DNA of 63,304 nt, counting the filler, from Reticulomyxa filosa (Eukaryota; Protista; Foraminifera), in NCBI GenBank assembly GCA_000512085.1. It is 9 parts of 9 records of this genome, joined end to end, with 100 filler letters (N's around TTAATTAATTAA, not from the genome) between each part and the next. Parts side by side here need not be neighbours in the genome. Positions count along the whole stretch, not along the records: positions 22,549 to 38,683 come from ASPP01021912.1; 8 more parts are not named here. One strand, 5' to 3'. The notes beneath the pieces are model-generated. The model was not told the origin of the DNA and did not search any database. It saw nothing but the letters and a program-made list of their open reading frames with translations. The translations under genes and the position numbers were made by a program. Below are positions 1-63,304 of this stretch, in pieces. Numbering within the stretch: the stretch's first letter is position 1; each line of letters opens with the position of its first letter.

Positions 1-3000
1 CTTCAATTGGAAATGGTTTCTTTGCAAACGTACCAGACGTATCGTATGGTGCTTACAAAGTTGTAGAATCAGAAACAGAGCATTCCTCCAACGAAGAGCA
101 AGATCAAAAGACTCCCACAGCTTCCATTCTCCAAAACATGTCTCCAAAATACCAAGATGAGACTTTCAAAACTTCACCAAAAAAACTGAGGCAATCGCCT
201 TCTCTTGATCAAGAATCGCAACATTTCATACAATCAAGTTATTTTTTAAATTACAAAAAAAAAAAGGGGTAACCAAGAAGAAAAATAATGAAAACAAATG
301 AAACTATTAATGTCTGCACTTTTTGTGGCTATTGTTTATTTTTATTTGTCTTTTTTTTATTTTAAGGAAACAATATTGCTAAAGACCGACCCTCTTCAGT
401 TCCAGCAAAAAAAAGAGTTCAAAGTAATCCTTATATATGTACTCCGCAAATTAAAAAACGCCATGCTGAAGAAAGCAACAACATGAAAAGGCTCCGGCAG
501 GAAGTTGCTTTAGAAGAGGAAAAAGAACTCACTTTTCGCCCTAAAATCAACAAAAATTATCCTTTTAATAGAAAACTGGAAGCCAACGTTCCACGGGTAT
601 TTTTTTGTGTTATTTATGTCCTGTCACAGTGAACGTATATGTTTACAATGACTATTGAACAAACAGCGACTGCACTCGTGGGGCAATCAAAAATATTTGA
701 AACAAAAAATTTTAATAATGCAAAAAAAAACTGAAGAGGAGCAAAAAGAAAAAGAGGTTCGTTTGCAACACAAAAGAAGGCCCTCTGAGCCGTCAAAAAG
801 ACAAAAACAAAATCGGTTTCACAGTCTGACCAGTCCAGAAAGTAAATTACCAGTTTATGAGAGGCTACTCGAATTAGAGAAAAAAAGAATCCAAAAAATA
901 GCCAAGTACATAATATAAAACTAATACATATAAAAAACAAAAGATAGTCCTCTGCTTTTTTTTCGTTGAGAGCCCTTGTAAACACTTGGCTCTTTTAAGG
1001 TTACATTGTTTTCATTAAAGGGTCAAAGAAAGACTAGAAGAAAAAGAGATGGAAGAGCTTCAATTTTGCCCAACTACAACAAACTACGAACTGAAAAAAC
1101 AAATCGTAAAACCGATTTGGGAAAGGGTTGATAATATTAACAAAACTAAACAGAGGTTACACACGGAACTAAAACATAAACTAAACAAAGAACGTCAAAG
1201 AGATTTTACCTTCAAACCACAAATTTCAAACAAATCTAAACAATTGGCACAAGTAACTTATTTTTTCATTGTGCACTTTTCTGATTAAGTTAATATTGAT
1301 TCTATTTTCTTTACGGAACAACACAGAAGTACCAAAGCTCGGATGTCGTGAATCGACTGATGCGCTCACAAGTAACATCGTCGCTTGGACGAATACAAAG
1401 GGACTTCAACAATGCAAAAGATGAACACTGCCAATTCAAACCAAAAATTAATCCCGTTTCGGAAGAGATACTAAAGGGGTCACTTCTGTTTCGTACTGCA
1501 AGGAATGATTTCTTTAAAAGACAACAAATCTACAAGGTATTTTCTCATATTTATTTTAAATAGTCTATCGTTATTCAAAACGTAACGTTTTTATGGTCGT
1601 GGCAAATAGTTTGAAAAGTTGGTCAGAGATGCGAGCGACGCCCAACAAACAATCGGAGCCCCAGTATACGTACCCGACATTGGCAATACAGATGCAATTT
1701 TAGCAAAATCTGAAAGGTTTCGCAACAGATATAAACGTTAAGCTACCCCAGAGCAGAAGCGATTTAAAAATATATACATATACGTATATGTATACGTATA
1801 TATTTTAATAGGTACAAATAGCGGCGATCTATGGGAAAGACTTGCAGTTCACGACAGCAAAGCTGCCAAACAAAAACAGCAGCTAAGACAAAAACATGAA
1901 CAAGAAGCGCAAAAATTTAAACCTACGATTAACAAGCGCTCCAAACTAATTGGCAGGCCTTCCTCTATTTATGAATTATGCCAGTCACGTGAGTACAAAC
2001 TTTGTTGTCTATTTCTCTTTTCCCCTGTCAATATCTTCTTCAAGGCCCAAGACGAATGTCTTTTGTGACATATTTCACATTTTGCAGAAAAATCGACTCA
2101 ATTTTTAGATCAAATAAAAGTAGAGACTGAAAAAAACTAAAAGAAGAGTGTCCATTTCAACCTACTCTTTTCAAACCCACAAAAAGGAGTAGACGGTCTC
2201 TCCCTTCATCAGTTTACAAAAGAGACATTTTAAATAAAAATTGGCTCTTTTTTTTTTACTCACTCTATTTTTATTTTATTTTTTTTGAGGAGAAAAAAAT
2301 GGAGCTGAAGAAGTAGATGCATTTGTGATATTTTTTTAAATTGTTTGTTTATGAATGAAAAGAAAACAAATGCAATTATGTCATCGTCAATGCATTCACC
2401 TAATCGAATTAAAATAATGGAGCAAAGGGAACAAGATAAGCAAAAAAAATTGATCGACGCAAGATTGAAACTTGACGAAGAGGTTATGAAAGAGTGCACT
2501 TTTGAACCGAACATTGCCAAATCAGCAAAGAGATTGTCTCGCTCCGAATCAATGCAAGTAATGTTACAAAAAAATAGAGCGTATGTTACATATGGATGCA
2601 TATGTACATGTACATGTGTATACGTTGTTTGCACATAAAAACAATGGATTGAAAGCAATCGTCCAACGTGTTAGGAAAATCTCCAACCTTGATTGAAGGA
2701 TGGGATAAGTTCATGGCACAGCAGGAAAGTGCCAGACAAAAATACTTACAGCAAAAGGCCCGTGAAAAAGAAGTATTTTCAGTGGATGGCTCTGTCTTGG
2801 CAGCGAGGACTATGACTACAAATGGGGCAATGCGAACAGTCCCAAAGCCGTTTCGTCTCAGAAGCAGTCAACGAAAAAAAAGGAAATTGTCGCAAACTTC
2901 GACAGTGCCATCTGCTTGTTCTTGCGTTGAGCCAATTCATGAACTATTGAAATCGCATTCTGAAAAGAAAATGCTGAAGCAGCAAGAACAATATTGCGAA

Positions 3001-3190
3001 AATGGTAAAAACTTGTTCACTCCCTACACAACACAGGCTCAGAGACGGTATGTTTTGTACGTTTGCAAAAAGACAATATATAAACACCACGGAGTGATTA
3101 ATCACGCATTTGAAATTTTTTTTTTGTATTTGTTTGTTACATTTGATTAGGGAAATGGTTTGGAAAATTCTCGAAAGAGAACTACAGTGA
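1..3190 (+). CDS. 5'-partial multi-exon basic coiled-coil protein with ~9 repeated (E/C)xFxPxI motifs and a TVPKPFRL motif; putative microtubule-associated protein
   Basis: Exon translations contain ELTFRPKIN, ELQFCPTT, DFTFKPQIS, HCQFKPKIN, QKFKPTIN, ECPFQPTL, ECTFEPNI, TVPKPFRL. Last exon 3151-3190 (EMVWKILERELQ*). GT-AG introns; one A-run frameshift near 2130. Function is inference. Confidence 0.6.
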
Positions 3191-3248
3191 ATGATTCACA
3201 CTTAATAAAAAAAAAAAATAAAATATTAATTAATTTTTTTTTTTTTTT

Positions 3249-3348
3249 NNNNNNNNNNNNNNNNNNNNNNNNNNNNNNNNNNNNNNNNNNNNTTAATTAA
3301 TTAANNNNNNNNNNNNNNNNNNNNNNNNNNNNNNNNNNNNNNNNNNNN
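3249..3348. other. Artificial contig linker N44-TTAATTAATTAA-N44
   Basis: Identical 100-bp spacer with stops in all six frames, repeated 8 times in the window. Confidence 0.98.
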
Positions 3349-3357
3349 CGTATTACA
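3349..3357 (-). mobile_element. Terminus (TGTAATACG) of a putative repeat/transposon, cut by the contig end
   Basis: Reverse complement of CGTATTACA equals the first 9 nt of the element at 9164-9207 and of the contig end at 38784-38799. Flank shares TTGTAGGAA...AGTGARGAG...ACTAA with the 38784 copy. Confidence 0.5.
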
Positions 3358-4297
3358 TTTAGTGAAGCTCTTCACTGTAGACTTCCTACAAGTAAGCAAA
3401 GAAATGCATTTATTGTGCAAAAATTAGTATAATGTATCATTTCTTTTTTTTTTTAAACACGAACTTATAACACGTTTTTTGCCAAGTAAAGATTTATTTC
3501 TTTTCTCAAAAAAACTAATGATAACACAGATAAAATATTAACTTAATTTTTAAAAAGATAAAATTTGTAAAAAGTAATAATACCAAAAATCTTCACGTCT
3601 AACTTGGAAATGAAAATTTTATTTTCTTCAACAAATCAAAATTGAGTATTTACTTAATTAATTTCCAATCTAAAGACAAAAAAAATAAATCAAAAAGCAA
3701 TGTTGGCGGAATCATCACAAAACTTATCGACTTAGAACACAAAACTAAACACGAGAGAAAATAGAAGACGGCGATTTCAGTTAGATTGATGATTGTTCGA
3801 TGAAATGTAAACAATAATAAGAGAATACTTTGTGGAAGTTACAAGTGTGTTATGCAATACATATGTATGTGTAATTGAAGATGGAGGCACAACAGCGATG
3901 TGTACATGCACATGTCAGTGGATCATAGCCCGAACAGTCCCTCCAAGTATTAATTTGAAAAAAATGAACACTACATATCTCTATCATTTTTTAAAATGCA
4001 GTCTTTGCTTTTTTAGAAAAAGTTTTGGAAAACTGTTTTCCTAACTTCTTTGCAACTATTATTATCATTTTTCAAAGTTATTCAAAAAATTTTTAGCTAT
4101 TAAAATTGGATAATTTTTAATTATATATTTTTTTATACGCGAAGACAGTAAAGAATAGACGTGCACAAGCCAATAAAATTTTTAACAGTTTGTGCTGCAT
4201 GAACTAGCTCAAGAGAACTTTTCTTAAAACAACAAGTACTGCAACAAGTAGCTTTATCTTGTTAAATATCTCAGAGATATAATCCTACCAAAGCAAA

Positions 4298-5012
4298 ATG
4301 AAAGCACTTTTCCGTGTGTCATTAGCAAATTTGTCCAACACTAAGTTCAAAATGATCCCACTTTACCATTGGTCTCGCTCTAACTTTACAAAAAGTTTTG
4401 TGCCTTGTTAGAGCTGCGGTCAATTTTGTAAATGGAATCTGTTTGTTGTCTGTTTGCGGGAAATAGTTACGGAAGCAGATTATTACTACACAAAAGACCA
4501 TGAATGGATTACCCCTCCCGATGCAGACGGTGTTTCAGCGGTGGGGGCTACTCATTATCTTCAGCAAACAGTTATTGTGTAGTTCATGCTCGATGCACAA
4601 AAACAAAACAAAACGAAATACAATAAAAATAAACCAAAAAGTCTGGAGATGTAGTATCTGTGAAACTGCCAAAAGAAGGAGACGAATTCAAACAAAACGA
4701 GATATTTGCTACCATTAAGTCAGCAAAGAAGACGACTGACCTTCATTGTCCTGTATCTGGGGCTGTGGTAGAAGTAAATGAGCAATTACAAAATAAACCT
4801 GAGATGATCAATAAATCTCCCTATCAATCAGGATGGATGATCAAATTACGACTTAATGATGCCAAAGAAGTAAGTTTAAGTAATTACAAGAAAAATGTTT
4901 TTATTTGTTTTTTTTAGTCATTACCGATTTGACTGCTTGCACACTGTGCAAATTGAAACAGCTTAAACAATTGATGAATTTGACTCACTACCACAAGCAT
5001 TACGAATCTTAG
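4298..5012 (+). CDS. GCSH: Glycine cleavage system H protein, divergent, mitochondrial-type presequence, 4 exons
   Basis: Spliced product: MKALFRVSL...YYYTKDHEWI...SGDVVSVKLP...ATIKSAKKTTDLHCPVSGAVVEVNEQLQNKPEMINKSPYQSGWMIKL...LMNLTHY. HEW, PVSG and INxSPY-GW motifs are typical of H proteins. Confidence 0.9.
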
Positions 5013-5944
5013 CTTGCATTGGAAGAACAAATTGCTGCTTTTTTCTTCCATTTTTTGTTTTAGTTTGCTTGTGTTAAATTGTTCGGTCATGTATTTTTAT
5101 GTAGACTTGGCTTATTATTTAGCCAAGTATTTTTTTTGTTTATTGTAATGTTTAAGTACGTTTATTGCACAAAGTAGGCACACTATTTCAGACAAAAAAG
5201 ACAACTGCTCAACTTTTGAATTGACCTCATGCAAGTATTTAACAAATGGAAATAAGCTGAACTCCAAATACGTCTCACTGTTTAACTTTTTTAAAAAAAT
5301 GATTTGAATTTATTTGTGTTGTGCTTTTCCTACATCCTTATTTTTATTCTTTCTTTCCCATGCTTAATTTCTTTTAGAAACTTTTAAAAATTTTGCATGG
5401 GTATTGTGACTTCTCAATAATTTTTATTTAAATGTGTTCAGTAATTACCTTTTTTGACAATTTTATACAATTAAAGAGCGCACATGTTGCTTATTATTGC
5501 GTTCAGATAAAGTTATTACATATGGAGTCCTCCAAGCGCAACAATTTTGCGGAAATTTCTGTTTCAGTTAATCATTTGACACCAATAAATAGAAAGTGCG
5601 AGTTTCAATTAAAACTTTGGATGGCTGTCTTGTAATATTTTCTATTTTTGACAAACTCTATCACGCAATTTTCAAAGTTTCAATGAAAAAATATTTAACA
5701 TGTATTATGGAAGTATTATATTCATTAAAAATTGTAGCATTCATCTGCACAATTTTATTTCTCACTTTCCATAAAATTACAGTTTAATTTCATGTGTGTT
5801 CACAATTAAAGCAAATTAAATTAAAAATAATGAGAAAACTAAACATGAAACTGAAATGTATTCACAAAAAATATTTAACTATACCTACTAATTTGTAACA
5901 TTGTGTTCATAGTTGAATAAAATAACAAACTTTTGATAAAACAA

Positions 5945-6895
5945 TTTATGCAACATTAAAAATTGACTCTTGAACTACCACTGGCAAACTCAACAACTCA
6001 GTAGTAAGTATTATTTCAATCTTTTGCATGACATCTTTAAGTTACAGTATTGACTGAGCCTTTTTGGGGGCAGTAGACAATGCTCGCATCTGTATAACAC
6101 GAAATTGAGCACTTTTTTTGTAAAAACTAAAATTTTTCCTATTTCTTGGCATGAATGACTTAACATCATGGTCGACATCGACAATGGTGTCCATGCCCAT
6201 TATTTTAAGTGGTTTAATCTTTTTCTGGGTTAATTTGTTTGTTTCTTTGTCTCTCCACCTAGTCAACTGTTGTTCTACTTTGATTGATTGCGATTGTTCT
6301 TGCAGCTGCACTGAGAAAGTGGAACTTACATGCTCTCCAAGCAATTGCGTTGTTTTACCAAGAAAAAATATTTCATTCAAATTCGAATAGCCTAATCGTT
6401 TTACCAAATGATCCAACAGATTTTTGGAAGCTTCCTGAAATGTAATAAAATTGAACAATTAAACGTGCTTTCAAAACAAAAACAAAAACGATGACAACCT
6501 TGGACCAAAGGTGTGATTTTTGTCTCGAGGCAAGCTTCACTTCATAACTGATTTCTCCTTGCACTGATGCTGGATGAAATCTTGCCAATCGGGACAACAC
6601 ATGACGTGTTTGTTCATCTGACAACTTTTCAATGCTTTCGACAACAGGGTCAGTACAGGCAAGTAAATCTTCTAATAATTTAATAATTTCATTGTGTACT
6701 TCAGACGTTGACATAGTCTCCTGTTGACATTAAGCAGCAACATATTTGTTCAATTTGGTGCTTATTTGCCTCATAGAGAGTTCTAACTTTTTGTCGTGTG
6801 ACAAGCTCATTTAGGTTTTGTAGAATATATTGTATGTCATTTTCTTCATATCGCATGCCACGCAATCTTTCATTTGCATGGTTTCGTTTTGCCAT
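5945..6895 (-). pseudogene. Disrupted hypothetical gene of unknown family
   Basis: Three consecutive minus-strand ORFs (6895-6701, 6714-~6500, 6436-6042) joined by a frameshift and a likely intron. The frame stays open and coding-like (LKDVMQKIEIILTTELLSLPVVVQESIFNVA) past the TAA at 6042-6044. Confidence 0.4.
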
Positions 6896-7202
6896 TCTTT
6901 TCGGTTATGGAAAAAAGTTTTTAGGAAGAGTATTTTTAATAATCTATTTTATGAGGTGATATTATTTTTTCTTTATCTCTTTAAGTGGGAACCACATCAT
7001 GAGTATGTGTTATTAATGGAGAGCCGTCGAAAATAGATCTAAAACGTTTATTTTGTTGATCTCAAACTTAAATCATAGCTTTAAAGCGCTTAAAACGTCT
7101 TGTGAATGTTTTGTCCTTCCTTGACGGTCCAAAAACACCCTTCTCATAGATCATAATAAAATTCTATTTAGTAGTTTTTTATCCATTAAAAGCCTTTGTT
7201 AT

Positions 7203-8989
7203 ATGTCTATTGCATTTCTGCTTTTAACGGTAGTGTTTAATCCATGGATTGTCGATTCGGAGTCATGGTACGACTCGTACTGTAACAAGAACCCGTACGA
7301 GCATAAAATTACCCCTTTAAATGCAAATGACGAATCGCAAGTTGAAGCATTGCAACAGGTACAAATATTTATTCGTCATGGAGCACGTACAACGACTAGC
7401 AGTATTGCTTCTTATTTCCCAAATGCGAAGCCACAACAGTTTAACTGTACAATTGCAACAGTGGATTCAAGGCAATATGACAACACTACTGGTCAAGTAT
7501 CTGTGAGAAAGCGTTACGTATGGAACGAAAACGTAGTCGAAGGTAATTGTGCCGTGGGGCAAAGCGTCAATGACTTGAAAATGCAACATACCATCAACGC
7601 CAAGCTAATCATTGGTTACTTGTAGCCATTTTGTGTTTTTTGATTGTCTCTTCTCTTTGAAAATCAAATTCGGTCCCTTTGGCATTTTTTTGCAAAACAT
7701 AGAATTTTTTTTGCTCACAAAAAAAAAAAGAGGCGTACATTAATGCCACAGTGGCATTATTTGATGAAGCGGAACTGTTAGAAATCAGACAGCAGATAAT
7801 AGAACAAAAATACTCACAATGGCGACAAAAGATTGAATTTCGCAGTACAGATATGGAGCGTACGTTGGCAAGCGCGATTGCGTTTCTAAGCGCGTTGCTG
7901 CAATTGAACGATCCCATTGTGGCCATTGACATTCTAACGCACGACTCTCAAACTGACCCCTATCTGCCAACAGATAAGAATAACTACTGTCCAGATTTGG
8001 GGACGTGGTTTCATGAGAAAAGTTAAATATATAATATATATATATGTATACGTGCAATAATATGTATTTGAGAAATGCAAGAAACACAACAACAACAACA
8101 ACAAAATGGATGATAACGGTAATAAAGACCAGGACACATCAGAGTATATCGACACTTGGAACAGTGCATTCGCAAATGAAACAAAGTATGAATGGCTCGA
8201 AAGCACAGGAAGCGCGTTGCGTGGGAGTTCGGGGATTGACATTTTGCCGATGTATTGTTATGGGTTGAATATTCCGGTGACAAGCGAGTTATTTGAGAAG
8301 ACTGTGAATTTGAGCTATCAGTACAACTCTGCTATGTTTCACAATGGAAAAACGTCTGTGATGACGGCCCAACTGGCTGCTACGCCTATGGTGTATTTGA
8401 TACGAAACTATGTCGAACAGGTCCAAACCACATTGCTCCCCAAGTTTGTGCTCCATTCTTTCCATGACTCCAGCATCTTGTTATTACTCGAGGCGTTGCA
8501 AATTTCTGACGGAGTGCAGCCCATTTTTGCTGAAATGCTGTCTTTGGAAGTTACAAACTACAATTCTTTTTTTGTTATATATTATCGCTACATATTTTTT
8601 TTAAAAAAAAGATTTATAATCGTAGTGACGGTGGTCACATGTTTCGGTGGCTGCGTAATGGCAAGTGGCTGAAATTTGACGGCTGTGACTATTCTCAAAA
8701 CGGTACGCAGTTGTGTAACTTGACGGTGCTGATGGATGCAATGAGCTTTGGTTTGAGTTTGCAAGAGTGGGGACCTCATTGTGTTAATATCACCACAGCC
8801 TCTGCCGAGTCTACCTCCTCACCTAAGCAGTCATCGCAAAATTGCTCTCAAAACAGTTCTCGAGATGTCGGCATTGGAATTGCGATCGGAATTTCCGCTG
8901 CTCTTCTCTGTGTTGCAAGTGTGTGGTGGATCTTTTATAGGAAATCCATGCATACAAAACTTAGAGACGAAACTGAAGATGATATTTAA
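7203..8989 (+). CDS. Histidine acid phosphatase (branch 2), signal peptide plus C-terminal TM anchor, lysosomal-type
   Basis: Catalytic RHGART motif, FRSTDMERTLASA, and HD motif (LHSFHDSS). Hydrophobic N-terminus and TM VGIGIAIGISAALLCVASVWWIFY. About 4 exons. Confidence 0.92.
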
Positions 8990-9163
8990 CCATCTCTTAG
9001 TCCAATACTGACTTTGCTTTCCCACGAGCAAAGGCATGTCGTATGCTGTATTATTTCTAAAATTGTCAATTCTGCCTTTTTTACAAATCAAAATTTAACA
9101 TTTTTTTCTCCATTCAATCATGTTTAAATGACACATTGTAAAAGTAGGTCGTCTACTAAAATG

Positions 9164-9207
9164 TGTAATACGAAAGGTGTGACTTTGAGTAAGATTTCAA
9201 TACTACA
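9164..9207 (+). mobile_element. 44-bp TG...CA mini-element with imperfect terminal inverted repeats and 6-bp target-site duplication AAAATG
   Basis: TGTAATACGAAAGGTGTGACTTTGAGTAAGATTTCAATACTACA, flanked by AAAATG at 9158-9163 and 9208-9213. Ends: TGTAATAC-GAAA versus reverse complement TGTAGTATTGAAA. Confidence 0.6.
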
Positions 9208-9515
9208 AAAATGAATAAATAAGGACAAGACAAAGTTATTTTTCATGCAAAAGGTAAGGTATTGATGGATGTAGTTATATTTACTTTCTTTCAAAACAAA
9301 TAAAATCGCATAGATGCTTTGTAGTACAAAGGTGCCAAAAATTAAAATAGTACATCATGTCTGCATATGCTAATCCATTGTTTATGTTTATTTTTCTGTA
9401 ACTTTAGCTAATAAATGAGTATTGTTCTTAACACCTTTCGGTAACAAAAAAAATTGAAAGGAAAGGAGGAACATCTAAGAATTGTGTAAATATATTTCAA
9501 TAACAAAAAACAACA

Positions 9516-10592
9516 ATGACTATTTCTCCAAAGTTGCAGTTTTGGTGTTATAAAGATGCAATTGAAAATTTGTACGTGTCGACAGTAGGACAACCGTCGT
9601 TAGTGTTGACTCCGTTGCAGGCATGGGAACAAAGCAATCCATTGTATTTCCAAATGTGCCTTTTGATTTGGACGAACGTGTGGACATTCACACGTGGAAA
9701 ATTGTACGATTGGTCAGCAGTAGACCGACTGTGGTCAATATCGCCGATACTATATGGCATCTGTTATGTTTTGCATGACCTGTACCACTCAGGGAACAAA
9801 CTCACCTGTCCACGAAACGCAGTGATTGCATTACTAGTGACACTGTGGGGATTGCGACTGACGTGGAATTTTGCGATCAAAGGAGGATATAACGTTTTGT
9901 TTTTTCCAAAAAAAAAAATAGGCCCCACGTAACCTCCTCTTAAAAAATCCAGTCCCCACAAATATGTATAGAACAAAGAAAGCGAAGACTATCGCTGGGA
10001 AATCGTTCGTAATTGGTTCAAGAGTATTCGAATCCCATTTGTTGGACGAATTTGCCAAGAGTTGTTTTATTTGTTATTTGTTAACTTCTATCAAAACACC
10101 TTGATTTGGAGCTTTGTCGGTATTCCAATGTATTTGACCTATGAAATAAGCAAAATCACCAGTAGCTGGAATACCATGGACTACTCATTGGTTTTTGCTT
10201 GGAGTGTATTCTTTTGGATTGAAAGTATTGCCGATTATCAAATGTTCCAATTTCAAACTCAAAAAAAAAAATTTTTACGTAATGAATTAAAAGTAAATGA
10301 TGCTCAAAAAAAAATTTATGAAAGAGGCTTTTTTACCGGAGGTTTGTATAGCCTCAGTAGACATCCTAACTATTTTGCTGAACAATGCATGTGGTGGGTT
10401 ATCTCTTTGTGGCCCATGTTTTTGCAAAAATCAGTCAACTGGAGCGGTGTACCTGCTTTTTTGTTGACTCTACTTTTCCAAGGCTCTACCACTCTGGCAG
10501 AACAAATCTCTTCTCAAAAATATCCTGATTACAAAATCTATCAACAACGCGTTTCTAGACTCATCCCGTGGTTTGCTCGACCAATGAATTAA
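9516..10592 (+). CDS. DUF1295 / steroid 5-alpha-reductase-like membrane protein
   Basis: WSAVDRLWSI, LWGLRLTWNF, EDYRW (exon 2), ESIADYQMFQF, GLYSLSRHPNYFAEQ, YPDYKIYQQRVSRLIPW. One intron ~9893-9971. Confidence 0.9.
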
Positions 10593-10978
10593 TCATGGTA
10601 TCATTTTATTTCTGGACTTTTTTTTATGTGTGTGATAAATAGGCAAAATTTGTATTATTCCAAACATTACACATTTTTCGCAATTATATAATGCAAGAGT
10701 ATTCATTGTTTTTTTTTTTTTGCCCGAAGAAATTTTTACCATTTTCCATCCTTAAAATATTTCATTATGTTGCCGGAATAAAAACGTTGAAATGTGTTAC
10801 AATAACATATTTTTCAGTGATACCAATTTTCAACTTGATAAGGTGATATTTCTCATCAACAAAATTCTTTTTTAAAAAAAGAAATATGCATTCTAAGCTT
10901 GGTATAGTTAGGGGTTTAGCACAAAATAAATTTCTATTTTTATTTGTTCACATGGCTCAATAGCACTCTTTCATCTAA

Positions 10979-13841
10979 ATGTCTGCAAACAGCGTGAAAG
11001 TGTGTTGTAGGTTTCGACCTCTCAACAAAATCGAGCAACAAACAGAGAAGGATACCATTGTGATTGAAGTTAGGTAAACGAAGTGAATGGTGCGGGAGAA
11101 AAACAAAAAAAGAAGGGGGATGGAATACAAAAACAAATGAAAAGAACAAAAAAAAACCCAGGTGTTGAATGAAAATTCAGTGAATATCGGTGTTGATCCA
11201 AAGAATCGAAAGACATTTGATTTTGACAATGTGTTTCCGCCGAACACCCCGCAAGCAAACGTATTTGAAGCAGCAGCCCTACCATTAGTAGACGCAGTGT
11301 TGACGGGATACAACTGCACATTGTTTGCATATGGACAAACGGGAAGTGGTAAGACGTACACGATGGAAGGAGACGTGGACAGTGATGAGCACAGTGGGTT
11401 AATTCCACGAATGGTAAGGACAATCTTTAGCCGCATTTTAGACGACGATAGCGCCCAAAATGGCAATCGTGAATACATGGTTCGTGTGTCATTTGTTGAG
11501 ATTTACAATGAACGACTGAGAGACCTATTGAACCCAAGCGACGAAGATCTGCGAATCCGAGACTCGGATACGTCTCGCAGTGGCGTGTTTATTGAAGGCG
11601 CACATGCCCCGTACGTGAGCGATCCAGATGAAGTTTTTTCTTATTTGCACACCGGTCATGCCAACCGTTCTGTCACCGCGACTCGAATGAACGAGCATGT
11701 TTGTTTTATACACACAATATGCAACATAGTCTTTTCTTTTCTTTTCTTTTCTTGGTATGTCTTGGCTGGTCTCATAACTTGTACACTACACTACACTACA
11801 TATGGGATGATCACACATCAGAGCTCTCGATCTCACGCCGTATTCATGTTGCAATTGGAAGTCAAAGATATGAAAAACGGATCGGTTCGCAAGTCCAAGT
11901 TGATGATGGTGGACTTGGCCGGCTCCGAAAAGGTCAGCAAAACCAATGCAAGTGGTCAGACTTTGAAAGAGGCACAACAAATCAACAAGTCTTTGATGAC
12001 TTTGGGCCGAGTCATCTCTGCTTTGGTGGAGGACAAAGGACACGTCCCTTATCGCGACTCCAAGCTCACGAGGCTGCTGTCCGACGCCTTGGGAGGGAAC
12101 AGTAAGACCTGCTTGATCGTCACCGCTTCGCCCGCCGAATACAATGAAGAAGAAACTGTTTCCACTTTGCGATTCGGACAAAGCGCAAAGTGCATCAAAA
12201 ATCGTGTCAAAGTCAACGCCGAGTTTAGTGTCTCCGAATATAAAAAAATTGTCGCCAAATTGCAATTCGAAAATAAACAACTTAAACTCACCATTAAGAA
12301 AATGCAAGTTCAATTGAATGCATTAGCAAATGCTGCCAAAGTTTTGTTTTGTTTTTTGTGCAGCATATTGGATTGTATATATGTGTGATATGCATTCGTC
12401 TTTCCTTTTTTCCCCATCAAAGGATACGGTTGACGTAGACGATATAATGGACAGTGCGATTGCAGAAATAAAGGATGAAGGTGAAATGGAAACCTCAGAT
12501 GACAGCACCAATAACGCAACACACCCACCAAAAAAAAGTAGAAAAACCCTAGATCGTGGATCAATGCCCAATTTGGGTGTCATAAATGAACAGCACGCGG
12601 TCAGTTTGTCCTCTGCTAGTCTATTCAGTGAACCTCCGGCTTTTCTCAATGCAACTGAAGGTAAGTTGAATTGCAAAAAAAAAAAAAAAAAAAAAAATAA
12701 TACATGTAGATGTATATGTGTATAAGTAAGGAGATGACAACGTGAAAGGTGCATCTCGCTTGCTTTAAAAAACAGAAAAAGTGTCCGAATTAACGGAGCA
12801 AATGGAGGACCTACGAGAAGAAATTGAAGATATGAAAAACTCGCACGCACTAATGGAAGCAGAAAGAGATGAATTGAAAGAGCAATTAGACAAAGAGAGT
12901 GAGAGTTCTCAAATGTTAGAAGTGAAACTCAACGAAATTAACAAATTATATCAAGCGTCTGTTCGAATGAATGGTGAAAATGGCAACAAAATAAGAACAG
13001 TTGAACATGAAAATGAAGACATGTCCAAACGACTTATGGAATTTGAAACAGAAAATTTCCAATTGAAAAACGAATTGCAACAAAGAGATTTCGAAATTGA
13101 ATCATTGCTAAAAGAACTCAAATTGCTGAAACGAAAAGTACGTCAATTCCGAAAAACAAAAATGGCACCGATACCAACGAAACAGAATCCAATGCAAAGG
13201 AGAGCAGTGACGATATGACAGAGGGTAGCAGTAATCAATCAACAGTGCAAGGCAACCAAGGCAGTGGGGTAAAGACCAGTGGCGACAAAAAAATTCGATA
13301 CATTACAGAAGTGCAAGTTAAAGCACTGGAAGATGAATGGATTAAAAGAATGCGCAAAAAAGACAGTGAAATAAAAAAATGGAAAGAAAAGTATCGTCAA
13401 TATTTTCAAAAAAATGAAATGAATCGAAACTTGCGAGAGGATTGGAAAATTCAATTAGAAGAAATGAAAAAAGCTGTATTATTGCAACAAACAATGACAG
13501 ACTCAGACAAAGATCGACACACAAAAGAAATTTATGAAAGAGACTTAGAAATTGTCCGATTGAAACGTTTGGTTGCTGTTTTTACTAGACAAAATAACAA
13601 AAACTATCAAAAAAATCGGCAAAGCTATTCCAGCAATGCTAGTAATGAGCCTTCCATTGTACGTGCTCCTGTTATTATTCGTGGAGGGCAACGCCGAAGA
13701 GAACAAAATGTGTTGCGTAAAATGAGTATTGAATCTGGAGAAGAAATTGCGCCTGGTGTTCCAAGTATTTATGGTACTGGCAGTCAAAATTTCTCAGAAA
13801 AATCTTCATATATAAGCGATTTTAAGAGTGATATGGAATAA
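10979..13841 (+). CDS. Kinesin heavy chain (kinesin-1-like): N-terminal motor, coiled-coil stalk, tail
   Basis: VKVCCRFRP, P-loop AYGQTGSGKTYT, SSRSH, VDLAGSE, HVPYRDSKLTRLL. Tail motif IVRAPVIIRGG resembles the kinesin-1 IAK autoinhibitory motif. About 4 introns; one frameshift near 13160. Confidence 0.93.
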
Positions 13842-15172
13842 CTTAAATTTTTCCTTACTTCGTTGAAATTTTGTTGTTTTTTTGTGTTGTTGTTGGAAAA
13901 AGATTGTGTTTGTGTTTGCGATGTTGTATCTAGCACAACATTTACATTTTTCTTACAAAAATATATACTCCAACCGTCAAGCATTATCCACATCAAACTG
14001 TAGATATCAAATGACTTAAAATAAAAATAATTTAACAACATTTGAAGTAGATTTTTGGAATGATCTTATGAAAATTTTGTTTCAGTTCATTATTGGTTGT
14101 GAACTTGTTCGGTTGACTTTAATTCAAAAATTTTATCTTCTGTGAAATTTCCAATAAGAAATGGTTAAGCATATTGTTAAAATAAAATTCAAAAAAATAT
14201 TCCTTCATAGTAATTATTTAAAGGTGTAAAAATCACTCCAAACTTTTTTCGTTGAGCTTTTCGTCTGTCGAAGAACAATTAAAGATAAGCAACAGGCTTT
14301 TAAACACAATTTCAATGAAAATAATCAAAATGAGAATAAATTGTTGTTAGCAGCAGTTAATTTGTTTTTGCTTTTACTTTTCGGACATACTCTCTATTGT
14401 AATTTTTTTCGATAAAGATCAATAAAACCTTAGAGGAAAACTTGATTCACGACTGATTATCCCTGCTTTAAGAACCAGTCCACATTAAGGAATATTTTTA
14501 TTGTAATCAAACGTTTTTTAAATTCTTCTTTTAGGCATCGTAAAGTTGAAAACATTTCTAGATTTTCTCAAAAAAAGATAAAAATAAGATGAAGACAGCC
14601 AGAAAATAGAATTCAGGAATCGAATTTGATTTGTTATTACTGAGATAAAAAGTATACATGTGTAGAAAGTAAAATAGTTTTGATAATCACTGACAAATTT
14701 TCAACAAGTTAGTCGGACACGAGTCAATTCACCACAAATGTAAGTATAAATCTGACACTAACACATGGACACTTATTTGTGGAAATTGCAATCCATGTAC
14801 CAGTAAAAAAAAAATAAAAAAAAGGGAGAAAAAAAGCTTCCAACAACACTGCAATTACTCACTGAATTAGCCACAAATTTTGTTTATTTTCCATTTTGGT
14901 CAAATTTGTGCTTTCTACACAATTAAAGACGGCACAAAGAATACAAATAAATATTTCAAAAAAAATCATTGCGCAACAACAAAAGAAAGAAAACTACACA
15001 AACAAGATCACTTATTGGACAAAATAAATAAAAGCCTCCCTTATTTCTCAATTACCTGAATTATAACACAGGACAAAAGCAGAAAAGGGGTTTTTAAAAA
15101 AGGAACATACATACACTACAATGACATAAAGCATAAAACGTAAAAAAACAAAACTATTAACCTTTCACTCGA

Positions 15173-16884
15173 TCAAACGTAAGAAAGATTTGGCCTTTGG
15201 TCATTGAGTAATACATTTTTCTCTTGTTGTTTGTGATATCGGCATTTTCTTCCATCATTGCACGACTTCTTTTTTTTATGAGTTTTCTTGTGAGCATTTA
15301 GTCTGTAAGAAGAACGCGCATACTTATAGATATACGTTTATAACATAATGTGAACCCCTGAAAAAATGGACTCAAAAAAAAAAAAAAAAGGAAGGCAAAA
15401 CTGTAAATGATTTTTGTGAAACATCCGTCCACAAATATCACACTGAAAGCTTGCTTGGTCATGAGATAATACATGCCTTTTGATTTTCATCAAGTCCTGA
15501 ACTGGTTTACGGCAGTTGCATATACAATCATAGAATTTGCGGTCATTGCTATCTTTCCAGATACGAATGCGTGCGTATGCCTCATTAGTTTCCGGAGGTT
15601 TGTTGTGAAAAGTTGTCCATTGCGAATTATTCGTCACTTCTTTCGACTGAGTACGTACTCCTCCCCGCTGAAATCCTTTCGCCTTTGATGTCGATTTGGC
15701 TTTTGGGTTAGGTTCTTCAATTGAGCTTATCTTATCACGCACATTCGCTACATCTTGTTTAAACCATCCAACAAATGTTAATTCGCTTCTGTCCATTTTT
15801 ACATACACACAAGGACACACTTTTTTTTTTTTTGATCACCAAATACCCCTGACGACAAAAAAAAAAAAAAAAAATGAAAACCTGTCTCTCGATCGCTGGG
15901 CTGATTTTCTCGGTTTTCCTTGTTTGAACGTAGGTCGTTTATTTTCGCTTTGGTTTTCCTTGACAGCGTTGGCAACAATTATTTCATTGGATAACCCAGA
16001 CGGCTGTTGTATCATCATGGCATTTGCTAACTGGCCATTTTCATTTTCTGTTTTCCATTCGTATAGCTTTATAATTTTGTATTGTTGTCCATTTTTTTTT
16101 TTTTTGATTGAATCATGTTAGTGTTGCCCTCCTTGCTATTGTGTCCCACTCCAGACTCCCTTTTTTTTTTTGTCGTCCACTCTCGTGTCTCAACTGCATT
16201 GAAAGTACGCGGTTTTTTGGGGGCCAGCATGGCGGGGTCCAAGCCTGTCTCAGTCAGCGGGTTAACGAATGGCCGTTGAATAAATGGCAATGACAAGACG
16301 TCGGTGACCGGGTTGTTAAATGTGTTGAGATCCCAAGAGATGCTGTTAAAATGATTGGAAAGCTCTTGGTGTGCGATACTAGACGATTGAATTGGAGGCA
16401 GTGGCAGAAATTGATCTGCACTACCACAAAGCATGTCATCTTGACCGTGATGACTGAAAATACCGTGGTGCCAGCCACTGTTCCCTCCAACCGAACCCAT
16501 ACACTCACACACATGCCAATCTTCATTTTCATTGATTCCTGGCGGACAAACACTCCACAACGGATTGAAATAAGGACCGAATATGTCAGTTGTTGGAACA
16601 TAAGGAGGCAACGGTAGAGTTGCAGGTTGAATGAAATTTCCTATTGAAGGGCTCGAGATTCCTACTGAACTTGTTACACTCAACGGTTTTGCACATGACG
16701 TTGAGTCTAACAACTCATTACCGTTCAAATTTATCAAATCCGTTGGGACTTGTCCAAGACCACCGTTGCAAAGATTATGTTCATGGATGGAATCTTTCGG
16801 AGGAACAAGTTTCATTGGCATCGCCCAATGTTCCATTTTATTGTCTGCAACCGGTTTTAAAAATGAAGACCCGCAAGCGTCCAT
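15173..16884 (-). CDS. C2H2 zinc-finger protein with long low-complexity N-terminus (putative transcription factor)
   Basis: YDCICNCRKPVQDLMKIKRHVLSH followed by FQCDICGRMFHKNHLQLNAHKKTH (spliced across an intron ~15303-15402). Pro/Ser/Asn-rich N-terminus. A-run frameshift near 16095. Confidence 0.75.
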
Positions 16885-17211
16885 TATAACCCCTTTGTTC
16901 CAGTTATCGTTTCTTCTCAGGAACTTTTCTGGTATTACAATTCCAATTTTTGCATGTGAATAAGAGGAGAAAATACGAATTAAAAGATTTTTTGCATTTA
17001 GATTGTTATTGTTGGACAAGATTAACAATGCAGTGTCAAAGTATTCTATCAGTAATTGAAATATAACTCACAATACCCTTTTCGCACAAAATATTCAATG
17101 AAGTTACAATGACAGTGCGAAAGATAACCATCAATTGATAAAAAGTCTCTCCGTTTTCATTTAACTCACACTTTTTTGTTTGTTCAAAACAATAATAAAA
17201 TAATTAATAAC

Positions 17212-19074
17212 TCAAATATCGATATCCATATTTGAACTACTTTTCGAAGTTGATTGTTTACCACCTGTTTGAGACAATTCTTTTTTAATTTGGGATGAAA
17301 TCCCCTTATGAAACTGTTTACGAAGCAAGCGTGTTAATTCCGTTTTTTGTTTTTCATTTAAGCAACTTTTGTAATTTTGGACGAATGCGAGCAGCGTTTG
17401 ATGCCATATGACAGGCATAGCTTGAAGATTTTCCTCAAATTTGACAAAGTGTTTGATTAGTGCCTCGACGACTTTCAGTGGCAATGCATATTTTTTACTT
17501 AAAAAATTTTTAAAAGATAGTGGCAGGGGCCACTGAATTCCAGTTCGAGCAGTTTGTACATTACCAGTGCCGAGTGTATGACCGGAATGGATTTCCTGTG
17601 AAGTAAGCCACCGATAATGACTGCTTCTCGTGCCGTGCATTGATTCTGGACAAAGAGCAAACCCCATATAAAATAAGGTAAAGTTTTGTAAACGACGAAA
17701 AGGACACTTAACACTACAAAGGGGTAAGAAGAATCCTTTAAAGAAAGCCTGCGGTTTAAATAGAGCTTTTTTGATGGCTTGATACAAATAAAAGTTTAAT
17801 TTTTTGTGTTCTTTGATGTCATCTCGGACTCGAGGCAAGAGAACAATATTGAAGAACCTTTGACAAATGGGGGCCTTTCCTTGAGAGACAAAGGCTTTGA
17901 CAGCTTCATACATGATATGAGGTGTCCATTCTTGAGGTTTGCACAAATACAAGACTTCCTCCCATTCCGTCAATTGAGGGATCATTTTAAAGGCCTTTGG
18001 AATCTTTCCCGATTTCCAACTTTGACAAATCTGTCCAACGCTTTTGTACATTTGGACCACGGCCCATGGCAGTTTTCGTGAGATGATCTGTGAAGGAGCG
18101 ACCGTGCTCGCCGAGTCAAGTTTATTTTCTTTGTAGCGATTTATTATCACTGATTCAGCGTCGTTTGCTCTTTTTTCGATTGGGGCATAAACAGTTCTAA
18201 TGCTTGTTCTTCTTCCTCGGTGATGTCCTGATTTTACATTCGATGTTGTTGTTGTTATTGTTGTTGTTGTCTTTGGACAACTCCAAATACTCACCACACA
18301 AACACGAACAAAACCCAACCTGTTGTTTGAACTCAAAGGGTTGATTCTCTGTTGTCTGTGATTGTGCATCGGTTTGATTGTCTTCTTCACTGTCATTTCC
18401 TATTAGCTCCTCCAACGATAGTTTCATCACACTCTGCGTATTTTCATTCACTGTCGTGTCAATTTGACTTTGTGGTAATAATTTGCCTTTGTTCTTTTGT
18501 TTATCTTTTTGGCTTTTCTTTCCTTTTCCTTTTCCTTTTCCTTTTTCTTCTTCTTCTTCCCTTTTCTTCCTCTTCGTCTTCCTCATCTTTTCACACATCA
18601 CAAATGTCAACTGCACGCATTTACGCAAAATCGTAACCCACATATATTTAACTTTCCAAGTCTTTCAATTGCTCTTTTGACATTTGCAGTAATTTCTCTG
18701 TGGCTCTTTCATCTAAGTATTCCTGTACAAAGTATGGTTTTTTTTTGTCTTTTTTTAAGACACAACTTACTAATGCAAAAAAAAATCATTCACTACGCTA
18801 ACATTACCTCCTCCGAGATTTCGTCTGCTTCTGGACTCTTTGACTTTTGCAAAAATTTTGTGCTCCCTACACCTTGAGTACGTGTGGAAATCAACTGGGT
18901 AGCAAGGGGATTGGGATGTCGGACTACAGGGGCAACACGAGGAGCTTTATCATACGAGGCCCATTGCTCGGGATTGCGATCTCGATTAACTTGCTTTCGA
19001 CGGCCGTGATAAAATGTTCGTCCTTTCTTTTGAGCCTTTTCTCGGCCATAGTGGCCATCAAATTGTGGATCCAT
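17212..19074 (-). CDS. BYSL: Bystin / Enp1, 40S ribosome biogenesis factor
   Basis: WKSGKIPKAFKMIP, WEEVLYLCKPQEWTPH, KKLNFYLYQAIKKALFKPQAFFKG, CTAREAVIIG, KKYALP, PVIWHQTLLAFVQNY. Several introns; T-run frameshift near 17500. Confidence 0.93.
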
Positions 19075-19439
19075 TGTTTGTTCTTATGTAAATTATTTCA
19101 GCCCCTTGTATTGGTCTATCTTGTCTCTCTTCAATTTTTACTTTAGCAATCAAAATGTTTTTAAACTTTGATGAGAAAAATGAAAAAACATCAAAAAATA
19201 CGGCTTTCGCAAAAGTTTTTCAGCACTACAAGCACTAAACACAAGTGGCAGCATACTGAAATTTTACACTACGTGCAAAAACTTAAATTGGCCAGGCCAT
19301 TCATTTTACTCTAATAAAAAAGAACGAATTCCATCAGTTTGACTATTGAGTGGGTTTGCACAGTTTCCAGTCATTCCCATAGGCTAACAATTTTTTTTTA
19401 AAAAATAATTTCTCTAAATTTAGGAAATTATTCTCTGAT

Positions 19440-21112
19440 ATGGAATCTCTTTCTCTTCGTTTTCTACCGTTTCTGCCACAAGATGCAGGCTTTAAAATCC
19501 CCTCAGTTCGAATACAAACGAAGCTGGGTGAGGGTGTAGCCAACGTAACAGACGAAAGAATGGAGAGAAAAATAGTGCTTGAAATAATGAATAAAGATTT
19601 GTCTCGTCTGTTAGCAATGCCATTTAAATTATTTTCAGAAGCAATGAGCCGAGAAGATATTGAGCTTTTTTTCAGCACATATTTGCATTACGCGCCAAGA
19701 GTTTGGGAAAAACAAGTATTGGTAACAAAACAAGAGCAGCGTTTATTAGCGGAAATAAAAAAGAAAGTGTTTGCATCGTATTATCGCTTGTGTTTTGACA
19801 AGCACAACAGCAGCGAAGTGAATTATGCGGATTGGTTGTATGGGAACTGGATCATTGACATTCCAAAGATATTTGACATTAGTTCATTGTATGGTATGCA
19901 CAACAGCACACAAATCAAAGAAATGTGGACGTTTGTGTTTTCGACACAAACAAAGTACAATGACGACCTGAAGATCGGCATTGAAACAATGACGAAGAGC
20001 ATGTGGACAATGATTGAAGCAAAGTGTACCAGCGAAATGGACAAGTTGAACGACGTGAACCCGGTGATGAATGACCTGCATAGCATTGTGGATTGCATAT
20101 GGAGTTGGCATTGGCTTTTGAAATGCTACGATCAAGCCATTGGCATGTACGACGCAATGGATGCGATTGACATATGTGTATGCGTCTACGATGTCGTATT
20201 GCCCATCGTACGTGACATCGTGATGCACAAGACAACGAACGTGGATGTGCATGCGGCCTTTGATACCATCAGTACCATTGTCCAAAAGGAGTGCGTGGCA
20301 TTTGCATATTTGATGTTTGAAGGACTGTTCCACGACCTATTTGCAACCAATCAACAAACATTGATACAACAGATACAATCGAATGCGACCACAATCGATA
20401 CTTTGGCCAAGCGACTTTGCGACAAACTCAATCGCGTTTGTCAAACCCACTCACTGTTGCCAGTGTCTCTCAAATCAAACATTCAATCTTTGGCCGACGT
20501 CGGCGCCTTTTCGCGTCAATTCTTTCGTGTGTATCGTGTCCCTTTGTCTGAACTGCTCGGTTGTTTGTTGGAACATCACATTATTGCGGACAGTGATATT
20601 CAATACATTTTCCATTTTTTTTCGTTTCCTAAAAAATCCAAAGCCGCTGCTTCCTTGAAACGTGATAAGAGCGCCACCGCACAAGAGTTACAACGCTTTT
20701 TTCCTCACAAGGACCAAAGGTATTTAAATGAGGCCCTTCGCTATTGCAATTGGGACTACGAAAAAACAATTTCTGCAATTCTGGACGGAACCTTGCCGGA
20801 ACACGTGGAACGCTTACACAGTGAATCCACTGATCAAGAGAAAAATCAATCCCAAAAAAAGACTCGGACGAAAAATATCAAAAGATGCCTTCCTTTTCTG
20901 GTGATTCCATGAAAAAATTCAAAGGCAAAGGCAGTGACAAGAAAGCCTCAAATGACGATTTGAGCGATGAAGAGTCACTGTTAGCTTTGTTTGGCTTTGG
21001 CTCAAAAGAAAAGCACTTTCAAAAGTACCAAAAACAATTGATGCGCCACTATGCAGAAAGTGGTAGGAATGAGGATGGAGGTGAAGACCAAACAAACGAC
21101 GGAAACGAGGAT

Positions 21113-21147
<35 letters not shown>

Positions 21148-21730
21148 AGAAGAAGATGACGACGATGATGAAGAGCTTGGGCCGATCAAAACCGTAGGCG
21201 GTGAGCAAGGACTTGATGAAATATTGAGTGACAAAGATGTGGACGCTGAACAAAATGAGGAGAGCCAACCACAGCAGAGCAGGAACAGACCTCCTAATGA
21301 TAGACGTGCACATGCAACTGCAGACAGATATTCCAATACAACTAGAGGCAGACACTCCAATACAACTAGAGACATACATTCCAATACAGCCAGAGATACA
21401 CATTCCAATACAACCAGAGACACACATTCCAATACAACCAGAGACATACATTCCAATACAACTAGAGACAGGCATTCCAATACAACTAGAGACATACATG
21501 CCAATACAACCAGAGATAGACACGTAGGTAAAGTGAGAGACAGACGTGCAGATACAGCACGAGACAGTACAGATGCAACAAGAGACGACCAAGAGAGCAA
21601 AGGTAGGGGTAGACGAAATAATGCAGCCAACACTCATAAATCAAAACAGTCTCGAACTACAAAAAAAAAGTGGCAGGCAGAAAAAGCAAGTGCTAAATAC
21701 AGAAGGGTCAATCCATATGCTGGACAATAA
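19440..21730 (+). CDS. ASCC2: ASCC2-like CUE-domain protein with acidic tract and 8-aa tandem repeats
   Basis: WIIDIPKIFDISSLYGMHN matches the ASCC2 DIPKxxDxxxLYG signature. CUE domain LQRFFPHKDQRYLNEALRYCNWDYEKTISAILDGTLP. Single A-run frameshift near 20860 joins ORFs 19440 and 20885. Confidence 0.8.
21329..21520 (+). repeat. Coding minisatellite, 8 x 24 bp (HSNTTRD[I/T/R])
   Basis: Unit approximately CATTCCAATACAAC(C/T)AGAGACA(T/C)A, read directly. Confidence 0.95.
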
Positions 21731-22448
21731 ATTGTTTTCTCTTGTTGGTTTACAATATCTCTTTTCTCTCAAAAAAAAAATTGTTTTGAAGAGGACACGC
21801 TCGTTTCAAGTTAGAACGTTTTTTGATGTTAACACAATTTATTATTTTAGCTCAAAAAATACATTTGAACTGCGTCATCCAGTAAACGTAACACTAAGCG
21901 CAACAGCACAGTTATTGCTCTGGACGGACACATTCATTTTCTTGGAGTTTAGCTTTCAAGTTTTGAACTTTTCTTTTTTTCTATTCATAAAATTATTTGA
22001 ATAAAATAGGAGTAAGATGTTTCATACTGCAACCAAGAAAGGAGGTGATGCTATGCAAACTGTTGTTTGAAGCAATTTAATTTTTTTTATCGGATTATTT
22101 ACAAATTTTGTTATCATATAACTCTCCATAATTTTTGTAACTTAACCGAATCTGATGTTTCTCAAGTGTTTCAATCTGCAAATACTTTTTTAAAATTTTT
22201 GATATTGTAAATTGAGATTTGCTACTAAGGTGTATGCTCTAAACAGGGACTATCAAAAGCAAATCACAGCCAAAAAAAAATGTAAGGATCAGTTCATGAT
22301 GTTACAAATTTAATGCTTTTCTTTAAAGTTTCTCCTTTTTCATAGTTAATTATTTCGTCAAAGAGTATTTGGAAAAGTGTTTTTTTTTGTGAGTTGTACG
22401 AAACAAACAACAGTGCTGTTTAGTCTCAAGCTGGAAGAACCCCCTTTA

Positions 22449-22548
22449 NNNNNNNNNNNNNNNNNNNNNNNNNNNNNNNNNNNNNNNNNNNNTTAATTAA
22501 TTAANNNNNNNNNNNNNNNNNNNNNNNNNNNNNNNNNNNNNNNNNNNN
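22449..22548. other. Artificial contig linker
   Basis: N44-TTAATTAATTAA-N44. Confidence 0.98.
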
Positions 22549-22969
22549 AAAAAAAAATGATCTTCAGGGTGTTGTGTTTTTTCATTGCAAAATATTGATC
22601 ATTTTTCTTGTTTGCGTGTACTGGGATCTGCGCTTGTCTTTTTCTTGGAATATAGAAATAGCATTTGCTACGTCAAAAAAACTAAAATTGATCCTTTTTT
22701 AAAAAAATACGTATAACTCTTGCTGCTTAATCATGTTGTATGTTGTCCAATTTTTTGCTCGTAATATTTGGATTTGATATCGCTTTTAATTAGATGTTAC
22801 TTTAAAATAAATAAATTAATTGAATGTTTTCGTAAAGAATGAACATTAGGGGGTACAAAACACAACACAATAATTGTGTCGCCACAACACAAATTAAAAG
22901 GGAGATTTTAGTTCAAAAGTTCTTTCTTTCTTTCTTTTGCTTTTTCTTGCAGGTGGGTTACGACAAAGG

Positions 22970-25900
22970 ATGTCGTTTTTAATTACACTTATATTTGCTC
23001 TGAGTGGTTTTGTATTCTATGGAAATTGTGTGAATTATGTCGGAGAGTTTGGGGTGACCGCTAACACCTTGCCATGGACGTTGTACGGTGCCATGATTGG
23101 TTATCGTGCACAAGACGAAACAGTAGTGTTGGTGGGTGGAAGATCAGGCGAAAAAGAAGACCTGAACACGGACTATATTGAAATAGATGTGTCGAATATT
23201 CGACTAATTGAAGGAACAGTGAACGTTACAAGCGGTGCAGCGATTGAATCGCCGCACGTAATGTTCGAATACAGGAGCGTTGCCATTGGGGATGCCATTT
23301 ATTATTTGAGCGTAGGAGAAAATGGACGAAATGTGACATGGGAAATATTTAACGTAACATCAAAGACAAACACAACAAAGACAGGGAAGGATTTGGGAAT
23401 GATGATTACAGGCGTGACACTGTGTTCAGATAGTGAAACGCGAATCTTTGTAAGTCTGTTTGGAGTGAACCAAAGCAACTACTATTCGCGATGCATGGAG
23501 TACGTTGTGGAAACTGATACGTGGCAACAAGTGACGAACGATGTGCAGCAAGGATTGTTTGCATATTATGGGTCGTGCGTTTGGCGAGAATCAACGAATG
23601 AAATCTGGTATTTTGGAGGAAAGGATTATTCGACGGAAGAGCCTTTGTCGAATATCTGGTCAGTGGAATACGCTACAGGCAATGTTTTGAACCGAGGAAA
23701 TTTGATCATTCCACGAATGGTGAGCGGTGCATTTCTCGTCAAGGACGCGGATGGAATCGAAAATGTACTCGTGACAGGGGGTTGTTTGAAGCCGGATGAA
23801 CAAAAATGTGCAATCAGTGTGACAAGTACGGAAATGTACAACCTCACTGCGAATATGACATCTGCATTTGCGCCGTATTTGAATGAGCCGTTAGCACAAT
23901 TTGCTGCGATTATACGCAACAATGTGTTGTGGCTATTTGGCGGTACTTCGGACAATGGCAACTCGAATGTGATTCAATATCTGAATATGTCGATGACCAC
24001 ATGGGATCAATTGACCACGCACACACAAGGTGTTGAGACCATTTGTATCAGTACAGATTCATGTAATTTGACCGATCCTTCAGTATACGTAACGATGAGT
24101 TTGGAAGACGCGATCGAAAAGGTCATTTGGTTGTCGAGCAACGTCTCGAGTGAAACGGTCATGTATTTCGGGTCCAGTTGGAAATTGACATCGAATCGAG
24201 TCTATCATTGGTTTATCGGTCGTAACGCCAGTATCCGAATGGACTGCTTGCAAAGTGTGTGTACGATTACTGGTATCAATAGCATATTCATGTCCTTGGC
24301 ATTGTCTAATGGCAATGATGATATCAATGTTGGTATTGCAATACAGAACATTCGTTTGATTGTAATCCCCGGAGAATCCTCATCCTCATCGACGTCTCCC
24401 TCGGGCCAAATATTGACCACCGTATTGGACCAAACAAGCAATGTCAACATCACAGTACAAATCCGGATGACGAATATTACATTTAACGCGAATCACGAAG
24501 CGATGTACGGCATCTTGATTCGATCCTCTGTTGGAAGGAACAATCTATTGGTATTGGAACACGTGACAGTACTTAACACCACAAGGCCATTCCTGCTATT
24601 GGAAGGCAGTGATATGAACCCAACTGGCTGGGACGTGGAACTGAACGACATTACTGTTTTCAATCACTCCTTCAGTGATGGAGAAGACGTGTGCAGTTCG
24701 TCCGTCTTCTGTCTGACCTCGGTAGGCAATGTCAACGTGTCTCACTGGTCTATTTGGCATTCCTTTGTCTCGGCAAGTGCGCTCATTATCAACGGCTTTA
24801 ATCGTGTCATGACGCAGAATCTGCAATTGAACGACACGACCACAAAAGAGGCGCCTCTTGTTCTTTCGAATGGCATTTCGAGCACCGTGGACTTTGTTCA
24901 GTGCAGCAATACCAACGGCATGCAATCCGGCTGTATTGTCTTGGACAGCATATCGACCGTGGACGTGTCCAATGTGTACTGCATCCTGTCGAATGGTGAC
25001 AACGGCTGTGTCACGGCAACAGACCTTGGAAGCGTGCAATTGGACCAAATCACCTGCGTTGAGTCCAATGGCATTAATGCAGGATGCATCTACATCGAAA
25101 TAGCCCAACAGGCATTTCTGGCGAATATTACTTGCAGCAAGACGACCAGCGTGATGTGGAGCGGCTGCGTCGCGGCGATCGGAGCCGATAACTTTGCACT
25201 GAATGGACTCGTATGCAATACCACGGACCCCTCCAGGGCAGCGTGTGCATTTGTCAAAGACATTGCCGATGCATTCATCTCCAACGCAGATTGCAGTTCC
25301 TCTATCGGCAATGACACGGGCTGTGTGGCGGCCAGATCCTTGTCGAAACTCACTTTGGAAAACATTTTGTGTAATGCCTCGCAGGGCACCACCGCGGCGT
25401 GTGTGTCGCTCAGCGACCTCGTCATGGTCAACGCAACGCGGCTGATATGTAACAACACGCTTGGCTTTTACAGTGGCTGTCTTCTCGCATGGAGTGTGCA
25501 GTACATTATTTTGACCCAACTCCAGGTGATCAACACGTTCGGCTTTTACACCGGCGCCGTGTATGTCATTCAGAGTAACACTCAGTATTCCATCATCCAA
25601 GACTCGTTGTTTGATGGCAATGTGATGGGAGAAGTCGCAATTAACTATGGCGTGGGGGCACACATGGAAGGAGTTTACGCTCAGATTTCTCGTTGTGTGT
25701 TTACCAATAACCACGGTACATTAAAAAATAAATAAATAAATAAATATATCATATACGATACACACACACACACACACACACAAATCTAAATGGGGACGTG
25801 TTTGTATAAATAAAGACCCTTTGGTGGAGCTGCAGTGAGTTCCTCAATGCAAGAATCAATTCTACTCGAAGATTGTTCGTTCAGTGGCAACAGTGCGGAC

Positions 25901-28397
25901 AAAATCGGAGGTGTAATTTTCCACAACTTGGGAGATTTGACATTCAACCGCTGCAACTTCAGTAACAACTTTGCCGACCTTGGCGGCGCAATTGGCGTGC
26001 TGGCGCCCGGTTATCGAATGTCGCTATGGAACTGCTCATTCACGCAGAACGTGGCGTCGGCGCAAGGCGGCGCAGTGATGATTTTGGAAGGCAACTACGA
26101 CATGTTGGACACGCACTGCGAGGATAATCTGGCTAAATCGGACGGCGGATGTTTGTACGACGGAGACGGATATATAATATGTCAGTCCATGTTGAATCAC
26201 ATTGCACGTTCAACGGTGATAAATAACCGCGCGCAGCAAGGAGCAGGACTCTACATTCACGGCTGTTTGTTGTCCATGCGAGAACGATCGTCTCCAATAA
26301 CACGGCGTCGCAAACTGGCGGAGGCATAATGATCGACGTGTCGACTGGCTTCCATCACTTGCAAAATGTGACGTTACAAGACAACTCAGCTGACAGTTCG
26401 GGAGGAGCGATCACGTTGACTGGTGGCAATATCTTGATCGACCACTGCGACATTCACAGCAATCTCGCGACTACATTGGCCGGTGGAGTCTACATTACCC
26501 ATTCGGAACAATGGGGCATGAACGTGACCGTCGTTAATTCCACACTCTACAACAATGTCGCCGGAAGTGGCGGGGCCATTGGCGCCACGTCTTCCGCTGA
26601 TCCTTCGTACTTTGAATGGCAGACTCATCCGATGCTGCTCATATCGTCCTCCGAACTTGTCAACAATCACGCACAAATGGATGGAGGCGCCCTGATGGTA
26701 CGCACTGGCAATGTTCGCATGAATCTCAATCGAATCCAAGGCAACACTGCCCAAAAAAAGGAGGCGGCATTTACGTCGTCCAGGGCTGGGCCGAGGATGT
26801 TGGATCCACGTTTGTGCAAAACTACGCGTCCACAGGAGGTGGACTGAGTTGCGATACCTCTCTCGTCCAACTTACAAACACTTCATTCAACAAAAATACG
26901 GCCTCTCTCGACGGAGGGGGTTTGTGGCTGCAACTGTGTCCCGACTTTGTATTCAGCGGACTCAGCTTCAAACAGAACACGGCCAACTTCAGTGGCGGCG
27001 CCACATTTGTGCAGCAGACTGGCGTTTGTGCGATTTGCAAACAATACAATAACACCTGCACGTATACAGGCAACCAAGCTGCCTTTGGCAGTGATACCGG
27101 CACAGGGCCGCAGCAGCTGCTATTGAATTATGTGAAGAAGACCAAATCGGTAAATCAATTAAGCGAAATCATCCTGGAAGGCACGTTGTATGATGCCTTT
27201 GGACATGTGGTCACGCAGTCGGAAGATACCATTGTGCTATCTGCAATGGTCGAAATGAATAAAAACGTTGAATTGCAAGGACGATTTGAAGACACCTTTG
27301 AAGGGGGAAAGGCCTCGTTGGACTTTTTCATTGTTCCTTCCGATACCGTCATCCACACCAATGCCAACTTCGATTTAACTGTTCGAATTGGCACCAATAT
27401 TTATCCATTCAATCAAACTTTTAATGTGCGTTTTCATAACAGCATCTACGCTCCCAAAGCTTGGACTATTGGAATTAACTCCGCATTTGGCGCTGTTGGG
27501 ATTATTTCTGTCCTAGTCACTGCCTTGCTTATGTGGCGGTATCACGAATCTGCGATCATTCGTGGTGCTACTCCGCCTTTTTTGGTTGTCATATTGTTTG
27601 GCTGCTTTTTGCTCAGCGCCTCCATTATTGTTTTGCCATTCATGCCCCAGAAGGTATCATGTCTGCTGTTGCCATGGCTATTGCATCTCTCTTTTGTCCT
27701 TATCTTGGCACCGATCACTGGCAAAACGTGGAGGATCTACATGATTTTTTATATGGCCAGTAAAAAATTTAAGCGCTTCAATTTTACAACGTGGAAACTG
27801 GCTCTGTTTTTCATCATTTTGCCATTGGTAGTCGTCGTCGCATATTTGTTGACTTGGACCTTTTTGCAGAAGGACTGGACCCAGTGGGAAGTAGAAACAA
27901 ATGGAGAAAACAAGGAATACTGTTCCTTAGAAAGTCTGTTTTTAACAATTAGTCTGACATGCGGAGCTGTTCTTTTGCTGTGGCTGGTTCGACTCGCCAT
28001 TGGAGTGAAAGGTGTTCCCAAAAATTTCAATGAGTCCTTTTGGCTGGGAGCTGCTATTTATACTTTGGCTTTGGTTATGTTATTCATGATTCCAATCAGT
28101 GTGATCAACTCAGTTCCACCAGAGGTTAAACAAACTCTGGGAGGAATTGCTGCCTGGATTGCATTGGAAGCAGTGCTGGCCTTCATATTTTGGCGAAAAT
28201 ATTACATGATCTGGTTCCACTCAGAGGAAATGAATACAAGGAAATCAACTACCTCTCCTGAAGACTCAGGAATGTCAAACACTGAAAGTTCGGGCATGGC
28301 CGCAAGTGATTTATCCAGTGATCGAGGCTCTAAAAGTGGTCGATCAACGAGCCCTAGTGCAACAGGTCAGACTATTAAAGGTAGACCTACCATGTAA
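22970..28397 (+). CDS. Giant class C (7tm_3-like) GPCR: signal peptide, Kelch propeller, right-handed beta-helix (Cys-paired and GGA[I/V]/FxxN repeats), 7TM; ~1,780 aa
   Basis: Signal MSFLITLIFALSGFVFYGNC. Kelch GG motifs (VVLVGG, IWYFGG, VLVTGG, LWLFGG). Repeats FSGNSADKIGGVI, FSNNFADLGGAI, FTQNVASAQGGAV, FKQNTANFSGGA. Seven hydrophobic helices with IIRGATPPF, KTWRIY and VPKNFNES. One intron ~25716-25815; single-base frameshifts near 26285 and 26755. Confidence 0.88.
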
Positions 28398-28763
28398 AAG
28401 GATACTGTCCACTTTTGTTGTCTTGTTTTATCTCTTTTTTTTTTCCGTTGTTTGTTTTGAGTGTTGAATTGTTGAATTGGCTCGGTGTGTGTGCACTGTT
28501 GTGCACAGCATAGGATAATGTAAATAAATTCATTTTCTTGTTGCAAAGTTACATGTCAACTCCTTTAACAAAAGCTGCTTTTCAAAGCTGATTTTATTTT
28601 ATTGGGAATATTTTCGATAACACATGTTTTGTTGATGCGAAAAAAAGTGCTAGGATTAGCTTCTTCAGTGGAATAACTACAACAATTTCAAAAGTGTTCC
28701 ATCCGACACCTTTTAAAAAAAGATCGAAATTTCAATTTACGAGACAAAAGTTGTGAAATTACA

Positions 28764-31384
28764 TCACATTTGACGGTTATCATTTGTATTATTCAAGTTG
28801 TTGGAACTTAAGACTGCTTCATTTGTTGTTAAAAATTCAATCTGAAGCTTGAGCTCGCCTTGTTCGACCCCTTCAAGTTTCCACCATTTTTGAACTGGCC
28901 GTTGAAACGTAGTAAAATCAACTGGAATGTTTACCTGCCCCATAAATTCATTCCTGCTCCAATTATCGTGGTCCTTTAGTTGAACCTGAAGTATACCACA
29001 ACACTCAATTTTTTAAAATGAAGTCAGCAAAACAGAGTAGTGAGATGCATACCACCAACTCCAAATCGTGTAACAATTCAGTTTGCACTTGAAACAGGAA
29101 GTCCTCATTCCAAGTTGGGTTCAATGTATTTTCTTTAATTGTCGTCTTCTGTTTCTCACTGTTATTTCCTAGTTTTAGGGTGACATATGGATCTGATGAC
29201 CCATTTTTGTCTTTCGCTGCCAAGTTTCTTGCGCCAACTACTAACACCTGAAGATGATGTTGTGCCATTCCATAACAATGAAGGCAACAAAAACATACAA
29301 TGCTTGGGTAACTCTAAGCACTCCGCACAAATCTTGGACAGATTTTTCTTTTGATTTTCTTTTAACCATGTTCTTCACTGCAATGTTCGTTTTGACTTTG
29401 TGCAATGTCTTAGTTAAGAAAAATATTTTTTTCTCTTTTGAGGTTGGAGAATTTGGATATACACTGTATCGCTGATTTTTGTCGGTGTTTGAGAGTGATT
29501 GCTCTCGTTCTCTTTCAGGAGACAAAGTTTTACCTTTAGGCCGTGACATTGTCTCCTCTAAGTAATTTGTCACATCCTTTTCATTATTTCTTCCTTGCAC
29601 TTTTTTTTTTGTCAAACCTATATATAAGAAATATGGATCTATCTTTTTTTAAGATTCCTATTGATTTAGAAAACAAACTGTTGTTGTCAGGAAATATACT
29701 GCATGTCGAAACGTCTTCACTTTCTGATTCTGGTAGTAAAAATGGTTCATATTGCAAAGAAATATGAACCATTCCACGTGCAACATTTTGCAGTGAGTGC
29801 CAAGTTTGCTCAATTGTGTCTGCTTTTATGTCTCGTAATGAAATGACTACATCACCCAAAGGATCATCGTTTGTCGAACAGTTAGCGCTTTGCACTGACA
29901 CGAAAAGACTTTCAGTTGATATGTCAGTAACTGTAAACTCAAATTTCTCTTGCCACACTATTTTATTCCATTATAGAAATAAAGTGTAATAGTAGCTTAC
30001 CATTTTTTTGTTGTGAGTGACTACAGAATATCTTTATGTATTCCGAACACACCTGGATTAACAGTGTTACTCTTTTTTTTTGTTGTTTTTTTAAGCTCGG
30101 ATCGAATCCATAATTTGCACACAGTATCCGGTATACCAAATACGTCTTTAGTCATCAAATTTCTAGCTTCAATAATTTCTACTTTCAAAACTCCTTTTAA
30201 CGGTTGGAGTTGCGTCGAAATCTCTGTTGCTATTTCATCTGTCAGAGGATAAATTATTTCGTGTGGGAATGCTAAGTATTCATCCAACAAGTTTTCAATT
30301 GTTGACTATTTATTTTTAAAACAAATAAGTAACAATTTCATTTCTGGAACAAAATTGGCTTTTAAGACCAAAATTAAGTGTTGTCGTTGATGAATGATAA
30401 AACAAACAAAAAGTAAATTGTATACATTTAGCCAAGGAACAAATCCTGGAATACCACTTAAAGGGACTTTTATGGCTGATAGTTGATAATCCAGTACAGG
30501 TTTTTCTATGAATGTGATTCTTACAATATCAAAGAATGGAAAATGATATACCAAATTGGAAAATGTTATCCTCAGAGTGCCTCTGATTTGGATATCCTTT
30601 AATGCTGCTTGGACACTGACAACTCGATTGCCTGCACTTATTGTTATGCAAGGCTTTCCTCCACAAAACACAAATTTAATATCAAAAATGACTTCCTTTG
30701 CCGATTGTTCTTTGTCATAAACCTATTTTCATGAATTTAGAAGGATGAGAATATTGAGCTAAAACTAAAAAAGGTCAACGACTAGTATGCAAGTTTTTAT
30801 AAGTAGTTTTAATGAAGAAACCACTGAAAAGCAAATGGCTGAAATAAAATTGCGCACAGTTTAAAGATATATACATCTTTCACCTTGACAGCAATGAATT
30901 GTGGTGGCATTGTTCCGAGGTCGATTGTACCCAACATCAACTGACTCAAGAAAGGTGGTTTGTAGTTTGCAAGTTTTGGGTTAGCGTTGTGTCTAATTGC
31001 ATCTTCAGCTGAAACCTTCAAATAAGGCCACAGTATATCTGAAGCATTATTCAAAAATTTGACTTTTTCCCAGTCGGGAAATTTGACCCAATCTGGCAGA
31101 GATCTCATGACAGATTTTACCAGTTTTGGATTTTTGTCCAATCGCAAGAATTTGTTTTCGAGTTCTTTGCGATCAAATTCAAGCAAATAGTAGTGTGAGG
31201 ACAATATACACGCACCAAGTAGTGCCGCATATATAAAACCAGCCTGCCAATATCCCAAAATATACATAATTGAAACGAAAATACCAATTCTTAGCAGTGC
31301 TGAGTTGTCCCATGTGTGATTAATGTGCTTCAACATGTACAAAACTAGTTCGTACAATTTTAACTGTCTTAAATAATTTGACTG
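28764..31384 (-). CDS. Synaptotagmin-like / tricalbin-type membrane tether: TM, SMP domain, two C2 domains; start not resolved
   Basis: TM hairpin, then [18 protein letters not shown]...LWPYL and LGTMPPQF (SMP). C2[18 protein letters not shown]...NTVNPVWQEKF. C2[27 protein letters not shown]...[10 protein letters not shown]...[13 protein letters not shown]. Stop at 28764-28766. Confidence 0.88.
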
Positions 31385-32109
31385 TCAGATTATGAGATTG
31401 TTTCATCATCAGATTTTCTTTCCCCTGTTATAATTTGTGTTTTTAATTTTGCTTATCGTTGTTCCATTTATCCTAAATTGCAAAATTGAATTAGGTCAGT
31501 GACAGGCTTTGGATCAACACACAGATGTCCTCACACTTCCGTCCAATGTGAATGTTTTTTGTTATATAATATGGAACGAAAGAATGAATTGTTATCTACT
31601 AAATTGTAAGTTTTCTGCTATAACCTTAAAAATCTTATATGGATCAATTTGCTCTTTTCTCATTTAATTTACATTTTATCAAAATTTTTTACAGAGGTTT
31701 ACTGGACCTTTGTGTTTCAACAACTGATACTGAAGAAAAATTATTATATCTTAATTTTTAAACAAAAATACTGATATTATTGAAATTGAAATCGAAATAT
31801 GTGTAAATGACCACTTATATTTTGGTTATTGCTGTGTAGTGCAAGTTCTCGTGAAACACAAACTTTTTTGGAAAAAAAAAATAAAAATTAAAAAAATAAT
31901 ACGGAAAATGATGAACAAAAAAAACAAGAAAAAGGAAAGACTAATCTGCCCACACTTTTGAACAACGGAAGGAGAAAACAAAAAAAACAGATGACAAAAA
32001 ACTGTATGCTTTCTTTTATATATTCTTTCTCACACACGTAATAATAAGTAAGCACAGATAGGACAATGCATTCAATGCACTGAACCAAAAAATAAATCTT
32101 GGAAAAAGG

Positions 32110-35100
32110 TCAATCTTTGGATCTTTCTTCATTAACAGCCGCAATTGATGTTCCCTTTTGCGATAATTTGTTGTTGGCCATTTGTTTCACTAATCCCCAA
32201 TTTGCTCTTCTGCGGATCTGTGTCATGATACAAATAATTAGCAATTTTTATATTTTTGAGCATTTTTCATTTTAGAAAAAAAAAAGTTATCGCAAAACTT
32301 GTTGTTCAGTCCTGGTCAAACATCGCGATTTTTTTTGTGCAGCGTCTCTTTCGTAGTTTTTGATATTTGGCAACAAAGGTGAATAATCCACATTATTTAG
32401 TGTTTCCAATGTGAAGATGACAAAGCTATCGAAAGGCCTCTTCCTCACATCATTTCCCTCACTTTCATTATTGTTAATGGCGACGTGTCCATTTCCAACG
32501 ATTCCCTCGTTGTCAGTAGTGTACTCACTTGGTGTAGGAGGTTCACTATAATTTGTATTAAGTTTGTTATCCCCAATGTCCGATTCTGTGATATCGCTGA
32601 TGCCACTGTTAATGATAATTTGGGTCGCATCCGTCCTTATCGATCCATTTATTCGAACTTCTCCGACACTTATTCCGGGTTTGGTATACTGTTTTCCAAT
32701 CTTAAAAGGGAAAGGCGGAACATTTCCATAGGCCAACGCTTTTGCAATTGTTTCTTCAGCTTCTCTTTCTTTGGCTTCTTTTTTCGTCAAATATTGTTGC
32801 ATTTTTGTCCAATATGATATGTCCTTGCTTTGATAAATTTTCTCCACATTTGCGCTGGCCAATCGCAATTGTTGATTGGGATAATGTCGATTTTGGAAAA
32901 AGGCTTCTAAGAGCGGAGGCAAAAACCCCTTACGATCGTAATCCACCAATCGTTGCATAGATGGTTCTTTCCACGCCGCAATAGCGCGTTCTGCTACGGG
33001 TTGGCGGGATGAGATCATGGATTGGGTCAATTGTTTTGCTGAGGTGATCAAAATAGGCTTGTACAACGAATAGTCAAATCCATCCTGATGGTTGAGCAAC
33101 ACATTAATAATATTTACAACGCCCATAATGAATATTTCCTCTTTTTGTGGGGATTGCTTTGGCCAATAGCATAGCAATCCTCGCAGAACAACGACAGCAC
33201 CCAACTTATCTTTTGCAACATAATTGACGCAGCATTGTGTCAATTGTTCCCAGTACTTTTTCAAGCCACGGCACTTGTGTTTGTTGTTATCGAAAAAAAG
33301 AAAAAGTGAACAGAAGCGATTTAATGTATATTTGTTGTACATATAATTTATGTTGTATACATACCATAACACATATCGTATATACATGTATATGTATACG
33401 TCACAACGTAAAAATACCTTGTGTAGCGGTACTAACACATTACTTAAAAATTTTTGCCATGAATCTTTGATAGGAACAGTGAGTCCTGGAATGATAGCAC
33501 AAATGATTTGAAGTAACTCAATGACACCATTGAAATGGTCCGTGCTTGGACAATGAATGATTCGATACAAATAATTGCAGGCCAAATCAATGACATGTGT
33601 TCGCAGCTTGAGACAGCGGCCATAAATTTTGTGTATGATCATCATCAGGTACGCCCGTTCCCTGTGATCCTCGCTGGCGAATAATTCGATTAGTTTTTGC
33701 AAGAACGATCCTGGCAGATATTTCTTGTACCATATTTCATGCACAACACACAGAACAAATGGTGATCGACACATATGTCATTTGCGTATTTGCGTCAATC
33801 AAACAAAAGACATCCCTTCAATCACACTTACCTCCATGACTTGTGCGGTGACATCCGGGTTATTGATAATACGCCACGTTAAGTCGTACACGAGTTTGAG
33901 ATGTCTCCAAGTGGGATCTTCATAGACAGTTTCTTTTTCAAATACTTCGTCATTGAAGAACATTAGCGATGGCGGACGAAACTGGTATGGAAGTGAGCGA
34001 AATAGATTGGCACTGATAGTTTTCAGACACTCTTCAAACATATCTTCGCTAAACCAAGTGTTTCGTGAAACAAACTCTGTTAAATCGGCCAATAGTTCTT
34101 CTTTCTTTTTAATCATTTCCAGTTTGACACGAGTCATATCATTGAAATCACAAACTGCGCGACAAAGTTTCAATTTCAATCGAAACATATTTTCTCTTTC
34201 ACTGCGATGAATGTCAATAAGCAATGGCGGATTGGCTTCGTATAAACTTTTGAGAGGCCCTTTTAAGGTTATCTTTCTCTTTTTGATTTTTGTGCTGATT
34301 ATTTCGTCTCGTAGTTGTTCTGTTCGTCCGTCTTTATCGTCATATAATGTTATCCATGTTGCCAAAGGCGTATATTCTTTGGCGACTCGTTCAAGTTTTT
34401 CGTGTCTTGGCGTTGTCGAGCCATTCTTTGTGTCGCTTTTATTTTGTTTCTTCCTTTTGAACCATGAAGAGAATACGCCACGAGTTGTCCCAGTATCTGT
34501 CTCGTCGTCACTTTCTTGCTTTTCGTCACCGTCATCACTGTCATTGTTATCGTCTTCTTGGAAATCTCGTTCAGGTAAATCATCGCCCTTTTTCGGACTG
34601 GTTTCAGTCTGGCCATTTGTTTTGTGAATTCTATCTGGACTCATCACTGCCTCTAAATCTTCAATCGTGTACACCATCCTTTCTTCTCTCTGAGTCGTTG
34701 CACCTGTTTCCAAAGTGTTGTCTTTATCTTTGTCTTTGGATTTGTTGTTTATTTCTTGTGACTGTGTCATTCCATTTGTCGCTTGCAATTCGTCATTGTT
34801 TTCGTTTGCATGGTTTATATTTGGGTCATGTTTGCTTTTATATTTCACATTTGTCAGTTGGTAATCTTTGTTCGTCTCAATATTTTGTTTGTGGATTTGT
34901 GCTTCTCCAGCAATGGTCGCATGTTCATTGTCTACGTCGCTGCTGACATAGTCGTCTGTCACCTCAATCGCATGGTTGCCATTATTCTCATCATTGTCAT
35001 CCTCTTTTTCATCCTCGGACATTGGGCTTGTGTCCTTGATTGCGTGCTTGAGATGTGCACTTGTCTTGTTCGCGTTCTGGGCACCCGGACTAAGAGGTGA

Positions 35101-36433
35101 TTTATTGCCATTGGTAACTGTGTTTGCTTTGTTGATATTGTTCGTCGGGACAGGCGCACTACCAACGTTCCTTGCGTTTTCTGGTTCTATGGTTGGAGAA
35201 ACAATTGCACATGAAAAATAAGTTTGCTCAACAACAAACAAATAAGCAATAATATTAAACACGTTCAAGGAATTTTCTTTTGTTTGTATATTTGTATGCA
35301 TGTGCAAACCTATCTTTGTAGGTAAAACAAATAATCCGTGATCCGGACGACATTCAAAGTAATACTTGTTTTTAAATGTTCCATTATGTGTGCCCTTTTT
35401 TTCATCTAGTTCCAGTCCGTACCATACACCCTTCAAAGAACAAAAGCCAATCATCTGTTTGAGAATGCAAAAGTTGAGCTGTCTCAACAAATGGAAACAA
35501 AACAAAACAAACACATGTGAACTGTGTCAAAATGCACCGGTCCGAAATAGCGGATAATTCCTCGGACATTTGTGTTTTTTGAAACATACACTCGATCACC
35601 TACTGTGCATTTGTATTTCTTAAGTGCTGGTATTGCACATACATACATACATATATACATATACATACAAACACAAATTAATCGTTCTCAGCTGTTGTTT
35701 TTTTTTTTTTTTGTTTAGTTGGGGAAACAAAGAGATTGGGGGGGGGGGGGGAAAAAAAAAAGTACAAGGAAATTTTTTTGGAAATTGTGATACTGTTTTG
35801 AATATGCGCCCATCTTGTGCACATTTGAAACATACATTGAACAATTTTTTCAATTGAAAGCACTGTGACCCACACTGCAGACTCTTTCGATATCACTTTA
35901 TCTATCTTACCATTCTGAGTCACTTCCAATCGAACCCAAACCCCGTCACGCTTTTGTTTGAAACCAATATGTGTTACTTTGCCCTCCATTTTATTCTTCA
36001 ATCGAACCTAATTTTAAAATCTCTTTTGTTTTGTTTTTTTTTCCTCTCTTTTTTTTGTAATAAAAGTTAGACAGACTGCTCTTTTTATTTTCATAAACTG
36101 TATTTCTCATTTAACTTTGTCACCTACAAATGGAATTATCTTTGGCTCACGTTTCGGTGAAAATGACACGTTTTGAAAGTTAGGCTGTTTTTCTGTATGC
36201 TTACTATTGCTCGATGTTGCCAACAATTTGCCACCTGCGTTGCCTTTGTTTGTTAAAATTGTGTTGTTGATCTCATTTCTTTGGCTTTCACTGCTATTTT
36301 TACGACTTCTTTCCTTTTGTTCTGGGTTGTCTTTTTTAGGTATGGTCGGTTTTGCTATGTTGCTGTTTCGAGGTTTGGGAAACACAACACCACTTGTGTC
36401 ACTTTCCTTTCTTTTTCCCCAAATTTTCTGCAT
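32110..36433 (-). CDS. PP2A regulatory subunit B56 (B') with N-terminal CAP-Gly domain(s)
   Basis: B56 core: KLKLCRAVCDF, ISANLFRSLP, EDPTWRHLKLVY, ELFASEDHRERAYL, HKIYG, FNGVIELL, VLVPLHK, LLCYWPK, VAERA. CAP-Gly: VGDRVYV...GIIRYFGPVHFDT-GVWYGLELDEKKGTHNGTFKNKYYFECRPDHGLFV. Confidence 0.9.
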
Positions 36434-36790
36434 TGATGGTTATCCAAGCCTGTCTTGAGAGAGTTGGCTCTTAAACTAAATCAATGCAGCTTAGCAGAAA
36501 TTTAAAAATCGTTGAATATTGTTTTATCTAATATTCAACCAAAATCGCCTAAAATTTGTTTGCACTTTCGGTAAAATTTTCAGCAGAGTTATCTACCTCT
36601 TTCTAAACAGATTTGTCCAAAATAACACAAAAACGTGTACAACTAATTGAAACTTTTATTTTACAATATTGCTTTGTATAATGTTTATTTTTGTTCGTAA
36701 TTGGAACGTTTAAACGTTGGGAAGCGCTTGGAAAAGTTTTTTCATAGAATTTTGTTTATAATTAGGATTTAATTTACTGGAAATAAGAAT

Positions 36791-37775
36791 ATGATCCGTA
36801 GAGATGCTCGTTTACGAAGAGAATACATTTTTCGCAAATCATTGCAACCAAAGTATCGAGCAGAATATAAAATGAAAAAAAAAACTGCAGGAGGCAATCG
36901 ATGAAGGAGAAAAAGTACCAACTAGTTTGCGGACAAGATTTGATCGTTTGAAATTACAAATGAAAGCAGATGATGTCACCACAAAAGACGTTGGAAAAAA
37001 TAAGGTAAGTTACATAGACGATGAGTATGCAGAAGCTGGTATTAAAGACCCCAAAGTAATAATGACGACGTGTCGCGAACCAACAAACAAATTAACGCGT
37101 TTTGTGAAAGAAATGAAATTGTGTTTCCCCAATGCAACCCGTGTCAATCGAGGTTTGTGTGTTGCTTTTTCTTTTGCTCTATTTTTATTTCTGCAAGTTT
37201 TTATTAAATGAAATAACCAACACCAAAAAAAAAAAAAAGGTAACATTGATGTAAAAGAATTGGTTCGTTTGAGCAAAGCAGCAGGATTCACGGATTTGGT
37301 GATATTTCATGAACACAGCGGCATCTGTGACGGTATTATTGTTTGCCACTTACCATATGGACCCACAGCTTATTTCAGTGTCACGGATGTTGTCGCCCGA
37401 CATGATGTCCCAAAAAAGAGCTTGGCAAGTGTGAGTGAACAAATTCCACACTTAGTTTTCAATAACTTTCAAACCTTGCTCGGTGAGCGAGTCTGCAATG
37501 TATTGAAATTTTTATATCCTGTTGTACCAAATCAAAAGATTTCCCAAAAAATTCGACGAGTTATTTCATTTACAAATTTCAATGACTTTATCTTGTTTCG
37601 CCATCACATTTATCGTAAAAAAGAAAATAACGAAATTGAGTTGGTTGAAATTGGACCACGATTCACTATGAGATTGTACCAGATCAAGTTGGGAACAATC
37701 GATCAGAAAGAGTCTCCCATTGAATGGGTACTCAGGCCTTACTTCAACACCAGTTGGAAAAGAAAAGCATTGTAA
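36791..37775 (+). CDS. IMP4: U3 snoRNP protein IMP4 (Brix domain)
   Basis: MIRRDARLRREYIFRKS, IDDEYA, DPKVIMTT, RVNRGN, HLPYGPTAYF, FRHH, LVEIGPRF, EWVLRPY. Intron 37153-37239; A-run frameshift near 36880. Confidence 0.95.
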
Positions 37776-38683
37776 AAAAATTTCAATTATTTGTGTTCCC
37801 TTTTTTAACAAAATTTCAATTAAACTACCTTGGCTTATTGTTTTTATTTCTTATTTGAACTTATTGTCTTCGGTGTCGGCTTGGCTCTTTATAAGACTGG
37901 TTGAAAAATAGTATTTCATCATGCCTTCATTATCAAGCTGCTGATCCGGTTGTTCACCAAAACACGAATCTCCGTTTATTTTATTTGAGATTTTCCAAAG
38001 CAAATTGACTCACGATGACCAGATAGCGTTTTTTTATTGTTTTTTTACTGTTGCCATAATTTTAAATTATTTCAATTAACATAAATTTTTTGATTTTTTT
38101 CAACAACAAATATAAATTTCATTGCAACAGGTAATTATCAGTTAAGCACAAGAGCTCACCGCCAAGCAGGTACCTTTTTCACGGGGCTAGCAATTCGTAA
38201 AAAAATTCTGGCCACTTCATATCTGTTCACTTGTCAAAAAGTTGTTTTCTTTGAAGGGATTTGTTAATCTCCAGTTTAAATCTTAGTTATCTTTCAAGAT
38301 TTGAAGGTTATTTTGAAAAAAATTGATTGGAATTTCAACAACGAAAATTTTGAGAAATTTCTGAACGATATGATAATTTGATGTTGATTGCACGAAAATC
38401 GAATTTATTATAGTGATATCAAATTATCTGATAGTAGTATCTGGATGCTGAAAATAGATTCAGAGAATTTGTGTTATTTTAATATACATAAAGTTAAAAT
38501 ATTGTGAAAAAAGGCAAAATTAGTTAGAAAACAGTTTATGTTATTATCACAACACTTGTACGATCGTTTTAAAATTTTTTTGTGCAAAATATATTTATTA
38601 CACATTGCAAAAAATTTTCATAGTATCACTGATTTGCAAAAAATTAATGGAATTAATTTTGATAATACAATTAATTATTTAAT

Positions 38684-38783
38684 NNNNNNNNNNNNNNNNN
38701 NNNNNNNNNNNNNNNNNNNNNNNNNNNTTAATTAATTAANNNNNNNNNNNNNNNNNNNNNNNNNNNNNNNNNNNNNNNNNNNN
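38684..38783. other. Artificial contig linker
   Basis: N44-TTAATTAATTAA-N44. Confidence 0.98.
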
Positions 38784-38799
38784 TTCCTTTCGTATTACA
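38784..38799 (-). mobile_element. Terminus (TGTAATACGAAAGGAA) of a putative repeat/transposon, cut by the contig end
   Basis: 14/14 identity to the start of the 9164-9207 element (TGTAATACGAAAGG). Confidence 0.6.
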
Positions 38800-39764
38800 C
38801 TTAGTCTCCTCACTATTCCTACAATGCATTATTAAATAAAAAAGAACAAATTATATGTTGCTATTATTTTTTAGTAAAGAATACCTTATTGTGTGAAGGT
38901 ATGTAGATGCCAGTGTAATCAAACATAGTTGAGTGAGATATATGTTAGTGTTCTAAAAAGACTAAAAACTAAAATCAAATTATAAAACACTAGTGGTAGT
39001 ACAAGAGAATGAAAAATCTAAAATTATACACTGAAGATACCAATTTTCTCCAGAAAATCGATATTTGGTCAAAAAATGTAAATGCTTTTTTGATTATTTT
39101 TTTAAAAGAATAATTTTAACTTTGATTTTAAATCATTCCTTTTTTAAAAGCTGTTGTGGTAACGAAGTGAGAATTCATAGTTTCGTACACTCGATAGTTT
39201 CTTTTTATGATAACATACTAATTGCACTCAAAAGCAGAACAAATAATGATGTGAAATAAATAAATATAACATAAAGTAGTTAGATAATAACAAAAAGACG
39301 CAGAAAAAACTCAAAAGGTTCTGTTACAAAAACGGTGTGTAATCACAAACTATTTCTAGCAACCAATAAATCAAATATTGTTAAAAGACAACATAGTTCG
39401 AAAAGTGCGAAGCTAATTTTAAAAAGATTTGAGCTGAAAAAATATATGGACAAATCAGCTAATGATTCAAATTTTGACAAATTTGGAGACGTGAATACTA
39501 TTTAAAAAGATGTTGATGAAGTATTGATTTTTGCGTTAAAAAAAAATAATTTCTTTCACAAAGTAGTACTTTATATTAGTTTGTTCACAACGTGGCATGC
39601 CTTGTATAGAAAATGCATAAATAGCACTTAGGTATTATATTCTTTGCTGTAAATGGTGAGATACGCTTGAGGAATCTTTTGTTTGCTACAAGCAGCAAGA
39701 TCAAAGAGAACGGGAAAGGTGTTTAAGAAAAAATAAAAATTTGGATGCAACTGTTGAATTGTTG

Positions 39765-41229
39765 ATGGACAGACTGTGGTTATTGTTTGCTATAAATATA
39801 GCCTTCTATGTGGGAAGTTGTATAATACCAGCATGGTTTGCGTATATATTCGGGAGTTACAGTCATACGAACTGGTACCAAAAACGAATAGGAAAGTTGA
39901 GCTTGACAGCAATGTGTTGTTTTTCAATATTTCATCTTTTTCGTATTCCAGTGGTGGCATTAACGTTTTATCCGGACTTTGTGCAAGTGGACAATAGTTC
40001 AGCAACGAAGAACGGATTGGTTATGATAAAGCCGGAAGTGCGTAAGCAGTGGTGGTTCGCGACGATATTTTTGATTTTCACGGTGTTAGGAGGGATAGCG
40101 ATTACAGCCACAATATTTGTCCACGCCTATCGTGTGTGGGTATTGCACTTTCGGATTTTGAATTTATTTTACACCTTCGAATACGAATGGGTGTCTATAA
40201 TTGACCCTTCAGCAAACTCCTCCCCACCTTCGCCAGTCGCAAGACGACTCGCGAGCGAATCGTATGGGATGAAGCATTTTTACATTGAGCAGTACGAGCG
40301 ATTCGGAATCGGCCGCTGTCCACTTATCACAGTCATTTGGTTGGCCATTTTTTCGCTTTTTTTTTATGTCGCCAGTCAGTTTCTCCAGTTCCAGTGTTTT
40401 TTTTTTTTTTTTTAAAAAAAAAGGGGGGGGGGGGGGGCTCATGATCCTGAAGGAGAATTATAACTTTTATTTTGCACCCTTTTATATATATATATATATA
40501 TAAAGGTGTTTGAATGCGAAAGCGCGTGCAGTGGAATTGAGTTATTAAGTGTGACCCTTGTCTACGTAGATTACACATGTTAAGCACAATATGCAATGAT
40601 TTTGATAATTGTTTGTTTTTTTTTTTTTGATTTGAATCCAATGAAACACATATATGAAAATCCCTACAATCACAGTTGTGGGGATTGTAACATTGTTCGT
40701 GTCTTATCGCTTGCATACAATATCGGAGCTATTTAACGACAGTTATTGGGTGCGCGATGAGATTGTGAACGTGGCGAAATATGCGCTGCTGTTGATGTCG
40801 CTGTTGGCGGTTGCGTATGGACTGTTTTTTATGAAAGTGCTGGATAACTTGTCGCGCCTCACTATCGTCAACCTCGCCACTTGCTTATATTCGCTGTACA
40901 TTGGCGTGATGCTGACCCCTTCGATTGTGTACAACAACGAATTCGCAGTCAATTATCGTCATCCGACGAAATGTCCGTCCGCTTGCTGGAAACCCTGGTC
41001 CGTGTGTCACCAGTTTTACACTACTCGCAATCGTCGCACGGGCATCTGCTACTGCTGCTGGCCCCAGTTGCTGCCACTTTCCTTTGGCAGTTTCAGCGGT
41101 GGTGCTGCCATGACCATCGACCAAATCTTTTCAGATAAAAACGCCGTCCATTTGTTCATTCGACATTTGAGCAAAGAATTTAGCATGGGTAATGTGTTTC
41201 ATTACTACTCATTTAATAAGTAACATTAT

Positions 41230-41276
<47 letters not shown>

Positions 41277-42026
41277 CACATTTATATGTTGTTTTATACA
41301 AAATAGAACTATTACTCTCATTAATTGAAATGGCTCAATTTATTCATGAAATTAAAGCACGCGTTTCGGACCTTTCTTCCACTCAAAGCATTTTGGATGA
41401 AAAAAATATCGTGCTGTCAGACGAACTGCCCAGGTCTGTCTTGGTCCATGACTCCACTTCCATTTCCAACAAACTCGACACTTTCTGCAAACTCCATGTT
41501 GATCAATCTCCAACCATCACCACCTTGGACCAAAACTTGTTATATTTCAAAATCATTGCACGTTCGCTATTCTTAAAATACATTAAATTGGGCTCCAAGT
41601 TTTGTTTTTTTTTTTTTCATTCATCCATTTAACTCGTCTTTGTGTATATACATACATATACATATATGAATATATGTATATGTATGTATGTATGTGTGTG
41701 TGTGCACAAGACATGAAATAAATATTGGCTCGAACGAACGATTGAAACTGACCAATTTAATGAGCGATGAATACATGTGGCTTGCCAATGATTACACAAA
41801 ATTAGAGTCAGATCGTGTCAACGTCACTTGGAACTTTTCTTGGACTACCTTCCATTCCAATTCCCCAACCGACGTAAAGCAAATTACTGGCATCACCACC
41901 ATCCAAGGCCTATTTCATGTGTTCGACGAATGCATCACTGAAGTTCATCAGTTCTTGCGTTCTTCCTTTGTTCGCTTTCTCAAAACTTCTGAGTGTGCGG
42001 GTTTGGCTCGTACCCCTACCACTTAA
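39765..42026 (+). CDS. 7TM-RGS protein (multi-pass membrane region fused to C-terminal RGS domain)
   Basis: About 7 hydrophobic segments, then IDQIFSDKNAVHLFIRHLSKEFSME-LLLSLIE...ARSLFLKYIKLGS...HEINIG...LFHVFDECITEVHQFLRSSFVRF. Start and middle exons approximate. Confidence 0.82.
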
Positions 42027-42564
42027 CTTTTAGTTCAACTTTTTTTTTTTAGTTTCCCTTTTTTCTATTTCGGTTGTGTATTTCCTTTTTTTTTTTAAAT
42101 TTTGTGAGTAAAAACTCTTGGCTCTTTTTTTTTTTCCTCTTGATGTTTGAGATTAAAAAAAAAATCCTCAAACATAGCACGACTAAACTAGTTTTTTTTC
42201 GATTTGTCCATTTTTTTGAAGTTGATTTGAGCTTGGCAATCTTTTTTTAAATAAATGAGAAAAGAAAACAAAATCTTTGTCCTTAGTCTTGTTTTGTTAA
42301 AAACACTAAAATTAACTCTTAGAAACAATCGAAATCTTGCCATGAAAATGCGACGTTCTTTTTACAATAATGCACGAATTAATCGATGATTAGTCTATCA
42401 TCAATTTATCGGATTGAGATAGATTAATAAACTAAAATAATTAGATACACATTTTGTACAAGCCTTTTTTTGAGGGATCCTCTTCAAATAAAAAATTCTC
42501 CACAAACATCTGCAAGCTTATAATCAATTTATAAATTTTAAACTCACTAAAGTAAAAAACGCAC

Positions 42565-44515
42565 ATGAGTAAAATTGAAGATGAAAAATCGGAAGAAAAT
42601 GAAAGAGGACATGTTGCAACTGGAGTAACTCCGTGCTTCGACAAGGATTGGGTGCTGCGCTCAAACTCACCAGAACAAATTAATCATTGTATTTGCTTGA
42701 TTTGTAAACAAATTGCAAATAATCCAGTTGAAATTAACTGTGCTCAACATGAAAATATGGACGAAGCATTGATTGTAGGAGAGAATTGTTTAAAACAATT
42801 TCTCAGCAATAATAACAACGCATGTCCTGTTGAACCTCATGATGGTTGCCAGTATTATAAAGCAAAGGCAGTGCAAAAACATATCAGTGAATTGAATGTC
42901 ATATGCCAGAGACAATTCAAACAAGATTTGAAAACAACTGGAAGAAATGAAGAAGGTCAAACAGTTGAAGATGTGACAGCGATATGTCATTTTAATGGGA
43001 AAATAAAAGACATGAGTTATCACTTGAATACCACATGTGGATTAAAATTATCCAATTGTTGGTTCAAAGAATTTGGATGTAGCCACTCTTGTTTCGAGAT
43101 CGAATTAAAACAACATTTAATTAGAAACATGCGAGATCACTTTGAGCTAGTAATTAAGAAATTTGAATTGATGCAACAAATCATCCAACAACAACAAGTT
43201 TATATTTTTTTTTTCTCTTTATCAAAGGTTTACAAAACAATTTTAAACTCAAATAATGAAAATAGGATGAAATAAAACAATTGAAATTGGAAAATGAAAA
43301 ACTGACAGAAAGAGAATTAAATAAAAAAAAAGAAAGAAAGAGATCTCAAAAATAAACAATGACGAAAACAAAAACGAAGATTATAATAATTATGAATTAT
43401 TAAAATCCAAATTCAATCAGCATTCTGCAATCAATTTTGATATACTCCTTTCGTCACTCAAATTACCTAAAACATTTAATGGACATACTCATACTGTGTA
43501 TAGTATTGATTATACTTTAGATAATGGTCAATTCCTTTGCTCCAGTTCAGGTGATAACACAGTTCGTGTATGGGATATGAAGACCAGCAAACAAATTCAA
43601 TTATTCAATGGACATTCATCCAGTGTGTATTGTGCAAAATTTTCACCTTATCATTATAACAACCACAATCGCAATGTTATTTGCTCTTCATCTCTTGACA
43701 AAACTATTCGTGTTTGGGATATTAAAGATAATCAACAATTGCAAATATTCAATGGAAATTCAAATGTAGTTTGTGGCATTGATATATCACCATTTAATGG
43801 TGGTCGATATTTGTGCTCTGGATCTGACAATAATATTCGTTTATGGGACATTGAGACATCTAAATCGCTGCATGTTTTCAAAGGGCATAAAAATACAGTT
43901 TGGTGTGTGGAATTTTCATCATTGCAAAGTAAAAAAAACAATAGCAATAAGAATAACAGTGTTGGTGTGATTGGTGGTAATGGATATACCATTTGCTCTG
44001 GATCAGGTGATAATACAATTTGTATCTGGGACATTGAAACAACTAAACAATCGACTATATTCAAGGGACATAAAAATTGGATTAGAAGTTTAAAATATGG
44101 GTCAAATGGATTAGGAAATAGTGAAGATCAAACTACAATATTATCTGGATCATCAGATAAAAGTGTTCGTTTGTGGGATATTCGATCCGCTCAACAAATT
44201 CAATTGTTCAAAGGACATACACAGACTGTATGGGCTGTTCAATATTCACCATTTGCAGTGGATAATATTGAATTTGGTGATAGTTCAAATGTAATATGTT
44301 CTGGATCAGAAGATAACACAATTCGTTTTTGGGATGTTCGATCAAATAAGAAAGAATTGTATGTGATCAAAGCAGATAACCAAGAAGATAATGGAATATC
44401 ATGTCTTAAATTTATATCATTGAAAATGAAAGGAAAAAACAATAATAAAACAAATAATGATTATGATGTTCATTTATGCTATGGCTCAAGAAGAGGTTTA
44501 ATTCGTATTTGGTGA
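42565..44515 (+). CDS. WD40-repeat protein with N-terminal RING/TRAF-like Cys/His region and coiled coil
   Basis: CICLICKQIANNPVEINC...CENCL-like...CPVEPH and CWFKEFGCSH, then ~7 GH...WD repeats (SGDNTVRVWD, DKTIRVWD, DKSVRLWD, DNTIRFWD). Intron ~43198-43265; A-run frameshift near 43330. Confidence 0.9.
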
Positions 44516-44799
44516 TGAACAATATTAATGTAATTTTCGTATGAAAAGATAGTGATAAAAATTTTTTAGTGGATTTGTTTTACTTGCAATTTTCAATTTT
44601 TTTAGTGTTTTTTTTAAGAATACAAGTGACATGGATTGATCAATATAAACAAGATTTATTTCTTAAAAATGTAGTTGATATTATTTCTTTTGCTTTTCTT
44701 TTCTTGCATCTCAAAACTAAAACAAACACAATTAAATTTTTGTGTTCCTTTAAATGAATTAAACAATAGTCGTTCTTTGTTCAATGAAAAGCAACCATT

Positions 44800-45150
44800 T
44801 TACAAAAAAAAAGCTCAAATGACCGTTTCAAAAAGTTCCACCATATTCTTCAACAGGTTCCAAGTGCTTCACTCCAATGGCAAAGTAGTTTTTTGAACAC
44901 ACCTTGCCAAATGCATCTTCACAAAGAAATTTTTTCGTCTTGCAAACATAACATATATTCTTCATCTACCGAAAACTAACTTGAGCTTGAACTACACAAA
45001 TTGTCAGATTTGCTCATAACAAAAACAGAAATACCATCTGAACCAGACACAATTCGTCCATCAGGTGAAAATTAAACAGAGTTGACACCATGTGAATGAA
45101 CTTCCAAAGTTTGAATTAATTTCCTGATGATGCATCCCACAATCGAATGA
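44800..45150 (-). pseudogene. Degenerate WD40 gene fragment
   Basis: Minus strand reads approximately IRLWDASSG.LIQTLEVHSHGVNSV.FSPDGRIVSGSDG, with frameshifts and stops; no intact ORF. Confidence 0.6.
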
Positions 45151-46006
45151 TAAAATAAAAATTAGCAAGCTGACTGTTAGTGCGGTGCATTATTACTTAA
45201 AAAGGCTATCATGATGGAGTTTAATAAACATGTATGTGTACTCGATGAATCCGCAACTATCGTATAAAAACTCATCATATACAAGAAATACAAATAGCAA
45301 CTTCAACCAGACGACAAGCACAGAAGAAGAGAACTAAAGTACACAGAGTAACCTGACACAACATCAGACAATTGAAATTACTAACAGTTTGGAGTCACAA
45401 AAAACGGAAACTTAAATGGAAAGTTGGTATGGCAAGTAAGAATCGAAGCTGAAATATCACAATCAAAAACTGTATTTTAACAGTTATGTATCAGGTTTTC
45501 GCTGTCCTTAATGTGAGTGCAATCAAGAATAGTTTGATAAAATTGCTAGCAACATAGACAACAACAGCGTAAAGAAACAATATAGCGGCAAGACAAGAAA
45601 AATAATCAACATCAAAACAAAATATTGACAGTAAAAGTAGAAACACAACTAATGATAGATTTTCCTCACTGGAACTAGGACATGATCAAGAAAAACATTA
45701 AGTTAAAAAATATACTGAATTGCAGAAAATAGAATAAATTAGTCAAAGAGTCAACTATAAAGAAACAATCGGAAGGATAGTTATAAAAGAAATCTTAAAA
45801 AACGAAGAAGATGCAACATAAAAACAACAGTGAAGACACAAACATAACTGATGAAAAAAATCACATATATGAAACGACTGCAAACTCTACGATAAAAAGT
45901 GATATGAATAGATTCTTATCACATATAATGACAATATATAGAATATGAATACACAGTAGTTAAAAAAAAAAATGTCATACCTAAATGGCACTATATGAAT
46001 AGAATC

Positions 46007-46106
46007 NNNNNNNNNNNNNNNNNNNNNNNNNNNNNNNNNNNNNNNNNNNNTTAATTAATTAANNNNNNNNNNNNNNNNNNNNNNNNNNNNNNNNNNNNNN
46101 NNNNNN
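46007..46106. other. Artificial contig linker
   Basis: N44-TTAATTAATTAA-N44. Confidence 0.98.
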
Positions 46107-46145
<39 letters not shown>

Positions 46146-46148
46146 TAG

Positions 46149-46887
46149 CGGCGAACCAAGGACAAGTGTATGAGGCTTATAACATGGCGAAATTATGGAA
46201 ACTGCCGGTGATATATTTGGTGGAAAACAACCAATATGGCATGGGTACTTCAATTGAAAGAGCCTCTGCAGTCACACAATTCTACACTCGTGGTGATTAC
46301 ATCCCTGGCATTCAAGTTGACGGCATGAATATGTTGGCAGTCAGAGAAGCCATAAGACACGCCAGACACCATTGCGTTAGCGGAAATGGCCCCATTGTTG
46401 TTGAGGCGATGACTTATCGTTATCATGGGCATAGCATGTCTGATCCAGGTAACATAACTTTTTCTCATTTGTTCAAGCCAAGCCATTTTTATGTGTGTAT
46501 ATGTATATACGTTGTTATTGCTGCTATGTCATTATTTTTTTTATTTTTTATTTTTTATTTTTTTGAAAAAAAGGTATCAGTTATCGTAGCAACGACGAGG
46601 TACAGGAATACCGTAGCCGATTTGATCCCATTCGAAAAGTACGAAACTGGATCACGGAACACAAATGGATGGATGAAAATGAATTGAAAAGCTTGGATGC
46701 TGAGATCCGCAAGAAAGTTGAAGACGAAGCCAAGGATGCTGAAGGCGATCGCATGCTCACTAAAGAAGAGTTAGTGACAGATATTTATTCCCAAGGCCCT
46801 CCTTCTTTTGTCCGATATGGAGATTATGCTGATAGTATCATTGACGGAAAGAAACGCGTCAAAGATGTTTATCCAGAATACGCTTAA
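46149..46887 (+). CDS. PDHA1: Pyruvate dehydrogenase E1 alpha subunit, 5'-partial
   Basis: [55 protein letters not shown]. Intron ~46449-46573. Confidence 0.96.
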
Positions 46888-47579
46888 AGTTTTGGTTTAA
46901 ATAAATAAAAAAGCGAATAAACATTCTAACATTCGTGGTTGGTGTGTAAAGAACCTCTTACCGGGTTGATTTCTTTTTTTTTTTTGCTTCCATTTCAAAT
47001 TTATTCTGAAAGCACTTACATTTTTCTTTCACTGGACAACCACTTTGAATGTACTTGTTTTTTCGAGTTCACACTCACGGATCAATATTGTTGTCCTTCA
47101 TAACCTCAGATAAACAAAAGATTCCAAACTTGATTTCCTTCATCACTTTTTGTACTAAGATCTAGTCTCATTATTGAAAGATCATTAGTTTAGGTTCAAA
47201 ACATTTGTAGAGAGTTAGAATTCAAAAAAGCTCTGATTTGTAGGATTTTTAGAAGGGTAGCGTCTACTAACAGAGTAAATTAAATTTTCATATTATATTG
47301 AAAAATAAAGTTAATGAATACTTTTTGATGACTGCTTAGTATTATTAAAACAAAAATTGATTCTGGATGTTCTCGTCAAGTTCCGTAGTCGACAAAATTC
47401 GTTCTCAAGCAAGCCACATCAGCATACACAAATATTTACACGATCATATATTCAATAATTACATGTTGAACAATTTTCTTGAAGCGTGAGTACGTGAAAA
47501 AGACAGTGTAGCCTTTTCTGTGTTCACCTTCGAGATTTTTTCCAAGTTACGTTCATTTTTATCGATTTTAAAACCAAAA

Positions 47580-48366
47580 ATGCAAGCCAAAGTAATAAGC
47601 TTTTTTTCAAAAAGCCAGTTTCGATTTTCGATTTTATTGGGTGTGACACTTGTCGGTGAAATAACACTGCTAGCGTTGTCAATAGTACAAACAAAGAGTG
47701 AAGGCAATACCCATTCGTCAAAGTCATGGTCAGACATTTGTAGCGAGCAAACTATGCAATATTTTAACCCATTTCGTTTAGAATTGAAGAATGGTGATTA
47801 CTTCAGTTGCCCATGGCCAGTAAACGACAGCGTATTTCGCATTATCTTATGCTTTTTGGTGATTTTCTACAATGTTGGAATATTTGTTACATTATTGAAA
47901 TCATTTCAGAGGAGGGTATGGACAATTTGTCGATATAGCATGCTTGTCTTAAGTGGTTGTTCATTTGCAGTATTTGTTCTTGACTCGGACCATTGCAGAA
48001 CCGGTTTTGATTTGTGTAATAATGATTTTGAAATTGACGGGAACAAAGTTATTTTTTAAAAATACACAGTATACGTAAAAAAAAAAAAAAAAAACTCAAT
48101 AGATCCTTTCTTTCAGCCCTGGCATTAAGCAATGTGTATTGATTCCATTCATTTGGACGATATTATTGGATTTGGCAGTGTTCATTTTGACAACATGGCA
48201 ATTTTTGACTATGCAATTATATCCTTATCTCGGCGTTGCTGCTTACACTGGTGAACAAAAGGTCGTGCAAAGTCCTGCTAAAGTGGAACCCGTTTCCAAA
48301 AAATCTGACGCTGGAGAACAAAAAAATACTGAACAACCTTCTAACACTGGTGCATTCGGTATTTAA
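47580..48366 (+). CDS. Small four-pass membrane protein with Cys-containing loops, unknown function
   Basis: Four hydrophobic segments over two exons (intron ~48048-48102); loop CSEQ...FSCPWP and HCRTGFDLC. Confidence 0.65.
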
Positions 48367-48993
48367 TTGGATGTTTTTGATGTCGCCGTAAATCTACAAA
48401 AATAATTTTTTGACAACGTAATAATAAATTTGAAGTTCTTATTAACACGTAACGGGATCTCTCTGGAAAAAACTTTTTTGGTGTCTTTTTTGCATGTAAA
48501 ACTCTTTTAAGCCCTAAATTTAGAGAGTATAGAAACAAAAATTATGGAATTAAAATCTTGATCTGTAAAAAAGAACTAGAAAGAAAGGGAAGGAGGAATC
48601 AGACAGACTAAATTTTGGTGAATGGCTTTTTTTCCCACAGTCATTCTCAGCTTATCTAATCAAATCAAAACAGAGATTTGCCATTAAATGTCTCCTTCAA
48701 ACAGGCATACACTTTTTATGAAATGCATCTTTTTGAAAATATATCTCAAACAAAAAACTCCAAGTGATCGAGACATGAGGAGAAGACAGGTTGCTTACAA
48801 AAAAACAACTAAAAAGAAACAAGGCAGTAATATTTTTTAAATAATAAAAGACGGATCGTACAATAAAGAAAAAATACATATAACAAGTTCAAGTGAATCG
48901 GGGTACTTTTTTTTTTGGATTAAGTCGATGAGAACCTTTGAAAATATTGAAATAAGTTAAAAGTAGTATATGAAAAGAGTATATGATTTTTGG

Positions 48994-49449
48994 CTACTTC
49001 AATGAGAAGTGAAGGCAGTCTCCTTTTCGAATTCCATATTTCTGAAAAGTTTGACCGTTCAAAAGTACCTGACTTGCATAAATCAACACTTGATTGTCAA
49101 ATGGAACTGACAGAGTGTCTGTGATTGCATGTTTCAGATCAGATATCTTGATATCTTCCCACTTCACACGTTCGTTTGGCAATGATACTTTGACCACCTT
49201 ACCACGTAGCGTTTGAATATACACAAATTTAGAGCTTTTAGTTTTGTCTTCCATGTTCACTTCATCGTATTTTGTTGATTCAAATCCTTCAAAACATAAC
49301 CTTTTATTTTCTGGTAATTTATCCCATGAACGTGGATACTCTTCAGTGTCCATATTCGAACTCCATGTTGTTATCCCACTGCTCAGTTTGCGGCATTTCG
49401 CTTCTGGAACTACCACATCCTCTACCGCACTTATGCACCGTTTTGCCAT
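48994..49449 (-). CDS. Ubiquitin-like domain protein without C-terminal diglycine
   Basis: VYIQTLRGK...ISDLKHAI...VPFDNQVLIYASQVLLNGQTFQKYGIRKGDCLHFSLK*. Confidence 0.85.
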   Translation of the reverse strand: MAKRCISAVEDVVVPEAKCRKLSSGITTWSSNMDTEEYPRSWDKLPENKRLCFEGFESTKYDEVNMEDKTKSSKFVYIQTLRGKVVKVSLPNERVKWEDIKISDLKHAITDTLSVPFDNQVLIYASQVLLNGQTFQKYGIRKGDCLHFSLK

Positions 49450-49978
49450 TTTTTTATTTTTTTCAAGTGGAAAGTCTCGAGTTTAGTTTTTTTTTGGCTT
49501 TCGACCAGGCAATAAACTAACAGTAAAAGTTTGAAACTTTGCAAAAGGGTATTAATAATATGTTTTAAAACACGACTATTCTTTGCAAAAAAAATAAAAT
49601 AAAACAGTCAAAATGACAAATCTAGTCTGGCAGATACGCTTGAAAACTCTCACCCAAAAAAAGCAGAATGAAGCCCCTGTACTTTTGAAGCCGGATTTTG
49701 TTGCAAAACCAACCGAGTGACGGTCAATTATTTGCGTTTCAAGAAATTTGGATTTGATAAACAAAAGCATCTTGGGACATTTGGTACTCCCTAGATATCG
49801 TTATAAAAAATTGTAAAGCAATTACAAAACTCTAAAAAAGATAGAAGAGCAAAGATTCCATCTTGTGCTAAGATTGCAAGTGAGAGTCCAGTCACATGCC
49901 TTTGTATTAAAATATGAGCTATTTATCCTTGTGGAGAGTTCTTCGAATCCAAGGGGGTTTTGCTTGACTAAAAAAAAA

Positions 49979-50925
49979 ATGGCAGGGGGAGGGGAACGTG
50001 GTATGTTATTCGTGGAGATATCAGGGATACCATTATCGTTCGGAGCACGAGATTTGCGTTTTTATTTCACATCATATGTAGAACGTGAAAAATTTGCGTT
50101 GTTTCACTTCAAAAAAAGGGCGTTGCACTCACCGAAGACAAAAACGCTGTACAGCAAAACAGAGTGTGTGGAAATGAAGACAAAGGATGAGAAACCGACG
50201 TCATCAAAGGAAAAAAAAGGTGAGAAAAGAGAAGAGGAAAAGAAAGTGAGTAACGACGCGTCAAAGCAAAAGAAGAAAGAGAAATGCAATTGTTGTCTAA
50301 TTCAATTAAAGAAAGAAGCGGACATTGAGCCATTTCTAGCCAAGTATAATTATCAACAATGGTAAGTCGATTTGTTTGTCTATTGAAAAATTTCAAACAC
50401 AGTCAAGGCAATAATAAAAACGAAAAGTGTTATATGTATTGATTCTCGTACACACATAATATACATGCATGCATATATGTATATGCATGCATGTATGCAT
50501 GTAATAAATAAATGTATATATTGATTAATTATAAACATATTGCATATGATAAACTATTGCGTATATTGATATGACTAGGTATAATAGCGATTTAGTAAGT
50601 AGCAAGGACTCATTGTCGTTGTTGTGTACGTTGTCGGTATTGCGATACAAGAGCGAAGATGGAGTCACTCTTGCGAAGAGCGACGACATATGGACGTGGA
50701 TGAGCGAGTTACGTCCGCCAAGTTTTATTAGCAACGGGAACGTGGGAACACCAACAAAGGTGATTATCCGCAACTATCGCAAAGGAATGGTTCCAAATGG
50801 CCTGTTGCAAATGTTGAATATCCACTCGCAATCCATTCATTTCTCCGACAATCCGATTTCCGATGGAAGGTACCATTCCAGTCGATATTACCACTGTGCA
50901 AGGAAGCAGCATGTGCAAGTTGATT
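49979..50925 (+). CDS. GPATCH3: GPATCH3-like protein, N-terminal part (3'-truncated by contig end)
   Basis: ISGIPLSFGARDLRFYF...FALFHFKKR...CNCCLI...KYNYQQW and ELRPPSFISNGNVGTP match conserved GPATCH3 N-terminal blocks. The G-patch itself is not in the window. Confidence 0.75.
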
Positions 50926-51037
50926 ATGTACATATATGTATGCATATATGTACATATATATATATATATATATATACTTGTATATGTATATGTATTTGTA
51001 AACAAACATTCAAAGGCAAAAAAAAAAAAAAAAAAAA

Positions 51038-51137
51038 NNNNNNNNNNNNNNNNNNNNNNNNNNNNNNNNNNNNNNNNNNNNTTAATTAATTAANNNNNNN
51101 NNNNNNNNNNNNNNNNNNNNNNNNNNNNNNNNNNNNN
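51038..51137. other. Artificial contig linker
   Basis: N44-TTAATTAATTAA-N44. Confidence 0.98.
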
Positions 51138-51800
51138 AAAAAAAAAAAAGTGTTAGACATGAAAATCTATATCAGGTAAGGGAACAATAGCATAATCAAG
51201 TTTTATACTACCTCAATGGTAGATAAAACAATAGTTAGTTTTATATCTGGATTCTTACCGGGGCTTGTCTGGTTGTGCTTCACGGCACGGCTGACATTAA
51301 GACTGTGGGGCAGGCTCGCGTTTTGGCCAGATGATAATGCCAACTTCTTTTTTTTTCACAAAAATCATTATAAAGAAAGTAATTTTGCCGAATTTTAATT
51401 GAAATATTTAGTTTTATTACAAATATATAATTTCTTTAGTTGTTGCATTGCAGAAAATATTAATTGAATGAAACGAATTCTTTAGTTGTTTCGAATATTT
51501 ATCATTGAACAGAATAGCAGAAATGTATTTTTTTCAAGAAATTACTCTACACAAAACTGGCTCAACGAAAAAACAAAACAAGCAAAATACAAGGAAACAA
51601 AAAAAGAAACGCCAAATATCAATATTTTTATTATCAATCATTCATATGCCAATGGCAGCGAAACAATTTTTTTTAAAAAAAAGGATGAAAACCACACGTC
51701 TATAGCGTTTGACAAGAACCAGTCCATATTCTGAACATACATGACACAAATAGTAGACAAAAAAAGTTTCATAGCGAAAAAAAGATTGTCAAGGCAAACG

Positions 51801-55812
<4,012 letters not shown>

Positions 55813-55912
55813 NNNNNNNNNNNNNNNNNNNNNNNNNNNNNNNNNNNNNNNNNNNNTTAATTAATTAANNNNNNNNNNNNNNNNNNNNNNNNNNNNNNNN
55901 NNNNNNNNNNNN
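55813..55912. other. Artificial contig linker
   Basis: N44-TTAATTAATTAA-N44. Confidence 0.98.
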
Positions 55913-55929
55913 AAAAAAAAAAAAAAACT

Positions 55930-58436
55930 TTGTATTTTTCAATAAAATCGATCATTGCCATTGCGTCTTTGAAAAGATCGTAAGCAGTAATTTGCTTTGC
56001 TTCGATCTCTTTTGTTAGTTTTTCAATATTTTTTCGAAGTCTTTCTTTTTTTTCTTTGTCACCTTCTGTTTCATATTGTCTTTTCAAATTTTTACACTCT
56101 TCTCTTTCTTTGGCAAAGCATACTCGATTTCTCTCACGTAAAACATCTTCTAATACATATAACATTTCTTCTTGTTGCCATGCTTTATAAGCAAGTTTTT
56201 CGTCTTTGTTTCCTTCTGCAGGATTTTTATCACAATACAAAGGTAATAGACAATATTTTTGATACAAGTCAAATAGAGGATTAGTCTTTGCATTCACTGC
56301 ATCTATGACGATTTGTTTTAGTTGTTTTAAAACTTTGTTCTGGCCCCTTTTTTTTCCAGTTCATCATATTGCCTTTTCCATTGTTCAAAAGGCAGCAATT
56401 GTTGTTTGGTGTTATTGCGAATAGTGTCTAAGACCTTGCTTGCTTCATTACGAAATTTTGTAATTAAAGCATAACGGCTATTAAATTCGTGCTTTTTCCC
56501 CCGTCCCGTCCCCCCCCCCAAGTAACAGCGGCAATCATGTTTAACAAAATAAAAAAAAATGTAATTTTGTTTAATTTGATCAAGTTAAACTTGGGACATT
56601 GACTGTCCAGCAACATTCGTGTCAAATAACTTCACACATTCGAAAGGTAGAGCCAAATGCAAAGACTCAATTTTTTCCCACCATGGTTGGTCATTTGGTG
56701 CTGGCATCAATGTGTCTGTATGCTTATTCAACCACTCTTTTAATTCGTTGATACACTGTTGCAAACCATTTTGTTGTTCTTTTTCCGGAGCATAAAAGAC
56801 GTTTTCTAAAATTTTTTGTGAGATTTTTTTGCTGTTGACGTCCTTAACGACCAGTGCAATTTTGCAATTGGGTGCATCAGCCTATGTCGCCGTCCATGTT
56901 TTTTTAAAAAAATTAAAATTTTGTTCTTATAGAAAATACAAAGTGGTAAGGAAAAAAAAAAAAAAAAAAGAGTAAGTCAATAGTCTAATAACTTTTAATT
57001 GATTCAACAATTGGATAATTTCAGGACATTTTTTGGCCTTAATTCCCATGTAATCACTATCTTTAAATTCAAATTCACGCTTGGTAACTTGAATGACTAC
57101 ACAATGGCACAGTTTGGCTAATTGCACTACTACATCTGTGCGAGACATGGACTTGGGACTAAAAAATGGATCGGTAATTTTCCCGTGCACGTCAAGTATG
57201 TGGTATGAACATTGGTGCAATTCTCCCAAATAAATTATGTCAATGGACGAGTTATGCAAAGGATTTTTCACTTTCTTGTCACAAGTGTTAAATGGTTGAG
57301 TTTTGAACAACTTCGTCAGAAACGTCGACTTTCCTTCACAACGATTACTCCCGATAAACATCACCAATGCTCGATTTCGTGATATCTCCGTTTGTGACAT
57401 CCCATCGCTCAACATCTTAGCATGGCTTGCCAGCCTTAAAAAAAAAGAAAAACTGGAATGAAGAAAAAGGTTAAATTTTGAGGAAAAAAAAAAAAAAAAA
57501 AAACCAAAATAAAACTTTAGAGTGTCTCTGGCAAAGCACTTGACTTTGCCATTGTCACCTATCTCCAACATATTATAAATAATTGGAATTGGGATCAATT
57601 GTTCGACCACAGGTATCAATATCCTTTTTTGAATTTTTGCATCACAAATTTCCAAAAGGAATGCTATCAAATTACTGCAGCTGATTTGGTACTATTAAGT
57701 CAATCGTATTACTTTTTTAGTTTTTGTGTACGTATCTTTCGTTTTTTTTTTTTTTAGCCTACCGTATTCAATGTTCCAACATTGATCTTTGTATACATTT
57801 TCAAATCGATACGACACTTCAAAGCATCTAATACAGATCTTTGGATCAGTTCATTAAATAGATATCCTTTTAACACTTTAGACTCTTTCCATTCTGTGAC
57901 TAATTTTTCGCACAGTTCTTCCAAATTGCTTGCATCATCTTCTGTTGTATTTTTTTTTCTATTAGAACTTTCGTTACTATCGCTATCACTACCATTTTCT
58001 TCGCCATCTTGGATTTGACCGTCACACTTACGTATTATCACGCTCGGCAGTTTTTGAGAAAATGTTCGTATCTGTTTTTTTGACAATTTTTTTTTTGGAG
58101 TTAGTTTTTTTTTTAAAATTTAACTGTTTCCTCCACCTTCTTATGACTAATAAAATCGGCATTTCCTAAGCGGCACATAGAAGCATCATTAATAGCGATG
58201 TTGCTTCGGTGATTGATGACCAACATGTCCAAAACTAATTCCACAAATTTTTTGATATTAACCTTACTCTCCTTAATTTTCAACAAATACTCAGTTGTTG
58301 CCTTTTGTTCTCCATCCACAGTTTTTACGTCACTTTCTTTTTTTTCCTGCAAGCCTTTAACATTCCATCCATAAAACTCTCTGTTAAAATTGAAAAATGA
58401 TTTATTGGGCTTGATATAGTTTTCAATTATACTCAT
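55930..58436 (-). CDS. GVIN1/VLIG/URGCP-like large P-loop GTPase, 3'-truncated, multi-exon
   Basis: IAFLLEICDAKIQKRILIPVVEQLIPIPII, G1-like VMFIGSNRCEGKSTFLTKLF, G3 HILDVHG, G4-like IALVVKD (~56850), then helical/coiled-coil region. Family assignment by motif recall. Confidence 0.62.
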
Positions 58437-59071
58437 ACTCGTGGTTTACTTTTGAGTCTGTTTTTGCGAGGAAAAGAAATAAGGGTTTTTCTTTAGAACT
58501 TAAAAAGAGTTTTAAGGAAATTATCCAGCGAAACAAAGTTTTAAAAGATAAAAAAATTTGCAATTGCTTCAAAAAAATATCAAAAACAAAAGAAATTTAT
58601 TTGAATACTTTAGTCACTCTTAGTTTTATTGACATTATATTGTTGTAATTTAATTTTGATTAGCTATTTTTGTTGATTGTGTGACTTAAATTAATATTTT
58701 TTGTATATTTGTGAAGAAATAATTTAGATTGAGAATTTTTAAGAAAAATTTGTAAGTGTTTTGATAAGCAATTTAAAAAAAAATTTGGTTGATTTAAACG
58801 ATGAAAGCTATTACCTTTTTGTCGACTAATTTATTAATATACAAGTGTTGGTGTTTATATTGACAATTTCGTTATTTACATTTTAAAATTGTGCATTTAT
58901 TTTGTCCTTTATATGCAAATTCATTTAATCCAAAAAAGAAAAGGATACTCAAAGCTAATTGCAATTTTTATTTGTTTTATCTAATCATTTAAAGAAGTTT
59001 GTTTTGCTGCGAATAATATTTTCAAGAATAAGCATCATTGAGACCGAATTCTTATATTTTACAAGCAAAGT

Positions 59072-59171
59072 NNNNNNNNNNNNNNNNNNNNNNNNNNNNN
59101 NNNNNNNNNNNNNNNTTAATTAATTAANNNNNNNNNNNNNNNNNNNNNNNNNNNNNNNNNNNNNNNNNNNN
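59072..59171. other. Artificial contig linker
   Basis: N44-TTAATTAATTAA-N44. Confidence 0.98.
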
Positions 59172-59207
<36 letters not shown>

Positions 59208-59275
59208 CTCTTCCAAAAAAAAAAAAAAAAAAAAAAAAAAAATGTATTGTTTGTTCTCGTAAACACAGACGAAAC

Positions 59276-60882
59276 ATGAGCGACTGCGATGACAAAATCA
59301 ACCTTGTCATCTCTCTTGTCAAAACGGTAATAAAAGAAATCACCGAACTTAAAGACACAAAGCCCTGTGCAAATGTGTCGGAGGTATTGCATGTGTACAT
59401 GTCGACATCTTTTTTTTAAAAAAAAAAAAAAAAAGAAAAAAAAGAGTGTCTCTTTCCTTGCTCTTTTCAATGGGTCTGAATAAAAGCAAGAGGTTTGTGT
59501 GTGTGTATTTGTCTCCAACCAAACATGACCGGAGGTGCGAAGGATAACAGCAATAACGCGGAAATACAAGACAGCAAGCTGAAGGAAGTGTGGGACAAAA
59601 TGTCCGTCTGTGTGAAGACGCTACAAAATGCCACACATGAAATACAACTGATACCAACGCAGATCGTCAACATTAAAGTTTCGTCGTTAATTACGACAGC
59701 CACAAAGGGCTCTGATAAGAGAGACAAAGGGAAAAAAGGGAGACTAAACAAAACCTTATAATAATAACAACAAAACATATATGTATGTATATACATATAT
59801 ATTTTCTTCCTTTTTTTTTTTTTGTTATCAAATAGACGCTAATGGAAGAATGCATTGCAAAAGAGATTAAACAGATACTCGCACATAACGAAGAGGACAG
59901 TGACTGGCCGAAAGTAAAGAAGGAACTCAAACACGTTGACGGGTGGTTTGAGAGCAATGAGACACAGTTCGTCCCACAAGCAGAACAGGCGCTTTCCGAA
60001 GAGCACAAAACGACATGTCAGTCATTGAAAGGTCCAGACGCTCACGCTCCAAACCCATTGGACGAACTGTTAACCAACAAATTCGACGCTTTCGCTGAGC
60101 AAATGTCGTCCAAATGGGCCACATTGCTCTCACAAGAGAAAGAAGAACTGACCAAAAAAAAAACAGTTTTTGCTTTGTTTTTATTTTGTCTTTTGGGTCT
60201 GTGATAGTTTGAGGATGCAAAGCATAGACAAAACATTACAAACATAAGTATACGTCGTTGTTTGAAGTTTTTTTGTTACTTGTTTGTTTTGAATTGTTAG
60301 AATTGTATGTCCAATGAGCTGGAGTCTACAATGCAAGCGGGTTTTGCAATGGTATCAGAAAACCTCGAAAAAAGGCTACTGGGGTTGCCGTTGGAAAGTT
60401 CAAAGGCAGTGTGTCAGCAAATCAAAGAGTCAGTCTCTCCAATGTTGACGCAACATTTGTCGAAAGAGTTTGAAGTTTGGACGAACACTTCCACGAAAAA
60501 CAGTGGGAACAAATTCTTCTTGTTGATTTTGGTATTCATAGTGGCGTTCTTAGGGATATTGTGGCAACAGGTGATAGAGCAAATAACACCCTTTTTTTCT
60601 CCTCAAAAAAAAAAAAAAAATTTGGCACAAAAAATGACAAAGTCAATGTGCCGGTCTGTACATAGGATGGTGCCGATTTCCAATCAAAAATTCATGCGTT
60701 GCAAGGACGGTAAAATTTGTTATTTAATATTTATTGTTATTTTTCTCTCAACTCGACGTGGGTTTTTTTTGCGATGGTTAAGACACGTCTTTTGTTTTTT
60801 TTTTTTTAATCTTTTTTTTTATCTTCACATTTCAGTGGTAGTTAATTTGTGTGGCTCTCAGTTAATATCATATGTTCAATAA
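59276..60882 (+). CDS. Hypothetical alpha-helical protein, multi-exon; boundaries uncertain
   Basis: GC-richer coding-like segments (59276-59383, ~59520-59730, 59836-60160, 60301-60710) separated by AT-rich introns; no family recognised. Confidence 0.5.
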
Positions 60883-61305
60883 CGGACTTTGTTTGAAGGG
60901 TTTATATATCATCGATTTGATCCAAACTTTGACTCCGATTTTAAGTTGTGAGTGTGAAGTTTGTCTCAAATATACTTGCCAATTTTTGAAGGGCCATCGC
61001 TCTGTTTCATTTTTGTGGAGTGTGGAGTAAATTTTTGAACAGTAAACCAAATTATTGAAGTAACTTACGGAGACAGTTGTTAGTTTACTTGGACTTCAAT
61101 TCAGTCAAATATATTATTAAAAGAGTGACACCTTTTTTTTTCCCTAGTACGAGCGTAGCAAATATACCAATTATTCATCTTATGTTACAAACATATACGA
61201 GTTCATGGATCTCCCACGCCCAACCAAACAGTAAGGTCTCACGGGTAAGAGAAGAAGGAAAAGCTCAACCGGTAATTTTTATATCATAAATCGACAATTA
61301 CAGAA

Positions 61306-61870
61306 ATGGACAGTGAGAATGAAGATAATCCATTGCTCAATGATGACGGGAAGACGAAGGAAAATGCAAAAGACACCGTAATACAGATAGATCAATCGAA
61401 ACGCAGTCCCTCTCCCACACCAAGCAATGTGTCATTTGCATCGGATGAAATTGCAGCACATTTGCAAGGAGTAGACTCGGACGACGAGAACGGACATGAG
61501 GAGGAGACAAGCGCAAAATCGCAGCAAGAGCAAAGTAAGGAGGAGCTTTCCCCGGAAGTAGCGTATGGATCCACGAATACTCGGTTCAAGCTGGCGTCTT
61601 CGGCAGTGACCGAGGTAGTGGCCGGTGAAGCAATCGAAGGAGAGTCAGAAGAAGACCAGAAGCGAGGCGGTTTAAAGTCCACCAATCAGAAGCAAAATGA
61701 AAACGATGAAATCGAATACAATTTCCCAGAGGTGTCACAAGAAACGTGGTCCCACATGGCCAGAAACACGTTCATTTGTTGGGGAAAGCTCATGGTGGGC
61801 ACGGACATTTCCTTTTTTTTTTTCACCAATGTTTTAATCATTGCCGTAGGAATACTTTATTTCATATTCA
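61306..61870 (+). CDS. Probable DHHC palmitoyltransferase (ERF2/ZDHHC9-14-18 type), N-terminal exon only
   Basis: Acidic N-terminus, then ARNTFICWGKLMVGTD and a TM helix, resembling the GxNxFxCxGRLxxGxD motif preceding TM1. DHHC motif lies beyond the contig end. Confidence 0.6.
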
Positions 61871-61880
61871 TGTTTAGTTT

Positions 61881-61913
<33 letters not shown>

Positions 61914-61914
61914 T

Positions 61915-62014
61915 NNNNNNNNNNNNNNNNNNNNNNNNNNNNNNNNNNNNNNNNNNNNTTAATTAATTAANNNNNNNNNNNNNNNNNNNNNNNNNNNNNN
62001 NNNNNNNNNNNNNN
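61915..62014. other. Artificial contig linker
   Basis: N44-TTAATTAATTAA-N44. Confidence 0.98.
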
Positions 62015-62094
62015 CGCAAATCTATTGTGAACAGAATTCGTTACGTTTTTGTTTTTTTAAAAAAAAAAAAAAATAATAATAATAATAATAATAA

Positions 62095-62814
62095 GGTAAT
62101 ATAAAAACGTATTTTTGGACTCCTTTTTTTGATAGTATCATTCCCGTGATTTATACAATTGTGATAACTACGCTCACTTATATGTGTGTCGAGTATGGAT
62201 ATCTGCTCTGTCACCTTTTTGAAATAACTCCGTTCTTGGTCGCTCCGAACATTGCTCGCACAAGCACTCTCCAAGGCATAGCGCTCGCCTTAGTCACTGG
62301 TCCGGTCGCTGCCTTAGTGCTGCACTGGTGCTGTGATGTCTTGTTCTATCCTCACTGCTTGCTCAGAACTACGATGCTCTTAATACGAGAAGAACTTTTT
62401 GTCAGCTCTTCTATCCCGTGGCTATTTGGAGAACATGATGAATTCTTTCTTCATGTTAGTTAATATATATATGTATATGTATATGTATATGTGTGGATAT
62501 GTATATAAATGTGTTATATATGTTCATTTTTATTTTTATTTTTTTAAAATTAAATTTGTTGTAATGCTCAGATATGCTCATCTTCTTTTGTGAACTTAAC
62601 TTGGAGTGGCCATGCCGCTGTTGGGTTTATGCTCGGATTGTCCACCGTTTTCTCTTACTTAGCTGCACGTTTGTTTCAAAAATGCTCTCAAGTAAAAATC
62701 ACTTGGGATCGCCCAAAGTCATTTTTAAATCAGTTTTTGCCTGAACCTGCACCTTTGTTGTTTGCATTTCCTATGGCCTTCTATTGTTTTCGAGTCTTAG
62801 GCTCTAGTAGTTGA
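62095..62814 (+). CDS. Multi-pass membrane protein, 3' fragment, unknown family
   Basis: Two hydrophobic exons (~62095-62455 and ~62572-62814) separated by a TA-repeat intron. Confidence 0.5.
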
Positions 62815-63304
62815 TTTATGAAATATATCCAACTTTTATATACTTCTACTTGCAGAGCCATTTTCTTATCTTATAACATGTACACATACACATTTTTCAA
62901 TTTGGTCAACTCTTTTGAAAGTTTAGTTTACTCTAAAAAAAAAAGTTTTTAAACTTCATTGCTAGTTGTTTCACAGCTTTTCCAACAACTTTCACAATTC
63001 CACATCACACTTTTTTACATTTTGCTTTAGCAAGCATGTATTATTATTTACTCGTACATTTTCATTGAATTTTCTGTGTCGAAAACAAGATGCATTCTGT
63101 CTTGGATAATCGCTGTTTCAAAAAAAAGGGACAAACAGTAGCTGCCATTGAACTTTTCAATATTGATTGCATGAGTGTTAATCATTTCGAAAAAATATTG
63201 CAACAAAAATATTGACATTAAAATAAGTTAAAAAAACAATGACAGAAGTGGGAAGCACATCTAAACGCCCTTCGCATTCAGAATCAGAAAGTGTGCGTGG
63301 TTTG

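What the first reader, a model, noticed from the sequence alone, without database searches (positions are those of the whole stretch)
22970..28397. Giant class C GPCR with an adhesin-like Kelch + beta-helix ectodomain instead of a Venus flytrap
Seen: one reading path of ~1,780 aa (one intron, two single-base slips) running signal peptide, Kelch-type GG repeats, a long run of FxxN...GGA[I/V] repeats, a beta-rich stalk, then a 7TM with KTWRIY and VPKNFNES. Established: those 7TM motifs mark the glutamate/GABA-B (7tm_3) family, whose animal members use Venus flytrap ligand domains; FxxN/GGA repeats form pectin-lyase-like beta-helices, as in chlamydial Pmp adhesins. Inference: a rod-shaped surface receptor holding a propeller at its tip, coupling contact or polysaccharide/prey recognition to G-protein signalling. 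I do not know this architecture as characterised.
Basis: partly seen in the sequence, partly recalled or inferred. Interest (0 to 1): 0.82.

Follow-up and report, generated by a model that had tools for sequence, protein, structure and literature searches.

The report
Beta-helix-tipped class C GPCR of Reticulomyxa
This is a real, roughly 1,775-residue surface receptor gene of a foraminiferan (Reticulomyxa filosa or a close relative) that joins a glutamate/GABA-B-type seven-helix signalling domain to a long rod-like beta-helix with a probable Kelch propeller at its tip; receptors with the rod-plus-seven-helix plan occur in many amoeboid and predatory protists, and I found no study of them.

Summary
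On the + strand, 22970-28397 reads as one ~1,775-aa path. It runs: signal peptide, six-blade Kelch-like region, ~900 aa of right-handed beta-helix (the last ~460 aa carry Chlam_PMP repeats), a beta-sandwich stalk, then a 7tm_3 domain (Pfam E 2.2e-35).

The path has one intron and two 1-nt frame breaks. Both breaks are single-base gaps relative to two paralogues. The public Reticulomyxa filosa assembly holds the same layout (contig ASPP01010108.1). There it is annotated as two genes, split at an intron that cuts a PMP repeat in half.

A high-confidence model of an intact paralogue (pLDDT 85) shows beta-helix, stalk and a class C 7TM. The Kelch call is moderate: Pfam E 5.8e-11 but below the curated cut-offs, and that region folded poorly.

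The beta-helix/PMP + 7tm_3 plan is not unique. It occurs in Bolivina, Pterocystis, Pigoraptor, Vermistella, Trichosphaerium and metagenomes. Only the Kelch cap looks Reticulomyxa-specific. I found no paper describing the architecture.

Function (contact or glycan sensing coupled to G proteins) is inference. No sequencing run was available, so assembly error versus pseudogene remains open.

Verdict: a new variant of a known kind, of moderate interest.

The parts
22970..23029 (+). Start codon and signal peptide (aa 1-~20, MSFLITLIFALSGFVFYGNC)
   Evidence: Direct reading. The hydrophobic N-terminus is conserved in paralogue P0005.
23075..24019 (+). Probable six-blade Kelch-type beta-propeller (aa ~36-350)
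   Evidence: Pfam PF24681 E 5.8e-11, PF24981 E 2.9e-08, Kelch_4 at 21.5 bits against a 21.6 cut-off. Paralogue P0005 passes the Kelch_4 and Kelch_1 cut-offs. All ten nearest ESM-Atlas clusters are Kelch, at scores of 0.85-0.86. GG/W blade spacing of ~50-55 aa is visible in the sequence. The AF2 model here is unreliable, pLDDT ~30.
24020..24331 (+). Linker or cap region without a recognised family (aa ~351-454)
   Evidence: No Pfam hit. Low model confidence. Conserved only with P0005.
24332..25715 (+). First half of the right-handed beta-helix, including ~25-aa repeats with a cysteine ladder (aa ~455-915); end of exon 1
   Evidence: AF2 pLDDT 60-90 over residues 500-870. VIA-align: cyanophage Pam1 tailspike Z 28.0 (405-908), AlgE4 Z 24.3, Vag8 Z 24.3.
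25716..25815 (+). Intron: AT-rich with a (CA)n run, and an in-frame TAA at 25733-25735. It splits one PMP repeat (FTNNH(G) | PFGGAAV).
   Evidence: The intron sits at the same position in L001 (GG|GTAATT...TTAG|ACC) and at the 5' end of L002 (ACAG|ACC). The conserved acceptor is at 25815. With the sequence as it stands, the in-frame alternative acceptor is at 25829.
25816..27077 (+). Second half of the beta-helix: about 12-15 Chlam_PMP-type repeats (N.A...GGA[IVL])
   Evidence: Chlam_PMP E 1.2e-11, 2e-07 and 1.4e-04; Beta_helix E 4.2e-04. Motif list. The equivalent part of paralogue P0003 models as a beta-helix with pLDDT >90. It matches Vag8 at Z 31.0 and AlgE4 at Z 29.9.
26282..26284 (+). 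Frame change 1 (frame 2 to frame 1): one base missing relative to both paralogues
   Evidence: tblastn is collinear across the site. The DNA alignment shows GCGAGA-ACGATC.
26753..26759 (+). Frame change 2 (frame 1 to frame 0), inside an A7 run
   Evidence: CCCAAA-AAAAGG against both paralogues.
27090..27437 (+). Beta-sandwich stalk between the beta-helix and the membrane
   Evidence: Equivalent to P0003 residues 415-530: 7-8 strands, pLDDT 80-90. No Pfam family.
27462..28193 (+). Class C (7tm_3) seven-transmembrane domain with KTWRIY (TM3), VPKNFNES (before TM6), RKYY (TM7) and the TM3/ECL2 cysteines
   Evidence: PF00003 at 123 bits. mGlu7 E 1.3e-14. Paralogue model against Drosophila GABA-B: Z 27.2, rmsd 2.2 A. 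Against mGlu1 4or2: TM-score 0.63. C603, K624 and C690 are nearly invariant in alignment A1.
28194..28397 (+). Ser/Thr-rich cytoplasmic tail and stop codon
   Evidence: 17 S+T among the last 46 residues. Modelled as disordered in the paralogue.

Best explanation
Bases 22970-28397 are one two-exon gene of Reticulomyxa filosa or a very close relative. It encodes a ~1,775-aa type-I-like class C GPCR. A signal peptide sends a ~1,465-aa glycosylated ectodomain outside the cell. That ectodomain is a probable Kelch propeller on top of a ~900-aa right-handed beta-helix rod (roughly 16-17 nm by inference), followed by a small beta-sandwich stalk that leads straight into a glutamate/GABA-B-type 7TM.

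The two (possibly three) 1-nt frame problems are most likely errors of a poor draft assembly.

Shown: the domains, their order, and conservation of the whole layout in a paralogous locus. Also shown: the beta-helix + 7tm_3 plan occurs in other protists.

Inferred: the rod and propeller bind a surface-bound or polymeric ligand, such as polysaccharide, prey or substrate surface. Because a rigid beta-helix cannot close like a Venus flytrap, the signal would reach the 7TM by ligand-driven re-orientation or clustering of receptor dimers, or by pulling force through the stalk. The 7TM would then activate heterotrimeric G proteins.
For: Domains:
- Pfam 7tm_3, Chlam_PMP and Kelch-type hits.
- mGlu and GABA-B sequence and structure matches.
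- Beta-helix folds on both sides of the intron.

One gene:
- In R. filosa contig ASPP01010108.1, the paralogous Kelch gene (P0005) is followed 126 bp later, on the same strand, by the PMP+7tm_3 gene (P0002).
- The gap is a GT-AG intron in phase. It cuts a PMP repeat in two (FINNHG|PFGGSAM) at the same place as in the window and at the 5' edge of L002.
- The downstream half has no signal peptide of its own.
- The beta-helix continues across the junction.

Frame breaks as errors:
- Each is a 1-nt gap against both paralogues.
- There are no in-frame stops in 1,775 codons.
- The paralogous contig has its own two frame breaks, in A5 and T6 runs.
- Paralogue P0003 is intact over 837 aa.
- The R. filosa assembly is described as highly fragmented, with split gene models (PMC5784254).

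Secretory route: 33 N-glycosylation sequons and 42 Cys in the ectodomain.

Family: the window's 7TM sits in a fully supported clade of 17 sequences, and all 10 members that could be labelled carry beta-helix ectodomains. Several relatives in Bolivina, Pterocystis, Pigoraptor and others come from transcriptomes as single ORFs.
Against: - No RNA or read data could be obtained, so the splice and the frame repairs are not shown directly.
- Frame change 1 lies in only a 2-base run, which is not a typical homopolymer error.
- The conserved splice needs a further missing G.
- The Kelch fold was not recovered by structure prediction or by PDB sequence search.
- G-protein coupling, ligand and dimerisation are untested. 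The homodimer prediction gave no verdict.
- The 7TM has R in place of the class C TM7 proline (RKYY against PKxY).
Confidence: 0.62

Rival explanations
1. The locus is a decaying paralogue (pseudogene). The 1-nt deletions are real, and only truncated products, or none, are made. Intact family members such as RFI_11702 carry the function.
For: Two to three frame disruptions in 5.4 kb. One lies in only a 2-base run. The family has several paralogues in R. filosa, so redundancy is plausible.
Against: No in-frame stop in any of the four coding pieces. All class C motifs and the repeat pattern are intact. The paralogous contig shows the same kind of homopolymer breaks, which points to assembly quality rather than repeated independent decay.
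Confidence: 0.2
2. These are two separate genes, as in the public annotation: a secreted Kelch + beta-helix protein, and a separate PMP + 7tm_3 receptor translated from an internal ATG.
For: NCBI models of the paralogous locus are split this way (RFI_13968 and the 'adhesin-like protein'). An ATG exists at 25847. An in-frame TAA follows exon 1.
Against: The split falls inside one PMP repeat, and a canonical intron in the same phase restores it in three loci. The downstream half has no signal peptide for an ectodomain of more than 500 aa. The annotated start of P0002 lies inside the intron. The beta-helix is continuous across the junction. Transcript-derived relatives in Bolivina and other taxa carry ectodomains of 800-2,000 aa in one ORF.
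Confidence: 0.06
3. It is one gene, but the ectodomain is an enzyme or pure adhesin. It might be a polysaccharide lyase, epimerase or depolymerase like its best structural matches. The 7TM would then serve mainly as a membrane anchor or non-G-protein transducer.
For: The best fold matches include AlgE4 epimerase, PL6 lyases and phage depolymerase tailspikes, at Z 24-30. Adhesins (Vag8, PfbA, EtpA, pertactin) also match. G-protein coupling is untested.
Against: Sequence identity to those enzymes is 6-14%, and no catalytic family was hit by Pfam. The 7TM keeps the class C functional motifs (TM3 Lys, TM3-ECL2 cysteines, NFNE, K-x-Y) under evident constraint across the family. That would be unexpected for a mere anchor.
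Confidence: 0.1
4. It is programmed recoding. The A_AAA_AAG heptamer at 26754-26760 would be a real -1 frameshift or transcriptional slippage site.
For: The A7 run lies in slippery register in the upstream frame, and a -1 shift gives the conserved KGGGIYV continuation (note 4).
Against: Both paralogues read straight through with no frame change and no A-run there. The other frame break is not slippery. The contig's relatives show homopolymer breaks elsewhere.
Confidence: 0.02

Closest known systems
Metabotropic glutamate, GABA-B and GPR158/GPR156 receptors (class C GPCRs, Pfam 7tm_3)
   Same: The 7TM domain matches in sequence: PF00003 at 123 bits, mGlu7 E 1.3e-14. It also matches in predicted fold: Drosophila GABA-B Z 27.2 at rmsd 2.2 A, and mGlu1 TM-score 0.63. 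It keeps the TM3 K(T)xRI lysine, the TM3-ECL2 cysteines, the NFNE motif and K-x-Y in TM7. Like GPR158 and GPR156, it lacks a Venus flytrap.
   Different: There is no Venus flytrap and no cysteine-rich domain. The ectodomain is a ~1,465-aa Kelch-like + beta-helix + beta-sandwich assembly. TM7 has R where class C receptors have P. Ligand, coupling and dimerisation are unknown.
Reticulomyxa filosa paralogues RFI_13968 + 'adhesin-like protein' (ASPP01010108.1) and RFI_11702 (ASPP01008539.1)
   Same: The paralogues have the same domain order, the same intron position and the same stalk and 7TM. Identity is 36% over the N-terminal half and 56-62% over the C-terminal half.
   Different: They are annotated as separate or truncated genes with generic names. 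The window copy is a distinct paralogue with its own frame breaks.
Beta-helix/PMP + 7tm_3 proteins of other protists (Bolivina argentea, Pterocystis sp., Pigoraptor spp., Vermistella antarctica, Trichosphaerium sp., metagenomes)
   Same: These carry Chlam_PMP and/or Beta_helix repeats directly upstream of 7tm_3. The Bolivina and metagenome members share a 7TM clade with the window at full support.
   Different: None shows the Kelch-like N-terminal module. Some carry a Kringle domain instead (P0031, P0082). All are uncharacterised.
Chlamydial Pmp and other autotransporter or TPS beta-helix adhesins (Vag8, pertactin, EtpA, PfbA)
   Same: The GGA[ILV]/FxxN repeat family is shared (Chlam_PMP E 1.2e-11), as is the right-handed beta-helix fold (Vag8 Z 31.0 over 357 residues).
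   Different: This is a eukaryotic protein anchored by a 7TM signalling domain, not a bacterial outer-membrane beta-barrel. No autotransporter domain is present.
Adhesion GPCRs (class B2)
   Same: The concept is shared: a very large adhesive ectodomain on a 7TM, possibly sensing contact or force.
   Different: The 7TM family is different (7tm_3, not 7tm_2). No GAIN domain or tethered agonist was detected.

Membership tests
Class C GPCR (Pfam 7tm_3, PF00003) | 7TM domain scoring above the family's gathering threshold | tested here: met
   123 bits against a 33.5 cut-off, E 2.2e-35, covering profile positions 7-249 of 251.
Class C GPCR (Pfam 7tm_3, PF00003) | Seven-helix bundle superposable on solved class C receptors | tested here: met
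   Tested on intact paralogue P0003 (56% identical), not on the window protein itself. The model has seven helices at 536-804. Matches: GABA-B Z 27.2 at rmsd 2.2 A; mGlu1 4or2 TM-score 0.63 at rmsd 2.8 A.
Class C GPCR (Pfam 7tm_3, PF00003) | Conserved TM3 lysine (KTxRI), TM3-ECL2 cysteine pair, NFNE before TM6, PKxY in TM7 | tested here: met
   KTWRIY, C (KVSC) and C (KEYC), and VPKNFNES are present. K624, C603 and C690 are nearly invariant in A1. TM7 reads RKYY: K and Y are kept, but P is replaced by R.
Class C GPCR (Pfam 7tm_3, PF00003) | Venus flytrap (ANF_receptor/PBP-type) ligand domain and cysteine-rich linker, typical of the family but not universal | tested here: not met
   No ANF_receptor, PBP or NCD3G hit in any piece. 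The ectodomain models as a beta-helix plus beta-sandwich. GPR158, GPR156 and GPRC5 show that the feature is not obligatory.
Class C GPCR (Pfam 7tm_3, PF00003) | Constitutive dimer | tested here: inconclusive
   The homodimer prediction for the paralogue's stalk + 7TM gave no verdict.
Class C GPCR (Pfam 7tm_3, PF00003) | Activation of heterotrimeric G proteins | not testable with these tools
   This needs biochemical assays. Rhizarians in general are reported to hold most GPCR-pathway components (PMC3971589).
Chlamydial Pmp / autotransporter adhesins | Chlam_PMP (GGA[ILV], FxxN) repeats forming a right-handed beta-helix | tested here: met
   Chlam_PMP E 1.2e-11, 2e-07 and 1.4e-04. Beta-helix model matches Vag8 at Z 31.0.
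Chlamydial Pmp / autotransporter adhesins | C-terminal autotransporter beta-barrel in a bacterial outer membrane | tested here: not met
   The C-terminus is a eukaryotic 7tm_3 domain, with no autotransporter hit. The gene has a spliceosomal intron and eukaryotic neighbours.
Kelch-type beta-propeller | Kelch repeat or propeller profile match, and a six-blade fold | tested here: inconclusive
   PF24681 E 5.8e-11 (42.5 bits against a 50 cut-off), PF24981 E 2.9e-08, and Kelch_4 at 21.5 against 21.6. Paralogue P0005 passes the Kelch_4 and Kelch_1 cut-offs. Atlas neighbours are all Kelch at 0.85-0.86. AF2 pLDDT is ~30 here, and there is no PDB sequence hit.
Adhesion GPCR (class B2) | 7tm_2 domain preceded by a GAIN autoproteolysis domain | tested here: not met
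   No 7tm_2 or GAIN/GPS hit. The 7TM is 7tm_3.

The most novel reading that the evidence does not exclude
Beta-helix-ectodomain class C receptors are an old, unrecognised branch of GPCR signalling. It is shared by phagotrophic and amoeboid eukaryotes across supergroups (Rhizaria, Amoebozoa, Holozoa, Haptista). A rigid glycan- or surface-binding rod, capped here by a Kelch propeller, would turn contact with prey, substrate or cell-wall polysaccharide into G-protein signals. The activation mechanism would differ from Venus-flytrap closure, working by clustering or force through a beta-sandwich stalk.
Probability: 0.3. Interest if true: 0.78.

Novelty: new variant of a known kind. Interest (0 to 1): 0.55.

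Why it matters
Class C GPCRs are understood almost entirely through the Venus-flytrap "clam-shell" model. A family whose ligand-binding part is a rigid beta-helix cannot work that way. It therefore offers a natural test of how else a class C 7TM can be switched on.

Its occurrence in foraminifera, centrohelids, several amoebozoans and the predatory holozoan Pigoraptor suggests a link with surface contact, adhesion or prey and glycan recognition. These are processes for which protist receptors are almost unknown.

On the practical side, the public Reticulomyxa annotation splits these genes. As a result, the full architecture, including the Kelch-like cap, is invisible in protein databases.

Tried and rejected
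- **Sequencing runs:** none was listed for 22900-28450. Read laying was therefore not used, and neither the splice nor the indels could be checked.
- **Glockner et al. 2014 genome paper:** not held in the library. What I say of it rests on citations in PMC5784254 and PMC4758236.
- **Literature searches:** 'Chlam_PMP' with '7tm_3'; 'polymorphic membrane protein' with GPCR, beta-helix and protist terms; 'PbH1' with GPCR; '7tm_3' with Rhizaria; and Reticulomyxa with GPCR, adhesion or G-protein terms. None found a description of the architecture. PMC10445921 lists 'PbH1' only in its abbreviations.
- **AF2 of the N-terminal 915 aa:** the alignment had only two sequences, and the Kelch region failed at pLDDT ~30.
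- **PDB sequence searches of the N-terminal piece and of the Kelch-region alignment:** nothing significant.
- **ESM-Atlas search of the 7TM piece:** only a weak lead, a chytrid EGF + 7tm_3 cluster at 0.77.
- **Pfam on the stalk and on residues 376-915 of exon 1:** no family.
- **Complex prediction, homodimer of P0003:410-800:** no verdict, score 0.00. This is not evidence either way.
- **Programmed -1 frameshift at A_AAA_AAG:** considered and rejected, because the paralogues read straight through.
- Each piece was searched by reference, and the intact paralogue P0003 stood in for the C-terminal half in folding.

Full report
**What is in the sequence**

The piece (22549-38683) is a 16,135-bp eukaryotic contig. 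On the + strand, four long ORFs follow one another:
- 22937-25735, frame 2, first ATG at 22970
- 25835-26329, frame 2
- 26329-26847, frame 1
- 26616-28397, frame 0

None of the coding pieces holds an internal stop.

Pfam gives the following:
- 7tm_3 at 123 bits (E 2.2e-35, cut-off 33.5) in the last ORF.
- Chlam_PMP repeats in all three downstream pieces (E 1.2e-11, 2e-07, 1.4e-04), plus Beta_helix.
- Kelch-type propeller profiles in the first ORF: PF24681 E 5.8e-11, PF24981 E 2.9e-08, and Kelch_4 at 21.5 bits against a 21.6 cut-off.

They align to mGlu7 (E 1.3e-14) as KTWRIY/KTYRIY and GVPKNFNES/GVPENFNEA. TM7 reads RKYYMIWFHSEE against PKVYIIIFHPE.

**Whose gene it is**

The nearest database proteins are from Reticulomyxa filosa (assembly GCA_000512085.1):
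- An 847-aa 'adhesin-like protein' (P0002, 62% identity).
- The 837-aa RFI_11702 (P0003, 56%). Both of these match the C-terminal half.
- The 947-aa RFI_13968 (P0005, 36%), which matches the N-terminal half.

The window is therefore a further paralogue from R. filosa or a very close relative. Its neighbours are ordinary eukaryotic genes: a C2-domain gene, a B56 subunit and a Brix protein.

**One gene or two**

In contig ASPP01010108.1 (L001), the P0005 gene (7031-9874) is followed on the same strand by the P0002 gene (10001-12585). This is the same arrangement as in the window.

Reading the junction gives exon 1 ending ...TFINNHGG|GTAATT and exon 2 beginning ...AATTAG|ACCTTTTGGTGGATCTGCT. The spliced product is FINNHG-PFGGSAM, which is a single PMP repeat (FxxN...GGxA) cut by a phase-2 intron.
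- The annotated start codon of P0002 lies inside this intron.
- Contig L002 begins inside the equivalent intron and shows the same acceptor, ACAG|ACCCTTTGGGGGCGCT.
- The window has ...TFTNNH, then CACGG TACATT...(CA)n...ATAAAG|ACCCTTTGGTGGAGCTGCA.

The position is thus conserved in three loci. Three further points favour one gene:
- The downstream half has no signal peptide, although it must place more than 500 aa outside the cell.
- Structure prediction puts a right-handed beta-helix on both sides of the junction.
- Relatives recovered from transcriptomes carry 800-2,000-aa ectodomains in single ORFs.

I put the two-gene reading at about 6%.

One detail remains open. With the window sequence as it stands, the conserved acceptor (25815) is in frame only if the donor has one more G (GGG as in L001). 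The as-is in-frame alternative uses the acceptor at 25829 and loses the PFGG half-repeat.

**The frame changes**

tblastn of P0002 and P0003 runs collinearly through both sites without losing residues. DNA alignments show exactly one missing base in the window relative to both paralogues:
- GCGAGA-ACGATC at about 26283.
- CCCAAA-AAAAGG in the A7 run at 26753-26759.

The paralogous contig L001 has two breaks of its own, in an A5 run (~9800) and a T6 run (~10810). The public gene models bridge these with a false stop and a false intron. P0003 is intact over 837 aa in a single exon. PMC5784254 also notes that the R. filosa assembly is highly fragmented and splits gene models.

Assembly error is therefore my preferred explanation, and a real pseudogene the main rival (about 20%). 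No sequencing run was listed, so this could not be settled.

The A-run happens to sit in slippery register (A_AAA_AAG). I reject recoding because the paralogues need none.

**Architecture and fold**

Pieces were searched by reference, and the intact paralogue P0003, aligned with 19 relatives (A1), stood in for the C-terminal half.

Its AF2 model is confident (mean pLDDT 85):
- Residues 1-~410 form a regular beta-helix.
- Residues 415-530 form a beta-sandwich stalk with no Pfam family.
- Residues 536-804 form seven helices.

VIA-align places the two main parts as follows:

| Part | Best matches |
|---|---|
| Beta-helix | Vag8 passenger Z 31.0 (357 aligned residues, rmsd 2.7 A); AlgE4 epimerase Z 29.9; NosD Z 27.2; also phage tailspike depolymerases, PL6 lyases, and the adhesins PfbA and EtpA |
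| 7TM | Drosophila GABA-B Z 27.2 (rmsd 2.2 A); GPR156; mGlu2; GPR158 |

Foldseek agrees for the 7TM (GABA-B1b E 1.2e-09; mGlu1 4or2 TM-score 0.63).

The model of exon 1, built from only two sequences, is poor for residues 1-490. It is usable for 500-870 (pLDDT 60-90), where it is again a beta-helix (Pam1 tailspike Z 28.0, AlgE4 and Vag8 Z 24.3).

The helix therefore spans about 460 aa of exon 1 plus about 420 aa of exon 2. At roughly 25 aa and 4.8 A per turn, that is roughly 16-17 nm (inference).

The ectodomain (~1,465 aa) holds 33 N-glycosylation sequons and 42 cysteines. The cytoplasmic tail is Ser/Thr-rich.

**The Kelch cap**

In favour:
- Pfam E-values are significant, though under the curated cut-offs.
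- The paralogue passes the Kelch_4 and Kelch_1 cut-offs.
- Six GG...W units about 50-55 aa apart are conserved between the two paralogues.
- All ten nearest ESM-Atlas clusters are Kelch families, at scores of only 0.85-0.86.

Against:
- The fold was not recovered.
- PDB sequence searches were blank.

I call it probable, not shown. Among 157 collected relatives, only P0005 shares this N-terminal module.

**How common the plan is**

An exhaustive HMMER search with the 593-aa piece found 5,026 proteins at E <= 1e-3. Many of the best hits match across PMP repeats, stalk and 7TM together.

Pfam and source look-ups confirm Chlam_PMP and/or Beta_helix directly upstream of 7tm_3 in these taxa:
- Bolivina argentea (Foraminifera)
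- Pterocystis sp. (a centrohelid)
- Pigoraptor chileana (Holozoa)
- Vermistella antarctica and Trichosphaerium sp. (Amoebozoa)
- Rhizamoeba saxonica, weakly
- Several metagenome contigs
- Two proteins with Kringle + PMP + 7tm_3

The two best-matching Pigoraptor proteins (P0054 of P. chileana and P0125 of P. vietnamica) align to the query across the PMP repeats and stalk, but Pfam calls only 7tm_3 in them. The P. chileana protein that carries a Chlam_PMP call is P0029.

Of the collected proteins with a 7TM match, 117 in all, 32 have three or more PMP-like motifs upstream.

In a FastTree of 110 7TM domains, the window falls in a fully supported clade of 17. All 10 members that could be labelled have beta-helix ectodomains. 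The other beta-helix receptors form several further clusters (10 changes against ~25 in shuffles; at least 3 forced by well-supported branches). This is a quick tree with long branches, so it does not decide between one origin and several.

**Comparison with what is known**

This is a class C GPCR by every 7TM criterion I could test. It lacks the Venus flytrap and cysteine-rich domain, as GPR158, GPR156 and GPRC5 also do.

It is not a Pmp autotransporter, because there is no beta-barrel and the gene is eukaryotic and spliced. It is not an adhesion GPCR, because there is no 7tm_2 or GAIN domain.

De Mendoza et al. (PMC3971589) already noted that 7tm_3 recruits species-specific ectodomains in protists. 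Plasmodiophora has 7tm_3 fused to solute-binding domains (PMC4815078). I found no paper that describes a beta-helix/PMP or Kelch ectodomain on a class C receptor.

**Mechanism (inferred)**

A rigid solenoid cannot signal by domain closure. I see three candidates:
- Binding of a polymeric or surface ligand (glycan, prey or substrate surface) that re-orients or clusters receptor dimers through the stalk. This is the most likely.
- Tension transmitted to the 7TM, by analogy with adhesion GPCRs.
- An enzymatic ectodomain, which is less likely because no catalytic family is detected and identity to the lyases is only 6-14%.

The dimer test gave no verdict. G-protein coupling is untested.

**Verdict**

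The function is plausible but unproven.

The beta-helix + class C plan is a widespread, unstudied variant rather than a one-off. The Kelch-like cap appears specific to Reticulomyxa.

I score it as a new variant of a known kind, interest 0.55.

Noticed in passing
window 32287-35514 (- strand): A single 571-aa ORF (33799-35514) carries a CAP-Gly domain (aa 28-68, E 6.5e-14) and the start of a PP2A B56 regulatory subunit (aa 430-560, E 1.5e-22). The rest of B56 follows after a GTAAGT intron in ORF 32287-33774. A microtubule-binding CAP-Gly fused to B56 is an unusual architecture, in an organism famous for microtubule dynamics.
   Followed up: partly
L001 (ASPP01010108.1) ~9790-9810 and ~10805-10820: The paralogous R. 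filosa locus has its own two frame breaks, in A5 and T6 runs. The public gene models hide them with a premature stop (the last ~37 aa of RFI_13968 are out of frame) and a false intron in the 'adhesin-like protein'.
   Followed up: yes
window 26754-26760: The A7 run at the second frame break lies in the register A_AAA_AAG, a classical -1 slippery heptamer. The paralogues have no frame change there, so it is treated as an indel.
   Followed up: partly
window 29005-31357 (- strand): A multi-exon gene with at least two C2 domains (E 5e-21 and 1e-06) and an N-terminal hydrophobic region, resembling an extended synaptotagmin.
   Followed up: no
window 36927-37775 (+ strand): A Brix-domain ribosome-biogenesis gene (E 1.4e-25), split by one short intron.
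   Followed up: no
P0031 (2,338 aa, EukProt transcript) and P0082 (2,291 aa, Logan contig): These are relatives with an N-terminal Kringle domain ahead of ~1,900 aa of PMP beta-helix and a 7tm_3 domain. This is another unreported cap on the same receptor plan.
   Followed up: partly
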